DNA from: a virus
Lineage: Duplodnaviria > Caudoviricetes
Length of the DNA stretch: 64,000 bases
Virus record (IMG/VR): IMGVR_UViG_3300020366_000001
Span: 123,436-187,435 of that record
Strand: one strand, 5' to 3'
Shown: positions 1 to 64,000 of the stretch, in pieces
Position numbering within the stretch: the first letter of the stretch is position 1
Layout of the letters: each line of letters opens with the position of its first letter
The notes under the pieces: generated by a model
Databases searched by the model: none
What the model was told of the DNA's origin: nothing
Seen by the model: the letters and a program-made list of their open reading frames with translations, nothing else
Translations under genes and position numbers: made by a program

Positions 1-93
1 TGCTACCAATGGTGCAAATATATCTTGGGGTACCTCGAACTCATACAGAGTTGTCGGTAGGATTGGTATCTTTTTTACCGAAGATTGTGTCAT
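1..93 (-). CDS. 5' fragment of a gene running off the window, possibly another 2OG-Fe(II) oxygenase-like protein
   Basis: Open frame MTQSSVKKIPILPTTLYEFEVPQDIFAPLVA... The IPILPTTLY start resembles the 'LFPTxIY' N-termini of the other oxygenases in this window. Confidence 0.4.
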   Translation of the reverse strand, partial: MTQSSVKKIPILPTTLYEFEVPQDIFAPLVA

Positions 94-301
94 AGTCGTA
101 GTTTGTTCCATACTCGCGGTTACATCCATCACAAATTTGTTTAAGGGTAGGATCTTCCTTGGGTTTGGGTACAGCACCACGCTCACGCAGTTGACGCCAG
201 GTATATACTGGACCGTGGTCACGTTGTGCACGATAGAATGGTTCTAGTGCAGCAGCGTCCTTCACTGACAGTGTGTGACGTGGTGGGAGTGTTCCTTGCA
301 A
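41..301 (-). CDS. hypothetical protein (CxxC motif)
   Basis: 86-aa ORF on the coding strand containing ICDGC; start codon uncertain. Confidence 0.5.
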   Translation of the reverse strand: MQGTLPPRHTLSVKDAAALEPFYRAQRDHGPVYTWRQLRERGAVPKPKEDPTLKQICDGCNREYGTNYDYDTIFGKKDTNPTDNSV

Positions 302-333
302 TACTAGGTTGCGAATGACATTATTATACCATT

Positions 334-355
334 AAAAAGAGGGGTAGAACCCCTC
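334..355 (-). terminator. intrinsic terminator
   Basis: GAGGGG-TTCTA-CCCCTC hairpin followed by T5 on the minus strand, at the end of the structural gene run. Confidence 0.7.
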
Positions 356-368
356 GTGTGCCACTTTT

Positions 369-614
369 TCAATTGGCTTTTCGGATCTTTTCTAGTAGTG
401 AATCCGCAATTTGTTGTTGTCGCTGTCGATATTGGTGTCGTTTGGTGTTATCTGTACTCTGATTGAACTTCAGTTGTGTCATCTGTTCAGCAAACATATG
501 CTTGTAAGTGAGAATCATCTCTTTAAGATAACCTCTCTCTTCCAGAGTGGTATTGATATCCCTAAAGACATTACAATCAACGGTGTGTTTTGAAGGTAGA
601 GAGTGAGCGCCCAT
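369..614 (-). CDS. hypothetical protein
   Basis: 81-aa ORF co-oriented between the 1462-aa gene and the terminator. Confidence 0.55.
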   Translation of the reverse strand: MGAHSLPSKHTVDCNVFRDINTTLEERGYLKEMILTYKHMFAEQMTQLKFNQSTDNTKRHQYRQRQQQIADSLLEKIRKAN

Positions 615-641
615 AATAATGTTCAGGATGTTAGTAGTATA

Positions 642-3600
642 TCACGATTGAGTGAACGTTTGCAACTCCTGCGTTACAGCATTGAAGGTACCAAGGTTAG
701 TAATATCGTTGACCTTAACACTTCCTGCAGGAACATTAAGCATTGTAGTAGCATTTACTGCTCCATAGAAGAACCTAGTGCCATCTCTATACGGATCGTT
801 ACTTGATCCTGGTTCTGCTTGGTTAATCTCAAGAGCATACATCGACTGACCAGTGATGTTAATTGATGTATCTCTTTCATCCCAAACAACAGACAGAGGA
901 CCAACTGTATGATATGCTGCCTGCTTCTTAGACAGATCCATTGGTAACTTAGCAGTCAACAGATGTCTATCATTAGGTGTACCAGAGTTAGCAGCATTCA
1001 TTGAGAACATCAGCGTGCCATACTGGTGACCCAGCACTGCAACACCTGCAGGTTCAGTGATACCACTGGTGCTCAACTTACCAATCCTGGTGATATTACA
1101 ACCAGTCACACTCTTATTGTGTGCAGCACTCACGTTACCGTGAACACTCTGCGCAATTACACCAGCAGTGGTGATTTCACAGATGTAGGTGTCAAGTTGG
1201 TTGAACTGGTTGGTGATAGATGCGACAGCGTAGAGTTTGTCCTGAGATACCTCGTGGGGATTAAATCTATGGTGTGCATAGGTAGACTGAGATATGCCAC
1301 CTTGACCAAAACCAGTATCATTGAAATAATAATGCTCAAATTCAGTATTTAATGCAAAATCCTGAATTCCAGGAACTTCATTATGTCCCCAAACTATGTC
1401 TTTGATGGTATCTGCACCACTACTATTATTGATAGTGAAACTAGAGAAGGAGTGTGGACGGTTACTAACAGTGTTGGTGAATGAAGGGAATGCATTAGTT
1501 GCATCCCACGTATCATTAGCAACGATGATAATACCGTTAGTATCACCTGCTTGAGTTTCAGATCCAGAGACAGCGTAGGTGCAACCACCTTCCGCAGCAT
1601 TATTTCCTGAACCTCTCATCACATTGCCAATACCCTTACGCCACTTAAACTTATTAAGTTGCAAGTCGTCACCAATAATATATCCACGACCATAACCACC
1701 AGCGCTACTACCCATTACGTTGGCACTTGTATCAACTGAGAAGAATCCGTACATACCACGGGTAGTATTACCAGTGGAATCGTAGGTTTTACCAGCGTAA
1801 CCAACCTTGATAGAGTTAGTACCACCACCGCCAGGACTACGTTCTTCGAGAGCAGTATCAATACCAAAGATACCATCAACAGCATTACCTGCTTGTGAAC
1901 CACCAAGAGCAAACTGAACATTATTAAGTGTGGTGGCAAGCGGTGTAGCAAGACCAGTATCTGTACCAGCAACTTGTAGTCTGATACCCACAACCTCTGC
2001 CATTTGTGTTGATTGCCCACCACTTTCTTGGGTGAAGTGACCACCAACAAACAAGACACCTGCACTAGGTGAGTTCAACTCAACAGAAACACAGTGTGCT
2101 TGGAAGTTAGCAGGTGCGCTGCCAATATAAGTGGAGTTACTTTCAGTAATCTCGTAATCCCATTGATAATTCAGATCTTTGTCATAACATACAATATAAC
2201 CTAAACCATAGTTATTACCACCTGTAGTGTTGGCAGTCCAACCCACACAATAGATGTTACCATATGGATCAACATCAATACCTTTAGGATATGTGTTGTA
2301 TCCAGTGTGATATGCACGTGCTTCAATACCACCAGTAGGACCGTGCCTGGTGAGAACTTGTGTTCTCAGTCCAGTGTTACCATCCCAATACTGTGATAAT
2401 GTGAGCAAACCATTAGGCACCTCTTGCTTATCAATTCGTGCAGCATTAGGTTGTCCCGCAACACCGTGAAGTTGGTGATTACTAGGGTTAGCATTACTAT
2501 AATCTAATTGTGCATTGTCAGTTGCAACTGACTGATCCACATACAAATGACACGGGCAAGATGCAATTGCTTCAATTCTTGTATCAAATTCGTTCTCAGT
2601 CTGCTCAGCATATGACTGTAAGAACATACTTGATGTAGTTCTACGATCAGCACGATCCCATTGTCTATTCTGTGTGCTATCTAACTGCACATTTTGTGTT
2701 GGTGCAGACCACAAATACCTATTCTGATAGGTACCAGTGTCAAGTGTGACCAATCTAGAAGGACTGATAGATGTAGTTGCTTGATAGTTATTGATTGTAG
2801 TAGGTGCAGCAGTCGAAGAAGGATCAGTCGCAGAGCTGATGTCTGTGTTCCACAGAGTACAAGTGCGGAGAAGTTTATACTTCTCAAGACCACTATTATC
2901 ATTGTTAGTTGCGTTCAGATCATACACAACTTCATCCCAACAACGTACGATGGTTGCAGGAGTGTAGTCAAAGTTGATATCAATGTATGTTCCTGATGCA
3001 TCAGTGACTTCAATAGGACCAACTAAATCACCATTATGAGGCAGTTTAAAGATTGTATTTCTAACAAAGTGACCCGAAGATCCAACGTTGTTAGAACTCA
3101 CATAACGTGCAGTAACAATCATATTGTTAAATGCGTCAAAATTGATGCTGTCTAACAGGACACCACCATCTTGCTCCATTGCATAATAATATCCAGGAGT
3201 ATTAGGCACTGGATTGAATGCATCTCCAGGTTTTCTACCAGGAGTTCCAGCTCTAATCTCTCTAATATAATCTACAGTGCCATCAAACTCAATCTTAGCA
3301 ATGAAACCAATGTAATTTGCCTTTGACTCATAGTTATTGCCACTAGTATTGTCATAACCATCAGCATTACGTGCACCAATAACATTACCAATGACGTAAA
3401 TGCCATTGCTAAACACTTTACTATCAGTGACTTGAATGTCATTACCAGCGAAGTTTACACCTTCGCGATAGTACATATCACTACCAATACCAGTCTCACT
3501 GGTGTCATAACCACAGTTATTACCATCCCTAACATACATCTTAGGAATAGTAAAGAATGATCTCACCCAATCGAGAGCATTAGTGGCAATATTCTTTTTC

Positions 3601-5030
3601 TGTACCTGTACAAAGTTAGTATGTCTACCAATCTTCCAGTGGTGGTTGTCTGCAGTTCTCGAAGAAATAACATTTCCAAGATTAACAGTAGGACCAGGAG
3701 TTAGACCAGCAGTTGTCACATACTCATAGGTAGTGCCAGGTGCAGGTTCTTTCTCTACCTTACACACCTTAACAGGTGCTTGATTAATTAAATCATAATA
3801 TGTGAAATCATAATCAGTAGTATTCCAATCATATCTGATGTATGAAGCAGTGCAATCAGTCTGTGTGTTGCCTGGGTCTCCAGTGTCAAAGAACTGATAG
3901 TATACAGGGTTACCTTGAATAGTAGAGACTGACTGATCCCTCATATTGCGAGCTTTGTTGGTCATAGACCAAGGAATCACCAGTTTGCCATTGACATCAA
4001 TTGCCATTCTGACATTCTGATCCCATCCACCAGGATAAACTAGTTCTCTTGATTGAATAGCAACTCCATCAAACGGAATTCGTAGAAGATGGAATGTAGA
4101 TCTAGTGTTAGAGAGATCCGTACCACTGGCATTAGCAGCAACCCCAATATAAAATTGTGAATTGCTCTGATCAATAACAATATTACTAGTACATTGCGGA
4201 CGACCACCAAAATGAGGACCATCAGTTGCTAATGCTTCGTGTACACCAAGAGCTCCAGACTTGTTCACACCAAGAGTCTTAACATTATCACTCTCCGCCA
4301 ATTCAACAGAGCGGTGTCCACTACCATTTAAGTCTACTGCTACGTGAGCAAGAACTGATGCGTCAGTAAGGCTATTAACACTCGTGAAAGCTGCCAATCT
4401 AGGAGCGCTACGAACCATCTTAAGATCACTAGCACCCGTCAGTGATCTCATTTCATATGCTTGGTTTGCTCTGTTCTCAAAAATATTTGAGAACGTAGCA
4501 CCACTAGAACTCATCGTGTTAATAGAGCTACGATAAGATGCCGTGTTTGTCGTAGTGTATTGATTCTCCCAGATTCGTGTTCCAGATGAACTAAACTTGA
4601 TAAAGCGATAAACAGCGTCAGTTGTAGTGTCGTTGTAGGCGGAGTTGGAATCATTATTACGTTTATTATTATATGCTGTTCCGTTCGCAAGGTTCGTGGT
4701 CTCTACCACACAAATAAAAATGCTATTATCTGACGTGTTACACGCCAACGCACAAGGGAAAACGTTCTTCGCTGTGGAAATAGTATACTGCCACGAGATA
4801 GCACCGATTGCACCAAACTTTGCAACGATGACATTATACATCCCCGTCAGATTATTCATCTGACCATTGAGTGTATACACATCACCAGAGGATGACGTAG
4901 CAACATCAAACATACCAGATGGTTTTCTATAACTGGTATCGTTTTTAGTTGCTTGACTGTTTTCTAATAGGGTATAGAAATTGCCGCCGCCACCCGACGA
5001 CATCATCCCTTTCGCTGCAAATAATGGCAT
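642..5030 (-). CDS. large virion/tail-tip protein with beta-propeller-like repeats
   Basis: 1462 aa, S/T/N/G-rich, with blade-like motifs (GIDVDPYGNIYCVGWT, SINFDAFNNMIVTARY); lies in the tail-fibre cluster. Confidence 0.7.
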   Translation of the reverse strand: MPLFAAKGMMSSGGGGNFYTLLENSQATKNDTSYRKPSGMFDVATSSSGDVYTLNGQMNNLTGMYNVIVAKFGAIGAISWQYTISTAKNVFPCALACNTSDNSIFICVVETTNLANGTAYNNKRNNDSNSAYNDTTTDAVYRFIKFSSSGTRIWENQYTTTNTASYRSSINTMSSSGATFSNIFENRANQAYEMRSLTGASDLKMVRSAPRLAAFTSVNSLTDASVLAHVAVDLNGSGHRSVELAESDNVKTLGVNKSGALGVHEALATDGPHFGGRPQCTSNIVIDQSNSQFYIGVAANASGTDLSNTRSTFHLLRIPFDGVAIQSRELVYPGGWDQNVRMAIDVNGKLVIPWSMTNKARNMRDQSVSTIQGNPVYYQFFDTGDPGNTQTDCTASYIRYDWNTTDYDFTYYDLINQAPVKVCKVEKEPAPGTTYEYVTTAGLTPGPTVNLGNVISSRTADNHHWKIGRHTNFVQVQKKNIATNALDWVRSFFTIPKMYVRDGNNCGYDTSETGIGSDMYYREGVNFAGNDIQVTDSKVFSNGIYVIGNVIGARNADGYDNTSGNNYESKANYIGFIAKIEFDGTVDYIREIRAGTPGRKPGDAFNPVPNTPGYYYAMEQDGGVLLDSINFDAFNNMIVTARYVSSNNVGSSGHFVRNTIFKLPHNGDLVGPIEVTDASGTYIDINFDYTPATIVRCWDEVVYDLNATNNDNSGLEKYKLLRTCTLWNTDISSATDPSSTAAPTTINNYQATTSISPSRLVTLDTGTYQNRYLWSAPTQNVQLDSTQNRQWDRADRRTTSSMFLQSYAEQTENEFDTRIEAIASCPCHLYVDQSVATDNAQLDYSNANPSNHQLHGVAGQPNAARIDKQEVPNGLLTLSQYWDGNTGLRTQVLTRHGPTGGIEARAYHTGYNTYPKGIDVDPYGNIYCVGWTANTTGGNNYGLGYIVCYDKDLNYQWDYEITESNSTYIGSAPANFQAHCVSVELNSPSAGVLFVGGHFTQESGGQSTQMAEVVGIRLQVAGTDTGLATPLATTLNNVQFALGGSQAGNAVDGIFGIDTALEERSPGGGGTNSIKVGYAGKTYDSTGNTTRGMYGFFSVDTSANVMGSSAGGYGRGYIIGDDLQLNKFKWRKGIGNVMRGSGNNAAEGGCTYAVSGSETQAGDTNGIIIVANDTWDATNAFPSFTNTVSNRPHSFSSFTINNSSGADTIKDIVWGHNEVPGIQDFALNTEFEHYYFNDTGFGQGGISQSTYAHHRFNPHEVSQDKLYAVASITNQFNQLDTYICEITTAGVIAQSVHGNVSAAHNKSVTGCNITRIGKLSTSGITEPAGVAVLGHQYGTLMFSMNAANSGTPNDRHLLTAKLPMDLSKKQAAYHTVGPLSVVWDERDTSINITGQSMYALEINQAEPGSSNDPYRDGTRFFYGAVNATTMLNVPAGSVKVNDITNLGTFNAVTQELQTFTQS

Positions 5031-5033
5031 TTA

Positions 5034-5951
5034 TCAGAACTCCTGACCAGAAGTGAACCCGTAGTAAATAGTACCGCCGTTAAATGTGGTGAACAAGAAA
5101 ATATCAGTTGCGTTAGGGTTAGTAGATACTGTAGGTACCACACTACCTGCCCACTTAACAGTACGACCCACAAAGTTACTTAGGTCAACAGTTCTACCGC
5201 CAACTCCATCTTGTGTCAACACCAGAATAAAACTAGTTGATGCTGCTGCTTGCTCACCAGTGAGTGTAAAACCAGTGATGTTTTCAGACAATGTAATAGT
5301 GAAGATTGTTGCTCCTCTTACATCGAGACTAACAACTCCACTACTAATGCTCTCTGCCATCACTTCCTCAGAATATGCTGGGACGTGCAGTCTAGCAGGA
5401 CCACTACCTTCTAAGAATTTGAATACATCTGCTTGCTCATCATAGAGCATCTTAGTATTGAGTGCAGTACCACGCTCAATCTCAATACCAGCAGATGCAT
5501 CAGAGTGCTGAATGCCAGCACCAGTTTCACCACTGTTCAACACAATCGTGTTGTCAGAGATAGTGGTGTTCGTAGTGTTTACAGTCGTCGTCGTCCCTGA
5601 GACCGTAAGATCGCCAGTGATAGTAGCGTTTGGAGCAGTAAGAGTGTTACTAGAAGCGTCATAACTAAATCCTGACTCGCCTCCAAATCCAGTGCCTGTT
5701 TTATATTGAATTTGTCCGTCTGCATCTCCACCAGAGGCAGACTCAGTTCCTCGTGCTAAGTATTCCCAACTGCTGTGAAGAACATTGTTAGTTGACGGGG
5801 CGTTTCCCGTAGTATTGGCAATACAAATATAAGCAGAGGTAGTAGCACCATCATAATGACTAACGGCGTCATCTACTTCATAGGCAGTACCAGCATTGTA
5901 CGTGCCTCTCCACTTGATTTTAATCTTGCCTACATCGATTGTAAGAGCCAT
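5034..5951 (-). CDS. tail fibre adaptor-like protein
   Basis: N-terminal IDVGKIKIKWRGTYNAGTAYEVDDAV module and C-terminal WAG..P...DIF.F.TFNGG..YGF domain; paralogous to 6930-8183. Confidence 0.7.
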   Translation of the reverse strand: MALTIDVGKIKIKWRGTYNAGTAYEVDDAVSHYDGATTSAYICIANTTGNAPSTNNVLHSSWEYLARGTESASGGDADGQIQYKTGTGFGGESGFSYDASSNTLTAPNATITGDLTVSGTTTTVNTTNTTISDNTIVLNSGETGAGIQHSDASAGIEIERGTALNTKMLYDEQADVFKFLEGSGPARLHVPAYSEEVMAESISSGVVSLDVRGATIFTITLSENITGFTLTGEQAAASTSFILVLTQDGVGGRTVDLSNFVGRTVKWAGSVVPTVSTNPNATDIFLFTTFNGGTIYYGFTSGQEF

Positions 5952-5985
5952 TTAACTCAATTGGGTACTTGTTCTCTTTTGTTAT

Positions 5986-6933
5986 TTAGGGTCTGACAAA
6001 TGCTATTAGCCCGCCACCACCGCGACCACCATTGGATCCACCACGTCCGACGTTAGATCTCCAATAGGTGTTACCAGTCTGTGGAGCATTGCCTCCATTG
6101 CCACCTCTAACCGTGGTGCCATTGTCAACACTTCCAATATATCCAGATCCTCCGCCACCGCCGCCAGGTCCAGAGTTGCTACCACCGCCACCGCCGTAGT
6201 AACCTCCTCCACCACCAGCGCCTGATCCAGTGCCATTGCCACCATTGAATGCAGAACCAGTACCAGCACCGCCAGGAGCAGCACCACCACCAGATTGACT
6301 ACCGCCAGATCCACCACGACCAGTAGCATTACTAGCACTGCCGCCTGAATCACCGCCACCGCCACCACCAGTTGCAGTGTCACCTGATCCACCACCGCCG
6401 CCACCAGCAACGATGATAGCAGCACTAGTGTTTGTACTACTGCCTTCATAAATTGCAGTCAAACCACCGCCACCTGCGCCATCAAATTGACTGCTAGTTG
6501 TGCCACCAGCGTGACCACCACCAGTATTCTTCGCATTATATCCAGTGTTGTTGCCAGGACTTTGACTACCGCCCTCACCAGCACCACCAACATAAATCTG
6601 ATACGAGACACCTGCTTGGAAAATGTATGTTCCAGTGGAGTATCCACCTCCACCACCAGTCTGTCCACCAGATCTCTTGGTGCCACCACCACCTGCACCC
6701 CACATATGAATTTGGAGCGCAATGTCACGATCAACAGTGAAAGTTATGTTATGCCACCCAGTACCACCATTACCATTCTCTGCATCGAGAATATAATTTA
6801 AACCAGGACTGATATTGTATGATGCATTATGCTGACCGCTAAACGAAAGTTGAGCAGACGTAGAAATAGGTGCACCTCCTCCACCAGAGGAAGATGAAGC
6901 AATAATACCCTTGGACCAACCAATAGGACTCAT
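5986..6933 (-). CDS. glycine-rich protein, candidate adhesin/receptor-binding tip
   Basis: Many GGGGG runs with the MWGAGGGG / IIVAGGGGG / GGGGGYYGGGGG pattern typical of polyglycine-II glycine-rich domains. Start set at ATG 6933 (ATGA overlap with the upstream stop). Confidence 0.7.
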   Translation of the reverse strand: MSPIGWSKGIIASSSSGGGGAPISTSAQLSFSGQHNASYNISPGLNYILDAENGNGGTGWHNITFTVDRDIALQIHMWGAGGGGTKRSGGQTGGGGGYSTGTYIFQAGVSYQIYVGGAGEGGSQSPGNNTGYNAKNTGGGHAGGTTSSQFDGAGGGGLTAIYEGSSTNTSAAIIVAGGGGGGSGDTATGGGGGGDSGGSASNATGRGGSGGSQSGGGAAPGGAGTGSAFNGGNGTGSGAGGGGGYYGGGGGSNSGPGGGGGGSGYIGSVDNGTTVRGGNGGNAPQTGNTYWRSNVGRGGSNGGRGGGGLIAFVRP

Positions 6934-8183
6934 TGAAAGTCTGTGCCTCCTACGAAACCAAGCCAATTACTGCCACCATTGAAGGTTGACAGTGTAATAA
7001 CATCTATTCTACCAGCAGTTGATGTCATTGTGGGAGATGTACCACCTGCCCACGCAGTGTTAGCAGGCCACGCAACGTTGTATGAACCATTTGATGTCAT
7101 CACAAATGTCAATGACACAGCACGTGCACCTGCTGGCAAAGTAATGTTAAACGCAGTAATAATATCATTACGAGTAACACTAAACACAGATCCTGTCGTA
7201 GCATCAATGTTTAGATTGCCGCTGCCATCGATAGCAGCACTAACATTTGCTTCATCAAAACAACCATTGATTCTAAATGGTGTATTGATGGTGGTCATAC
7301 TTTCAGTGATCTGGAGTTTATTTGCTCCAATAAGATCAAAATCAATACTAGGTGCAGAAGTATGTTTATTGTCAAACGTAACTGCACCACCGTCATTCTC
7401 CATAGTGAATGGATCAGTACGGAGAGAATTCTTATGTAAATGAATACCAGACTTCTGTGCAGCAGAAGTGTTGGGCATCACTTCAATATATGTACCATTC
7501 GCAGTGGAATGATCAGATCTAAATCGTGCAACAATGTCATCATTGCCTGCACTAGAAGTTGATCTAACATCTAAACGAGTAGCAGGAACTGAAGTACCAA
7601 TACCTACACGATCAGTTGTGTTATCAAAGACTAAACCATTTGTCTTAACTGCAAGACTAGTGCTAGCAGCAAGATCAGTAACAGAAATTGTTGCTGGCAG
7701 TCTAGCATTACTAACAGTACCACTAGTAACTTGCTCAGCAGCAATATTAAAAGTTAGTTGATTAGCACCCTCAAAGAATGCAGTTGCACGAACACTACCA
7801 GTGACATCAACATCATATGTGGTAGAAGTACCAGTAACAGCAATAGATGGGACAGTCATCAAATCCGTAGAAGGATCATATGTAAATGCTGTCTCACCAC
7901 CTAGTGACAATCCATTCTTATACTGAATTTGATTGGATGCTGTGCCCCCAGGTTGCAAACCACCAGCAAGACCACCAGCAGCAAATAGATTCCAATAATT
8001 TGTATCTACTGTGCCAGTAACTGAAGGTGGTTGATTGGTGTGTCCCGCGACACAAATGTACGAACTAACAGTGGACCCATCGTCATACCATACTAGGTCA
8101 TCCACCACATAATCGGTGGAACTTGACCAGTTACCTGTCCAGGTAAGCTTGATCTTACCTACATCGATGAAAAATTGTGACAT
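6930..8183 (-). CDS. tail fibre adaptor-like protein
   Basis: IDVGKIKLTWTGNWSSSTDYVVDDLV N-terminus, RVGIGTSVP fibre motif, same C-terminal domain as 5034-5951. Confidence 0.7.
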   Translation of the reverse strand: MSQFFIDVGKIKLTWTGNWSSSTDYVVDDLVWYDDGSTVSSYICVAGHTNQPPSVTGTVDTNYWNLFAAGGLAGGLQPGGTASNQIQYKNGLSLGGETAFTYDPSTDLMTVPSIAVTGTSTTYDVDVTGSVRATAFFEGANQLTFNIAAEQVTSGTVSNARLPATISVTDLAASTSLAVKTNGLVFDNTTDRVGIGTSVPATRLDVRSTSSAGNDDIVARFRSDHSTANGTYIEVMPNTSAAQKSGIHLHKNSLRTDPFTMENDGGAVTFDNKHTSAPSIDFDLIGANKLQITESMTTINTPFRINGCFDEANVSAAIDGSGNLNIDATTGSVFSVTRNDIITAFNITLPAGARAVSLTFVMTSNGSYNVAWPANTAWAGGTSPTMTSTAGRIDVITLSTFNGGSNWLGFVGGTDFQ

Positions 8184-8187
8184 TGCT

Positions 8188-10134
8188 TTATCTTACTGTG
8201 ACGATGAGATGCCCACTACTATCTATAGCAAAAGTCAGACCCGCTGGTGCGAAGAACTGATGAGTGTTAAGATTCGATGAGTAGTCATTGTATGAAATAT
8301 TTGTCTGTCTACCAGCATAGACAACAGTCAAATTACTAGATCCTGGTTGAGGTTTACGAATGATGTAGTAGTCACCAGCATCACCTGCTTCTTTCCAGTT
8401 AGTGCCATTCCAAGTCTTAAATGTATCTTGACTGGTGTTGTAGAAGATCTGACCATTAGCAGGGGTTACAGGATCAGTAGCACCAGTAATGTCAATCTTC
8501 TCAGAAGTTGCGGCACCATCAGCTAACTTAGCAGTAGTGATATTATTATTTCTAACAACATCAGTGGTGACTGCCTCACTGCCAGCAAGACTACTGAGTT
8601 TTGGTGAAGTCACAGAGTCATTAGCCAGGTTACCTTCGATAATACCTCCTACCGCAATTTTACTTGCGGAGACGGCATTGTCAGCCAGTTTTGGTGTGGT
8701 CACACTCAAGTTAATGATCTTGTTTGTGGACACCGACAGGTCATCTAGCGTGTCCGTCTGGACTCGCGTGAAATCTTGCAGGGTACCAGTTGCGGTTGCG
8801 GGCGACGTGAAGACGTAGCCTGTAGAATAAGCACTGTAAATGCTGCCGTTATAATAGCGTACTCTAACATAATAGTTTGTTGAGGGGCGAATAGAATCAG
8901 TAGGAATCGGGAACGTAGTTTTGTTCGTAGTGTCATCAGTTGCAACAATCACTTTGTTAGTGAATCCTGCATCTGTAGCGACTTCCCAATCACTACTAAC
9001 GTGTGCTTGTGCTGCAGTAGGAGTAGCAACAAACGTTGAGGACACAACATCCATTCTGTCATAGATGTTGGACTCAGTAATAGAAGTAACTTCAGGACAT
9101 TGCAACTCAGCAGGTACTGCTGTTGTTGCAAAGTAAATTGGTTCCGACCATTCAGAATACCAGTTTGTGTTCTGTAAGTCAACATACTGATAACGAACCC
9201 TAACATAGTAAGTGTTCGCTTCTTCTAAGATGCCAGCACCAATAGTGATAAAAGTTTTGTTGTTAATATCATTAGCAGACTCAAATACCAATCCACTTGT
9301 ATTAGTAATTTGAGGAGATGCGCTATATGATGTGCCAGGTGCTTGTCCACCGCTACTACCGAATGTGCTACTAGTAGAGATCTGCCACGTAGAAGATACG
9401 TGAGTTGCACCATTATATCCAATAAAACCAGATGCTGTAATTGTAGGTGTCAGGGTTGATCCCGTGGCACTATTGACAGGTGCAAGTATATTGGGTCGGT
9501 TGATCTTTGGATTGACATTCGTCTGAGTATCAGTATAGAAGGAGGTAGGATCACTCCATTCAGACGCTTGTAAAAGATTATCCTTATATCTTACTCTTAC
9601 ATAATAAAGAGTATCATAGGATAGAGTTTGTGGTGTATATTGTGTCAGACTAGTAGGAGAATCAACTAACTCCTCATAGATTGACGTGAAGTTTAGATCA
9701 GTAGAGATCTGCCAATGAGATCTCGTATGAGTATTGACACCCACATACGCAGAAGATGTGATGATAGGAATCAAACCAGTTGGAGAATTAACACTAACAG
9801 TTGGAGTGTTAATCGTCAGACCAGTGTTGAAAGTAGCAACTTTCGACCAGTTAGAAATATTACCAAGGTCATCACGATGTCTGACACGAGCGTAATATGT
9901 GACGTTAGACGATAACGTAGAACCAGGCAGAGTTACAGACAATAAGTTGACTGTATCATTCTGGTTGTAAGCGTATGTTCCCGTGGTAAAGGTTGCCGTC
10001 GTAGAAATTTGCCAATCGGTTGACTGGTGACTACCAACCCCAGTCTCACCACTAAAAGTAGAGGTGAGAAGCGTGGGAGTTAATGATGCTGGCGACGGAA
10101 TACTCCCCATTGCGGGTGGGTAGATGAGTGCCAT
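8188..10134 (-). CDS. virion structural protein with four FN3/Ig-like repeats
   Basis: Four repeats of H.S..W(Q/E)(I/V).T...F ... YY.RVR(Y/H) ... S.(W/Y)S; VTT.KLAD stalk repeats; C-terminal FAIDSSGHLIVT. Confidence 0.7.
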   Translation of the reverse strand: MALIYPPAMGSIPSPASLTPTLLTSTFSGETGVGSHQSTDWQISTTATFTTGTYAYNQNDTVNLLSVTLPGSTLSSNVTYYARVRHRDDLGNISNWSKVATFNTGLTINTPTVSVNSPTGLIPIITSSAYVGVNTHTRSHWQISTDLNFTSIYEELVDSPTSLTQYTPQTLSYDTLYYVRVRYKDNLLQASEWSDPTSFYTDTQTNVNPKINRPNILAPVNSATGSTLTPTITASGFIGYNGATHVSSTWQISTSSTFGSSGGQAPGTSYSASPQITNTSGLVFESANDINNKTFITIGAGILEEANTYYVRVRYQYVDLQNTNWYSEWSEPIYFATTAVPAELQCPEVTSITESNIYDRMDVVSSTFVATPTAAQAHVSSDWEVATDAGFTNKVIVATDDTTNKTTFPIPTDSIRPSTNYYVRVRYYNGSIYSAYSTGYVFTSPATATGTLQDFTRVQTDTLDDLSVSTNKIINLSVTTPKLADNAVSASKIAVGGIIEGNLANDSVTSPKLSSLAGSEAVTTDVVRNNNITTAKLADGAATSEKIDITGATDPVTPANGQIFYNTSQDTFKTWNGTNWKEAGDAGDYYIIRKPQPGSSNLTVVYAGRQTNISYNDYSSNLNTHQFFAPAGLTFAIDSSGHLIVTVR

Positions 10135-10158
10135 TTTACTTTTATCCTATACAGTAAT

Positions 10159-13100
10159 TTATGCGCAAGTGGGGTTACAATCTCCCAAGTAAGAGAAGAT
10201 AACAGGCCACGGAGCAGGAATCTGGAAGTCCAGTGCTCTAGGCGTGATACCGTCAGTCACTTTAATCTGTGCCACGCCATCCATACCGATGATCGGTTGC
10301 TCAGCGTGGTTGCGATCACGCAGAGGTTTGATAAAGTTACAGAAGTAATCATTAGACGGAGTAATGCAAGCACCGTTAGAGGTGTATGCAAAGTCATAGG
10401 TGTGATCCTGACAAGGATCAGCAACAGCGACAAGGTTGATCAAATCGACCAGATCAAACGGAGATTCAACCAGTTCCACCCACAGTGTGTAGACCTTTTG
10501 GGTACCACGTGCAGGGAAGACAGCAGGTGAAGTATCATTCTTCACTGAGAAGTCGATAGGCATATTGATGCTGGTGTCGCCACGGAATGGGCATTCGCGA
10601 AGCAAACCAGTTGCGGTAGCCAACTGACCAGTGAAAGTGTCGAAGTCACCAGTGTTGACAACAGTAGGACCATTAGCGTGTGTTGCATTATTAAGGGTGT
10701 AGATTGTTCTTGCTCCATTATTAATTGTCTCCATATAAGGGAACTCATTGATCAAGCGCAATCTCCAGGTAAACTGACCAGCATCGATAGTGTACGAGCA
10801 AGTCACATCCTGAGTGCCATTGTTAGTAACAGTCAGGTTTTGCGCACCCTTATAGTAGTCTTGAATCTTCAGGTTATTGATGTCAATGTAAGGCAGAGCG
10901 CTCAGTGGTGCAGAACCCACGTCAATAACGAAGGAACGAACCATAACGTTGCCGAAGTAATCACCACAGGTAAGGGAGTTGTCAACAAATCCCTGATCGT
11001 GACGAAGATAACCATTAGAAACAGTACCAGTCCAACCATTTGCATACTGATACCACCACATACCCAGTTCGGGAGGGTTAGGAATCAGCGTGATTTCGTT
11101 AGAAATACTGGACTGAGTAGGACCATTATCGATCACCACCTGATAAGAGTAAGGTGAATTCACACCAGAGGGAATACCATTACAAGGTAGGTCGGTGTCG
11201 CGGATAACGTTACCAGAATTATCCAGAGGGGGTTGCAGTTGGGAGGGAGATTCGATAGGAACTTCGATCAAGTTACCACCCCAGTTAACACGGAGGGGGA
11301 ACTCTTCATCGAAACTGATGTAGTTATTTTCATAAACACTCACACCATCCAGACTACAGGAAGAAATATAATTGGTTGGATTAGTACCAAAATCTCTTCT
11401 AGATCTGAAGTGAGGAGAGTTCAGAGGGATATAAGAACCGTAAGTGTTCTCGTAAGTATCCCAGTTGTAACTCTTAGTACCAGTGCTAGTGTCATAAGTG
11501 TACACTTTCTTGTACCAGAGATAGTCGATATTCTGGTCGGTACAAAGCAGTTGCACAGGATAACGACCCGCCTTAGGAGATCTGTTGGAAGACTGATAAG
11601 GGAGGGTGTTAGGATAGTGAGTTAATGCACCATACTCAGTGCTAACCGAGAAGGAAGATGCAGTGATAGCAGTTGCACCACTGTTCATCGTCAGGTTAGG
11701 TTGAGTAGGAACTGCAGGCAAGTTAGTAGCAGTCAGTTGAACTGTGCTAGTGGTAAGTGCAGTGTAGGTAGAGGTGAAATCTAAGTGCTGAGTAGAGAAC
11801 GAAGTACCACCTTCCTGACCAAAGTAGATAGAACTACCAGAGAAGTTCTCAGGAATTCTAATGTCAACCCAAGCACCAGCACTACCAGGGGTACCATATC
11901 TGGTGATATTTGCAGTCAGGGTACCACTGGTAGCGGCAGATCTGATCTCTAAGTTCTTACCTGCCCATCCAGCATTGCTAACATCAAAGCGATAGGTAGC
12001 ACCTTTCGCAACTTCAAACACAGTAGAACCACTGTTGTTCACAACCACAGCATAATCATTGCCAGAAGGAACAAGATCAAAAGTAAGTCTCCAACGAACC
12101 TTCAAACGGAAGTAGTAGTTGGCGAATGACCAGAAATCCTTAACGATCAATGTAGTCATAGAGACTTCACGATCAGATACATCCTCAAATTTCTCTTGAT
12201 ATGAATAGTACTTGTTACGTGCACTCACGTTGTACTCATACAGATCCAATTCTTCACCGTTACAGGAAGTGCCAGGTCCGAGACTATACTCATTCAGGTT
12301 CACCCACTGACTAGTGCCATCTCTAGTAATCCAAACCTGCCAGTAAGGTAAGAATTCAAACTTCTCATTCTCATATGCACTCTGTCTCAGAACTGCTTGG
12401 AAAGAACGATTAGCGAATGGACGTGCATACCACTCATTTTCTGCCCATACATCATCATCCTGAGGTTGACCATACTTCTTACCAACAGCAGCATAATCAA
12501 CCAATCTGTTACCACTTTGAGCAACAATTTCAACGTCTTGAGTAGTTGTGGTGACGTTAGTCAGTTGAATCGTATAGGTCTGAGTTTGCCCAGAAATATT
12601 TTCTTCAACTGTAAGTGTCAGGTCAAGCGTTGTGCCATTAGTAAGAACACCAGTAAGAGTACCAAGTTCAGTATCAAATGTCAGACCAGTATTAGCGATA
12701 GTATCACCAGTCAAGGTGTAATCTCTATCAATAATAGTCTCGTTAGCAAAGGTTCTTAAGAATGAAACACCCAGTTGCAGGTTGACAGTATCACCAATGT
12801 TGTAAGTACCCAAAGAACCTGCAGGTGTATACCACGTGGTCAGCAAGTTAATGTAAGGAGTAACAACACCGCGAACAACACCGCTACCAGCACCATCAAC
12901 ACCCTTGTCAACAGGGAGGTAATCAATTGCAGTACCTTCACCTTGTCCTGCATCTTCCTGTGCTTCAGTCTGGAAGTACAGTTTATTGCCAACAGGGTTC
13001 TCATCAATCCAGCGCTGAACACCATCAGATTCTTGACGTGTACCCTTGAGGTTAGCAACCTTGATTAGGTTACCACCAACTTCCGCAACATTTGCGGTGA

Positions 13101-16100
13101 AGGATGCAGCTGCTGGTTCGATTTGGAATCTGCTATTGACAGAATCAACATCAGTAATGGTATGCCATTGTTTCTGCAGCACGTTGAACTGAATGCCACC
13201 GATGTCATAAACATATGAATCAGCAGTGGTAGCAGTTTCACCAGGGAACACAGGGTTTGCTCTGAACTTCTCACCCATAATGTATGGGAATGCAGGTTGA
13301 GAGTTTTGATCCTCTGTGATGAAGTAAGCATAGGTTCCATTCGGATAATCAGGTGTCACACAGTAACGACCATTATCCTTATCCAAGTCACCAACAATGA
13401 TACGCTCACCCATATTAGAGTGGTTGTAGCAGAAGTAGAATAATGCCTGAGGTGCGTTGCTAACAGGAGTAATCTCAATAGATCTCAGAGTGGCAGTATC
13501 AAAACCAGCAACATAATCAGCGTAACTAACAACAGCATTTTCCAGTTTGTAAACAACACCATCGTTATAAACAGCGTTAGCATCACCAGTTTGTTGTCCA
13601 GAAACGTGCCAACCTTGTGCTTGTGCATCTCCATAAGTGGAGAACAACATAGCGTGACTGGTTAATGAACCATCACTCAAGTTAAAGATATACTTTCTAC
13701 CCTTACGGAAGTTGAATGCAGGTTTCTCTTCGTTACCTGTCAGTCCACCGCCAGAGATATAGTAACGACCACCAGAACCAGTGGTAGTAGCAGCAGATGC
13801 CTGAACAATAAAGGTTTGTTCCAACATATCGTTGGTATTGCCTTGATATTCATAATCCTGAATGAATGATCCATAAGGATAAGTTGCAAGCACAGGACGG
13901 TTTGCAAACATATCAGGAATTCTATTCTCCAGTTTCAGCATATATGCTGTCTTCATACGGATGACAGAACTGCTGCTATCCATCTCACTAGAGTATCCAT
14001 ATGGACCATAGATCGGATATCCATCGAAGGACATACCCAGAATCTTAGAGTGACCATTAGGATGACGCTTGTAGTCACCTTGGACATTGCTGTTCACGGA
14101 GACGGAGTTACCCATCTTCTCGTGGTTGGTGCACACATAGTAGAACGTGTTGGGTGCATCCAGAGGAACAACGAAAGTAACAGTGCGTTGAGATGCATTA
14201 TTGAATCCATTTGCATAAGACACGGAGTCAACAGCAGCACCATCTAGACGATAAGTAACACCTGTTTCATAGCGAACACCACCGCCGTGAATACCATCTT
14301 CAGTGGTTGAGAAATACAGAGCGTGACCATCATTAGAAGCATCATCTTGATTAAAGATGTAGGTATTACCTCTAGTAAACTCAAGTGCAGGTGCTTCAGT
14401 AGGAGTTGAATAAGTGCCACCCTGCAGGATATAACCGTTTGCACTACCTTGGTTGAAGTATACGTGAGCATTGGTCTTACCACCAACGGTCAAAGTATAG
14501 TTAATAGTTTGATATCCAAGATCGAAGTAAGTTCCACTCAGATAGTTAGAACCAGTCAGAGTGCCAGAGGTATATGCTGACAGTAACTTGGAGCTGTTAT
14601 AACCATATACATTGCTAGAGTTGGGGAAACCACCGTAGGCATCTTCACCCACGAGGTTGCCATTAGTTACAGTATTATATGTCCAACCAGGGGTCGGTCC
14701 CTCTTCCTTACTGTAGTGATAGAGATAAACACCAGTAGTAGTAATACCAAAGGCATTAGCAGAACGTAAGGGAATATCTACAGGGGTAACTTCCTTGTAG
14801 TTTGTGCCACCACGCCAGTTAAAGTTCTGGTTGAATGCGTGGTCATCGATGCTGTTCGGGTTACCAGCAGTAATTGCAATGGTTGCAACAGCAGTTGCTT
14901 GAATACCACCACCAACGTTAGGAGCAGCGATATTAACAGTAGGTGCAACACTATATCCAGAACCAGGGTTATCAATAGTCAAACTAGAGACGAAACCATC
15001 CAGAACCGAAAGGTTAGAAGTTGCCGCTGCGCCAGTACCACCGCCACCGCTGAACGTAACGTTAGCGTAGGTATAACCAACACCACCACTATCAACCGTG
15101 ACAGTATCAACCACACCAATTTGTGTACCAATCGTACATCCAGCAGCTGCGGGTTGTTCAAACACAGGGTTGGCAGGTGCAGTATCTGCTTCAGTAACTG
15201 CATCTCCATAATATTCATCACCAAGAATATATGGGAACTCAGGTTGATTGCTGGCATCCATCGTCATAAAGTAGGCATATGTACCTCCAGGGAACTCAGG
15301 AGTGATACAGAATCTACCGTTACGACGGTCAAGATGTCCATCATCAACGAATACATAATCTTCCACGAAAGATCCTAATGGATATGCAGTCGTAGAAGGA
15401 GCAAAACCAACAGGTTCAGACAGTGTAATCGTACCTGTCATCGCTGCGTGATTTTCGCAGACATAGTAATAAGTACCTGCAGCTGCAGTAGTAGTATTCC
15501 ACAGAATCGTAGCATTGTGGTTACCGTTGTTAGTAACCTGAGCAACTACTTGAGTTGGGTTGTAAGGTGCAGGAACTTTCTGGATCCAGAAAGGATGGGT
15601 AACAGTAGTTGCGCCACCACCACCAGAGGAGTTAACCGTAATGGTTCCAACCATACCACCGTGGAACTCACACTGATAGTAGTAAGTACCAGCAGATCCA
15701 TTGCCAGGTGTCCAGGAAACCGTACCAGATTGCGTACCATTATTAGTAACACCAGCAATCTGGTTGCCAGTACCAGTACCAGCAGCAGTCTTAAGATGGA
15801 ATGGGTGACCCGATGCAGACACCGTGAAATTCAAAGTGTCGCCTTCATTAATCTCAATGGCAGGATCAGAACCAGAAATGTTACCTGTTCTATCAGAACC
15901 AGAGATGGTGTAATCACTGAAACTAGATGCAGTAACAACCAAGTTATAAGTTTGAGGTGTGCTACCGCCACCACCACCAGTGGTGTAAGAAGCATTGACA
16001 TTAAACACGAGGTTGTCGCCAATGTTTGCTGCAATGGCAACATCAGTACCAGTAGATTCACCAGTAAAATCGAAATCTAAGTTGTCATCCGCAGTAACAC

Positions 16101-19100
16101 CCCAGGTGTAAGTAGAACCTTGATACTGAGTACCAGTACGTTGAGTGCGGACGTTCCAACTAGACTGCATTCTCGCCAACGTAGTTGGAGATGCAGGGTC
16201 ATTGTAACCAATAGGACCATAGATGGGGTAACCATCATAGGCAAAACCAATAATAGGAGAGTGGTTAGTGGCATTAGTAACATCACTCGTAGTATGAGAA
16301 GGCAGAGCAGTGCTGCTTGCCGAAGTAGTTACAGATGCACCAGAACCATATCCAGTGTAAAGTGAACAGAAGTAGAAAAGGTTGGGGCTATCTGGTTGCA
16401 GTTGCAAGTAAGTACCAGTGCCAGTAATACCATCGCCAGGAGTACCCTGATAGCGGATACCAATCGTGTACTCACTACCACCTTGAGTGTGCACACCATC
16501 TTGTGCTTCTGAAATTTGTAACGGATATCCAGTGTTACTGGAATCACTTTGATCGAAGAAGTAGGTGTTACCTTCGGTCAGAATGATGTTAGGAGTTTCG
16601 GTACCGTTAAGGAAATACTTATTGCCGTTAGCGGTATTCTGTACAGTGATAGTGTAAGTGGTAGAAGATCCTTTCCAAGAATTAAGCAGGAAAGAAGAGT
16701 TAGTATAGTAATAAGTACCACTACTATCGACGATGCCACTACCATTGTCAGCACCAAATGTAGTTGAGTTGTAAACCTTATTGAAAGTATATCCATCAGG
16801 GCAACCAGTGCCATCAGGAAGGTCTACATTCAGTCCGTGAGAGTAGTGACGTAATTGGATACCGTTGATTGCAATTCCAATAGAATCTTGCGCGGTCGTA
16901 GTATCTGCCGTGCCATCCTTGTGGATGTTTCTTCCACCACGGTAGATAAAGGTATGGTTGTAGGTTTGACCGCTGATGGAATAGCTATTATTAGCATTAG
17001 GAAAACTACCATACAGCGCAGGTTGAGGAAGGTTGTCAGTAACAACAGTCAACGCTTGAGTCGTCTGATTTAATGATGCAGACGTGGTAGAACCACCACC
17101 CGAGACAAACTCACCGTCGGGAGCCAGAGGAGTAGAACCTTGGTTAGGAGGTGCAGGAGTAGCTACAGTAACTGTAGGTGCAGCACTATATCCAGAACCA
17201 GGATTATCGATTGTAATGCTGGTAATAATACCATCCTGAACCACTGCGGTTGCACTAGCACCAGATCCACCACCACCAGAGAAGGCGATAATAGGAAGGT
17301 TCAGAGGATTATAACCAGAACCACCGTTAGTAACAGTGATTGTTTCAATACCACCACCAGTCAACGCAATCGTGGCAGTAGCAGTTGCTCCAGTACCATC
17401 ACCATCGATGTTGACCGTAGGAGCAGTAGCGTATCCAGAACCAGGCTGATCAATAGTGATGCTAGTCACAGCACCACCAGTCAGAGTAATGTTCGCAGTT
17501 GCTGCTGCACCAGAACCACCACCTCCAGAGAAGGAAACTGTAGGAACTAAGGTGTAACCAGAACCTTGATTCTGGATCTGTAAGTTAGAAACATAACCAG
17601 CAGTACCACCAGAGGGGAAGACACCGAAGGAACCAGGAGCAGGATGGTTATCGCTAACAACATTCAGCAAACCACCTGCAATATAATATGCGGCAGTAGG
17701 AGATTCACTGCTACTTACCCAAACGTCAGTGATAACATCGGTTGCAGGAATAGAAACAGGAGTACGGAACTGTACTCTGTCGCCAACACTAGGATTGAAA
17801 CGAGCAAACTCGCTACCAAGAGTAACGTTAATAATGTTTGATTGAGGAGAAGTACTAATGTTGGTATTAACACCATCGAGAGTAATCTCATCGATATCAT
17901 TAGTAGGATAGGTAGTAACAGAAGGACCGCCATACTCCTGTCCAACAGGAGCAGTTACTGCTCCACTGTATGATCTCTCATAATCCCAATCAATCTCTCT
18001 ACGAATCCACTCTTTAGCGAGTCTAGGTAGAGTTTTGCCTTCATAAACTGCTTTGTTCTGATACCCTTTCTTACCCATCCACTGAGCAATGATGCCAGCA
18101 GTCAAAGGAGTGGAGAAAGAGGTACCTTGAATGCAAGTATAATAGGAACTACCAATAGAGTTGTAGGGACTATTGCTGTTCCAGAAATATTGAGGAATGT
18201 AGATAGATTCGCCAGGTGCACTGGTGGTTACACCAGAACCATAGTTACTGAATGTCGAGAAAGTATTAATATATCCAGTAGCACCGACAGAAATCTTGTC
18301 GCTGATGCCTTCCATATTATACTGATAGTCTTGTGGACCAGCAGTACGAGGACCAGGGCAGAACTTTGCTTGGAATCCACCATACTTGGTGTTATATCCA
18401 AAACCGTTACCTGCAGAGCGAACAAGAGTAATACCTTGTTCAACTACGTAACCTTCATAGTCATCCATTGCAGTGTCTGCCTCATAGGCACCACTGTCAA
18501 ATCCAGGTTCGTTCTGCGGAACATAACGATAAACCTCAGAAGGAATACCAACACCAACAGATGCGTTGATAATTGCAGGACGACCATTGCCCTTGTAATT
18601 GGGGTGGTTGGGATCGTTATGGTTAACAACCGCTAACAATGCATTAACATATGCAGATAAGGTACCAGAGTTACCAGCACCAAAAATCTTCAGAGCATAG
18701 AATCTTGCTTTGTGTGCGAGACCGTGCTGCAAACCACCAACACAAATGGCACACTGGGTGCCGTGCCCGTTGTTATCTTCGTTAGAGTTTGTTTCGCCAT
18801 TAACAGTATACCCAGAATTAAATCCAGGAACCTCATAAACACGATAGTTTGCCTGTTCAGTAGCACCGTTCAGATCAGAAACGTGATCAGGGTGATACAG
18901 TTCAGGGTGAAGATTGGCACCAGTTGCACTAGTAGGTCTGGAAGCACCACGAATACCAGTATCTAAAACATATACATCAACACCATCACCATCTTCAGTA
19001 TAAGAATACAGACCATAATCAAGAGCATTAGTCTGCTGAGTTAGTCTTCCAAGATACCACTTGGAAAACATAGTGATACGACCACAAACGGTAGAGTTAG

Positions 19101-19848
19101 GAAACTCATCATCTTGTGTACCAACGTTTGAGGTCTCACCAGCGTAAATAAACAACTGCTTCGGAGTTGTTTGCGTAATATCAATCTCAACTTTTGCACC
19201 AGAAGTACCAGGAGAACCAGTGCGGGTAACACCAGTAGTATACTCAGTACCACCATTGTGGGTACCATCAGGAGTTGTACTAAATCTAGGGGTATAACCG
19301 AAAGTAGTAGAGGAGGATACATCCAAAACCACTTTGTGACCTGGCATCACATAAGTAATTTGCGGGTTTTGGTAGATCCCATTGTAGTAAAACTTAGGAC
19401 CGTTGGCAGTATTGGTTACAGTGACTGTAAGACTGTAAAGGGTACCAGCACCAACGCTGAAGGGAATAACGTTACCGTAATCAGAGGGTTTGATCTGCTG
19501 TTGCAGAAGATTATTGTCATCGCCAGCAACAGATACTGCAGATGCAGCATCAGCACGAGAGGTCTCTAAAAGAGTAGTAGCTCCAACATCTTCAATACCA
19601 AGTTCTTCGGCAGTTGGATCTTCACCTTTCAGTTCTCTGTCCCAAATGGCAGAGGTTACCTCAGGAAACTCATCACTTTTTAATACGGTAATGAAGTTAT
19701 CGTCTTTAGAGGCGAAATCAAGAAAAATAGTCTTGAATGGTGTTAGTTCCGAGGTCGTATCTAACGTCGTAAAGCGTTGTTTCGCTCTTTCGATAACAGC
19801 GCTGATCTGAGTTGCGTTAGATACCCTCGCAATAATTCTATTGCTCAT
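10159..19848 (-). CDS. giant multidomain virion-associated protein: S8 subtilisin-like protease, YHYH-like domains and cupredoxin-like repeats
   Basis: Catalytic triad motifs VYVLDTGI, NGHGTQCA, QGTSFSTP; two HS.I.G...DGYPIYGP / NGR.C.TP..P.GTYAYF units; four C-x2-H-x2-M motifs; GSGY..APTV repeats; late promoter upstream. Confidence 0.85.
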   Translation of the reverse strand: MSNRIIARVSNATQISAVIERAKQRFTTLDTTSELTPFKTIFLDFASKDDNFITVLKSDEFPEVTSAIWDRELKGEDPTAEELGIEDVGATTLLETSRADAASAVSVAGDDNNLLQQQIKPSDYGNVIPFSVGAGTLYSLTVTVTNTANGPKFYYNGIYQNPQITYVMPGHKVVLDVSSSTTFGYTPRFSTTPDGTHNGGTEYTTGVTRTGSPGTSGAKVEIDITQTTPKQLFIYAGETSNVGTQDDEFPNSTVCGRITMFSKWYLGRLTQQTNALDYGLYSYTEDGDGVDVYVLDTGIRGASRPTSATGANLHPELYHPDHVSDLNGATEQANYRVYEVPGFNSGYTVNGETNSNEDNNGHGTQCAICVGGLQHGLAHKARFYALKIFGAGNSGTLSAYVNALLAVVNHNDPNHPNYKGNGRPAIINASVGVGIPSEVYRYVPQNEPGFDSGAYEADTAMDDYEGYVVEQGITLVRSAGNGFGYNTKYGGFQAKFCPGPRTAGPQDYQYNMEGISDKISVGATGYINTFSTFSNYGSGVTTSAPGESIYIPQYFWNSNSPYNSIGSSYYTCIQGTSFSTPLTAGIIAQWMGKKGYQNKAVYEGKTLPRLAKEWIRREIDWDYERSYSGAVTAPVGQEYGGPSVTTYPTNDIDEITLDGVNTNISTSPQSNIINVTLGSEFARFNPSVGDRVQFRTPVSIPATDVITDVWVSSSESPTAAYYIAGGLLNVVSDNHPAPGSFGVFPSGGTAGYVSNLQIQNQGSGYTLVPTVSFSGGGGSGAAATANITLTGGAVTSITIDQPGSGYATAPTVNIDGDGTGATATATIALTGGGIETITVTNGGSGYNPLNLPIIAFSGGGGSGASATAVVQDGIITSITIDNPGSGYSAAPTVTVATPAPPNQGSTPLAPDGEFVSGGGSTTSASLNQTTQALTVVTDNLPQPALYGSFPNANNSYSISGQTYNHTFIYRGGRNIHKDGTADTTTAQDSIGIAINGIQLRHYSHGLNVDLPDGTGCPDGYTFNKVYNSTTFGADNGSGIVDSSGTYYYTNSSFLLNSWKGSSTTYTITVQNTANGNKYFLNGTETPNIILTEGNTYFFDQSDSSNTGYPLQISEAQDGVHTQGGSEYTIGIRYQGTPGDGITGTGTYLQLQPDSPNLFYFCSLYTGYGSGASVTTSASSTALPSHTTSDVTNATNHSPIIGFAYDGYPIYGPIGYNDPASPTTLARMQSSWNVRTQRTGTQYQGSTYTWGVTADDNLDFDFTGESTGTDVAIAANIGDNLVFNVNASYTTGGGGGSTPQTYNLVVTASSFSDYTISGSDRTGNISGSDPAIEINEGDTLNFTVSASGHPFHLKTAAGTGTGNQIAGVTNNGTQSGTVSWTPGNGSAGTYYYQCEFHGGMVGTITVNSSGGGGATTVTHPFWIQKVPAPYNPTQVVAQVTNNGNHNATILWNTTTAAAGTYYYVCENHAAMTGTITLSEPVGFAPSTTAYPLGSFVEDYVFVDDGHLDRRNGRFCITPEFPGGTYAYFMTMDASNQPEFPYILGDEYYGDAVTEADTAPANPVFEQPAAAGCTIGTQIGVVDTVTVDSGGVGYTYANVTFSGGGGTGAAATSNLSVLDGFVSSLTIDNPGSGYSVAPTVNIAAPNVGGGIQATAVATIAITAGNPNSIDDHAFNQNFNWRGGTNYKEVTPVDIPLRSANAFGITTTGVYLYHYSKEEGPTPGWTYNTVTNGNLVGEDAYGGFPNSSNVYGYNSSKLLSAYTSGTLTGSNYLSGTYFDLGYQTINYTLTVGGKTNAHVYFNQGSANGYILQGGTYSTPTEAPALEFTRGNTYIFNQDDASNDGHALYFSTTEDGIHGGGVRYETGVTYRLDGAAVDSVSYANGFNNASQRTVTFVVPLDAPNTFYYVCTNHEKMGNSVSVNSNVQGDYKRHPNGHSKILGMSFDGYPIYGPYGYSSEMDSSSSVIRMKTAYMLKLENRIPDMFANRPVLATYPYGSFIQDYEYQGNTNDMLEQTFIVQASAATTTGSGGRYYISGGGLTGNEEKPAFNFRKGRKYIFNLSDGSLTSHAMLFSTYGDAQAQGWHVSGQQTGDANAVYNDGVVYKLENAVVSYADYVAGFDTATLRSIEITPVSNAPQALFYFCYNHSNMGERIIVGDLDKDNGRYCVTPDYPNGTYAYFITEDQNSQPAFPYIMGEKFRANPVFPGETATTADSYVYDIGGIQFNVLQKQWHTITDVDSVNSRFQIEPAAASFTANVAEVGGNLIKVANLKGTRQESDGVQRWIDENPVGNKLYFQTEAQEDAGQGEGTAIDYLPVDKGVDGAGSGVVRGVVTPYINLLTTWYTPAGSLGTYNIGDTVNLQLGVSFLRTFANETIIDRDYTLTGDTIANTGLTFDTELGTLTGVLTNGTTLDLTLTVEENISGQTQTYTIQLTNVTTTTQDVEIVAQSGNRLVDYAAVGKKYGQPQDDDVWAENEWYARPFANRSFQAVLRQSAYENEKFEFLPYWQVWITRDGTSQWVNLNEYSLGPGTSCNGEELDLYEYNVSARNKYYSYQEKFEDVSDREVSMTTLIVKDFWSFANYYFRLKVRWRLTFDLVPSGNDYAVVVNNSGSTVFEVAKGATYRFDVSNAGWAGKNLEIRSAATSGTLTANITRYGTPGSAGAWVDIRIPENFSGSSIYFGQEGGTSFSTQHLDFTSTYTALTTSTVQLTATNLPAVPTQPNLTMNSGATAITASSFSVSTEYGALTHYPNTLPYQSSNRSPKAGRYPVQLLCTDQNIDYLWYKKVYTYDTSTGTKSYNWDTYENTYGSYIPLNSPHFRSRRDFGTNPTNYISSCSLDGVSVYENNYISFDEEFPLRVNWGGNLIEVPIESPSQLQPPLDNSGNVIRDTDLPCNGIPSGVNSPYSYQVVIDNGPTQSSISNEITLIPNPPELGMWWYQYANGWTGTVSNGYLRHDQGFVDNSLTCGDYFGNVMVRSFVIDVGSAPLSALPYIDINNLKIQDYYKGAQNLTVTNNGTQDVTCSYTIDAGQFTWRLRLINEFPYMETINNGARTIYTLNNATHANGPTVVNTGDFDTFTGQLATATGLLRECPFRGDTSINMPIDFSVKNDTSPAVFPARGTQKVYTLWVELVESPFDLVDLINLVAVADPCQDHTYDFAYTSNGACITPSNDYFCNFIKPLRDRNHAEQPIIGMDGVAQIKVTDGITPRALDFQIPAPWPVIFSYLGDCNPTCA

Positions 19849-19880
19849 TACCCGAATGAATACAGTACTTTCCCTGACCT

Positions 19881-19887
19881 TATTTAT
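19881..19887 (-). promoter_or_regulatory. T4-type late promoter
   Basis: ATAAATA about 33 nt upstream of the 3229-aa gene. Confidence 0.6.
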
Positions 19888-20561
19888 GACATCTCTGATC
19901 TATGTCGCATCAAATCCATACCTTGTTCATTGAGAGGTGAGTATAAACAATGATATTCATCCTCATACTCCGTGCAATTAGGATGCTTCTCAATTAGTGC
20001 CTCTTTCGCTCGGCAATTTTGATACCAAAGATTCCGATCTATTTGGTCGCGAAACCAAGATTGAGACCACCAAATACATACTTTTCTGCATCCTGAGGTA
20101 ATTTTATTAACACGATGTCTCGTTCCTGTTGGATAGGAAATTGCCCATCCTTTGGGTAACTTATATTCTAGGGTTTCTGTCCCCATCATCAAACAGAGTT
20201 CCCCTCCTTCGTATTCGTCAGGATCGTTTAAAAAGAGGGTTGTACTATAGTCACTACGAATACCATTCATATATGCACTGTCAACGTGTTCCGCATAGTG
20301 CATTCCTTCTTCGTACTTAGTAAATAGCGGAGGAGACATATGCCTAACAGACATATAAGATACTACCTCCTTCTTTTCACCTAAACAATCAAAAATTAAC
20401 TTCCAAGCATCATCTGCAGTATCATCTGTTATCTGCTCATTATCTTTTTGTTTTTTATTTGAAGATCCAGTATGTTTACCATCAATCCAAATACCTGTGT
20501 TCAAAATGTCGAGCAGATTTTTGCAGCGAACACCATTCACCAGTTCATAACGAAAAAACAT
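19884..20561 (-). CDS. 2OG-Fe(II) oxygenase, PKHD/YbiX-like
   Basis: Y..GMHYAEHVD, STTLFLNDPDEYEGGEL, HRVNKITSGCRKV. Confidence 0.9.
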   Translation of the reverse strand: MFFRYELVNGVRCKNLLDILNTGIWIDGKHTGSSNKKQKDNEQITDDTADDAWKLIFDCLGEKKEVVSYMSVRHMSPPLFTKYEEGMHYAEHVDSAYMNGIRSDYSTTLFLNDPDEYEGGELCLMMGTETLEYKLPKGWAISYPTGTRHRVNKITSGCRKVCIWWSQSWFRDQIDRNLWYQNCRAKEALIEKHPNCTEYEDEYHCLYSPLNEQGMDLMRHRSEMS

Positions 20562-20563
20562 AT

Positions 20564-21208
20564 TTAGGCAACAAAATTAGGGTCGTCGGGACTTACAGGA
20601 AAACCTGGCCACGTATCGGGATTGTATGGATCATCTAATAAACTAGGGAAGTCACGTAGTTGTTGTCTATACGATCTCCACTTAGCTTTGTCTTCATCAG
20701 ACAGTTGACAATCAGGAAGTTGTGTCCAGTCGCATCTTTTAAGTTTTAGTTTACGCTCACTTCTAACTTCAGCAATCGACATCGGAACACCAGCATATTT
20801 AAGAGAAAATGCCTCTAAGTCAGCTGTTTCCTGTGCAATTTGTTTTGCGACTGCTTCATCTTCGTCTTCCTTAGCTTTCTGATATTTGTCAACCAGATCA
20901 CGTGCTACTTTCGCTACCTTCTTCGCTTCAGATAAACTTTCGGGTTTCGATTCGTTGTAATGACGAGGAAGTACACCCGTATAGTCTGTCTTTTCTACAG
21001 CGTAAGAATCAGGATTTTCCCAGAAATATAATCGGTTAAGTTGATCTACATCAGGAATATGCCACGAACCTGTGATGGCAGGCATAATAACGCTATTCCA
21101 TTCCGATTCTTCAATATCGTGCGTGATCACACCATCAGCGTGTCCACGGGCAATTCTTTTCAGATCAACCCACAGGATGACATATGCGTCATTAAAATCT
21201 CTTGCCAT
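20564..21208 (-). CDS. phage tail fibre assembly chaperone-like protein
   Basis: C-terminal R..L...DWTQLPD......W..YRQ.LRD.P motif; follows the tail-collar genes. Confidence 0.8.
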   Translation of the reverse strand: MARDFNDAYVILWVDLKRIARGHADGVITHDIEESEWNSVIMPAITGSWHIPDVDQLNRLYFWENPDSYAVEKTDYTGVLPRHYNESKPESLSEAKKVAKVARDLVDKYQKAKEDEDEAVAKQIAQETADLEAFSLKYAGVPMSIAEVRSERKLKLKRCDWTQLPDCQLSDEDKAKWRSYRQQLRDFPSLLDDPYNPDTWPGFPVSPDDPNFVA

Positions 21209-21212
21209 TGTC

Positions 21213-21869
21213 TTAAGCGTTTAAGTGATACCAACCTGTCAAAATATATTTATCTCCCTTGAAAAGCAAGTTTCCTCGATGAGTATGTGTAAAACTTGCT
21301 GGCCAAATAGTTACAGTTCCTTTTGTAGGATTAATCCTACGTTTTTGATAAAAGAACTCAGTCTCGCCACCATCTTCAGGAGGAATATCATTCAGATAAA
21401 TTGCCCACACAAGCATTCTATGGCAATGTTGTAAACCACCTGCCTCATAGTGCCATACGTGATAACCACCACCAGCTGGAGTATGCTGAAATTTAACAGC
21501 ATTGGACATCAAAGACTCGTGAGAAATTTGCCCATACTCGTGCAAATAATGACCCAAACAAGATTGAATGTGTTGGTTACAATGAGATGTCAGATCATTA
21601 TCATTATGATTTACAAGAATTTGTGTATCTTGACGCCCTGACGAACCGTTAGGAAACTGGTGACGACCATCTCCTAAGTTAGTATATGATGCTGAACTTG
21701 GATCTCTCTGACGATTATACCACTCAATGTACTTATCACAAACAGATGCTGACATAAAGTTTGGCCAGACACCAATCCAATCAGAAAAAGATGCCTTGGT
21801 GACATTTTCATCCAACATTAATTCCAAAGGTCGGAATGGAATACATTCCGTTTCACTAGTCATTTGCAT
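21213..21869 (-). CDS. 2OG-Fe(II) oxygenase (prolyl-4-hydroxylase-like)
   Basis: GGYHVWHYE, YLNDI...GGETEF, WPASFTHTHRG, KYILTGW. Confidence 0.9.
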   Translation of the reverse strand: MQMTSETECIPFRPLELMLDENVTKASFSDWIGVWPNFMSASVCDKYIEWYNRQRDPSSASYTNLGDGRHQFPNGSSGRQDTQILVNHNDNDLTSHCNQHIQSCLGHYLHEYGQISHESLMSNAVKFQHTPAGGGYHVWHYEAGGLQHCHRMLVWAIYLNDIPPEDGGETEFFYQKRRINPTKGTVTIWPASFTHTHRGNLLFKGDKYILTGWYHLNA

Positions 21870-21875
21870 TAGTTA

Positions 21876-24824
21876 TCAGGGATATATTGAAGTTCCACAC
21901 TCATCAAAAGTTCCAATTAAACCACCCTTAGCAGCAAATACTGCCAAGGCATTACTAGAATTAAATCCAATACCATTTGCATCATTGGAGATTGCAGTAT
22001 TCAGATCAGAAAGACTAGTCATAGTTGCGGTATTGATGAACGCATTTACCCATCCATCAAAAGCGGTGTCGTGTGGCAATGTCGATAGTATATTAGCATA
22101 AGATGTATGCACTTGTCCAAACACTTGTCCATATGTGATGGAACCCTTAGCAATTTGCGAAGTATAAGCAGTGCTGTAATTACTGGAATCCTCAACAAAA
22201 TTAAGGGTTTCTTGATCGCCATTTGCAAATGATTGATACCCAGCCTTAGTAGTAGCATAACCATTAGCAGTCGTACCAGTTCCAGGAACACAAACAACAG
22301 TCACATTAGCACTAGCGTCATCCTCACCAGCAGCATTTTCAACCGTAATTGTATAATTTGTAGTGGTGGTAGGAGATACTGTTGTACTACCAGAAGTTGT
22401 TGTTGCTCCAAAATTAGAACTTTTGACACCAGTTGCTCCAGTAGAACTCCAAGTCAAGGTAGAGGAAGTAACCTGAGGACTTGAACCGCCACCAATATTC
22501 AATGTCGTGGGACTAGCAGTCAAAGTAACTGCTGGAGGTTGAAGTACACTAACTGTTACACTATTCGTAGCCGTCACGCCAGAAGCATTAGTTGCAGTTA
22601 TAGTATAAACTGTAGTGGCAGTAGGGTATACAACAGTAGTACCAGACAGATCTGTCAAGGCATTCCAAGTAGCATCAGTAGGTGCGGAACTGAATGCAAC
22701 AGTGGAAGCATTAGAAGTAGCCCAAGTAATTGCTGAGTTTGGTGCATCTTCACCCGTTTCACCTGTATTATTGATTGCTGAAGGATCTGCAGAGATAGAA
22801 ACAGTCGCTGCAGGAGGATCCTGAACAGTTACGGTTACATCTGCAGTGTTTGGTCCCTGAGCATTTGACAACGTAATAGTGTATGTCTTTGTTTCAGTTC
22901 CCGTTTGCGTAATATAACCGCTGACAGCATTTCCTGAAGTAGCAATACTATTACCATCATCATCGACAATGGAAACAAATGTGCTGGCATTTTCAGAATA
23001 CCACGACAATAAGAAACTACCATTATACTCTACGGTAGACGGATTAGCACTAAAATCAATTACAGGTATGGTTGGCGTATTAACCGTAACTGTTTCAGTT
23101 GCAGTATTATCACCGTGACTATTTTGTACTGTAATACTATAATTTGTAGTGGTGGTAGGGGTGACGCTGGTGGATCCACTTGCTGATAAAGATCCAGGAC
23201 TACTAGACCAACTAGCATCAGTAACTGTATAAGATCCACCAACAGGTCCAGTCCAAGTTAATGTAGAAGATTCCCCACTATCAATTTCATCGGGGGATGC
23301 TGATAAAGTAATACCAGGAACAACAGCATACTCCACATTAATATTCACAGTGATTCTAAGAACACCATTCCTCCTAACCTCACACTTATACTTAACTACA
23401 TCGCCTCCAACTGTACCACCCTGTAGAGACATCGAAACGATATCATTAACTCTATATCCAGACTTAGCAGTGGTACCTGTTCCACCAACGTTGATCGGAT
23501 CAGAAGAAGCAACCGTTGCACCATCAACTCTAGTAACTTCCACATCGAATTGATATCCATTATCGCATTCATCAAGTTCAAACTGTGCTGTTGCAAATGC
23601 ATCAGATGACGTGGTAGTAACCGTCATCGATGTAATAGTCGTACCTCCTGGTATCGATTTCGCTACTGGGAGATCATCTCCCGCCTGAACATATTGAATA
23701 GGAGAAGTAAGTGCTTCCACTGCAGTACCGCAGTAGATCATAAACTTGCAAGATTGATACTCAGGACTAATATCAGGATCAGTATCTAATCCAATATTCG
23801 CAGATACTTTAGGGGTAATTTGGGTACCATCAAATGCTGCCGCGGCCATATTGGCAGAACACTTGGAGGAAGTTGGTTGAATAGTACATCTGCCATTATT
23901 AATCTCAATATTGCCTTCATTAACATTATTGGCATTCACGCAATAGGCACTATACCATTGTTCGGCACCAGGAAGAATTGATGCATCTTGGTGAGCATTC
24001 TGCGCTCTGTTACCAATAGAATCTCCCCATCCTCTATGATAAGAAGTTGTGTTGACAATACCACCCTTAAAAGAAATCCAATGTGAATGCGGATAAGGAG
24101 TGTCAAAACCAGTATCACCCTGTAAAGTGTATTCGGTAGTGAAATTAGAGGATCCCTTAACTCTACCGTGCTGACCACCAGGAGAACATCTATCAAGTTG
24201 ATTGACAGTAGGACCAAGAGTTGTAGTATAAGGTTTATCACCGTGCCTACCTTGCAAGATACCTGTATTCTTTACATTATGTGAGTGAGGAGGATATGAT
24301 GGGGTACTGTATTCCGATAAATGACCAGACTGTAAAGTTAAACTACCTGAAGATTGAGAAAAACTAAAACTAGCATTACCCGTTCTAGTAGTGTTGTAGG
24401 TAATTTGAGTTGTACCTGCGGTGACACTGATAATCGTTCTTAAATCATCTACCTTAACAGTATTCTTACCACCTGTACTTCCAATTTGCAAAATACTTCC
24501 ATCACTATCAAATTGCTCAAGTGACGGCGCAGTAGAAGTTCCAGGTCTTAAAGATCCCGATCCAACAACTCTTCTATCTCTTAAGTCTGGAAGATTAAAA
24601 TTGCCACTTAGACTCGGATAATCACCAGTTGTGGTACCACCATACGTATTTCCAATAATTTGATATAAAGCAAAGTATTGATTTGGATCTAAACTATCTC
24701 CTTCACATTGCCTCCATCCAGTAGGAGCATAATAATCTCCACTACTATCCTTCGGCATCACACAAATAGTGCCGATCTGTACGCCAGACCAAGAAGGAGA
24801 AGTTTCGGAATAATACTTTGCCAT
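21876..24824 (-). CDS. tail-collar domain fibre protein with Ig/PKD-like repeats
   Basis: GWRQCEG..L....YFALYQIIGNTYGG...FNLPDLR collar motif, followed by several ~85-aa 'A.P......S.LTW....TT.YTIT..N' repeats. Confidence 0.8.
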   Translation of the reverse strand: MAKYYSETSPSWSGVQIGTICVMPKDSSGDYYAPTGWRQCEGDSLDPNQYFALYQIIGNTYGGTTTGDYPSLSGNFNLPDLRDRRVVGSGSLRPGTSTAPSLEQFDSDGSILQIGSTGGKNTVKVDDLRTIISVTAGTTQITYNTTRTGNASFSFSQSSGSLTLQSGHLSEYSTPSYPPHSHNVKNTGILQGRHGDKPYTTTLGPTVNQLDRCSPGGQHGRVKGSSNFTTEYTLQGDTGFDTPYPHSHWISFKGGIVNTTSYHRGWGDSIGNRAQNAHQDASILPGAEQWYSAYCVNANNVNEGNIEINNGRCTIQPTSSKCSANMAAAAFDGTQITPKVSANIGLDTDPDISPEYQSCKFMIYCGTAVEALTSPIQYVQAGDDLPVAKSIPGGTTITSMTVTTTSSDAFATAQFELDECDNGYQFDVEVTRVDGATVASSDPINVGGTGTTAKSGYRVNDIVSMSLQGGTVGGDVVKYKCEVRRNGVLRITVNINVEYAVVPGITLSASPDEIDSGESSTLTWTGPVGGSYTVTDASWSSSPGSLSASGSTSVTPTTTTNYSITVQNSHGDNTATETVTVNTPTIPVIDFSANPSTVEYNGSFLLSWYSENASTFVSIVDDDGNSIATSGNAVSGYITQTGTETKTYTITLSNAQGPNTADVTVTVQDPPAATVSISADPSAINNTGETGEDAPNSAITWATSNASTVAFSSAPTDATWNALTDLSGTTVVYPTATTVYTITATNASGVTATNSVTVSVLQPPAVTLTASPTTLNIGGGSSPQVTSSTLTWSSTGATGVKSSNFGATTTSGSTTVSPTTTTNYTITVENAAGEDDASANVTVVCVPGTGTTANGYATTKAGYQSFANGDQETLNFVEDSSNYSTAYTSQIAKGSITYGQVFGQVHTSYANILSTLPHDTAFDGWVNAFINTATMTSLSDLNTAISNDANGIGFNSSNALAVFAAKGGLIGTFDECGTSIYP

Positions 24825-24825
24825 T

Positions 24826-27051
24826 TTAGTACTTGATGATATACTCCATCACGATGAATGGAGAAGATAATTCGTTAATAGACGCTGCTTCATTATCAGT
24901 AATGCTACAGGTTACTCCTGTTCCTGTCATATCAATATCGAAAGAAGACATATTGAAGTTCAGTGATGCAGACACAGAATAAGAAGACAAACTATGGTTG
25001 TGAGTAATATTACCCTGTGGGGCGATACCAACAACATTAACTTCACACGGTTGCGTAACAACTTCACCGACCGAGGTTACCACACCATCCCCTTGAATAG
25101 AGGAGTCGAATTGCATCGTCTTAGTGTTTGTAACCCTGAATTCAAGTCCGTGATCGTGCTCAGCAGTACCACCAATATCAATAGTTTCCGTAGAAACTAC
25201 AACCCCGCTACCAGAAGATTGAACAGTATTAACTATTTCTTTCTCTAAGACTATTTTATATATTCCGTAAACATCACCTGAGTTTGGGTGCGCCGCCTTA
25301 AAGGCACTTATATAATTAGGATCCTCATATCCACCATCATCAGATGCAATAGTCATAGGATTTTTAATCCTAATTGCGCCATCACCAGTGCTCTTGATAT
25401 TGTAAGGAGATGGAAATGTTACCTTATCATTATTACCATACCCTTGACCACCGTACACAACCTCTTTAACGTTAATACGAGTGTTTTTGTTTGGGTTTCC
25501 ACCAGAACCAGGAAGAGGAGTTATTTTTGCTTTAATTCGCAGACCAGATCCATTTCCAGTTACATTCACCATATCAAATGTCTGGTAACTACTAACTGGC
25601 GATGTGCCATCATCCCAATCAGGTGGGGTGTTACCACCAGCAGTATTATCAAAATTTTCACCTGGCTGACATCTAGACCAGTTCGTGGTAGCTCCATTGC
25701 CCTCAGATGCACGACCGTTGGCATATGGTAAACTAACCCCAGCATTTTGATATACGGAATCATCCATATAAAGATCCGCATTCACTTCAATCCAGTTTGA
25801 ATTGCCATCTCTTTGGAAGTCTCTACGCACAACACCAGCGACAGATTGACCAGGCGCACCGATATTCATCGCATTGAGGTAACTTCTGTTGACTTCGACT
25901 ACATCACCTCTAGATTTAAATCTAATCTTCTTATTATTTTTACGTTGGTCAGGAGGAACATCAAAAGAAAATGCATCCCATAGTCCGTGGTCTTGATTAT
26001 ATTTCTGTCTATCTGGGTGTTGTGGGTGATTTCCGAAAGCAGGTATACAAGTAACCCAATCTCCGCCACCAACTCTAATTTGCAAATCTTCGTTGGTATC
26101 ATTCGGTCTTTCACCACCGTTCATATCTGTGCCCGCCATTGCATACACAGTTACTCTCAAAACATCTCTTAAATCAACATCGACTTCTGCAGATCGTTCA
26201 TTAACAAGAGAACCCTGCAAAGTACCTAAAGACAAGTATTGCAAATTAGGATGATCCGTTGGAACAGTAAATCCAGACATCTCATCAATTGAGGTATCCC
26301 CCCTTGCAGCTCCGTAACTGTCAGGGTCTGGTTGAAATCCATCGTGACTATTTCTATACGACCAACCCTGACCGCCTGTATAGGAGGAAGAATTTTTACC
26401 ATTACGAATTGCAGCACCATTCATAGAAGAAACGGTAGAATTCGTCATATAAATTGTTTGACCACTAGTAGATACGCTTTCTGTATCACCCGCATCACCC
26501 GCTGATGCACCAGTAACGGTGACTTTGGGATTTCCTCTCATAGTGCCATTAGACACCGCAGGAACTTTAGCGCTTCCGTTAAGACTAGCGGTGGCAGTAG
26601 TCTGAATTGTATGTTGATATCCAACACCAGCTCTCTCAACTACAGATCCACTAACCAGATCCCCCATAAACTGCTGACCAGCAGTTTGTCCTGGTTTTAG
26701 AGTTTTAGATCCTAAATTAGGAACACAAAACGTTCCACCAGTAAAATTGCCCGCTGCATCAAATGTCGGATCTAATAAACTCGCTCCAGCATTTGCTGGA
26801 GAAAATCTACATCCAGGTACGTTAGTAGTTACTCCATCAACAGTAACGCTTCCTCCGTTAGGTCCAACACCAATAATTCTTGCTAGCGCAGGATAGAGAT
26901 TTGCTTGCAGAATTGTACCGTCACAACGAATATATCCTGCTGGTACTTTATTTCTTTTATCAGTATCATTCTGAACTGCCGAACTAAACGGCATAATCAT
27001 ACCAGGAGCAACACCCTGAGCACCTTTAATTGCTGAATATGACTTTGCCAT
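24826..27051 (-). CDS. tail-collar domain fibre protein
   Basis: PAGYIRCDG..L....YPALARIIG...VPNL collar motif; ends EYIIKY. Confidence 0.8.
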   Translation of the reverse strand: MAKSYSAIKGAQGVAPGMIMPFSSAVQNDTDKRNKVPAGYIRCDGTILQANLYPALARIIGVGPNGGSVTVDGVTTNVPGCRFSPANAGASLLDPTFDAAGNFTGGTFCVPNLGSKTLKPGQTAGQQFMGDLVSGSVVERAGVGYQHTIQTTATASLNGSAKVPAVSNGTMRGNPKVTVTGASAGDAGDTESVSTSGQTIYMTNSTVSSMNGAAIRNGKNSSSYTGGQGWSYRNSHDGFQPDPDSYGAARGDTSIDEMSGFTVPTDHPNLQYLSLGTLQGSLVNERSAEVDVDLRDVLRVTVYAMAGTDMNGGERPNDTNEDLQIRVGGGDWVTCIPAFGNHPQHPDRQKYNQDHGLWDAFSFDVPPDQRKNNKKIRFKSRGDVVEVNRSYLNAMNIGAPGQSVAGVVRRDFQRDGNSNWIEVNADLYMDDSVYQNAGVSLPYANGRASEGNGATTNWSRCQPGENFDNTAGGNTPPDWDDGTSPVSSYQTFDMVNVTGNGSGLRIKAKITPLPGSGGNPNKNTRINVKEVVYGGQGYGNNDKVTFPSPYNIKSTGDGAIRIKNPMTIASDDGGYEDPNYISAFKAAHPNSGDVYGIYKIVLEKEIVNTVQSSGSGVVVSTETIDIGGTAEHDHGLEFRVTNTKTMQFDSSIQGDGVVTSVGEVVTQPCEVNVVGIAPQGNITHNHSLSSYSVSASLNFNMSSFDIDMTGTGVTCSITDNEAASINELSSPFIVMEYIIKY

Positions 27052-27875
27052 TAGAATGCCTTGATGATATAAACTGCAGTCTGATATGGAACCGTGGTAG
27101 TAAACGCAGCGTTACCAAGGTTTGGATTATTATTTATCGTCACATTACTAGTACTTGGCGAGAATTCTAAAGTTTGAGATCCCGATTTCAAATTGTGAGG
27201 CATAACCTGATACGTAATAGCGTCGTGTTTATGCGATCCAGGTTCTCTCTGCATTCTATTAGATTCATCAGAGTTTGAAGTGCCCGCAAGGTTTACACGT
27301 GAAGTTCCAGATAGTCCTTGAGAGATTCTAAGAGTAGGACCAGGACCGCCTTGTTCAGCGTCATCATTACCATTATATGCAATACTATTAGCGTTTTGAA
27401 CTTTCCACCGAGCGCCTTGGAATAAGTGGTTATGCTTAGGCAAGTTTTCAAAGGACATCACACGAGGTTGAACCTTTGCTTGCTTTTGGTAAATAGATCC
27501 ACCTGCTGCAGAACCTGATACAGCTGATGAAGCAACCGTAACAGTTCTGTTGGGATACGAAACAATATTCCAATCTGCATTAACAATAGTGGTAACTGAA
27601 GTTCCTCCACCAGTAGCAGAGGAATATGCACTACCCTTACCATAAAGAACTTTGCCAGTATTATTAAGATTGGGTAGTTGAAACGTTCCACTAGCCTCAG
27701 ATCCACCATAAGTGTATCCAATAGCTTCTTTCAATGCAGGATAATCGTCTTCATCCTGCGTGGATCCATCACACGCTAACCATCCTATAGGACATTCATT
27801 GGCAGCACCAGTCCACGCCATAATTGTGCCGATAGCGGCATTTTTGAATCCACGAATTTCGTGTAGTGTTTTCAT
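27051..27875 (-). CDS. tail-collar domain protein (short fibre-like)
   Basis: IGTIMAW...P.GWLACDG.....DYPAL..AIGYTYGG...FQLPNL; ends YIIKAF. Confidence 0.85.
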   Translation of the reverse strand: MKTLHEIRGFKNAAIGTIMAWTGAANECPIGWLACDGSTQDEDDYPALKEAIGYTYGGSEASGTFQLPNLNNTGKVLYGKGSAYSSATGGGTSVTTIVNADWNIVSYPNRTVTVASSAVSGSAAGGSIYQKQAKVQPRVMSFENLPKHNHLFQGARWKVQNANSIAYNGNDDAEQGGPGPTLRISQGLSGTSRVNLAGTSNSDESNRMQREPGSHKHDAITYQVMPHNLKSGSQTLEFSPSTSNVTINNNPNLGNAAFTTTVPYQTAVYIIKAF

Positions 27876-30800
27876 CAGAGTTCAATTAAACGCCAACCCA
27901 TTGCCGAGTTAATAAACACAAGTCCTAATCCTGCGCCAGGAGTTTGAATAACCATCTTACCTTCATCGTCACCTTGAATAGGAACGATATCAGCAGCACT
28001 TTGATTAGTTTGAATTAGAACCGCTTTATTATATGTCAAGGTATCTGTAGTATCTATAATTCTAATCTGATCTCCTTTTTGAGCAGATGGTAAAGTTAAC
28101 GCAAGTTGCGCACCACTGAATGAAGTCACATAATAATTAGTGTTCGCAGCCAAAGTAGTTGCAGTACTCACTTCTTCCCACTTAGCGCCACCAGTTGCGG
28201 TAAAGTATCCAGTAATAGGTCCAACATCAATAGATCCAGCACTATTAACCTTAAATCTGTTAGTGCCACCATCATTAACATCTAAGGTACCGCCTTCAAA
28301 TTCGGCGTTACCATCCATCACAATGTTACCAGTGCCGTAGATGTTACCACTAATACCAGCACCACCATCAACAATCAAAGCACCAGTAGTAGCGCTAGAA
28401 GCATTAGTAGTACTGTGAACTCTCAGAGTGCCAGTATTGTCAGTATTATTACCAACAACAGTATTGCCATTAGAAGAATCAATGCTGAAGACGGTATCAT
28501 CATTGATGTGAGTCTTCTTAACGCTAAAGTTATTGCCAAGTGTAGTTTCTCCATCAGATGCAATTCTGATGCGAGGATTAGTATCACTACCATCTAAGAT
28601 GAAGGAAGTTTCACCAGTACCAATGATCTTGATTCTCTCAGTAGTCTGATTAGTAATTCTAAATTGTTGAGACGCAGAAATCTCAACTCTAGTAGATCCA
28701 TTAACAGAGAGGGCATATCCAGTTTCAGGAGTTGCCAGACCAATAGAAGTATTACCGCTAGCATCTTGCTGTAAACCGCCACTAGAGTTACCAAGACGGA
28801 AAGATCCATCAGATTTAACAACTAACTTTGCGGTAGAAGTATCTGAGAAGTGATCATTAGAGTAGTTTGCATCACCAACAACAAAGTTTTGACCTTGATA
28901 GGTAACATAGTTGGCTGATGCAGCATCATCATTCTGACTAATGTCAGCACGAAGGTTGCCAGAACCAGTACCATCATCTTTCTGGAACATCTTAATGTTA
29001 CCACCACGGACGTACAGATCCTTAGTAACAGTTAAATCACCAACCAGTTCGTGAGAACCATTGCTCAAAGCAGTCAGAGTGCCGTCAATAGTCAGGTCAC
29101 CGCTAGATTGACCACCACCAACAGATTCAACAGGAGCACTACCAATAGTACCGCCTCTAACAACAACGTCGCCACCAACCCAAAGACCATTAGTGTTCTG
29201 AACTGCAGTGACATCACCTGTGTTGATAGAAACTCTACCCAGACCATCACCATCATCGTCATAAACACGGAATGTGTGCTGACCAGCAGGGTTAGTATTG
29301 TCACCACCAACCCACAGAGACTTATGGAAAATACCAGAACCCTCAACGTCCAGAGTCTGCTGAGGAATTACACTAGCGTTAGTAGTACGGGTATTCTTCA
29401 GGTTAATACCCAGACGCATATCAGATCCACCAGTAGAGTTGGAAGATCCAGTACCAGTAGTGTAGGTGGTCAGTGCATCAGCACCAATTACACCCCATTC
29501 TCTCCATCCATAATCTGGAGTTTCACCTGATTGGAATCCACCAATCTGACACCAGATCCAACCAACAGCAGTGTTGTAGTTGATGCTAGAAATTCTATGT
29601 GCTTCACCAACAGTCTCAGTACCACGCAGAGTAATAGTACCCTCACGCTTAAATGTTTCACTACTAGGAACATTCTTGCCCTTAGTAGACTTAATCTCAT
29701 AAGTAAGACCACTAGTGCTTCTAGGATTAACCTCCCAAACAGCAAACTGAATAGTGTTTGGTTTCAGCGGGGGGTGAATATTGATATCAGTGTCAACTAG
29801 ACCCGAATCAACGCTAGAACTAGTAACGTTACCAACTGACTTGATTGTAATAGATGCGGGATCATTCAGATCATTTGAATATTCATCATCCACCTCAACC
29901 GTAATAGGGGTGGAGAAGAATGTACCGTCAGGAGCAGAAACTTCAAAACTGGTATTCAGATCAAATTTGACTTTGTTCTGTACAGTCAGAGTATCGATTG
30001 TGAGGTCAGTGGTATTTTCCTCTTCATCAACGTTCTCACCAGCAACACGCAGGATAGAATCATCGATCTTAGTCTCTTCACCAGAGATAGCGTTGATACG
30101 CTGGTTACCCACGAACAGGTCACCGTTAGCGTTCAGACCAGAGTAGAAGACCACACCGCCGTCTTGACGCTTCGCCTGAGAGAACAGGACTTCATCGTCA
30201 GAGAGCACATACTCCTGTCTAGAGGGGAATGCGGTGGAGTAGTTACCAGGACCGAAACCAGTGTATTCAAAGGTGTGGTTACCAGATCGTGCCTGAGAAG
30301 GACGACGAAGTTCCACATAAAGTCTGCGGTCAGCAACAGCATTACTGCTACCTTCAACGCCAATCAAACGATCTTCACGTGAAGCAACTGCCTTACCATC
30401 CATTGCTGCCAGAGTAACAGTAGAATCTCTGCCAACATTTGACATAAGATTTTCAACTGCTTCTCTAGTAACGCTATTCTTATTGTCATTGGTCTCCACA
30501 AGACCGTGGACATAGTTGTCAGCAACAGAGATAGTTGCAGGAGCATCTAGAATTGTACTGCCATCTCCATCAGGGTCAAACCACAGAGGATCATCAGCAA
30601 ACAGTTCAGGATACAGTTTTTCAGTTGGGTGACCAAACTTAAAGGTGTTGAATTCAGTAACCGATGGAGAGAAGTCACCACGCAAGCAAGTCAGATAGTA
30701 GATACCATCCTGCTGGTTATAGATTCTACGACGCAAAGTCTTAGATCTATACACATAATAGGTATTATCAATCTCCTCAACATCCTCAACACTAACAATC

Positions 30801-33800
30801 TTATAGTCTTTCTGGTTGCCATCTGCCTCATCACGGACAAAATCACCAGGAGTTAGGGTGTAGACAGGAGCATTACGAATGACATACTGTTTACCCAAAT
30901 CTTGCGCATAGTCTTTAAAGTTGTCACGACCACCGTTAGGTTCCTCGTCAAGAATACCAGTAGAACCACCGCTAGCAAGAATAGTTTGATTATTAGCATC
31001 ATACTTCAAATACTGCAGCAGAGAGAAATCACCCTTAAGAATCAAACGAGTAATACCACCCTCAACATATGCCTTATGTACAACAGGCAGACTAGAACTA
31101 ATAGCAGTGCTCTCAGAATGACCAGACCAAGCAACAGTCAGACCCTCTTGGAATGCACCACCAGTGACACTATTCAGTTTAACTTCTGTCAGAATAGTAC
31201 CAGAGGGAATTGCAGTACCAGAAGCAATATCAGTATTAATTGTATGGTTAAAGCAAGTTAACTCAACACGGTTGATAGCATTTACTTGCTTCTCTCTAGC
31301 AGACTCAATGGTAAATCTAATACCAGAATCAGTAACCAGAGATTTAAGGTTGCCAGTAATATATGGATCATAATTGAAATCATTCTGGATCTCAAGTTTA
31401 TTGCTATTCTGATCAACAGTAGCACTTGAACCATAGAAGACAGGCATATCAGTAGTGCCGTCTACTGCCTCAAGAATGATCTTCTGAGGTCTTAGTCTTC
31501 TATTCTCGTCAGTACGCTGCTTAATGACATAACCGAGCAGCGGCTCTCTGACGTTGTTAATTTCCTTTGGAATGACGTATCTGAGACGATAGATACGATC
31601 ATCTTCCCTACGTCTATCGTTGATTCGCTTGAGGTAGGTGTTTGCTGTTGTGATTGTTTCTTCATTGACATAAACATCCAGGTTAGAAACGCGATCATAG
31701 ATCTGGTTTGGTTTTTGAGTGGTGTTGATAACATTCAAGTACCACAGACCATTACGACCAGGAGATGTAGTCATCTCAGGATCATATCTCAGCGGGTGTC
31801 TGGTATTACAGGAATACACATAAACTTCATCTTGTCCTGCTTGTCCAACAGTACCAGAAGAAGTAATACTATGAGGAACACCACCGCCAGAAGTTGCTAA
31901 TGCAGCAGTTGTTGCAACTTTGAATTTGTTGATATTGCCACCTGTATTGTCATAGATGACATAATACATTTTATTGGCGTCTAAACCGCCAGGAATCGCA
32001 GAACCTGTTTTGGCACGGAAGAAAACAGCGGTTGCAGTTTTAGTAGCAAAACCTTTGTCAAAACCGTGAGGTGCTTCCAGAGTAAACTCATTGGTAGCAG
32101 GATCTGCAGCAGTAATCTTATACTTAAATGGTGTCGGATTAACATCGAAGATGTACTGAACCATCTCGATCTCAACACCACTATTAAGTGCTTCTGGCAC
32201 GTAAATAGCGTTACCAGCAGCGGCATCATCGACGGATGCTGCTAACAGGAACGTAGACAGATCTTCAGTTGCAAAAGTAACTGAAGGAGGAACTGGTGCA
32301 GTATGACGACCAGGAGCAATAATATAATAAACTGTATTCGGACTTAAACCCTTAGGCAGACGAATCAATTCATTAGAGACAGCACTATTTGTCTTCTTCG
32401 GAACCAATCGAACTGGGGTTCCTGTATAGAGACCGTGTGCCTCATTACAGGTAAAGATTGTAGAACGATAAGTAATTGTCTCATTCTGAGCATTTTGCAC
32501 AGACTGAGTTGCAGGAGTGATTGTAGTAACTCGGAAAGTATCAAAACCTGAAGGGAAAAGACTTGCACTCTGCTCTTGAGGACCAGATTCACCTGCTTGG
32601 AGATTAGCTTCCAATTTGGCGAAGATTTTATCTTCACGCTTACCACCGACCTTATAGTCTTGAATAATATAAGTCGGAGTGTTGTCAGGATCGGAAACCT
32701 CTTCAGGTTCGCCAGCAAGATAGATTTTATTTTGACCAGAAGGTTCTTTAGTTGCAAGAACGTCAATACCGTAATACGGAGGTTGAGTATTATCTTCTAA
32801 ATCAATTTTCTGAGGAGGAATAATGTCGGTGACATATCCTTGCTTATCTTGGAAGAAAGCAAATCCCTTAAATCCGATAGCATCCAGAGCGGTGTTACCG
32901 AAGTTGGAGTTAGAGTTGGTGATAGAGATGTCAGCACCAGACTCAATCAGGAAGTGATCTGCGAAACCCACAGCGAAGATCGACACCGCCTGAATGAATG
33001 CATCATTCGACAGACGGACGTGAGCATTACGCCAGGTGTTCTTAAAGTATGCTCTACCATCAGTGTGGTAGGGAGTAGTTGCAAACGAACCAGATGCCAG
33101 TTCTTCTGGATCAGTAACAGTGTTACCATCCCACGCAGAGTCAAACTGAGCAGTCTCTTCGTTGAATTTAGTAAATGCACGGTCATCCTTCTGCAGTGAC
33201 ACACCCGTATACTGGGCGCACACCATAGATTTAAAACCAGTAACCTTAGATCCATCAGCGTGCATACCGCTGAGACCCCACACAGAGCGGATCGACAGGT
33301 TAAACATATACGGTGACGCAGAGTCAACCGTATCAATTTCTGCCTGAACAACAGCGTTTTCGTTCAGTCTGTTTGGTGGCAGAGATGCAGTAGTATAAGT
33401 AGTACCCGAGATTAATGAAGTGATATTCTCGTTTACTCTATAGAAGAATAATGTATTATCTGCAGGGTCAAGACGTGTAATCAAGAACGAACCGTGCAGA
33501 TCACTGGTTAAACCAGTCTCGTCAATAGTGACGAATTGCCCCACAAAGTAACCGTGAGGTGCTTTAGTCTTAACACGAATCTCAGTAGCGTTTCCACCCA
33601 GTGTCTGAGGTGTGATAGACTCAATAATCTTTTTATCCGACAGAGGACCCACAATCCTGTTTTCCAGGTCAGTCTCTGTAATTGCACCGTCTACGTTGAT
33701 GTCGGTAACAACGTTTTCGTATGCATCACCGATCTTGTCGTAATAGAGCTCAAGATCTTCAGCATCAGCGAACTCAAAGTTCGTGATTTTGTGGTGAGAG

Positions 33801-34369
33801 AAAGTGGGATTCGCTTTATTACCAGTGCTGTCAAAATATACTTTCTGCTTACCATCAAACAGAGAGAATTGCCAGAAATAGCAACCACCAGTAACGTTAA
33901 AGATAGAAGTGGTAGGAACACTGCTATCAGTAGGGTTAGGCACATACAAAGGACGAACTTTCGTCTTTCTGAGGTCCATACCCACCAAGGAGGTACCTCT
34001 AGGGACGATAACACCACCAGTTGTAGAGTTAAACTTGTAAAGATCGTTCTGAGAGTTACCCAGATCGAAGTTTACATTAGTGCTGAAGTCAGTAATCTCA
34101 CCGACAGTAGCAACACCAGGACGGTTATCCACATAGTGATCACCAGGAGACAGAACCACCGTGAATTCATCAAAGCGGTCATTGTCAGGACCAGACTTAT
34201 AAGAGAATCGCGAAACTTCCAAGAAAGCACGCTGAATCGTCTTAAAAGGTCTAGTTGGGGAGTTACCCCTATTGTTTACATCATCTGATGCATTAAAATC
34301 ATCAGGAGAAACATAGACAAAACGTCCAGTTTTACTGGAAATTAAATTCTCTAGTCTAGTGAGTGCCAT
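27875..34369 (-). CDS. large cyanophage virion structural/tail fibre protein
   Basis: 2164 aa; N-terminus L.RLENL...GR..YV.P.D.NASD...NRGNS..RPFKTIQRA, typical of cyanomyovirus structural proteins; fibre-like C-terminal half. Confidence 0.8.
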   Translation of the reverse strand: MALTRLENLISSKTGRFVYVSPDDFNASDDVNNRGNSPTRPFKTIQRAFLEVSRFSYKSGPDNDRFDEFTVVLSPGDHYVDNRPGVATVGEITDFSTNVNFDLGNSQNDLYKFNSTTGGVIVPRGTSLVGMDLRKTKVRPLYVPNPTDSSVPTTSIFNVTGGCYFWQFSLFDGKQKVYFDSTGNKANPTFSHHKITNFEFADAEDLELYYDKIGDAYENVVTDINVDGAITETDLENRIVGPLSDKKIIESITPQTLGGNATEIRVKTKAPHGYFVGQFVTIDETGLTSDLHGSFLITRLDPADNTLFFYRVNENITSLISGTTYTTASLPPNRLNENAVVQAEIDTVDSASPYMFNLSIRSVWGLSGMHADGSKVTGFKSMVCAQYTGVSLQKDDRAFTKFNEETAQFDSAWDGNTVTDPEELASGSFATTPYHTDGRAYFKNTWRNAHVRLSNDAFIQAVSIFAVGFADHFLIESGADISITNSNSNFGNTALDAIGFKGFAFFQDKQGYVTDIIPPQKIDLEDNTQPPYYGIDVLATKEPSGQNKIYLAGEPEEVSDPDNTPTYIIQDYKVGGKREDKIFAKLEANLQAGESGPQEQSASLFPSGFDTFRVTTITPATQSVQNAQNETITYRSTIFTCNEAHGLYTGTPVRLVPKKTNSAVSNELIRLPKGLSPNTVYYIIAPGRHTAPVPPSVTFATEDLSTFLLAASVDDAAAGNAIYVPEALNSGVEIEMVQYIFDVNPTPFKYKITAADPATNEFTLEAPHGFDKGFATKTATAVFFRAKTGSAIPGGLDANKMYYVIYDNTGGNINKFKVATTAALATSGGGVPHSITSSGTVGQAGQDEVYVYSCNTRHPLRYDPEMTTSPGRNGLWYLNVINTTQKPNQIYDRVSNLDVYVNEETITTANTYLKRINDRRREDDRIYRLRYVIPKEINNVREPLLGYVIKQRTDENRRLRPQKIILEAVDGTTDMPVFYGSSATVDQNSNKLEIQNDFNYDPYITGNLKSLVTDSGIRFTIESAREKQVNAINRVELTCFNHTINTDIASGTAIPSGTILTEVKLNSVTGGAFQEGLTVAWSGHSESTAISSSLPVVHKAYVEGGITRLILKGDFSLLQYLKYDANNQTILASGGSTGILDEEPNGGRDNFKDYAQDLGKQYVIRNAPVYTLTPGDFVRDEADGNQKDYKIVSVEDVEEIDNTYYVYRSKTLRRRIYNQQDGIYYLTCLRGDFSPSVTEFNTFKFGHPTEKLYPELFADDPLWFDPDGDGSTILDAPATISVADNYVHGLVETNDNKNSVTREAVENLMSNVGRDSTVTLAAMDGKAVASREDRLIGVEGSSNAVADRRLYVELRRPSQARSGNHTFEYTGFGPGNYSTAFPSRQEYVLSDDEVLFSQAKRQDGGVVFYSGLNANGDLFVGNQRINAISGEETKIDDSILRVAGENVDEEENTTDLTIDTLTVQNKVKFDLNTSFEVSAPDGTFFSTPITVEVDDEYSNDLNDPASITIKSVGNVTSSSVDSGLVDTDINIHPPLKPNTIQFAVWEVNPRSTSGLTYEIKSTKGKNVPSSETFKREGTITLRGTETVGEAHRISSINYNTAVGWIWCQIGGFQSGETPDYGWREWGVIGADALTTYTTGTGSSNSTGGSDMRLGINLKNTRTTNASVIPQQTLDVEGSGIFHKSLWVGGDNTNPAGQHTFRVYDDDGDGLGRVSINTGDVTAVQNTNGLWVGGDVVVRGGTIGSAPVESVGGGQSSGDLTIDGTLTALSNGSHELVGDLTVTKDLYVRGGNIKMFQKDDGTGSGNLRADISQNDDAASANYVTYQGQNFVVGDANYSNDHFSDTSTAKLVVKSDGSFRLGNSSGGLQQDASGNTSIGLATPETGYALSVNGSTRVEISASQQFRITNQTTERIKIIGTGETSFILDGSDTNPRIRIASDGETTLGNNFSVKKTHINDDTVFSIDSSNGNTVVGNNTDNTGTLRVHSTTNASSATTGALIVDGGAGISGNIYGTGNIVMDGNAEFEGGTLDVNDGGTNRFKVNSAGSIDVGPITGYFTATGGAKWEEVSTATTLAANTNYYVTSFSGAQLALTLPSAQKGDQIRIIDTTDTLTYNKAVLIQTNQSAADIVPIQGDDEGKMVIQTPGAGLGLVFINSAMGWRLIEL

Positions 34370-34403
34370 TACTCAAATATTATGTGGTGGATATCCCTTT
34401 CGG

Positions 34404-34410
34404 TATTTAT
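34404..34410 (-). promoter_or_regulatory. T4-type late promoter
   Basis: ATAAATA about 35 nt upstream of the 2164-aa gene. Confidence 0.6.
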
Positions 34411-34547
34411 GCTATATCATTTGCCTGGTGGTCAAACTCAATCACGATTTTCCTGTGTTGAGATTTTTTGTCGCAACAGGTGATATATTGTACTTCAGCA
34501 TCTAACAACTCACCAACCTTCTCTAGGAGATTTTTGGCGATATTCAT
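34407..34547 (-). CDS. small hypothetical protein
   Basis: MNIAKNLLEKVGELL...KIVIEFD; starts just after the stop of the upstream gene. Confidence 0.55.
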   Translation of the reverse strand: MNIAKNLLEKVGELLDAEVQYITCCDKKSQHRKIVIEFDHQANDIA

Positions 34548-34548
34548 A

Positions 34549-34863
34549 TTAGTCACGCTGACGCCAGTCGTCGGGTTTGTCTCGTCCGAACCATTCGTTG
34601 ATGTCATCTGCTCCGTCAAATCCTGTTTTATAATTAGATGGATCAGGATCACCTAATCCCATTTTATTCAAAAAATCGTCAGTACTGCCCTCTTGAATAT
34701 CTTGTGCAGCAGCACGACGTGCTTTATTTAACCAATCACGGGCGGTAGTATGTCTCTTAGCGAGTTTCTCTGCCCAAATCATATCCTCCAAGGGGACTTC
34801 TTCTTTTTGCGCAATACAGGCACAAATTGATTCTAATCGGAGTCGATAAGCAGTAGAGAGCAT
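34549..34863 (-). CDS. conserved cyanophage hypothetical protein
   Basis: MLSTAYRLRLESIC...GLGDPDPSN..TGF...DWRQRD; tightly packed with neighbours. Confidence 0.75.
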   Translation of the reverse strand: MLSTAYRLRLESICACIAQKEEVPLEDMIWAEKLAKRHTTARDWLNKARRAAAQDIQEGSTDDFLNKMGLGDPDPSNYKTGFDGADDINEWFGRDKPDDWRQRD

Positions 34864-34864
34864 A

Positions 34865-35056
34865 CTAGTCTCGGAGTTTTTCTTGTAGTTCGGTAACTCT
34901 GGTATATTCTGCTAAAGCACTTTCAGATCGATTTTGCAAAATACTGTCAATATCGTCTAAAATGACTTCAGGGGCAACGTAGTCATCTAGGTATTTATCG
35001 ATTGCTTCTTTAAGATACCTGTATCTATGCCACTCTTGCGAATATGGTTTGTACAT
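34865..35056 (-). CDS. conserved cyanophage hypothetical protein
   Basis: YKPYSQEWHRYRYLKEA..KYLDDYV; tightly packed. Confidence 0.7.
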   Translation of the reverse strand: MYKPYSQEWHRYRYLKEAIDKYLDDYVAPEVILDDIDSILQNRSESALAEYTRVTELQEKLRD

Positions 35057-35083
35057 TACAAAGTAGTCATTGTCGTAATTATA

Positions 35084-35275
35084 TCACTTTAGCAGATTTA
35101 TGTCAATTCCCATAAATGGCGGAATAAGACCTATAGCACGGAAAAATCCGTCCATAAAAAGTGCTAAAAAGACGATGCCGAGCGCCATACTGATCATAGA
35201 GGCATTTCTGTTATGACGTGCCATCGCCTGGGCGATCGAATAATCGATCATTTCTTGAATTTCGTCCTTGGACAT
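35084..35275 (-). CDS. small membrane protein
   Basis: MSKDEIQEMID..I..A..RHNRNAS.IS followed by a hydrophobic helix; start reassigned to ATG 35275. Confidence 0.7.
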   Translation of the reverse strand: MSKDEIQEMIDYSIAQAMARHNRNASMISMALGIVFLALFMDGFFRAIGLIPPFMGIDINLLK

Positions 35276-35276
35276 C

Positions 35277-35441
35277 TCAGTAGCGGTATTCTTGTAAAAT
35301 GTCAAGAATTTTGTTAAGCGCGTGATGAGCGCCTTCGTGCCAGTCTCCATTTTGCTCTTGGTGAGTGCCGTCGTAGAGTTCAGTTTTTAACTTCAAAACT
35401 CGGCATTTAATCTCATCGTGATTAACCATATTCCGAGGCAT
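35277..35441 (-). CDS. small hypothetical protein (54 aa, not in ORF track)
   Basis: MPRNMVNHDEIKCRVLKLKTELYDGTHQEQNGDWHEGAHHALNKILDILQEYRY; abuts the next gene. Confidence 0.65.
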   Translation of the reverse strand: MPRNMVNHDEIKCRVLKLKTELYDGTHQEQNGDWHEGAHHALNKILDILQEYRY

Positions 35442-35509
35442 AAGACATTACTTGTTCAATTATGTATCATACTCAGTGATTTGTCATCCCTTTATTGCGA
35501 GATGAAAAC

Positions 35510-35536
35510 AAAAAAAGAGGGGAAAACCCCCTCTTT
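35510..35536 (-). terminator. intrinsic terminator
   Basis: AAAGAGGGG-loop-CCCCTCTTT followed by a T tract, right after the stop at 35545. Confidence 0.75.
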
Positions 35537-35544
35537 GGTATAAA

Positions 35545-36408
35545 TTAGAACCAATCCGAAGACCACTCGTCCTGAGCGGAAGGACCGCCTTGTCCTTCGG
35601 GAGGACCACCAGGAGCACCACCATTGTTGATCGCCATATTGGGGTTGCCAGGAGCAGCACCAGGACCAGGACCAGCAGTAGTGTCACCCAATTTCTCTTG
35701 TGCTTCTCGCTCACTAACAAGTTCAACGTTAAAAGAGAACGACAAACGCAGTTTACCTTCAGTATTGACGGTAATATTAGGTTGTCTCTGAACCATATGT
35801 TCCATCTGAGAAGGGAAGATCAGAACATCGCCTTCTTCAGCGGTAAGAGTCATTTCTTCCTTATAGCACCCATAACCACACATATCAGGGTCATAGTAGT
35901 GCTTGTTAAAACGAGGAGATTCACAATAAGCCTTAAGAGGATTCATAAAGGTAGTTCCCTTATGAACTGCAGGATCATACTGCAGATAATAAATGCCCGA
36001 AAGCGTTGAAGGCACGTGATTGTGAGGTTCTTGGTTTTGACCAGGACCGTATGCGTTAAACCATTGCTGCGCAATCAAGAAAGCGTGTGGATAAAATTCT
36101 GCTTGCTTAATAGCTTCTTGGATATTTTGAGACAAATCAGCGAGAAGTGCCTGAATATCAATTTCAGTCTCCTTCGTATGATCGAGCATAGACTCTTCAA
36201 AGAAGGTAGTAAAACAATCACAGTTCCAGCAAGCAGGACCATCCTCTACATTGCTGTTAGAACCGCTCTCAGCTCGATAACGCTCTTCGAGAATTGGTGC
36301 AAGAGTGGACTTCCACTTTTCGTGTGTTTGAAGTCTTCCACGATACACAAAAGTGGGGAAAACAGAAAATAGTCCGTATTGATCTTGCTTATTGGTTGGT
36401 TGTGCCAT
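35545..36408 (-). CDS. putative 2OG-Fe(II) oxygenase (cyanophage type)
   Basis: WFNAY..GQNQEPHNH...LSGIYYL, EGDVLIFPSQMEHMV, RLSFSFNV; ATAAATA late promoter at 36433-36439. Confidence 0.85.
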   Translation of the reverse strand: MAQPTNKQDQYGLFSVFPTFVYRGRLQTHEKWKSTLAPILEERYRAESGSNSNVEDGPACWNCDCFTTFFEESMLDHTKETEIDIQALLADLSQNIQEAIKQAEFYPHAFLIAQQWFNAYGPGQNQEPHNHVPSTLSGIYYLQYDPAVHKGTTFMNPLKAYCESPRFNKHYYDPDMCGYGCYKEEMTLTAEEGDVLIFPSQMEHMVQRQPNITVNTEGKLRLSFSFNVELVSEREAQEKLGDTTAGPGPGAAPGNPNMAINNGGAPGGPPEGQGGPSAQDEWSSDWF

Positions 36409-36473
36409 AACGACGTGTATAACGAAGCGTAGTATTTATTATAACAGTATATGGCGGTTTTTACAACTGCCAA

Positions 36474-36558
36474 TAGGAGTGGGGGGACTTGAACCCCCAC
36501 GACCTTAACGGTCAACAGATTTTAAGTCTGGTGTGTCTACCGATTCCACCACACTCCC
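36474..36558 (-). tRNA. tRNA-Leu(UAA)
   Basis: GGGAGTG...CACTCCT acceptor stem, D-loop GGAATCGGTAG, anticodon loop CT-TAA-AA, long variable arm GACC-GTTAA-GGTC, T-loop GTTCAAGTC. Confidence 0.95.
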
Positions 36559-36699
36559 GTGTCGCTGCAATTCTCGCCAACGATAGTATTTGAGAATTTC
36601 TTTGTACATTTTGTCTGGATAATGTATCATAAAAAACCTAAAGGGGCGAAAATTACGGCGAATTTTTTTCCGACTTATTTGGGAACTGAAAGTCGATTT

Positions 36700-36924
36700 T
36701 CAGTGGTATTCTTCTTTAATTTCTGAGTCGATGGACAAAAAGTCTGATGGTGGTACGTACTTCATCATCTGGGACGCTGTTGGTTCGTTGCGGATGAATT
36801 CTAGCACACCACAGAAGGCATCATAATCATCTCCACAATCTACTGTCTTGACTTCACCTTCGTCATCCCAGACGTGGAATGAACGAGTCTGGACATCTAC
36901 GATAACCTTGGACACAAAAGACAT
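36700..36924 (-). CDS. conserved cyanophage hypothetical protein
   Basis: 74-aa ORF; TGCTATAAT extended -10 element upstream (~36951-36959). Confidence 0.7.
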   Translation of the reverse strand: MSFVSKVIVDVQTRSFHVWDDEGEVKTVDCGDDYDAFCGVLEFIRNEPTASQMMKYVPPSDFLSIDSEIKEEYH

Positions 36925-36970
36925 TGAGGGGTGACCTGCTGACTTATATATTATAGCACGGTGTCAACCC

Positions 36971-37882
36971 CTAGTTCAAGAAGACGGTCGCTCCAGCAAT
37001 TGTCACATTGGCAGTGGCAGTCATAGTAGCGTTTACGCCAGCAGCAATCGTAACAGTACCTGCTGCTGCAGTCATCACATTGTTACCTGCTGCAACATTT
37101 GTGATCTTATTTCCTGCCACCACAGTGCACACATCGTTACCTGTCATAATCTTTTCTACCCTACCAAGACCAGCAGAGGCACCGATGATTGACAGTTTAA
37201 CAGGACCACCAACAGGGATGCTAGGCAGTGGAGGGACTGGTGGAACACCAAGAATTTTCTCAGACTCACGACCAGTAACAATCTTTTCGTGATCACCCTT
37301 AATGATCGTTGCCATATGTCCAGCGCTGAGTAAAGTAAATACTCCTCTAGGATCAGTCATAGCAATGGTTCTTTCACCAAAGATAGTATCATACTGAGGA
37401 CCAGTAATATTTTCTTTCTTAATATCAGTATTGATGCTTGCTTCGGGAGAATCTATAGCAACTTTCGATGCACCGACCATACCAATTGCCTGCGAAGCAT
37501 TCATATTGATATTTTTTCCTGCGTTGATGTTTACATCACTATCACTCTTAAGATTTAAATCACCTGTAGTGTGAAGATCAGTCTGCCCATCAACTCTCAA
37601 GGACGCATTGCCACCTACTTCCATAATACAATCCTCATTAACCTTAATCTGTGCATTGCCTTCACAATGAACGATTAACTTGCCAGAGTTTGTATTGTTA
37701 GCAGGAAATTTAACTGCTTTAATATCAACAGACCCATCTTGACGCAACCATAAGTGATGCCCTGCGTGGTGAGCAATAATAATATATGGTTTGTTTGGAG
37801 CGTCACAAACTTGCCAGACGTGTCCAGATCTGGACACTGTTGACTGAGTATCTGGTATCTTTGTTTCTTTTTTATCAGACAT
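36971..37882 (-). CDS. gp5-associated spike/beta-helix protein
   Basis: SRSGH...D.P....I...H..G start plus short ~8-aa beta-helix-like repeats; TAATG-coupled to gp5. Confidence 0.65.
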   Translation of the reverse strand: MSDKKETKIPDTQSTVSRSGHVWQVCDAPNKPYIIIAHHAGHHLWLRQDGSVDIKAVKFPANNTNSGKLIVHCEGNAQIKVNEDCIMEVGGNASLRVDGQTDLHTTGDLNLKSDSDVNINAGKNINMNASQAIGMVGASKVAIDSPEASINTDIKKENITGPQYDTIFGERTIAMTDPRGVFTLLSAGHMATIIKGDHEKIVTGRESEKILGVPPVPPLPSIPVGGPVKLSIIGASAGLGRVEKIMTGNDVCTVVAGNKITNVAAGNNVMTAAAGTVTIAAGVNATMTATANVTIAGATVFLN

Positions 37883-40800
37883 TACGGGCAATCAACATAG
37901 TTAGCAGGATCTCTCGCAAGACCTTGCAGAATAAGATTGGAACTTTCGATGGGAACACATTGCAGATCTGCTTTCGCTTGAGCACCAAACCCACCGCCAC
38001 CTGTAATTATAACAGTAGGTGGTACCTCAAAGTTTTGATCACTCTTCAGGAGTTCAATGCCATCAACAAATCCTTGCTCAGAGATAGTTGCTTTAGCAAT
38101 ACTACTATCTCCGTTAACATATACTGTTGGTGGTCTATCATACAAACCACCAACATTAGTAATAGCAAATCCAACTAGCTGACAAACCACATCAGACTTT
38201 TTCTTCTGCCCTGTGTATCCTTGACCAGGATAGATCACTTTAACACGTGTCAAGTATCCACCACTGTTAATAACAGGTTCAACGTAACCACCAAACCCTG
38301 TATTACTTTCGAGCGAGATAAATGGTTTGCCTGTAAACCTGCGACCAGATCTTCTCACAGTAATGTCAATGATACCACCGTTGTCATCAACAATAGGATC
38401 ATCAAAGTCAGGAGTGCCAGGGTCATCGTCATCATCGTCATCATCAGGAGGAACAACAGGTGTATCAGAATCTGCCAAGATAATCACAGTTGCCTGAGCA
38501 CTGTATGCATTAATAGAGAATGTCATATTCTCCTGCACCTCAGTCTCTGTATCCTCTTTTACTTTAACAGAAAACTCTGCCTTATTATCCTCAATGTATA
38601 CTGTACCTTCCAAGTCCTGAACAATATCTGACTGTTCAATACCAGGACCAAAGATCTTATAGTTAAGAAGATCTCCAGTGGTCATATTAGTGGTGACGAT
38701 GCTGAACTTAACAGTCTCACCCTCTCTCATTGTGACTTTATCCGCAGTGATCTTAACTGTCTTCGCGGTAACGTCTCCACCTCCACCATCTCTTGCAAGA
38801 GGATCTAACACTGCGACACCCTGTGCAATACCAAGATTATTCAGGGTAACGAAAAGTTGTTCTGCTACTTCATTAGTATCTTCTACAACTTTATCATCTA
38901 AAACCTTGATAGTGACTGTATCCGTCCCATCTCTGACAGTAAACCTAATACCCAAATCAGAAGCACTGTCAGGGTAAGTCTTATTGCCACCTTTCTCGAT
39001 GTACTCGATGTCTTTGAAGGTAATTCCTGTGTCTTCTCTTCCGATTGTTGCGTTGATTTCTGTTCCATCCTCAACATTAATTGTCGTAAGAGTGAATGTA
39101 ACTTCTTCTCCTTCATACACAACTGCCTTGTCAGACGACAAGAAATAAACTGGACTGGTAGTATCAATAGTTGGTGGGACTGGTCCACCTGGGGTTGGCG
39201 GAACCACTAGCGGTGGTGGTTCATCACCGCCAGGATTATCTGGAGGATCAATAATCTCTACAACACCAGTACATTTTTTACAAGTACCACAACCATCTTC
39301 GATCTTCACTTTCACATAGAATCTCTCTGGTCCTTCTTTCACATCATCAGACAGAGTTTGGACTGGGATTTGAATTTCATCCATACCAACACCAAACCCT
39401 GTATACCCATTAACAGGACAGTAATCTACGTTTGCTTTAGCAGTACCATCAACTGTGTAGTATGACAGAGCAGTGGTTGTACTTAAGTCACCAAGTCTCT
39501 TGACAGTAACGTATGCAATGTCACCCTCTCTAACTCCACCGCCACCGCCAACGGTAATATCTTTGACGACAATCTTTCTACTCTTACAGATAGATCTTAT
39601 CGGAAGATCGCCAGGCAATCCACCAGGAGTTCGACCAGGGGGTCGTCCAGGACCACCACCAGGAGGTGTACCAGGACCGCCACCGCCAGGACCATCGCCA
39701 GGTTCGCCTACATCAACTCCATCACTGTCACCAAGAGGTACATCATCTAGTTCGCTATCAAAAATCTGCGGACCATAGATGTTTACCTCAGTCTTAGGTG
39801 CAGGAGGTAACAATGCTTCATCACAATAAGCAGAGATGGGTAAGTGATTGCCGCCGCGAAGATTCTCTAAGATCTCATCGAGATCATTGAATCCACCTTT
39901 GAGTCCTTCAAATGCACCAACCTTATTGCTAACTTTCTTGACGCTTCTGCAGGAAGAGTTACCACTGCAAGAGATGCCAAGGATCTTCATAATGGAAGCG
40001 ATGCCACCGCCAACGATGTCAACTGCACTACCAATAGCACCAAGAATACTAGAAAGACCACCGAAGAGTGAGTTTAATGCTCCACTGAGTTCACCCAACA
40101 GTCTATCGAAAATACCATCAGTAAAGATCTTAACTTGACACGCTGCCCAATTAACAACGTTGCCAAGGTAATCCATAAGAATACCCTCAGCAAAAGATGC
40201 AATACGCTCATAGATATTACCCATTGTACATCCCAGTCTCTCTAGGATGTTTTGGAACCATTCAACAACAGGTTTAAGGACGCCAGGGAGAGGAGCAAGT
40301 AATGATTTAATTAGATCTTGGATACCTTTCCTCAAGAGCGCCATCAACTCACCGAATGCTCTACTAACAGCAGCGCCGATGATACCCTTGATACGTTTGA
40401 TGTATCCTTGAGCAATGTTATTAAGATCAAAAAGTTGACCAGTATATTTGCTAACAAAGAATGATCCAACCTGACCGTTGCTTGATTGAACTGCAGCAAA
40501 CAATTCACTTAGGATGTTTTCAACTTCCGAGGTAGGACTAGCAGGACATTTGCCATCAGCAACACGTACTTCAGCGTTACCACCAGAGTTGCCACCAGGA
40601 GAATAACTTTCATTCTTACCCTCCATCAGTCTTGCCTGTCCCTCATCTCCCATTGCTTGGAGAGCTGAAGCACCTAGGTTCTTGTTAGTTTCTGGTTGGT
40701 CACTCCTAACGTGAGCAGTTGGGTTCGGAAGATTACCCTCTTCAGGATCTACAGTAATTGCCCGCGTTAAAGGAGCGGGTGTATCTGCTGGTTTATTTTT

Positions 40801-41136
40801 GCTAGAATTTGCTACTGCATTAGTAGATGCAATGACAACTCGCTTTTGTTCATCGCCATTGATGAAGAAACCATAAACAAAATCTCCTGTCTTCAGGTTA
40901 TGCGAAGACGCAGAAGTACCACTACCACCTGCAGCATTGACAGGCATCGCTACAGTTGCCCAAGGCAACTGATTAGTAGCTGGTTCAGGGATTGTTTCTC
41001 CACCCTCACCTACTCTAAACTCACGGTCTAAGACACGTACACGCACACGTCCAGACTGTTTGGGATCAGCAGTAGATTCAATCTGCCCTTCCCAAACGTT
41101 TGAGTTATCTGCATTAGCAACGTAATTACTAGCCAT
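37882..41136 (-). CDS. gp5: baseplate hub subunit gp5-like with Calx-beta/Ig insertions
   Basis: N-terminal OB-fold motif W.G.IE...DP...GRVRVRV...LPWA.V.MP...V.GFF; Calx-beta-like TVDGTAKANVDY; no recognisable lysozyme motif. Confidence 0.8.
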   Translation of the reverse strand: MASNYVANADNSNVWEGQIESTADPKQSGRVRVRVLDREFRVGEGGETIPEPATNQLPWATVAMPVNAAGGSGTSASSHNLKTGDFVYGFFINGDEQKRVVIASTNAVANSSKNKPADTPAPLTRAITVDPEEGNLPNPTAHVRSDQPETNKNLGASALQAMGDEGQARLMEGKNESYSPGGNSGGNAEVRVADGKCPASPTSEVENILSELFAAVQSSNGQVGSFFVSKYTGQLFDLNNIAQGYIKRIKGIIGAAVSRAFGELMALLRKGIQDLIKSLLAPLPGVLKPVVEWFQNILERLGCTMGNIYERIASFAEGILMDYLGNVVNWAACQVKIFTDGIFDRLLGELSGALNSLFGGLSSILGAIGSAVDIVGGGIASIMKILGISCSGNSSCRSVKKVSNKVGAFEGLKGGFNDLDEILENLRGGNHLPISAYCDEALLPPAPKTEVNIYGPQIFDSELDDVPLGDSDGVDVGEPGDGPGGGGPGTPPGGGPGRPPGRTPGGLPGDLPIRSICKSRKIVVKDITVGGGGGVREGDIAYVTVKRLGDLSTTTALSYYTVDGTAKANVDYCPVNGYTGFGVGMDEIQIPVQTLSDDVKEGPERFYVKVKIEDGCGTCKKCTGVVEIIDPPDNPGGDEPPPLVVPPTPGGPVPPTIDTTSPVYFLSSDKAVVYEGEEVTFTLTTINVEDGTEINATIGREDTGITFKDIEYIEKGGNKTYPDSASDLGIRFTVRDGTDTVTIKVLDDKVVEDTNEVAEQLFVTLNNLGIAQGVAVLDPLARDGGGGDVTAKTVKITADKVTMREGETVKFSIVTTNMTTGDLLNYKIFGPGIEQSDIVQDLEGTVYIEDNKAEFSVKVKEDTETEVQENMTFSINAYSAQATVIILADSDTPVVPPDDDDDDDDPGTPDFDDPIVDDNGGIIDITVRRSGRRFTGKPFISLESNTGFGGYVEPVINSGGYLTRVKVIYPGQGYTGQKKKSDVVCQLVGFAITNVGGLYDRPPTVYVNGDSSIAKATISEQGFVDGIELLKSDQNFEVPPTVIITGGGGFGAQAKADLQCVPIESSNLILQGLARDPANYVDCP

Positions 41137-41348
41137 TAATCCTCATAAATCCTGCATTCATCTGACTCAGGGAAGTCTTCACAGTACAGTTCAAAGTCTG
41201 TCGGGTCGTGATGATCCTCTGGGTGTTCTTTTTTGTAGCGTTCCAATTGCTCTAGTTGTCCCTCAATATGCCTACGCATTTGAGGATTCGTCGTGGGATC
41301 TTGAAGGATTTCTTTATCCTTTTCGATATGTTGTTCGATGCTATCCAT
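41136..41348 (-). CDS. cp12: CP12 Calvin-cycle inhibitor (phage type)
   Basis: C-terminal FELYCEDFPESDECRIYED (C-x8-C-R-I-Y-E-D); N-terminus lacks the first Cys pair, as in cyanophage CP12. Confidence 0.92.
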   Translation of the reverse strand: MDSIEQHIEKDKEILQDPTTNPQMRRHIEGQLEQLERYKKEHPEDHHDPTDFELYCEDFPESDECRIYED

Positions 41349-41356
41349 TGACTTGT

Positions 41357-41542
41357 TTAGGGAACAGTAGGGGTGCTGTCATAGTTATCTAGGTCCATTT
41401 TCAATCGCTCTAGACACAATGCAAGTTGTCCGAAGAGTTTGGATCTCATTTGTTCATCCTCTTCAGTATTAAGTTTTTCAATGATTTTATAAGCACCCTG
41501 AGTAAGCTCAGGGGGGTACATTGCTAGAAAATCGGTGTCCAT
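41357..41542 (-). CDS. small hypothetical protein
   Basis: MDTDFLAMYPPELTQ...; fills the gap between the hub gene and cp12. Confidence 0.5.
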   Translation of the reverse strand: MDTDFLAMYPPELTQGAYKIIEKLNTEEDEQMRSKLFGQLALCLERLKMDLDNYDSTPTVP

Positions 41543-41543
41543 A

Positions 41544-42878
41544 TTAACAGTTTTTGTTGGAAGTATCTCGTACAAGGGTCATAGCAGAGTAAGATTCATT
41601 AGCTACCCTATTATATCTATGCGCGATACGAAAGATTAAATAATTTCCGCTGCGCATTAGGTCTTTATCATCATCTGATTTCTCAGCGTCTGGTTTAGAT
41701 GACTTGATTAACAAGTCAACTTTCTGCCCTGCACATAAGTTGTGGTTACCTGGGACCACAAGATTACTTACGTTCATTGCCATTGTAGCACGGCGAGCAT
41801 TGTATTGGCAAACGGTATACCGTCCCCAATCCTGAACATCTGCTGGGTCTTCAGATCCCTCTTCGTTATCCATAGAAGCAGGTTCTTCACCATCGTGTGT
41901 AGCTTCTTGTGATACACGAATAGAAAATGTTTTAGAACCTTCTTCCTGATCCAAAAACTCTTGCCACTGTTGTGACTGCCACGAAGAGTGGTCTCTATTG
42001 TTAGCGATGTGTCCCCACTTGTCCCAGTGGTCTTTCAATCGCCACTTGATCTCTACATTTTCTTTGGTGTCAACGTTGTGCTCTCTTATTGTAGCAGCAA
42101 AAACTCCAGCGTCAGCCATTACTTTGAGATCACCATCAGAATCTGTGTAGAAGTCTTGCATCACTAACTGTTCAGGTATTCCACCAGTTCTAGCAGGTGC
42201 ATTGTAATATGAATAGATTGCTTTCTGACCCTGATACTTATCATCTCCCTCTCCTAATGACAGCAGGTGGTCGATACTAGCAAAGTAATATCCATCTTTA
42301 GTGCCATACAAAAAGTACCCACAAGTATTAGAATCTTTATCGCCATCAGGAATAGAAGACACACAAATTTGGTGAGCAACGTGAGTCACATTTCTACCAG
42401 ACCCAGCAACTCTCATCTTATTGAATGGTGCTGGTCCCTTAGCACTAATCGTACCACTGAACCCTGCATCCTCCATCATTGTACGGATGATTGAATCACC
42501 TGTACCATCATACACTTTCTTTGTCTTATGTTTAGAAACAACTTCCGATTCTGCTTTAATACAATCAGCAGAATATAACTTGCCACCTTCTTCCGCAGCA
42601 ACTGATTTTATATTCTTCAATACAAATTCGTGTTCAACTGATTCCGTGGCGTGCATAGGATTAGCAACCACAATCGTCAGTTTCTCTCCACCTTGGACTG
42701 CCAGATCTGCTGCCTTCAAATCAAAGAAAGAGACTCTTGCTGTAGGAAAAAAGCATTCAAGATCTTCGTAGTATGTAAATTCTACTAGAGAGTTGAGTAA
42801 ATCATATGCGTTGCCTGTATTAGTTATCAGCAGAGCTTTAGTAAGATCAAACTGTAAAGGATTAGTTGCTTCTTCCAT
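41544..42878 (-). CDS. baseplate hub protein (gp27-like)
   Basis: F.YYEDL, GYFLY.TKDGYYFASID.L, VPGN..L.AG..V, SG.YLI..I.H, L.RD.; lies between the tape-measure-like gene and gp5. Confidence 0.6.
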   Translation of the reverse strand: MEEATNPLQFDLTKALLITNTGNAYDLLNSLVEFTYYEDLECFFPTARVSFFDLKAADLAVQGGEKLTIVVANPMHATESVEHEFVLKNIKSVAAEEGGKLYSADCIKAESEVVSKHKTKKVYDGTGDSIIRTMMEDAGFSGTISAKGPAPFNKMRVAGSGRNVTHVAHQICVSSIPDGDKDSNTCGYFLYGTKDGYYFASIDHLLSLGEGDDKYQGQKAIYSYYNAPARTGGIPEQLVMQDFYTDSDGDLKVMADAGVFAATIREHNVDTKENVEIKWRLKDHWDKWGHIANNRDHSSWQSQQWQEFLDQEEGSKTFSIRVSQEATHDGEEPASMDNEEGSEDPADVQDWGRYTVCQYNARRATMAMNVSNLVVPGNHNLCAGQKVDLLIKSSKPDAEKSDDDKDLMRSGNYLIFRIAHRYNRVANESYSAMTLVRDTSNKNC

Positions 42879-45800
42879 TAGATTGCAAAGATACGACCGC
42901 CATCACTGACTGGTGAGAGTGTTTGAATAACTGTTACGCCTCCAACAGCAGTAACACCAGCGTTACCACCATTAGCGCTACTTGCAACGCCAGGGAGACT
43001 ACCAAGAACAGATTGCATAGTCTGTGTAAGACCTGCCATCGCTTGAGCAAAATTAAATCCTCCATCCTGGGAAGATTCAGATCCCATCATCTGTCCACTC
43101 ATACTGTTGAAAGAACCGCTAATTCTATCAGTTAAATTACCAGCAGCATTTAATCCAGCCGCTGTAGCATCCAATAAGGGAACACTATTTCCAGATCTGT
43201 TTTCATATTGAACGTTTGTACTACCAGACATACCAGTAGAACTAAAGGGAGACTGTAAAGTATACCCAAACCTACGAGGATCTTTAAGACTACTACCCGC
43301 ACGACCCACGTCACCTTCAACAGTTCCTGTTTCCCAATGCAAGTGAGGTGCAGTGCTGTTACCAGTGCTACCCAAGCGACCAACCAAGGTACCTTTCTTA
43401 TATTGTTTACCGATCTGGAGACCAGTGGGTCGCTGCATATGTGCATACAGATGAGTGATACCATCATCAGTGGTGAAGTAAATTGAGTTGCCATATCCAG
43501 CATCACCTCTTCCCCAGGTACGTTTGTCTACGACGACAGCATTTTTAGGTAGGTACATTTTCTGCCCACCCCTATCACCATTGAATCCGATGTCGATGCC
43601 CTGGTGCATCTTACCCCAACGCCATCCACGACCTGATGTCAAGACGGGTCCACCACTACCAATACCAGTGGGTTTTCTATTCATACCAAGCATAGAAGGT
43701 CCACCTTGACCTGTTGCATCACCTTGGTTACCAAGACCATCAACAAAACTACTAACGTTACCGATAACATCACCCGACATTGAAGATTCAAGACCATCAA
43801 CTAATTCAGCGAACCCTGAAGGCAGCAGTCTTTTCACAATAGGATTATTAATGAGGTTCTTAAAGATTCCATATGCCCCTTTGAATATACCAACGATACC
43901 CTGAATTACTCCAGTAACAAGATCAATCGCCTTACCAAGAGCCCAACCAACACCCTGCATCACTGGTGCGATGCCTTTCATTAAAAGTTTGGCAACAACA
44001 CCAATGATTCTACCAATATTCTTCAGCACTTCAATAAATCCACCACCTTCACCAGACTCTCCACCGACACCGAAGACACCAGCGAGTGCATCCAGTGCTC
44101 CCATAATTTTCCCGCCAAGTTCTTTGAACTGATCCATCACAGGACCAAAAGTCGCACCCCAATCAAATGATTTAAATGTGTTTGCGAATCCTTCTCCGAG
44201 GAACTTACCAACGTTCTCACCTAACCAGGCACCTGCTGCAGCACCAAGAGCAGTACCGATAGGACCGAGAGCACTACCTAAGATACCACCAACCACAGTA
44301 CCGACACCAGCACCTGCGCCAGCACCAGCAGATCTACCAATGATCTTCGCTTTGTCTTTCTTCAGAGTGCCATCAGCAAGACCAGCATTCACCTCCTCTC
44401 GTGTCATATTATTCTCTTCCATCAGGCGTGCCATCTCTTCGTCGTTCGCTTCCATAGCACCGAAACCAGCAGAGATTAAGGAACCAAGAACAGGAATGCG
44501 TTTGACAATAGATCCAGTACCCCTTACAGCAGCACCAGCACCACCTTTGAGCATACTACCAGTTTTACCTAGCATTCCTGGCGGTGGTGCTGGACCCATC
44601 ACTGGTGCTCTCAAGTTCTTGAGTCCAGTAGCAGCTCTCTGAGCAACACCAGGAGTAGCACGGACAACACCAGCAGCACCCCTAGCAAGACCCTGAGCAC
44701 CACGCGATCCAACTTTACTTACTTGGAGGGCAGCTTTACCCAGATCAAAGTTCGCAACAGCAGACTTAACACTACCACCAAAAGTTTTTAATGACTTACC
44801 TAGGTTTGCAAACTGTCCAGGCAATGCTTTCAATGCACTACCCAAAGAAGTAATAGTTTTTACCTTAAGGTTCTTAAGATTCTTAACGATGTCATCAAAG
44901 ACACCCATCATTGCAGCTTGAGGACCACCAATTTTCGAGGCAGCTATAAACTGCTTGACCCCCTGCGGAGTTGCTGCAGAGACTGCTTGCCTAGTAGCAC
45001 TGACAGCATTCTGAGCACCTGTTCTGATGCCTCTACCAGCACGGAAGACACCTCCCGCTTCCATCCCAACGTCACCAACACCACGTGCAATGTTCGGGAA
45101 AGGACGATTTGCAGTGCGGAGAACAGATACATCATCGGCACCAGTGATGCCCTGCATAAACAGCTTACGCTGTTGGTTGATATTGCCAGGAAGATTTTTT
45201 AGATTGCTAGGGAGATTTCTTATTGTGGTTGCACCTCTTGATGCTCCCTGTCTTGCGCTACTGATAAAGTCAGCAGCTCTTCCTCTAGTATTTTGTGCAG
45301 CGGAAGAAACAAAATCTTTTAAAGTCTTAGGAGTAATACCAGTTGCTAGAGTCGTACTACGTGCACGTGCACCCTGTCTAATAGCAATGTCATCTAATCG
45401 ATTAGCTAATCCACCAGTATTAGTACGACCAACTCTGTTTAAACCAGCTTCAACACCATCGAGTGCTAAGTTACCAGTAGCTTTAATACCTCTACCAGCT
45501 AAACCAGCAGTTCCCTTTGCTCCCTTTACTATTCCTCTACCAACAGCACCACGAACTTTACCACCAGTCGTAGCATACCTACCAGATTTAGCAGCATTAA
45601 CGCCCATTGCGGCGTGCTGCATACTAAACATACTGAACCCAGCAATGGGCGTCAGGAAGTCTCCTAACTGAGAAGAGAATTCTCTGACTCTATCCCCAGC
45701 ATTTCTTAGTCTATCTCCAAGATCCTCAAAGCTACCAGACAGAGCACCAACTGCTGCAGCAAGTCCTGCAAGTCCTGCAACTGTAAGTAGTCCTTTGGGT

Positions 45801-46132
45801 GTGAGAACCTGCCTCATCATCCCACCAAGGAGATCCTGCAGGAAGTTCTTACCTCCCTTCTTAGGTACTACCTTATCCTTGACTTGGATCCTCTTAGACC
45901 TTGCTTCAATCGCAGCTTCTTGTGCAGCAAATGCTCTCCTAGATGCTTGCTTCTGCGTTAGAGTAAAGGTCTTTTGTTGTAATATTAATTGCTTGCTCTG
46001 CAAGTTGACTAGATCACTCAGCAAAGCATTAGTTACCATCTGTTGCTTCACAGATTGAGCAACCAGTTTAGCGGTGGTCTTATCAGCACCACTAAACGGA
46101 GAGGTAGTATACTTCGAGGGATCTAATGCCAT
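42878..46132 (-). CDS. hub/tape-measure-like protein with C-terminal M23 peptidase
   Basis: Long A/G/K-rich helical region with hydrophobic Gly zippers; M23 motifs HQGID, YAHM, G..GSTGNSTAPHLHWE. Confidence 0.75.
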   Translation of the reverse strand: MALDPSKYTTSPFSGADKTTAKLVAQSVKQQMVTNALLSDLVNLQSKQLILQQKTFTLTQKQASRRAFAAQEAAIEARSKRIQVKDKVVPKKGGKNFLQDLLGGMMRQVLTPKGLLTVAGLAGLAAAVGALSGSFEDLGDRLRNAGDRVREFSSQLGDFLTPIAGFSMFSMQHAAMGVNAAKSGRYATTGGKVRGAVGRGIVKGAKGTAGLAGRGIKATGNLALDGVEAGLNRVGRTNTGGLANRLDDIAIRQGARARSTTLATGITPKTLKDFVSSAAQNTRGRAADFISSARQGASRGATTIRNLPSNLKNLPGNINQQRKLFMQGITGADDVSVLRTANRPFPNIARGVGDVGMEAGGVFRAGRGIRTGAQNAVSATRQAVSAATPQGVKQFIAASKIGGPQAAMMGVFDDIVKNLKNLKVKTITSLGSALKALPGQFANLGKSLKTFGGSVKSAVANFDLGKAALQVSKVGSRGAQGLARGAAGVVRATPGVAQRAATGLKNLRAPVMGPAPPPGMLGKTGSMLKGGAGAAVRGTGSIVKRIPVLGSLISAGFGAMEANDEEMARLMEENNMTREEVNAGLADGTLKKDKAKIIGRSAGAGAGAGVGTVVGGILGSALGPIGTALGAAAGAWLGENVGKFLGEGFANTFKSFDWGATFGPVMDQFKELGGKIMGALDALAGVFGVGGESGEGGGFIEVLKNIGRIIGVVAKLLMKGIAPVMQGVGWALGKAIDLVTGVIQGIVGIFKGAYGIFKNLINNPIVKRLLPSGFAELVDGLESSMSGDVIGNVSSFVDGLGNQGDATGQGGPSMLGMNRKPTGIGSGGPVLTSGRGWRWGKMHQGIDIGFNGDRGGQKMYLPKNAVVVDKRTWGRGDAGYGNSIYFTTDDGITHLYAHMQRPTGLQIGKQYKKGTLVGRLGSTGNSTAPHLHWETGTVEGDVGRAGSSLKDPRRFGYTLQSPFSSTGMSGSTNVQYENRSGNSVPLLDATAAGLNAAGNLTDRISGSFNSMSGQMMGSESSQDGGFNFAQAMAGLTQTMQSVLGSLPGVASSANGGNAGVTAVGGVTVIQTLSPVSDGGRIFAI

Positions 46133-46317
46133 TACTTGTTAGCGTTGTATTGCTGTTGCTTTAACTTCTCTTCTTCTAGGTGTGCGAGAAGGAGAGCAAG
46201 ATATACTTCCCTTTCCCAAGGGATCATATTTTCCAACTCTGATAACGAGTATTTGTGATGTTGCATCAACGCAAAGTTTGTCCTGAAATAATTCTCTAGA
46301 GAATTATAGGACATCAC
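46132..46317 (-). CDS. gp51: baseplate hub assembly catalyst
   Basis: L.NYFRTNFALMQHHKYSLSELENMIPWEREVY. Confidence 0.88.
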   Translation of the reverse strand: MMSYNSLENYFRTNFALMQHHKYSLSELENMIPWEREVYLALLLAHLEEEKLKQQQYNANK

Positions 46318-47027
46318 TACCCGAAAAAACTTGCCAAACCCTCAAGCGTGTATTCAGATTCAACTTTTGTGTTGGGATTCAATACCTTAAAGCTATGCTT
46401 TAATTTAGGCATCGTTTGGAAGAACGTTTGAACGCTCTCAAATTGTTTTGAGGTTAGACTCTCAAGGAAATGAACCAATTCCTTTTTGCTGGCAGCAGAA
46501 GCTTCATAAACTTCATCACCATCAATGATCTGTTCGATACAATCAGCAATCAAATCAAATACTTCTTCAGCAGTTTGTTCTGTCGAAAAGTTTGACTTAA
46601 TAAATTGATCGATCGATGGATAATTCATTAAGATAGTAACGCTGTCATTAATATAGACTTGCTTGGTGTGGTCATCTGGTTTAGTAACGTTGACATCATT
46701 GAGGTCAATTTTTACATCAACTTCAGTGGTCTCGTCATCATTACAGATAACTTTGAGTTCCAGTTCCTCACTAACAGACTTGGCACGGATCTGCAAAAAC
46801 AGATACTCCAAATCAAACATCGCAAGTTTCTCTAGACGAATTCTACTAGTGATACAAGACTTTAACAGTGATAACACTGCATCTTGAATCTGCTTTTCAT
46901 CCTCTGATTCAATTGCCGTGAGAAGAACCTTCTCTTCTTTGACTAAGAAAGGACGGTACTTGATAGTCTGTCCAGTGGATGGAAGCTCAGTAGTATAAGT
47001 CGGTACCTCAAGTTTTGGTAAAGGCAT
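46317..47027 (-). CDS. gp26: baseplate hub subunit
   Basis: MPLPKLEVPTY..ELPSTG..IKYRPFLVKEEK.LL, FD.EYLFLQIRAKSV.E, LEGLASFF. Confidence 0.9.
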   Translation of the reverse strand: MPLPKLEVPTYTTELPSTGQTIKYRPFLVKEEKVLLTAIESEDEKQIQDAVLSLLKSCITSRIRLEKLAMFDLEYLFLQIRAKSVSEELELKVICNDDETTEVDVKIDLNDVNVTKPDDHTKQVYINDSVTILMNYPSIDQFIKSNFSTEQTAEEVFDLIADCIEQIIDGDEVYEASAASKKELVHFLESLTSKQFESVQTFFQTMPKLKHSFKVLNPNTKVESEYTLEGLASFFG

Positions 47028-47063
47028 AATGATCGCTACAATTCAGTATTATTATTTAGAGTG

Positions 47064-47822
47064 TTACGAAAAGATTTTTCCTAGATCAGTGGTTAATGAT
47101 TTGAATGAATCACCTACATTTCTAATAGCATCTGACATCCTACGAGGGTTACTTATGATACCTCTGTTAGGATTTTCCAGATGAGTTCTGGTGTCAGCAA
47201 ACTGGACTTCAAATCTTTCGTAGTATATATTGACGCTACATTGTAATAGAGTGGATGCTCCAGCGTCAAGAGGAACAGCATCAATAGAATATGGATACGC
47301 TTTGGTAAACCAATAGCGCATACTTCTACCTTGCTTAGGGTGTGTGGGTCCAGGTTCAAACTTATCTACAACTACAGTCCTACAATATTCATCAGGGTAT
47401 CTAAGTCTGGTATATCTATTCCTAACTCTCGTAGGGAAAGGTAAGATAGATGTATCTATCTGTTCTGGATTACCTGACTTGTCATAGTCTGAAAAGATAT
47501 TATCAAACCAAGCGTTAAAGAACTTGTACGCTGTCATATTAGCATCACAGATGAACTGCAACGACAAATCGTTGTACATTTTCATCGTCGGATACTTAAA
47601 CGAGTGTCCTGTATAGTATCCATTCACTTGTCCAGTGCTCGCTTGGATACTAGGTAAGGATACGTTGCTACAGAAGACCGAGAGTGATTCCTGATCAAAG
47701 TCAGGAATGTCTGCAAAGAACGATCCTGTTACATCGGGAATCGTAACCTCAAATTGATTAGACTTAGCGATACCACCGCCTTTTCTAATCTCCTTCCGTA
47801 CTCTATCGTAGAGGTTCGCCAT
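47064..47822 (-). CDS. baseplate/tail tube initiator-like (gp54/gp19 fold)
   Basis: GG.AKSNQFEV, C..VSLP, AYPYSI.A.PL; position next to gp26 and divergent from gp4. Confidence 0.6.
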   Translation of the reverse strand: MANLYDRVRKEIRKGGGIAKSNQFEVTIPDVTGSFFADIPDFDQESLSVFCSNVSLPSIQASTGQVNGYYTGHSFKYPTMKMYNDLSLQFICDANMTAYKFFNAWFDNIFSDYDKSGNPEQIDTSILPFPTRVRNRYTRLRYPDEYCRTVVVDKFEPGPTHPKQGRSMRYWFTKAYPYSIDAVPLDAGASTLLQCSVNIYYERFEVQFADTRTHLENPNRGIISNPRRMSDAIRNVGDSFKSLTTDLGKIFS

Positions 47823-47854
47823 CTAAATAGGCAATATGGTTACATTATATTTAT
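47823..47854. promoter_or_regulatory. overlapping divergent late promoters
   Basis: CTAAATA (+, 47823-47829) upstream of gp4 and ATAAATA (-, 47848-47854) upstream of the gp54-like gene. Confidence 0.55.
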
Positions 47855-48293
47855 GGCGTACTCAGGGCAGTACAAACCAGTGAACATCAAAAAGTATAAG
47901 GGCGACCCAAGAAAGATATTTTACCGCTCATCTTGGGAACTCAAGTTTATGAAATACTGTGATATAAATGCTGCTATTTTAGAGTGGGGTAGTGAAGAGA
48001 TCATCGTACCATATCGCTGTCCCACTGATGGAAGAGTACACCGTTACTACCCAGATTTTTATATCAAAGTCAGAGATAAACAAGGTTACCTGAAGAAGTA
48101 TATAATTGAGATCAAACCTAAGAAGCAGACCAAACCACCTGATGTTCCGAAAAGAAAAACTAAAAAGTATTTGACTGAGGTAAATACCTTTATGAAGAAC
48201 GCTGCTAAGTGGAAGGCAGCGAGAAATTTTTGTGATGATCGTGGTATGGACTTCCTTATCCTAACGGAGGATCATCTTGGACTCAGTTTTTGA
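47853..48293 (+). CDS. gp4: head completion protein (TnsA-like nuclease)
   Basis: MAYSG.YKP.N..KYKGDP..I.YRSSWE..FM.YCD, W.SEE..VPY, RYYPDF, EIKP, N.AKW.AA; start at ATG 47853. Confidence 0.92.
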   Translation: MAYSGQYKPVNIKKYKGDPRKIFYRSSWELKFMKYCDINAAILEWGSEEIIVPYRCPTDGRVHRYYPDFYIKVRDKQGYLKKYIIEIKPKKQTKPPDVPKRKTKKYLTEVNTFMKNAAKWKAARNFCDDRGMDFLILTEDHLGLSF

Positions 48294-48870
48294 GAAACTA
48301 GAAGCAGCACAAGACGGACAAGATCGTAGTCCTGCCTGGTGGAAGAAGGCAGGAAAAATTGCTGTGCGTTCTACTATATCAGAGGCAACAAAAGAAGAGA
48401 TCATTCAGCGAGAGAAATCTAATACAGATGATCCTAATGGTGTAAGAATGAAACCTAGGACAGGAACTCTAGTTCTATTTGAATACGATGCTAAGACAAC
48501 TAAGCAGAGTATGAAGTATTATGATCGTCTTCCACTTCTACTAGTGTTAGATGTAAAACAGCAGCATTTTATTGGAGCGAACTTACATTACATCAGTCCG
48601 AAGAAAAGATTAAAAACAATTGAGGCATTACTTAATGGGAAGATAGATGTACCCCGTAAAGTAATCCATAAATATAAGCGAAGTGATGTAGAAGGTAGTC
48701 TCTTTATTGAGATTGCGGAAAGCGATTGGGACTCAGCAATGTATATGCCAATCGAACAATTCGTTAGCGCTATCGGAAAGATAGAAATACCCGTCCCATC
48801 TCTGAAGGTATGGGTTGAGTATGATCCTCAAACAAAATATCGTTTCAGAGCTAAACGCAAAATTCAATGA
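48277..48870 (+). CDS. gp2: DNA end protector protein
   Basis: F.YDAKT....YYDR.PL, F.GANLHY; synteny gp4-gp2-gp48-gp53. Confidence 0.8.
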   Translation: MDSVFEKLEAAQDGQDRSPAWWKKAGKIAVRSTISEATKEEIIQREKSNTDDPNGVRMKPRTGTLVLFEYDAKTTKQSMKYYDRLPLLLVLDVKQQHFIGANLHYISPKKRLKTIEALLNGKIDVPRKVIHKYKRSDVEGSLFIEIAESDWDSAMYMPIEQFVSAIGKIEIPVPSLKVWVEYDPQTKYRFRAKRKIQ

Positions 48871-49784
48871 GCAATTCCGATCAAACATTGAGGTTCCCAT
48901 ATGACAAGATGGATGAACACGATGATTATATCCTTTTTAAAATTTTTAAATACCAACCACCTTTCAAAGGAGCGAAGTGCTTAGGACAAGGTGCTGGTGG
49001 TATTGATTACGGTGGTACTTTTGCAGGGTATGACATCACTGGTTTCGGTGCAGAAGAAAGAACCGAATACAAACCAATGGTGTTGTTTATGCCTGAGGAT
49101 ATTAGGGATGCACACACCCGTGACTGGGGAACTAAAGCTATTAGTAATGTAGCACGCGAAGGTCTGAAGATGACCAGTAAAGTTCTCGATCAGATAGGAA
49201 CCCCCAGTACTCAACAGGGGTTGCAAGGATTTGCTGACAGAATGAAAGCAGTTGCTCCTAATCAATTGAAGACACAAGCAGGTGCTCTTGCTAAGTCTAT
49301 GCTAGGTCAAGGTGTCTCTGGTGCTTTAGGTGTAGAAGCAAACGTTGGTTTTGGTGGTGTGCTTGGTGAAGTTCTCAATCCTAACCTAGAAGTTATGTTC
49401 TCGGGTCCTGGGATGAGAGAGTTTCAATTCCAATGGACTATGGTTCCTAGGAATGCCAAGGAAGCAATCATTATTAAAGAAATCATCTGGCAATTTAAGA
49501 GAGCATCAGCACCAACTATCAAGAAAGATGGTTGGTTCTTAAGCGTTCCTAACATTTTCAAAATTCAATATAAGACTGGAAGTAAAGACAACCATTGGTT
49601 AAATAAAATGAAAGGTTGTGCTTTAACTGCAGTTGATGTGGACTACACCGCTGCTGGTTCTTGGTCTACCTTGAAAGATGGTTCGCCAACAGCAACCACT
49701 CTAACGTTAAACTTCAAAGAACTCAAGATGATTCTTGGGAATGATCTTGGCGACAAATACGAAGCAGGGAGACAGTACTACTGA
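48867..49784 (+). CDS. gp48: baseplate tail tube cap
   Basis: LNPNLE.MFSGP..REF.F.W...PRN..EA..I..II..FK, CALT.V.VDYT..G. Confidence 0.85.
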   Translation: MSNSDQTLRFPYDKMDEHDDYILFKIFKYQPPFKGAKCLGQGAGGIDYGGTFAGYDITGFGAEERTEYKPMVLFMPEDIRDAHTRDWGTKAISNVAREGLKMTSKVLDQIGTPSTQQGLQGFADRMKAVAPNQLKTQAGALAKSMLGQGVSGALGVEANVGFGGVLGEVLNPNLEVMFSGPGMREFQFQWTMVPRNAKEAIIIKEIIWQFKRASAPTIKKDGWFLSVPNIFKIQYKTGSKDNHWLNKMKGCALTAVDVDYTAAGSWSTLKDGSPTATTLTLNFKELKMILGNDLGDKYEAGRQYY

Positions 49785-51934
49785 TGCCATATTTTTCTTA
49801 CCTACCAAACATCAAACTTGCTTCTCGACCCATTAGATTTCCGTGGTCGGAACAGCAATATAAGACTGCGAAAAATATCTTCAGAAGATTTACTCTTTCT
49901 GATGCTGCTATAGAGACGACAACATATTTTAAAAAATATACTGTCAGTGATAAAGATCGTCCTGATCTGATCTCCCAAAGTGTTTATGGTAGACCAGATT
50001 ATGATTGGATTGTGATGATGAGTAACAACGTTGTCAATCCATACTTTGATTGGCCAATGACTACTGATGTGCTAGCACAGTACATCAACCAAAAATATGA
50101 TGAACCATATGATATCAAACACTATGTCACTAGAGAAGTAAAGAACTCACAAGGTGATGTAGTATTACCAGCTGGTCAAATTGTAGACGAAGGATTCTAT
50201 CGTGCACCATACTGGTTAGAGTATGACAATAACCTTGACGATTTCCCAGAGGTAAAGAATACTGCAGAACTAGTTCTTCAAAGAAGAATTGTTGTTGAGA
50301 CTATTCAGGTTGATCACTCGTATACTTTCCCACAAGTGGGTGTAGAAATTGCTCCAACCATTGTGGTCGAAGCACCAGATGCTCCTAATGGTAGTCTGTC
50401 TCCTGTCAGAGCAACTGGTACCGTTAACCTCTCCAGTACTGGTACCTTCAGGAGAGTTAAGATGACTAATGGTGGTAATAGTTACACCGTACCTCCTACA
50501 GTAACCTTCACTGGTGGTATGGCAGGTGTAGGTGCTACTGCCCTCCTCAGTCAGACTGGTAACGTTACTGGTGTCCAATTAGATGGTCAAGTATTCGATA
50601 CCACAGATGCAAATAATTTCTATGAACTTGGCAATGGTGCTACGATCGTTGGAAATGGTAGTGGCACAGGCACAAGTGGTGGTTTCAATATCAGTCCTGG
50701 TGGCACACACTTAAGATTTGGAGAGAGTTCTGGAACACGTTATGCAACGTTTGTAAAACAAGACTCTCGTTCTTTCCAGACTGTTCGTGTGTATGCTATC
50801 CGTGGTAATGGAAGTAACGGTGGCGAAACACCTGACATTAATGGTGTAGAAGATTTGATGATCCGTTATCAGATCAATGAAACTGAACCAGATGAAGCAG
50901 AGTGGATCAATCTTGGTATTGTTATCGACGCTGTTCCTAATGGTAGTGGTTCTGGTGTATTGGAGAACTACGATTTCTTACTACCACCCGAAGCACAATC
51001 AGAGCACGCTTGGTTCCAACTGTATCAACCTGGCAACAGTGGTCCAGGGTATGATCACTATGGCATCCTGAGTTTAACATTCATCGATGCATCAATTGAA
51101 TACGCTGACAGTGGTGTCATCTTTACTCCTAATGAAACAGACACAACTGGTGTTGGTGCTACGGGTATTGTGTATCTGAATAAAAGAGTTGAGAGTGTTA
51201 CTGTAACCAATGAAGGTTCCTACGATGAGATAGGTAGAGATCTTTTAATCACAATGACAAACAGTGGTTACGATGATGGACCAGGAAATGCTAATTCACA
51301 GAGTGGTTTAGTGTATCGTACTGGTAGAGAAGTCTTACCAGTTTTCTCTGCTACAACTGTGCAAGATGGAAGTACTATCAATCCTAATGCAGAGATACAT
51401 TTTTCCAATGGTACCATCGGTATTATGGAGAGTGTAACTATGACAGCAGAGCAAATGAATATGACTCTGAACTTACAGAATCCTGATCCCAATAATCCTC
51501 TCAGTGTTGATATGAAATGGGAACACTACAACCCTAATGGATTTGCACCTGGGTCTGGTAATGGTAGTGATGGAATCATTAAAGAAATTCTCTCTACCGA
51601 ACTGACCGAACCAACATATGTTGACAAAGACAATAACAAGTTTAGATACAAGACTGTACGTGAAGTCTCAAAGACTTCTGGATGGGAGAAACTTGTTCGC
51701 GATAGTTTCAGGTTCTTAGATCCTTCAGGAACAACCATCACTATTACTGGTGACTCTGTTGCTAGAGCAGTAACTAACTTTGATTACGAGACAGAATTAA
51801 ACGACAAAAAGCGTGAGATTTACGTCCTTAAAGAACGATTCGTCTCACGCTTCGTTGAGGATATGAAGAGGCAATTGCCTTACAAAACCTCTAGTGATTA
51901 TATCAGCGGATCACTGAAGAGATCTGCAGATTAG
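49784..51934 (+). CDS. gp53: baseplate wedge protein gp53 with ~500-aa internal insertion
   Basis: N-terminal YF..LPN, KNIFRR, RPD.I....YG..DYDW, ..WP; C-terminal VTN.DYE..LND.KR.I.VLK; extra beta-rich domains in between. Confidence 0.85.
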   Translation: MPYFSYLPNIKLASRPIRFPWSEQQYKTAKNIFRRFTLSDAAIETTTYFKKYTVSDKDRPDLISQSVYGRPDYDWIVMMSNNVVNPYFDWPMTTDVLAQYINQKYDEPYDIKHYVTREVKNSQGDVVLPAGQIVDEGFYRAPYWLEYDNNLDDFPEVKNTAELVLQRRIVVETIQVDHSYTFPQVGVEIAPTIVVEAPDAPNGSLSPVRATGTVNLSSTGTFRRVKMTNGGNSYTVPPTVTFTGGMAGVGATALLSQTGNVTGVQLDGQVFDTTDANNFYELGNGATIVGNGSGTGTSGGFNISPGGTHLRFGESSGTRYATFVKQDSRSFQTVRVYAIRGNGSNGGETPDINGVEDLMIRYQINETEPDEAEWINLGIVIDAVPNGSGSGVLENYDFLLPPEAQSEHAWFQLYQPGNSGPGYDHYGILSLTFIDASIEYADSGVIFTPNETDTTGVGATGIVYLNKRVESVTVTNEGSYDEIGRDLLITMTNSGYDDGPGNANSQSGLVYRTGREVLPVFSATTVQDGSTINPNAEIHFSNGTIGIMESVTMTAEQMNMTLNLQNPDPNNPLSVDMKWEHYNPNGFAPGSGNGSDGIIKEILSTELTEPTYVDKDNNKFRYKTVREVSKTSGWEKLVRDSFRFLDPSGTTITITGDSVARAVTNFDYETELNDKKREIYVLKERFVSRFVEDMKRQLPYKTSSDYISGSLKRSAD

Positions 51935-52863
51935 TCTTCTTCTGCCAGACGGGCAAAGTACGAGAGTTGATCATCATCTTCTGTTTCCTTGACTGCAGGA
52001 GCTGCAGCGGGAGCAGAAGTTTGACGTGACGAGAACGAAGGTGCTCCCATAATGTCAGCGTCATTGAAACCACCACGACCTTCAGATTCGTCTTCGTAGG
52101 TTTCAGGATCAACACGACGTGCGGGTTGTTTGTTGATACCAAGCACCTCATTCAAGCGTGCTTGTAGTTCTTCAAACGATTTGAATTGATCTGCAGCAGT
52201 GAATGCTGACAGACTGTATTCAGACTTCCAGATCTTCTCCAGTTCATCATCATCAGAACTGAGAGCACTGGGAGAATCAAACTCAGACTTGTCATAGTTC
52301 CAGAAACCTGCAACCTTACAGATCTTGAGTTTGAAGTTAGCACCTTCCCAGAGGTCAAAGGGATTCACAGGAGTCTCATCTTCAAACTCGGGTTGCATTG
52401 CTGCAGTGATCTTATCGTAGATCTTCTTACCGAACTTGTAGAGAAATACCTTGCCCTCATTCTCAGGGTGTGCAGGGTCACGAACCACTTGGATGTTGGT
52501 GTAGTACGTGAGTTTACGCTTCTGCTTACGTGCAGTTTCTTTGTCTGCATCGATGCCAGAGTTCCAGAGTTTACGGTTGACTTCACCGACAGGATCCTTA
52601 CCACCAATGGTAGTAAGAGAGTTCTCGATGTACCAACCACCAGGACCTTGGAAAGCGTGTGAGTAGACTTTCGCCCACGGCAGATCCTCACCATCAGGTG
52701 CGGGGAGGAATCGGATCACAGCGTAACCGTTACCAGACTTATCAAGTTCAGGTTTCCAGAACCGTTCATCGGCACCAGCACCACCTTTGTTGATCTTCTC
52801 CACTTCCTGTACCAGATTGGACAGAGTGGACTTGGAACGACGCTTCAGATCGCTGAAAGACAT
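51931..52863 (-). CDS. gp32: single-stranded DNA-binding protein
   Basis: DERFWKP..DKSGNGYAVIRFLPAP, FQGPGGWYIENSLTT, YKFGKKI, NFKLKI..V.G..NYD, acidic tail ending LSYFARLAEED. Confidence 0.96.
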   Translation of the reverse strand: MSFSDLKRRSKSTLSNLVQEVEKINKGGAGADERFWKPELDKSGNGYAVIRFLPAPDGEDLPWAKVYSHAFQGPGGWYIENSLTTIGGKDPVGEVNRKLWNSGIDADKETARKQKRKLTYYTNIQVVRDPAHPENEGKVFLYKFGKKIYDKITAAMQPEFEDETPVNPFDLWEGANFKLKICKVAGFWNYDKSEFDSPSALSSDDDELEKIWKSEYSLSAFTAADQFKSFEELQARLNEVLGINKQPARRVDPETYEDESEGRGGFNDADIMGAPSFSSRQTSAPAAAPAVKETEDDDQLSYFARLAEED

Positions 52864-52925
52864 TTGGATTACCTCGGATTGAATAGGATTTGGTTTGGTA
52901 CCTATGCATTATAGCATAGATTTTT

Positions 52926-53046
52926 GAAAATATCCTCTGCTCGTCAGCAGAGGAGGCTCAAGAGGGGTCCCACCTCTCTCCCGCGTGGGTTGGATTTCCG
53001 ATTCTTTTTTCTCTCGGAGACGCGAGCCAGGATGCATTCCAGTCCC
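52926..53046 (-). ncRNA. structured RNA, probably the manA motif
   Basis: Several nested helices (GGCUC/GAGCC, CGCGU/ACGCG, UCCGA/UCGGA around an A-rich loop, AGAGG/CCUCU, final UCCUCUGCU/AGCAGAGGA) directly 3' of a tRNA. manA RNAs are known from cyanophages; the family assignment is from recall only. Confidence 0.6.
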
Positions 53047-53050
53047 TTAA

Positions 53051-53122
53051 CTGAGGTGGCAGGGATCGAACCTGCGACCAATCGATTAACAGTCGATAGC
53101 TCTACCGCTGAGCTACACCTCA
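53051..53122 (-). tRNA. tRNA-Asn(GUU)
   Basis: TGAGGTG/CACCTCA acceptor stem, TAGCTCAGCGGTAGAGC D-arm, ATCGA-CT-GTT-AA-TCGAT anticodon arm, GTTCGATCC T-loop. Confidence 0.95.
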
Positions 53123-53376
53123 TTGTGTGGACTTACGTCCTCTAGTTTACCATCGATGAACCCTCTTCGATACTCCCAGGTTTGACCCCCAGGCGTGCCT
53201 CTAACAGGGTTGATACACTTAGTGTAATCTGGATCTTCTTTGGTTATATTATTGCAGACTAAACCTGCCAGGTCTAGTTCATTTCCTTGGGCACCTGTTG
53301 CCCAATAGTGTTGACCATTCAACCAAACAGCACCGCACTTGGTGCATTCCAGTCTAGACAGATTCATTTCTTCCAC
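53113..53376 (-). CDS. conserved cyanophage hypothetical protein
   Basis: C.KCGA.W.NGQHYW.TG..G.E.DLAGLVCN...CINP; ATAAATA upstream at 53398-53404. Confidence 0.75.
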   Translation of the reverse strand: MEEMNLSRLECTKCGAVWLNGQHYWATGAQGNELDLAGLVCNNITKEDPDYTKCINPVRGTPGGQTWEYRRGFIDGKLEDVSPHNEV

Positions 53377-53427
53377 AATAACGGTGGCGTGAGAACCTAT
53401 TTATGTTACCGCAGGAACTATCATTTG

Positions 53428-53766
53428 TCAATCTGTGTCCTCTATACTTTTCTTAAGAGACTCTACCATCTGATCCATTTGACCAAACACATTGCTAACA
53501 CTGACATCTTTAGGGATACCTACAGCATCCATAACCTTTCGGACATCAGATGCCATCAGCGCTGCAGTTTCATCATATTCTTTTGACAGTTCAACACGTG
53601 CCCATAAGATCTTTTGCTTATTCAGAAGTGTCTCGACCATCTCGACATACTCTTCTCTTTCGTCAGCATCAAGTTGCGGAAATGAAAGCGTCATCTCCGC
53701 TAACTTATCCTGCAACTCATTGATAACACGTATCTCGCTCTTGACAAATTCTGAATCTCTAAACAT
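53428..53766 (-). CDS. DUF1825-like cyanobacterial/cyanophage protein
   Basis: F.DSE.V..E...I..LQ ... LL.KQ.I...R..LS pattern. Confidence 0.7.
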   Translation of the reverse strand: MFRDSEFVKSEIRVINELQDKLAEMTLSFPQLDADEREEYVEMVETLLNKQKILWARVELSKEYDETAALMASDVRKVMDAVGIPKDVSVSNVFGQMDQMVESLKKSIEDTD

Positions 53767-54020
53767 TAGAACATTAACTTAGCACGACTAGTCTTTTTAA
53801 TAAAGTTCAACCTTTGAGCATCGAACTTCAGTTTTTCCTTGAGTGGTTTGCTGATTAGTTTACCAACAGTTTCAATCTCGATGCTGTTTAATTCACAAAA
53901 GTGTACAACTGCATCGATGTAATTCATATCGCTGTTATCCACAACGAGTTTTTCAATTTCACCTGCAAATTTTGTAGAAGTCATAAACTTGGTTTCTATT
54001 CCATCATTTTGTTGTGGCAT
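53766..54020 (-). CDS. gp33: late transcription coactivator
   Basis: F..EIE..V.....YIDA.V.FCE.N.IE.ETV.KLISKPLKEKLK.DA..LNF.KKTSRAKL; start at ATG 54020. Confidence 0.88.
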   Translation of the reverse strand: MPQQNDGIETKFMTSTKFAGEIEKLVVDNSDMNYIDAVVHFCELNSIEIETVGKLISKPLKEKLKFDAQRLNFIKKTSRAKLMF

Positions 54021-54678
54021 TGTATTCCTTGATAGCGGATAGGAGCTTCTTGTAATGCGGTTCCTTAAGGGAAGTTTTAACCACTTGGCACTCGCCGTCT
54101 TCGCAGGCAACGATTGCAACAAACTGTTCTACTTCCAACTTATACCGTTCGTAAAACATATACCCATAAGCACACATCTGTGTGAAGTAATCCTCCACAA
54201 TGTACTGCTTCTTTGGGGACTTAGAAGTCTTGAAGTCAATAACCGATAGGACACCATCGAACTCAGCAATGAGGTCAACTTGTCCAGCGATCTTAAGCTT
54301 GTCAGACCACAGCATACTCTCAATGAGTCGTGGTCTGTCTATCCTATCTAGGCTAGTTTTAGAAGTAAGAAACATCTGCACAGGCAGAGGAGAATCTTTA
54401 TGATCTTCTAGATTTAAAACATTTTTAATGTATCGTTCGGTGATACCGTGGTAATTTGTACCACGTGTGGTTGCACGTTTGGTAGTACGATCTGCTTCAT
54501 CTTTTCCTACACGAGCACGCCACTTATGAATAGCTGCTTTCTTTTCCTTACGGTTTGATAGCACCGTAGTAACAGAGGGGTAGTGACCACCCTCAACGGA
54601 GTAAAGTCGCCGCCCCTCAATTAGTTCTCGTTTTAGAGTGACCGAATCAATAAGTTGTGAGTGGTCAAATTTTTTCAT
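54004..54678 (-). CDS. PD-(D/E)XK exonuclease
   Basis: YPSVTTVL, W..RVG..EA, RGT..H, AG.VD.IAE.DG.LS.IDFKTS, YF.Q..AY; start at ATG 54678. Confidence 0.88.
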   Translation of the reverse strand: MKKFDHSQLIDSVTLKRELIEGRRLYSVEGGHYPSVTTVLSNRKEKKAAIHKWRARVGKDEADRTTKRATTRGTNYHGITERYIKNVLNLEDHKDSPLPVQMFLTSKTSLDRIDRPRLIESMLWSDKLKIAGQVDLIAEFDGVLSVIDFKTSKSPKKQYIVEDYFTQMCAYGYMFYERYKLEVEQFVAIVACEDGECQVVKTSLKEPHYKKLLSAIKEYNATTK

Positions 54679-55414
54679 TGTAACCTTGGTTGATCTTGGA
54701 GACCAGATACGATCTAACAAGACCAGACCTAACGATATCCTCAAGACCAAATTCTACTTTAGAGAACTCAGGCATACCCTCAAGGATTTGCATAAAATCT
54801 AGAATGCCAGTGCGTTCTGTGACCTTTTGGAGGTCGGTTTGAGTGGCGTCTCCAGCAAACATAATCTTGCTGTTCTCGCCAACCCTAGTCATTATACTAT
54901 CAAGTTCGTGAAAATTCAAGTTCTGAAATTCATCAACGATCACAATAGCATTATCAAGAGTCGTACCCCTAAGAAAAGAAGTAGACCAAAAGCTGATAGT
55001 TTCTTGACGTTGTAGGTCTTCATAAAGAGTTTCAAATTCTTTATCACTATACATCGAGAACATATGCTTTACCATATTCCTATAAGGAATTTGATAAAGG
55101 AATGATTTATCCTCGTGAGTACCAGGGAGGAATCCAATCTCCCGTGTTGCGACTAGTGATCTTACAAGATAGACTTTTTCGTATGGAGTATCTTCTGTCA
55201 GCACTTCTTTCAGTGCATTGTATAAAAGACAGAAAGTTTTACCAGTACCAGCACAACCATATGAGACTAAGTTTTTACCCTCGGCATATTTTTCCCAAAG
55301 TAACTCTTGATTCTCTGTCAGAGGTTCGATGTTCCTCATAAGAGATGTGTTGATCGGTTTAGATCTTTTCATCTGCTTAGCGGATAACGTGCTAGTGGAT
55401 TTCCTTCTGGGCAT
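54665..55414 (-). CDS. phoH: PhoH-like ATPase
   Basis: PLTENQ, Walker A GCAGTGKT, REIGFLPG, RGTTLD, DEFQN, GD..Q.DL, DIVRSGLV. Confidence 0.95.
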   Translation of the reverse strand: MPRRKSTSTLSAKQMKRSKPINTSLMRNIEPLTENQELLWEKYAEGKNLVSYGCAGTGKTFCLLYNALKEVLTEDTPYEKVYLVRSLVATREIGFLPGTHEDKSFLYQIPYRNMVKHMFSMYSDKEFETLYEDLQRQETISFWSTSFLRGTTLDNAIVIVDEFQNLNFHELDSIMTRVGENSKIMFAGDATQTDLQKVTERTGILDFMQILEGMPEFSKVEFGLEDIVRSGLVRSYLVSKINQGYNEKI

Positions 55415-55418
55415 ACGT

Positions 55419-55655
55419 TTACTTGTAGGGTTTTACATTGGATCCAGGAACTTGACTTACTTTTTGTAAGACTTCATTCCATCCGCCGTCGGTTTTATTT
55501 CTCCAGTCCCCTACCTCTGCCATCCCAGCTACTCCAGCGGACCAGTCCTTATCCCAATCAGGATTTTCTTCTCTCCACTTTTCGTAGTTAGCAAGGGAGA
55601 GGTTTAGAGATTTTGTCTCACCTGTTTTATTATTTTTAACTGGATAGATCGGCAT
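55419..55655 (-). CDS. conserved phage protein (FmdB-like N-terminus without Cys)
   Basis: MP.YPV.N..TGE, GWNEVL.KV...PGS.V. Confidence 0.75.
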   Translation of the reverse strand: MPIYPVKNNKTGETKSLNLSLANYEKWREENPDWDKDWSAGVAGMAEVGDWRNKTDGGWNEVLQKVSQVPGSNVKPYK

Positions 55656-55661
55656 AGCTAT

Positions 55662-56369
55662 TTAGTCCTGAGCGTCATCTTTGTGAGTGATTTCCCACTC
55701 GCGTTTCTTGTCACGGTTGATTCGTTCTTGATCTGCTTTCATCTCTTTCTTGAGGTCAGAATACTTATCCTTATTAGCTTCGGTAAATCCCGATTCCCAA
55801 GGCATAATTTCCTGACTGTCAAGACCTAAGTTGATTGCTTCCTGAGAAGTCCAACCTTTTTGACGGAGACGATCACGTTCGTAGGTTCCTTGTCTGTCCT
55901 TCGACTCTTGCATAGCGTTCATTTGATCTTCTTCCTGAATGTTCAGGGGTTCAGAAGAATCAATCTTCTTCCATTCAAAGTCGTGGTCAGAGTCTCCCAT
56001 CATTCTGGGAGTCCCTACAATTTTACCATATTTTTTAATGTCCTCATCAAAGTGACTGATTTTATTTTTACGTTTATCAGTTACCTTATACTTAGTATAG
56101 TTCTCTAGAGGATCCTTAGTATCATTCCAAGAAGCAGGTTGTGCTGGTTTCCAGTTGGCAGTCTTCTCTTCTTGACACCTAGTCTCGTGATCGATGTCAG
56201 GATAACTAGGGAATCCTTCGTCCGATTTAAACTTAAGGTATCTGAGTTTGCCAGGGGCAACACAGAGATTAGGATTCATCTTGAGAAAATCTTCCAACCC
56301 CTCTAAAGACAAAAACAATTCGCCAGCGGGTTCCCCCGTTTCTTTATTATTAAATTCGTATTGAGGCAT
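55662..56369 (-). CDS. hypothetical protein
   Basis: 235-aa charged ORF whose N-terminus is paralogous to 55419-55655. Confidence 0.7.
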   Translation of the reverse strand: MPQYEFNNKETGEPAGELFLSLEGLEDFLKMNPNLCVAPGKLRYLKFKSDEGFPSYPDIDHETRCQEEKTANWKPAQPASWNDTKDPLENYTKYKVTDKRKNKISHFDEDIKKYGKIVGTPRMMGDSDHDFEWKKIDSSEPLNIQEEDQMNAMQESKDRQGTYERDRLRQKGWTSQEAINLGLDSQEIMPWESGFTEANKDKYSDLKKEMKADQERINRDKKREWEITHKDDAQD

Positions 56370-57019
56370 TAGAATTTCATCACCGTAATATATCTAGGTT
56401 GATAAGCAGTGGTCATAGGTGCTCTAGCAGCGTGGGGAATCCGACCATCAAATGATACAACACGTCCTGGCTTAGGTAAAACAGACTTGATAATCTCTTT
56501 CTTAAAATTATAGAAGACTGTCTCACCACCCCAGTTATAGTCCCACTCATCATTCATATAGAACATCACAGTTCTATTCCTAGGATCTACGTTGTCAAAA
56601 TGTGCTTTGGGTTTGTCCATAAACCTCAGCATATTCGTGTACACGTTGCCTAGATGCTCATAAGGAGGAAGAGTATCGATGATGGTAGACAAAGAGTCAT
56701 ACAGCGCCTTACAGAAGGTCTCATCATCGTGTGTGCACTCAGGTGCACCCTTATGGATACGTGTCCAATACTTATCGTCGATCGCCATCGACTCTTCGCA
56801 AGTATAGTTAGCGATCTCTCGCATCATTCGTTGCTTAAACTCTTCCACCTCTTCGGGTGTTCGTTTCTGACTAAGAAACTTACGAGTCTGTTCAAACTGC
56901 TTCTCGCTATTGGAACGAGCGAGAACATAAAAACTACCACGGAGCCATTGGTACATAGTCTCCGTGGTCTTTTCGTCTAGGACATCATCGTAGACTTTAA
57001 TGTCGTTCAGGAAATCCAT
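56369..57019 (-). CDS. 2OG-Fe(II) oxygenase (prolyl hydroxylase-like)
   Basis: AHFD, FYMNDEW...WGGET.F, PKPGR.V.FDGRIPH.A, R. Confidence 0.88.
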   Translation of the reverse strand: MDFLNDIKVYDDVLDEKTTETMYQWLRGSFYVLARSNSEKQFEQTRKFLSQKRTPEEVEEFKQRMMREIANYTCEESMAIDDKYWTRIHKGAPECTHDDETFCKALYDSLSTIIDTLPPYEHLGNVYTNMLRFMDKPKAHFDNVDPRNRTVMFYMNDEWDYNWGGETVFYNFKKEIIKSVLPKPGRVVSFDGRIPHAARAPMTTAYQPRYITVMKF

Positions 57020-57645
57020 TCTAATGCTTTAGCTACTGTCGGGAATTGTTCACAGAAGATAGACTTACATTCCTCAGCGATATCCATATGTTCTTTCTGA
57101 GTTCCATTAGCAGATCTCAGATTGATATAATGGCACCACGAGCGAACTGAGCCTGTCATATACAATTTAGTCCCTACGGATAGGGGCAAAACAAAACGAG
57201 CACATTCCTTTGCCACGCCAACATCTAGCAATGAATTGTACAGATACATCGCATCATCAAAGTGTTTGCGAATCTTCTTCTGGTAATCTTCGATGATACC
57301 AGGAGGAAGATCTGCCGTAGAGTTCTGACGATTCTTAAGATCTTGCCTACGAAGGTCAGGAACTTCAATACTTTCACCTAGAAGACTTGCATCTGCATAC
57401 CGCTGGGAAAACTCTTGATATGTGAAGCTACGATGACGCAAAATTTGAGCTGCTACTCCCCTGGTAGTTGAAATTTCCAGAGTCATAAACGCTTGTTCAA
57501 ACACACTCCAGTGACCGTGTTTGATGCAGTACTTAAGAAGACCAGAATAATTTTCGTTGTTCTGGTTAGAAGGGTTGCTGACTCTGGCGACATACGCCAT
57601 CGTCTTCTCAGCATCAGGGGTGACGGAAACAAGTTTGACGTTCAT
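57007..57645 (-). CDS. thyX: flavin-dependent thymidylate synthase
   Basis: GHWSVFEQ, QILRHRSFTYQEFSQRY, KECARFVLP, Q.EH. Confidence 0.96.
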   Translation of the reverse strand: MNVKLVSVTPDAEKTMAYVARVSNPSNQNNENYSGLLKYCIKHGHWSVFEQAFMTLEISTTRGVAAQILRHRSFTYQEFSQRYADASLLGESIEVPDLRRQDLKNRQNSTADLPPGIIEDYQKKIRKHFDDAMYLYNSLLDVGVAKECARFVLPLSVGTKLYMTGSVRSWCHYINLRSANGTQKEHMDIAEECKSIFCEQFPTVAKALEWIS

Positions 57646-58289
57646 CGGGAAATTTTCATACGGTAAATGCCAGTGTCCAACTCAGTCGGAACAAAATTCA
57701 TAGAGATCGATACCCGACGGGCATCACGATCTTGAATCTGGGTTTCGTGAGTCAAGTTACTGGGCCACAGAAACAGTATACACTCTTCAGGCATCATAGT
57801 CAAGGACTCGGAGTTGTATCTGCTCTGCTCGGTAGGGTTGACAGAGAAATAAGGGGAAGTCTTTTCAATCGTGTTGCTACTAAAAGTAATACCTGTACTT
57901 CCATAAGGGAAATTCAAATAGTATGTACCTGACACAAAGCAGTTAGCGTGACTATGCTTATACTGCCATCCCCCTTTCTTAGTGACATTCACCCAACAGT
58001 TAGGAATGATATGTCCAGGGATATCTAATTTTTGTACCTCTTTTGTGTAGTCTACAAAAGATTCATCCAGGAATTTATTAAACTCTTTGATGATAGGATA
58101 ATCCTCATCCAAAAAGTTTTCGCCAGACACATTATAAAAATGTGTGATGTCCTGGGTCATCGGGTTAGGCATCATTGTTCTAGACTTAATAAGTTCTCGA
58201 ACAAGTTCCTTCAGTTCTTTATTCTTTTCTCTATCCCACTGATAGATTCCCAGTGCGGTAGGAAATAGATCTACTACTTCAGCTCTCAT
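57642..58289 (-). CDS. putative 2OG-Fe(II) oxygenase
   Basis: LFPT, WVN....GG.Q..HSHAN..VSGTYYL, LWPS.L.H, RVSISMN. Confidence 0.85.
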   Translation of the reverse strand: MRAEVVDLFPTALGIYQWDREKNKELKELVRELIKSRTMMPNPMTQDITHFYNVSGENFLDEDYPIIKEFNKFLDESFVDYTKEVQKLDIPGHIIPNCWVNVTKKGGWQYKHSHANCFVSGTYYLNFPYGSTGITFSSNTIEKTSPYFSVNPTEQSRYNSESLTMMPEECILFLWPSNLTHETQIQDRDARRVSISMNFVPTELDTGIYRMKISR

Positions 58290-58962
58290 CAGATCTAACC
58301 ACAGAAAAATCATATGCACCTGCAGTAAACTTAGCAGGCATAAAGTTCATCGAGATAGAAGTACGAGTAGCACCCTTCTCTGTTGGTGCTGTAAGATGAG
58401 CGATGTTACCTGGCCATAAGATAAGTCTCATCTCTTCGCAGTTACCATACCACTGAGTACAGTTAAACTGTGTCGTCTTCAGGGTATCAAACCCAATGTA
58501 AGGTCTCTCTGGTTGAGCACCAGGATTCATAAAGATGATAGGTCCAGCACCATCTTCCATATGAAGATAGTAAGTGCCAGACACAAAAGCATTAGCGTGA
58601 GTATGGATCACTTGATTGCCACCATCTTTAGTGACATTAACCCAGCAGTCAGTGATAAAGGAATCGTATGTTGTATTCCATCCACACAATTCCAACACAT
58701 AATCCGCATAACATTCTTTCAACCAGTCGTGAAAGTACTGGAAGATAGGTTCGTCATTATCATATAGCAGGTGCTCTCCAGCGTGCTGATAGAAGTGATA
58801 CATCGCATCAGACCATTGCGATGGTCCTTCTTTCACTTTCTTTACAGCACTACGAACAGCACGTTTAAGTTCCCAGTGTTTATCATCAGGAAATTTATAA
58901 TATGCTATGGGAGTAGAGAAGATAGGTTCTACCTGCTCCCGATCAATACTAATCCTGGGCAA
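58279..58962 (-). CDS. putative 2OG-Fe(II) oxygenase
   Basis: IFSTPI, WVNVTK.GG.Q..HTHANA.VSGTYYL, LWP....H, RTSISMN; tandem paralog of 57642-58289; TTG start uncertain. Confidence 0.83.
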   Translation of the reverse strand: MPRISIDREQVEPIFSTPIAYYKFPDDKHWELKRAVRSAVKKVKEGPSQWSDAMYHFYQHAGEHLLYDNDEPIFQYFHDWLKECYADYVLELCGWNTTYDSFITDCWVNVTKDGGNQVIHTHANAFVSGTYYLHMEDGAGPIIFMNPGAQPERPYIGFDTLKTTQFNCTQWYGNCEEMRLILWPGNIAHLTAPTEKGATRTSISMNFMPAKFTAGAYDFSVVRSDES

Positions 58963-59128
58963 ATCCTTTTTCCCTCCGACGGTCTTTACGTTTTCTTTCC
59001 AACCCGTCCTTTGCTAGTCTAAGTTGGATGTGCATATACTGCAACTCACTTTCAGTGTAGAGTTGAGGGTTCTTCTTCGCTTGTTTCAGCGCAAGTTTCG
59101 CCATCTTTATCGTGTCTTTGTAACGCAT
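58949..59128 (-). CDS. small basic hypothetical protein (59 aa, not in ORF track)
   Basis: MRYKDTIKMAKLALKQAKKNPQLYTESELQYMHIQLRLAKDGLERKRKDRRRKKGFAQD. Confidence 0.6.
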   Translation of the reverse strand: MRYKDTIKMAKLALKQAKKNPQLYTESELQYMHIQLRLAKDGLERKRKDRRREKGFAQD

Positions 59129-59336
59129 TTTTTGCCTGTTTGTATTCGTAAAATCTGTCCCGCAGGTCGAGAAGATAATCTTTATCTGGGAGTGAATATC
59201 CCTGACTTAAACAGGTATCACAGAACTCATAGACATCTCTATCAAGTTCGTAACCCATCTCAATGAATGCGCTAAGTACAAATTTTCTTTGTTGGAATCT
59301 TTCCGAATTGAATCTCCAGTCAGTCTGGATATCCAT
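59052..59336 (-). CDS. hypothetical protein
   Basis: DWRF..ER...R..VL ... VYEFCD; start uncertain. Confidence 0.6.
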   Translation of the reverse strand: MDIQTDWRFNSERFQQRKFVLSAFIEMGYELDRDVYEFCDTCLSQGYSLPDKDYLLDLRDRFYEYKQAKNALQRHDKDGETCAETSEEEPSTLH

Positions 59337-59490
59337 CGTCGTCATCTCCTTGGTCATATTTAAATCCAAATTGTGGTCCCCCCTGTTGTAGTTGAATGTA
59401 CGAATCGGGGTCGGAATAAATTTCGCTTTCCAATGCGCTTACTAAAGACTTGAGATTCTTTAGTATGAGTTTAAGTCTGTCTCTATCCAT
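59320..59490 (-). CDS. small conserved cyanophage protein (56 aa, not in ORF track)
   Basis: MDRDRLKLILKNLKSLVSALESEIYSDPDSY...DDDDGYPD; TGTTATAAT -10 element upstream. Confidence 0.7.
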   Translation of the reverse strand: MDRDRLKLILKNLKSLVSALESEIYSDPDSYIQLQQGGPQFGFKYDQGDDDDGYPD

Positions 59491-59522
59491 AGAAAGGACA
59501 ATGCTACTACTAATTATAACAC

Positions 59523-59549
59523 AAAAAAATGAGGGTCGCTAGACCCTCA
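59523..59549 (-). terminator. intrinsic terminator closing the riboswitch operon
   Basis: TGAGGGTC-TAGC-GACCCTCA followed by T7. Confidence 0.8.
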
Positions 59550-59705
59550 GTCATTGATCTTCCAGTTTTTATTGCCTCGTGACTTAAGATTAACCCACTT
59601 GGCGTAGTGTACACCACGGTACGTTAAGAGCGCGAACGTTCTTGCTGGATCGTGTTTGTTTGGATCAAATTCTGGAAGGTCATATTCTAAACTGACCTTC
59701 AGCAT
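59547..59705 (-). CDS. small protein with YRGV motif (DUF4278-related)
   Basis: MLKVSLEYDLPEFDPNKHDPARTFALLTYRGVHYAKWVNLKSRGNKNWKIND. Confidence 0.65.
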   Translation of the reverse strand: MLKVSLEYDLPEFDPNKHDPARTFALLTYRGVHYAKWVNLKSRGNKNWKIND

Positions 59706-59717
59706 TGTCCAATCCCC

Positions 59718-59813
59718 CTACAGTTTATGGAGAAGGAGGATCTCACCGTAAAGTAACGCGATGAATGCTGCACAACTAAGGGACGTGAGTCCAACTAATT
59801 GAAGTGCTTCCAT
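59718..59813 (-). CDS. 31-aa single-helix membrane peptide
   Basis: MEALQLVGLTSLSCAAFIALLYGEILLLHKL; tightly packed between the two YRG-motif genes. Confidence 0.55.
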   Translation of the reverse strand: MEALQLVGLTSLSCAAFIALLYGEILLLHKL

Positions 59814-59818
59814 AGCGA

Positions 59819-59986
59819 TCACTTGGTGTACTTCTGACCGCGATAGCAGAAAGTGCCGTGAGTCTCTTTAGACTCTACACAACGGGTGTCATACTCAACA
59901 CCACGATATGCAGTGTGAGAGATCTGAGCGTCGTGCAGGCGTGCTGCTTTCTCGATCTTATTCTTGATGAGTGTAAGTGTGTTCAT
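59819..59986 (-). CDS. DUF4278-like small protein
   Basis: MNTLTLIKNKIEKAARLHDAQISHTAYRGVEYDTRCVESKETHGTFCYRGQKYTK has two YRG..Y motifs; strong AGGAG RBS. Confidence 0.75.
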   Translation of the reverse strand: MNTLTLIKNKIEKAARLHDAQISHTAYRGVEYDTRCVESKETHGTFCYRGQKYTK

Positions 59987-60054
59987 TTGTTTTCTCCTGA
60001 AGTGGGTGGTTTTTCTCCTTTAACCCCGAAGGGTGATCCGAGTTTCCCGTTCCT

Positions 60055-60222
60055 TCAGTCGTTTGCGTCCCAGTAGTATTCACATTCAGGTAAGGCTTCT
60101 CTCACAGTCTCAATCAATTCTACCTGAAGTACAGGTTCAAGATTTCGATCTGCTTTGATCTTGAGCATCAACGTATCCGCATCAGCGCAAGCCATACTCG
60201 AATATAGTAGAAATTCAAACAT
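60055..60222 (-). CDS. 55-aa protein embedded in the second aptamer (not in ORF track)
   Basis: MFEFLLYSSMACADADTLMLKIKADRNLEPVLQVELIETVREALPECEYYWDAND; GGAG 10 nt upstream; paralog of 60258-60458. Confidence 0.7.
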   Translation of the reverse strand: MFEFLLYSSMACADADTLMLKIKADRNLEPVLQVELIETVREALPECEYYWDAND

Positions 60223-60257
60223 AGGATGAACGCTCCGTTCCGCGACTTACTTGCGTC

Positions 60258-60458
60258 CTAGATTAACATACTGTCACACGGACCTTCTACTTTAGTCTTA
60301 AGATAACCGATAAGGTTATACTTAGTACGACGATCTAAGTTGTCATCCATAAGGATTTCAACTCTTCTTTGTAGAAACCTTTCACACGACATATGCCACC
60401 CATAAGGTGAACCGTCTTGATGATGGGCTAAGGTCAGTGCCAACAGTAAGGTAACCAT
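60258..60458 (-). CDS. 66-aa protein embedded in the first aptamer
   Basis: Hydrophobic N-terminus, two Cys; ATG follows CGTTCATCCA and its TAG overlaps the GGACGC half-site. Confidence 0.7.
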   Translation of the reverse strand: MVTLLLALTLAHHQDGSPYGWHMSCERFLQRRVEILMDDNLDRRTKYNLIGYLKTKVEGPCDSMLI

Positions 60459-60475
60459 TGGATGAACGTATGGGT

Positions 60476-60504
60476 ATTGTAAACCCTATACTCTATTTAG
60501 TCAA
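60476..60504 (-). promoter_or_regulatory. sigma70-type promoter with overlapping late-promoter-like CTAAATA
   Basis: TTGACT-17 nt-TACAAT; predicted +1 at ~60469, immediately before the first aptamer. Confidence 0.75.
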
Positions 60505-60529
60505 GAGTTTTGTATCACAAATAACAGTT

Positions 60530-60967
60530 TTACTTACGGTTTCCCCACTGCACTGCAGGGAATGCTTCCTTGACTACGTTCTCAGTGATTCTATATTTTT
60601 TCTTAAGGTCCTTATCTTTAACCAAGCAGATTACTTGTGCCTCATCTGCGTGCAAACCCTCTAAAAGTCCCACAAACATTGATTCTCTCTTGAGAGCAGG
60701 AGTGCCATCAGAACCACCCTTAACGAAGTAGTGCAAGATTCTATGCTCCTGGGACAGTCTGGTGTGTTCGGTCCCAGCAGGTGCTTCGTTAGGTTTGTAC
60801 GGAACAGAACCCTCAGGAAGAGCACTCTGGATGCTGGGATCGAAATTCATAATCAAAACCTTTCTGAGAGCATCACTATTATGCTCTTTCAGAAGTTTGA
60901 TCTTCTCCGCTTTGGTCTTAGCGTTGCTTACTTTTTGAAGCACTTCAGAAATTAATAATTCAGTCAT
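60530..60967 (-). CDS. conserved T4-like phage hypothetical protein
   Basis: LISEVLQKVSNAKTKAEKI, FD....LPEG.VPY, KRE.MF..LLEGLH..EA. Confidence 0.8.
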   Translation of the reverse strand: MTELLISEVLQKVSNAKTKAEKIKLLKEHNSDALRKVLIMNFDPSIQSALPEGSVPYKPNEAPAGTEHTRLSQEHRILHYFVKGGSDGTPALKRESMFVGLLEGLHADEAQVICLVKDKDLKKKYRITENVVKEAFPAVQWGNRK

Positions 60968-60981
60968 AACAGTTTAAAAGA

Positions 60982-61206
60982 TTAGTCTTCCTCGTCGTAT
61001 TCCTCTTCAAAGTGAAGAGTTAGTAACTCCCCAGTGTACGGTGTACCTCTTGAATCATACATCTCTGGATGATCAAACGGTGCTGGTTCATCTGGTGAGG
61101 AAATGGAGTAAACAACATCATTACCTACCCATCCAATAATGCCTCCCATAATAAAGAAGATTACGCACGAGATTGCAGAATAAAATAGCGTAACAGATAG
61201 TGGCAT
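60982..61206 (-). CDS. small membrane protein
   Basis: N-terminal TM helix, HPEMYD..G motif, acidic tail; AGGAG RBS. Confidence 0.7.
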   Translation of the reverse strand: MPLSVTLFYSAISCVIFFIMGGIIGWVGNDVVYSISSPDEPAPFDHPEMYDSRGTPYTGELLTLHFEEEYDEED

Positions 61207-61218
61207 TGTCCTTGCTCC

Positions 61219-61341
61219 TTAAGTGTTAGTCTCCCACTCTAATTCTAATTTAAAATAGAATTTTTTACGGAAGATTTTAATTGTGGGATTAAAAGCGAAC
61301 CCCTTTCGCTTTGGTGTGGGTTTAGTGCTTCTCCTGAGCAT
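61219..61341 (-). CDS. small basic hypothetical protein (40 aa)
   Basis: MLRRSTKPTPKRKGFAFNPTIKIFRKKFYFKLELEWETNT, downstream of an ATAAATA. Confidence 0.5.
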   Translation of the reverse strand: MLRRSTKPTPKRKGFAFNPTIKIFRKKFYFKLELEWETNT

Positions 61342-61370
61342 TAATTCTACACCTTTATTTATCTTAAGGG

Positions 61371-61667
61371 TCATACAAAACCATTGTCTTGGAAGTATTT
61401 TGCTGTATCAATCAGACCACCTAGATGTTCTCCCTTGTAATAAACTTGAGGGAAGGTAAGGTTTTCAACACCGAGTTTAGCACGAACATCTTCCTTAGTC
61501 AAATGCTGCCCCACCTTATACTCAGTGTATGGGATATTAGCACGTTGGAATAACTCTACTGCCATACGACAATAACCACATCCAGAAGTTGAGTACATAA
61601 CAATGTCGCGTTCCTTGTAGAGTCCAGCAAGGACTCGTTCGTCTGGATCCAACTTGTTTCTAGTCAT
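61371..61667 (-). CDS. nrdC: glutaredoxin
   Basis: YS..GCGYC active site, TFPQV, GG..D. Confidence 0.88.
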   Translation of the reverse strand: MTRNKLDPDERVLAGLYKERDIVMYSTSGCGYCRMAVELFQRANIPYTEYKVGQHLTKEDVRAKLGVENLTFPQVYYKGEHLGGLIDTAKYFQDNGFV

Positions 61668-61698
61668 AGTTGAGGGGTGTGAATGTATAGTTTACCAT

Positions 61699-61756
61699 AA
61701 AAAAATAGGGGACGCAACTGGATTTTGCCAGTTGTCCCCTAGCGGCGACGATATTC
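61699..61756 (-). terminator. 14-bp hairpin plus U tract (terminator, or small late RNA)
   Basis: TAGGGGACAACTGG-CAAAAT-CCAGTT(GC)GTCCCCTA followed by T7. Confidence 0.65.
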
Positions 61757-61760
61757 AATT

Positions 61761-61907
61761 TTATTTATCTTGTTTGGTCTTATTGTAAACAATGATTTTC
61801 TCGCCATCGTGAGTGAAGACAAGTTCATCATCGTGACCCCAGAGAAGTTCTTCAAAGAGGTCGTTCAACTTTTCCATATCTTCATACAAAGCATTTGGGT
61901 TAGTCAT
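61761..61907 (-). CDS. small conserved cyanophage protein (48 aa)
   Basis: MTNPNALYEDMEKLNDLFEELLWGHDDELVFTHDGEKIIVYNKTKQDK. Confidence 0.65.
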   Translation of the reverse strand: MTNPNALYEDMEKLNDLFEELLWGHDDELVFTHDGEKIIVYNKTKQDK

Positions 61908-61930
61908 TATATCAAACAGATATGAGGTAT

Positions 61931-62986
61931 TTAGAGAGCGTTACCTCTAGGGAGAACTTCTTCAGGGAAGATAAAGTTTTCGTGTGGTTGATCAACTGGT
62001 GCCAACCAAGCACGCAGACCTTCGTTGAGAAGAATGTTCTTAGTGTAGAAGGTTTCAAACTCAGGATCTTCTGCCGCTCTAATCTCTTGACTCACAAAAT
62101 CATAAGCACGTAGATTAAGAGCAAGGCCAATAATCCCGATACTACTGGTCCAAAGACCCATAACAGGAACAAATAGCATAAAGAAATGAAGCCACCTCTT
62201 GTTGCTAAAGGCGATACCGAAGATCTGCGACCAGAAACGGTTCGCGGTGACCATTGAGTAGGTCTCCTCTTCCTGCGTGGGTTCAAATGCCTTAAATGTA
62301 TTGGATTGTTGTCCGTCTTCATAAAGGGTGTTCTCCACCGTGGCACCGTGAATAGCACAGAGTAGTGCTCCTCCCAGTATACCAGCAACTCCCATCATAT
62401 GGAAGGGGTTGAGTGTCCAGTTATGAAATCCTTGTAGAAAAAGTAAGAATCTGAAGATTGCCGCGACGCCAAAACTCGGCGCAAAGAACCAACTGGATTG
62501 TCCCAGAGGATAGATGAGAAATACACTAACAAATACGGCAATAGGACCCGAAAAAGCAATTGCATTGTACGGTCTAATCCCTACGAGACGACTAATTTCA
62601 AACTGTCGTAGCATAAACCCAATCAGGGCGAAGGCACCGTGGAGCGCCACAAAATTCCAGAGTCCCCCAAGCTGGACCCAGCGGACGAAATCTCCCTGAG
62701 ACTCAGGACCCCAAAGTAGAAGAAGAGAATGACCCATAGCATCAGCAGGCGTTGACACAGCCGCTGTAAGGAAATTAGCACCCTCAAGATAACTACTTGC
62801 GAGTCCGTGGGTGTACCAACTTGTAGCAAACGTTGTGCCAGTAAGCCAGCCACCAATTGCGAGATAAGCAGTGGGAAAAAGAAGTAATCCAGACCAACCC
62901 ACAAAGACAAAACGATCTCGTTTAAGCCAGTCATCAAGGACATCGAACCATCCGCTCCTTTGTTGTACTAGTGTTGATGCTACCAT
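61931..62986 (-). CDS. psbD: photosystem II D2 protein
   Basis: [21 protein letters not shown]...[10 protein letters not shown]; full length, no intron. Confidence 0.99.
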
Positions 62987-63089
62987 CTTTACATTCTTGA
63001 ACTAAACGATTAAAAGTGAAAATCTGAGGCCACGTATCGTGGATAATTTCCCTCAGTTTATAGGGGGCATCTCTTTCAATCATCCTCAT
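62934..63089 (-). CDS. small hypothetical protein overlapping the psbD start
   Basis: [51 protein letters not shown]; starts 4 nt after the petF stop. Confidence 0.4.
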
Positions 63090-63092
63090 AAC

Positions 63093-63386
63093 TCAATAGA
63101 GTTCTTCTTCTTTCTCTGTTTCGATGACACAATCCGAAGTTGGGAAAGAGACGCAAGTTAAAAGAAAACCTGCTTCGAGTTGATCGTCATCGAGGAAAGA
63201 TTGATCTTCCTGGTTTACTGTACCAGAAATAATTTTACCTGCGCAGGAAGAACAGGCACCAGCGCGACACGAATAATTCATATCGATTCCTGCATCTTCA
63301 GCAGCATCTAGAATACTTGTATGATCATCACACTTAATTTCGTAGTCGCCTTCGGTCGTCTGGAGCGTTACTGTATACGTTGCCAT
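63093..63386 (-). CDS. petF: plant-type [2Fe-2S] ferredoxin
   Basis: [38 protein letters not shown]. Confidence 0.97.
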
Positions 63387-63400
63387 TTCTTGAGTGGTAT

Positions 63401-63425
63401 AAAAAAGGGGGTAATGTTTACCCCC
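63401..63425 (-). terminator. intrinsic terminator after psbA
   Basis: GGGGGTAA-ACA-TTACCCCC followed by T6. Confidence 0.65.
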
Positions 63426-63472
63426 ATATAATTATACACCGTTCGGTGATTTATTCAACGTGTGTTGAAACC

Positions 63473-64000
<528 letters not shown>

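Follow-up and report, generated by a model that had tools for sequence, protein, structure and literature searches.

Evidence that two small genes occupy the loops of an interlocked double glutamine riboswitch in a cyanomyovirus

Introduction

Can the aptamer of a riboswitch be divided by whole protein-coding genes and still be maintained as one structure? The question is raised by a locus in the 187-kb genome of a T4-like cyanomyovirus with terminal repeats (IMG/VR record IMGVR_UViG_3300020366_000001). We analysed a 64,000-nt stretch of this record (positions 123,436 to 187,435, hereafter the window), which also carries psbD (61931-62986). Two copies of the glutamine-riboswitch core lie on the minus strand at 60468-60047, and the P2 stem of each copy encloses an open reading frame. 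A first-pass annotation made from the sequence had described the locus as a tandem glutamine riboswitch whose two P2 loops are genes.

Previous work has established the glutamine riboswitches, has noted them in tandem and has located them in a few cyanophages; 'tandem' glnA RNAs were reportedly noted by Weinberg and colleagues in 2010. Full-text literature searches, which covered the earlier tandem-glnA literature in part, returned no account of a riboswitch loop that contains a gene. DUF4278 genes are established targets of glutamine aptamers, which lie ahead of them and switch their translation on (PMC6212724). A 2017 survey from the Breaker laboratory counted just two cyanophage glutamine riboswitches, and riboswitches were inferred to be rare in phages (PMC5473149).

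Results

Organization of the locus

All features described here lie on the minus strand, and coordinates are those of the window. The element is preceded by a sigma-70-type promoter motif (TTGACT, 17 nt, TACAAT; 60476-60504) whose -10 box ends 7 nt ahead of the first aptamer base, a spacing that predicts a transcript start 1-2 nt upstream of the switch, so that the switch itself is predicted to begin the transcript. Among 145 related loci, 102 have a promoter-like motif 7-9 nt ahead of the aptamer. The 5' half-site of copy 1 (60460-60468) is the 9-nt sequence CGUUCAUCC, comprising the P1 5' strand CGUUC, the junction A and the first P2a bases UCC; it is invariant among related loci and aligns to RF01739 positions 3-11 in compact homologues. 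ORF1 (66 aa, phrog_6471; 60258-60458) occupies the P2a loop, with its ATG 1 nt past the UCC of half-site 1 and its TAG supplying the first G of the 3' half, thereby overlapping the GGA of the P2a 3' strand. The 24-nt 3' half 1 (60235-60258) contains in order this GGA, the ACGC linker strand, AAGUA (E-loop 5' strand), AGUCG (P3 5' strand, 60247-60243) and GGAACGG, which provides a P1-type 3' strand and the long-range G.

An AG linker (60234-60233) joins copy 1 to the 5' half-site of copy 2, a second CGUUCAUCC (60224-60232; CGUUC, A and the start of P2b) that is likewise invariant across related loci. Together with the last two G residues of copy 1 this linker forms GGAG (60233-60236), the putative Shine-Dalgarno sequence of ORF2, 10 nt before the ORF2 AUG. 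ORF2 (55 aa, phrog_504; 60055-60222) occupies the P2b loop and continues through 3' half 2, so that its C-terminus WDAND is aptamer read as protein, to a UGA stop (60057-60055) at the P3/E-loop junction. The 3' half 2 (60047-60070) consists of the P2b 3' strand, the ACGC linker strand, CGACU (P3 3' strand, 60061-60057), GAA (E-loop 3' strand, 60056-60054) and GGAACGG (60053-60047). Downstream lie the expression platform (59994-60058), ORF3 (55 aa, DUF4278/IF17-like, phrog_545; 59819-59986), a second YRG-motif peptide gene (59547-59705) and, after it, a terminator-like hairpin (59530-59549) that would end the transcription unit. Against the window sequence and its ORF list, the first-pass annotation had placed the half-sites, the ORFs and the AGUCG/CGACU pentamers exactly.

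Compact homologues point to a glutamine riboswitch

The window has no Rfam match at gathering threshold or at E values up to 10, nor any match to RF01704, and a search of the whole 187-kb genome with RF01739 gave best matches of 13.2 and 10.7 bits, both unrelated. The failure of the window is accounted for by its two gene-sized insertions. Natural ORF-free homologues at the same locus, with the same promoter upstream and the same output gene downstream as the ORF-bearing loci, score 43.6, 42.9, 40.3, 38.6 and 38.4 bits on RF01739 (gathering score 35 bits), which bears out the proposed assignment to the glutamine riboswitches. The scoring of a loop-deleted sequence, suggested with the first-pass annotation, is thus supplied by natural deletions (38.4-43.6 bits). 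The core bases of the window are those of one homologue (L015) except for the 2-nt linker. In phage S-SM1 the promoter, ORF2 and the downstream gene are kept and a UUCG tetraloop stands in place of ORF1; with only P2a compact, this form scores 28.9 bits, below the 35-bit threshold. On RF01704 (gathering score 33 bits) one locus (L033) reaches 34.0 bits and the other loci 20.8-31.1 bits. Both strands of the glutamine-I P1 helix (CGUUC/GAACG) occur twice in the window and are invariant in more than 200 loci.

Every combination of loops is found among the loci of IMG/VR contigs fetched with three anchors, P2a being either a 12-47-nt hairpin or a 199-234-nt ORF and P2b either a 12-27-nt hairpin or a 142-203-nt ORF. 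ORF1 is missing, with a 12-47-nt hairpin in its place, in about two thirds of the sampled loci. In RNA-library contigs from two studies, position 60071 is linked to 60224 through 5 letters; these are compact-P2b relatives, and DNA carry-over is possible. The published phage matches, scored with Rfam, span 92-99 nt at 44-46.7 bits and are therefore compact forms.

The locus is conserved in hundreds of cyanomyoviruses. The element junction occurs in 426 phage records, once per genome, and more than 200 IMG/VR contigs carry the arrangement, a recurrence that together with the covariation of the helices puts the arrangement far beyond chance. A junction scan of genome contigs yielded no clear host-chromosome copy, returning chance matches and contigs with phage promoter and genes filed under MAGs or SAGs of various taxa.

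Helices are maintained across the loop genes

Covariation is seen in P2a, in P2b and in the P3 helix between the copies, and it extends to ORF-bearing loci, in which the strands of these helices are separated by about 150-230 nt. The 65 compact elements have 99.7% of cells paired and 8 pairs with changes on both sides, giving a covariation score of 0.200 versus 0.069 in shuffles, a value matched by none of 500 shuffles; among the 10 P2a and P2b pairs counted in these forms, 7 have changed on both sides. The first-pass proposal that both P2 stems close whole ORFs is supported by their covariation in ORF-bearing loci, where P2 positions 1-3 are paired in 100%, P2a position 3 alternates between C-G (23) and U-A (19), and P2b position 4 is C-G in 110, U-A in 21 and U-G in 9. 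The sequence of the 7-10-bp P2 stems varies by lineage while their complementarity is kept, as in UCUCAUG/CAUGAGA, UCUUAUG/CAUAAGA, UCCUAUGU/ACAUAGGA and the 10-bp stem GAUUAUGGUU/GACCAUAAUC of locus L057. When native ORF ends are compared with ends swapped between loci, the native pairs are more stable for both P2a (-15.4 vs -9.4 kcal/mol) and P2b (-12.4 vs -10.0 kcal/mol), and none of 200 permutations is as good as native. In the window itself P2b has 5 pairs, and P2a consists of 3 contiguous pairs, an internal loop that contains the stop codon as well as the AU of the start codon, and a further helix.

P3, predicted to form only between the two copies, covaries across ORF2, with AGUCA/UGACU in 4 loci, AAUCG/CGAUU in 2 and AGACU/AGUCU in 1, so that compensatory changes are seen at 3 of its 5 positions; a further family with an 8-bp P3 shows a U-A to A-U swap. 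Several of the changes in the P3 3' strand are synonymous in ORF2. Core bases of the half-sites are invariant among ORF-bearing homologues, as the first reading of the locus required.

Thermodynamics alone does not discriminate the leader fold. By nearest-neighbour energies the fully folded aptamer states lie 8-10 kcal/mol above the minimum-energy fold, the stability of the leader relative to shuffles is not significant (z = -1.68), and isolated P2 arms, which close in every native sequence (100%), do so in about 84% of interior-shuffled sequences as well.

The two copies share one P3 helix and one E-loop

Infernal with RF01739 aligns one outer aptamer rather than two in series. The outer aptamer runs from the first CGUUC through P2a, ACGC and AAGUA, P3 and GAA to the last GAACG, and in the Rfam alignment P3 pairs the AGU.. 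of 3' half 1 with the ..ACU of 3' half 2. The remainder of the compact element (38-48 nt) is placed as an insertion inside P3, and what is inserted amounts to another copy of the core in circularly permuted order (GAACG, linker, CGUUC, P2b and ACGC) that uses the common P3 helix from the opposite end and is without an E-loop. GAA is missing from copy 1 and AAGUA from copy 2, and neither copy has a P3 partner of its own; the E-loop (AAGUA opposite GAA) and P3 arise only by combining 3' half 1 with 3' half 2. Of the tandem described in the first-pass annotation, the two core copies are present and their independence is not borne out, since P3 and the E-loop are common to both. Because the second copy is nested in the P3 loop of the outer aptamer, "interlocked" is a better description than "tandem". 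Taking identity and architecture jointly, we regard an interlocked glutamine riboswitch element as highly probable from the comparative evidence.

A simple tandem of two self-sufficient aptamers is ruled out, neither copy being complete and the one P3 and one E-loop belonging to both.

The same bases allow an equally paired "sequential" alternative, with every CGUUC joined to whichever GAACG is nearer. This pairing would form a pseudoknot with P3 and give both copies a glutamine-II-like character. Constrained energies of the nested and sequential forms are -124.8 and -122.3 kcal/mol, a gap of 2.5 kcal/mol, and covariation does not choose between them because all four P1 strands are invariant. 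The bases of the long-range pair, C (in ACGC) and G (after GAACG), are also invariant and correspond to the C19:G41 form of glutamine-II; the C-G linchpin that had been called compensatory would thus be the normal form for that class. As neither the P1 helices nor the long-range pair ever varies, covariation does not bear on them. In Sf-CH5 a homing-endonuclease gene sits in the linker of the element, indicating that exact linker geometry is not essential.

ORF1 and ORF2 have the signatures of genes

Coding signatures identify ORF1 and ORF2 as real genes. As had been proposed, both are under purifying selection (dN/dS of 0.20 for ORF1 and 0.38 for ORF2), with the third codon position most variable. 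ORF length changes are in-frame, and 133 of 141 loci have a P2b loop whose length is divisible by 3. Over a Cys-to-Cys core, hhalign relates the two families, phrog_6471 for ORF1 and phrog_504 for ORF2, as distant paralogs (95.6% and 94.3%). An AF2 model predicts a three-helix fold for ORF2 (pLDDT 80.7), and a protein atlas holds only unnamed clusters for it. ORF2 homologues are found one each in 309 phage records; the three weakest matches, when inspected, were all embedded alike in the element (3/3).

The boundaries of both genes coincide with the closing helices. The start codon falls at P2 positions 5-7 in nearly all loci, and across loci the stop of ORF1 lies within the P2a 3' strand and that of ORF2 at the P3/E-loop junction (UGA or UAA). 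The linker starts with AG in 105 of 109 ORF2-bearing loci collected with a linker-free anchor, and in only 3 of 87 loci with a plain-hairpin P2b. On this good indirect evidence GGAG is probably the ORF2 Shine-Dalgarno sequence, and ORF2 would be translated from a site made of aptamer bases. The predicted leader of ORF1 is about 12 nt and consists of aptamer sequence only. The tight overlap of starts and stops with the element could reflect genome compaction rather than regulation.

The half-sites flank both loops as repeats, an arrangement that would favour gene conversion. Gene conversion between misaligned half-sites may have given rise to the paralogy of ORF1 and ORF2 and to the patchy gain and loss of these ORFs.

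Expression platform and output gene

The hexamer CUGAAG in the aptamer 3' strand (60058-60053) is complementary to CUUCAG (60002-59997), which overlaps the AGGAG Shine-Dalgarno sequence (59998-59994) of ORF3. A UUCG-capped hairpin lies between the two strands, and their helix, which gives the platform its anti-Shine-Dalgarno character, appears in the unconstrained minimum-energy fold. Its variable pair is A-U in 37 loci, G-C in 29, G-U in 17 and A-C in 0. ORF3 matches phrog_545 (E 1.6e-34) and, slightly below the cutoff of 25.3 bits, Pfam PF14105 (23.4 bits, E 7.6e-5). From its homology and position ORF3 is the canonical DUF4278/IF17-like output gene of glutamine riboswitches, and would be regulated accordingly.

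Discussion

Relationship to known RNAs

The phage element resembles glutamine-I (glnA RNA, RF01739) in its CGUUC/GAACG P1, P2 hairpin, AAGUA/GAA E-loop, P3, candidate long-range pair, DUF4278 output gene and predicted translational platform. It differs in that its E-loop and P3 are built from two separate 3' halves with the second core nested in the P3 loop, that the long-range pair would be C-G rather than G-C, and that complete ORFs fill the P2 loops, and hence the P3 loop, leaving the halves 170-420 nt apart. In the Prochlorococcus glutamine-II aptamer the ligand is contacted by CGUUC/GAACG and ACG, the element that depends on ligand is the PK/P1 helix, and an aptamer made in two pieces still assembles with glutamine (PMC6698751), which makes the assembly of distant halves plausible. 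With this class (Downstream-peptide motif, RF01704, of marine picocyanobacteria) the phage element shares the 9-nt 5' half, GGACGCA and GGAACGG, each of which matches the crystallised Prochlorococcus RNA exactly, together with the bases of the C:G long-range pair; in the sequential pairing phage copy 1 would also adopt the topology of glutamine-II, its GGAACGG lying between the P3 strands. Unlike glutamine-II, the loop of the enclosing hairpin holds a whole second copy and a gene, and scores are mostly below 33 bits.

The layout is analogous to that of group I introns, structured functional RNAs that retain their closing helices even though peripheral loops carry complete homing-endonuclease ORFs. 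Those introns are ribozymes whose mobile endonuclease ORFs have their own spacing, whereas the phage element is a putative ligand sensor whose loop ORFs are small non-endonuclease paralogs with start and stop in the closing helix. The tandem glycine riboswitch likewise has two units joined by inter-aptamer contacts, but each of its ligand-binding units is complete and ORF-free. In leader-peptide attenuators the position of the ribosome on a short ORF decides the RNA fold, and the peptides sense tRNA charging. Ribosome position could similarly set the fold of the phage leader, although attenuator peptides are not conserved functional proteins inside an aptamer.

A model for the switch

We consider it reasonably probable that the locus serves as 5' leader to an early operon of the cyanomyovirus and forms a functional interlocked double glutamine aptamer, operating as follows. 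The outer aptamer would comprise the first CGUUC, P2a, the AAGUA/GAA E-loop, P3 (AGUCG with CGACU) and the last GAACG, with the second copy (GAACG, linker, CGUUC, P2b and ACGC) lying within the P3 loop and using the same P3 from its other end, and each P2 loop filled by one of the two paralogous small genes. Without glutamine, CUGAAG would pair with the Shine-Dalgarno region of ORF3 and keep the DUF4278/IF17-like gene off. Glutamine would stabilise P1 and the long-range pair and so assemble the half-sites, pulling CUGAAG out of the anti-Shine-Dalgarno helix and turning ORF3 on, as in cyanobacteria. The same assembly would bury where translation of the loop genes begins, namely the AUG of ORF1 with its 12-nt leader and the AUG of ORF2 with its GGAG. 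Most translation of the loop genes would therefore take place on RNA whose aptamer has yet to close or never closes. Ribosomes on the loop genes would in turn hold the half-sites apart and delay closure.

The strength of this model differs among its parts. The sequence comparisons show what the element is and how it is built, that its helices are conserved, that its ORFs are coding and that the strands of the platform are complementary. Glutamine sensing by the ORF-bearing form, the ON direction and the reciprocal control of the loop genes are what we infer from conserved sequence and from the known aptamers. Competition by ribosomes and glutamine control of the loop genes are physically plausible, with indirect sequence support, and the chance that regulation is coupled to the loop genes at all approaches even without quite reaching it. 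The most elaborate version is a bidirectional ribosome-gated switch in which glutamine, by assembling half-sites 170-420 nt apart, turns the IF17-like gene on and buries the starts of the loop genes, translation of the loop genes times closure, and the half-sites acted as homology arms that copied a loop gene between the P2 loops; this we offer tentatively, as somewhat unlikely in its entirety.

The main rival to the model accepts the riboswitch and treats the ORFs as passengers in P2 loops that tolerate insertions, much as the loops of group I introns do for homing-endonuclease genes, behind a strong early promoter, with only the DUF4278 gene regulated, the loop genes translated co-transcriptionally at any glutamine level and the overlaps due to genome compaction. 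P2 loop length is indeed free in the family (12 to 234 nt), close relatives include both compact and ORF-bearing forms, a homing-endonuclease gene has also landed within the element (Sf-CH5), and the P2 loop is dispensable for ligand binding in glutamine-II (PMC6698751). Passengers would not be expected, however, to keep the start codon in a fixed register at P2 positions 5-7 in two diverged families with the stop within a helix strand, nor would ORF2 be expected to take its GGAG from a ligand-responsive P1 strand, with no spacer or other Shine-Dalgarno sequence of its own. ORF2 homologues are moreover never seen elsewhere (309 phage records, with the three weakest matches inspected), and a ribosome at either start site must physically cover a half-site. 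We judge the passenger explanation unlikely, while giving it serious weight.

The riboswitch might instead be a dead relic in the ORF-bearing phages, its half-sites kept only because they initiate translation, encode the end of ORF2 and serve as repeated homology arms when cassettes are exchanged. This would suit the failure of the window in Rfam, the demands of closure across 150-420 nt of translated RNA, and the gene conversion that half-site repeats around paralogous ORFs would favour. A relic is nevertheless improbable given that non-coding core bases are equally invariant in ORF-bearing and compact loci, that P2 and P3 show compensatory changes in ORF-bearing loci, with synonymous changes in ORF2 matched about 190 nt upstream, and that the anti-Shine-Dalgarno helix stays pairing-compatible. 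The shortness of the half-sites and the missing Rfam match of the window could also suggest chance resemblance or a repeat unconnected with riboswitches, such as a T4-type mobile regulatory cassette, with ORFs that are not genes. That explanation is already contradicted by compact homologues scoring above the Rfam threshold, formal covariation and the coding signatures of the ORFs; with a DUF4278 gene downstream and the arrangement recurring in 426 phage records, we give it almost no credence.

Implications

Complete genes in riboswitch loops, missed by standard riboswitch searches, would constitute a new version of a known riboswitch class, one that is well supported structurally and has a predicted function. 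With 426 records against the two of the 2017 survey, phage riboswitches may be commoner than thought, most of the phage elements being hidden from covariance-model searches because genes sit in their loops, and other riboswitch classes may be under-counted for the same cause. The double aptamer with its shared P3 would be an unusual design for a two-site sensor, and aptamer halves that selection maintains despite the 150-420 nt of translated RNA separating them offer a natural test bed for the contest between ribosomes and ligand-dependent folding. Since the gene predicted to be controlled is the phage's version of a glutamine-synthetase-inactivating-factor-like gene, the system would tie host nitrogen status to early phage expression, and this tie would concern globally abundant marine viruses.

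Genomic setting of the glutamine element

Upstream of the promoter that precedes the double glutamine aptamer, the window carries a gene for a DUF6433 protein (60530-60967, minus strand; 173 bits), and in relatives this neighbor differs, being nrdB, JmjC, a 2OG-Fe(II) oxygenase or a carbamoyltransferase gene. Because the upstream gene varies in this way, the riboswitch unit behaves as a mobile module. The window also encodes a pair of tRNA genes (53051-53122, and 36474-36558 on the minus strand; 71.2 and 57.8 bits), and a PhotoRC-II RNA scoring above the gathering score (57.1 bits; positions 1021-1116) shares contig L015 with a compact glutamine element lacking ORFs in its P2 loops.

The linker between the two aptamer copies is interrupted in Synechococcus phage Sf-CH5 (L005) by a homing-endonuclease gene (900-1472), inserted precisely between the GGAACGG of copy 1 and the CGUUC of copy 2, with duplication of CGUU at the insertion. 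Remnants of the same insert, 63-98 nt long, occupy the linkers of two further loci (L073 and L110). Within copy 1, three loci (L130, L135 and L152) have the A at the junction after CGUUC replaced by G jointly with replacement of the first C of CGCAAG by U, a change that fits an isosteric A-C to G-U pair lengthening the P2a stem. Between the aptamer and the Shine-Dalgarno sequence lies an optional hairpin module (60023-60042, minus strand), found in only a subset of related loci and capped by UUCG in the window and by GAAA in many relatives, which the Rfam freshwater-2 model matches weakly (16.7 bits, E 9.6).

Contigs with the phage element, phage promoter and phage genes (L168-L189), several of which reach 189-194 kb, are also filed in GTDB genomes labeled Prochlorococcus, Synechococcus, Euryarchaeota, Verrucomicrobiales, Dehalococcoidia and Nonlabens. 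The contigs are probably phage DNA, sequenced from infected cells or binned with them.

Downstream, the DUF4278 output gene is followed by a second, small gene (phrog_6192; 59547-59705, minus strand) with an LTYRGVHY motif, whose 3' end is overlapped by a terminator-like hairpin (59530-59549, minus strand), so that what the glutamine switch governs may be a small operon.
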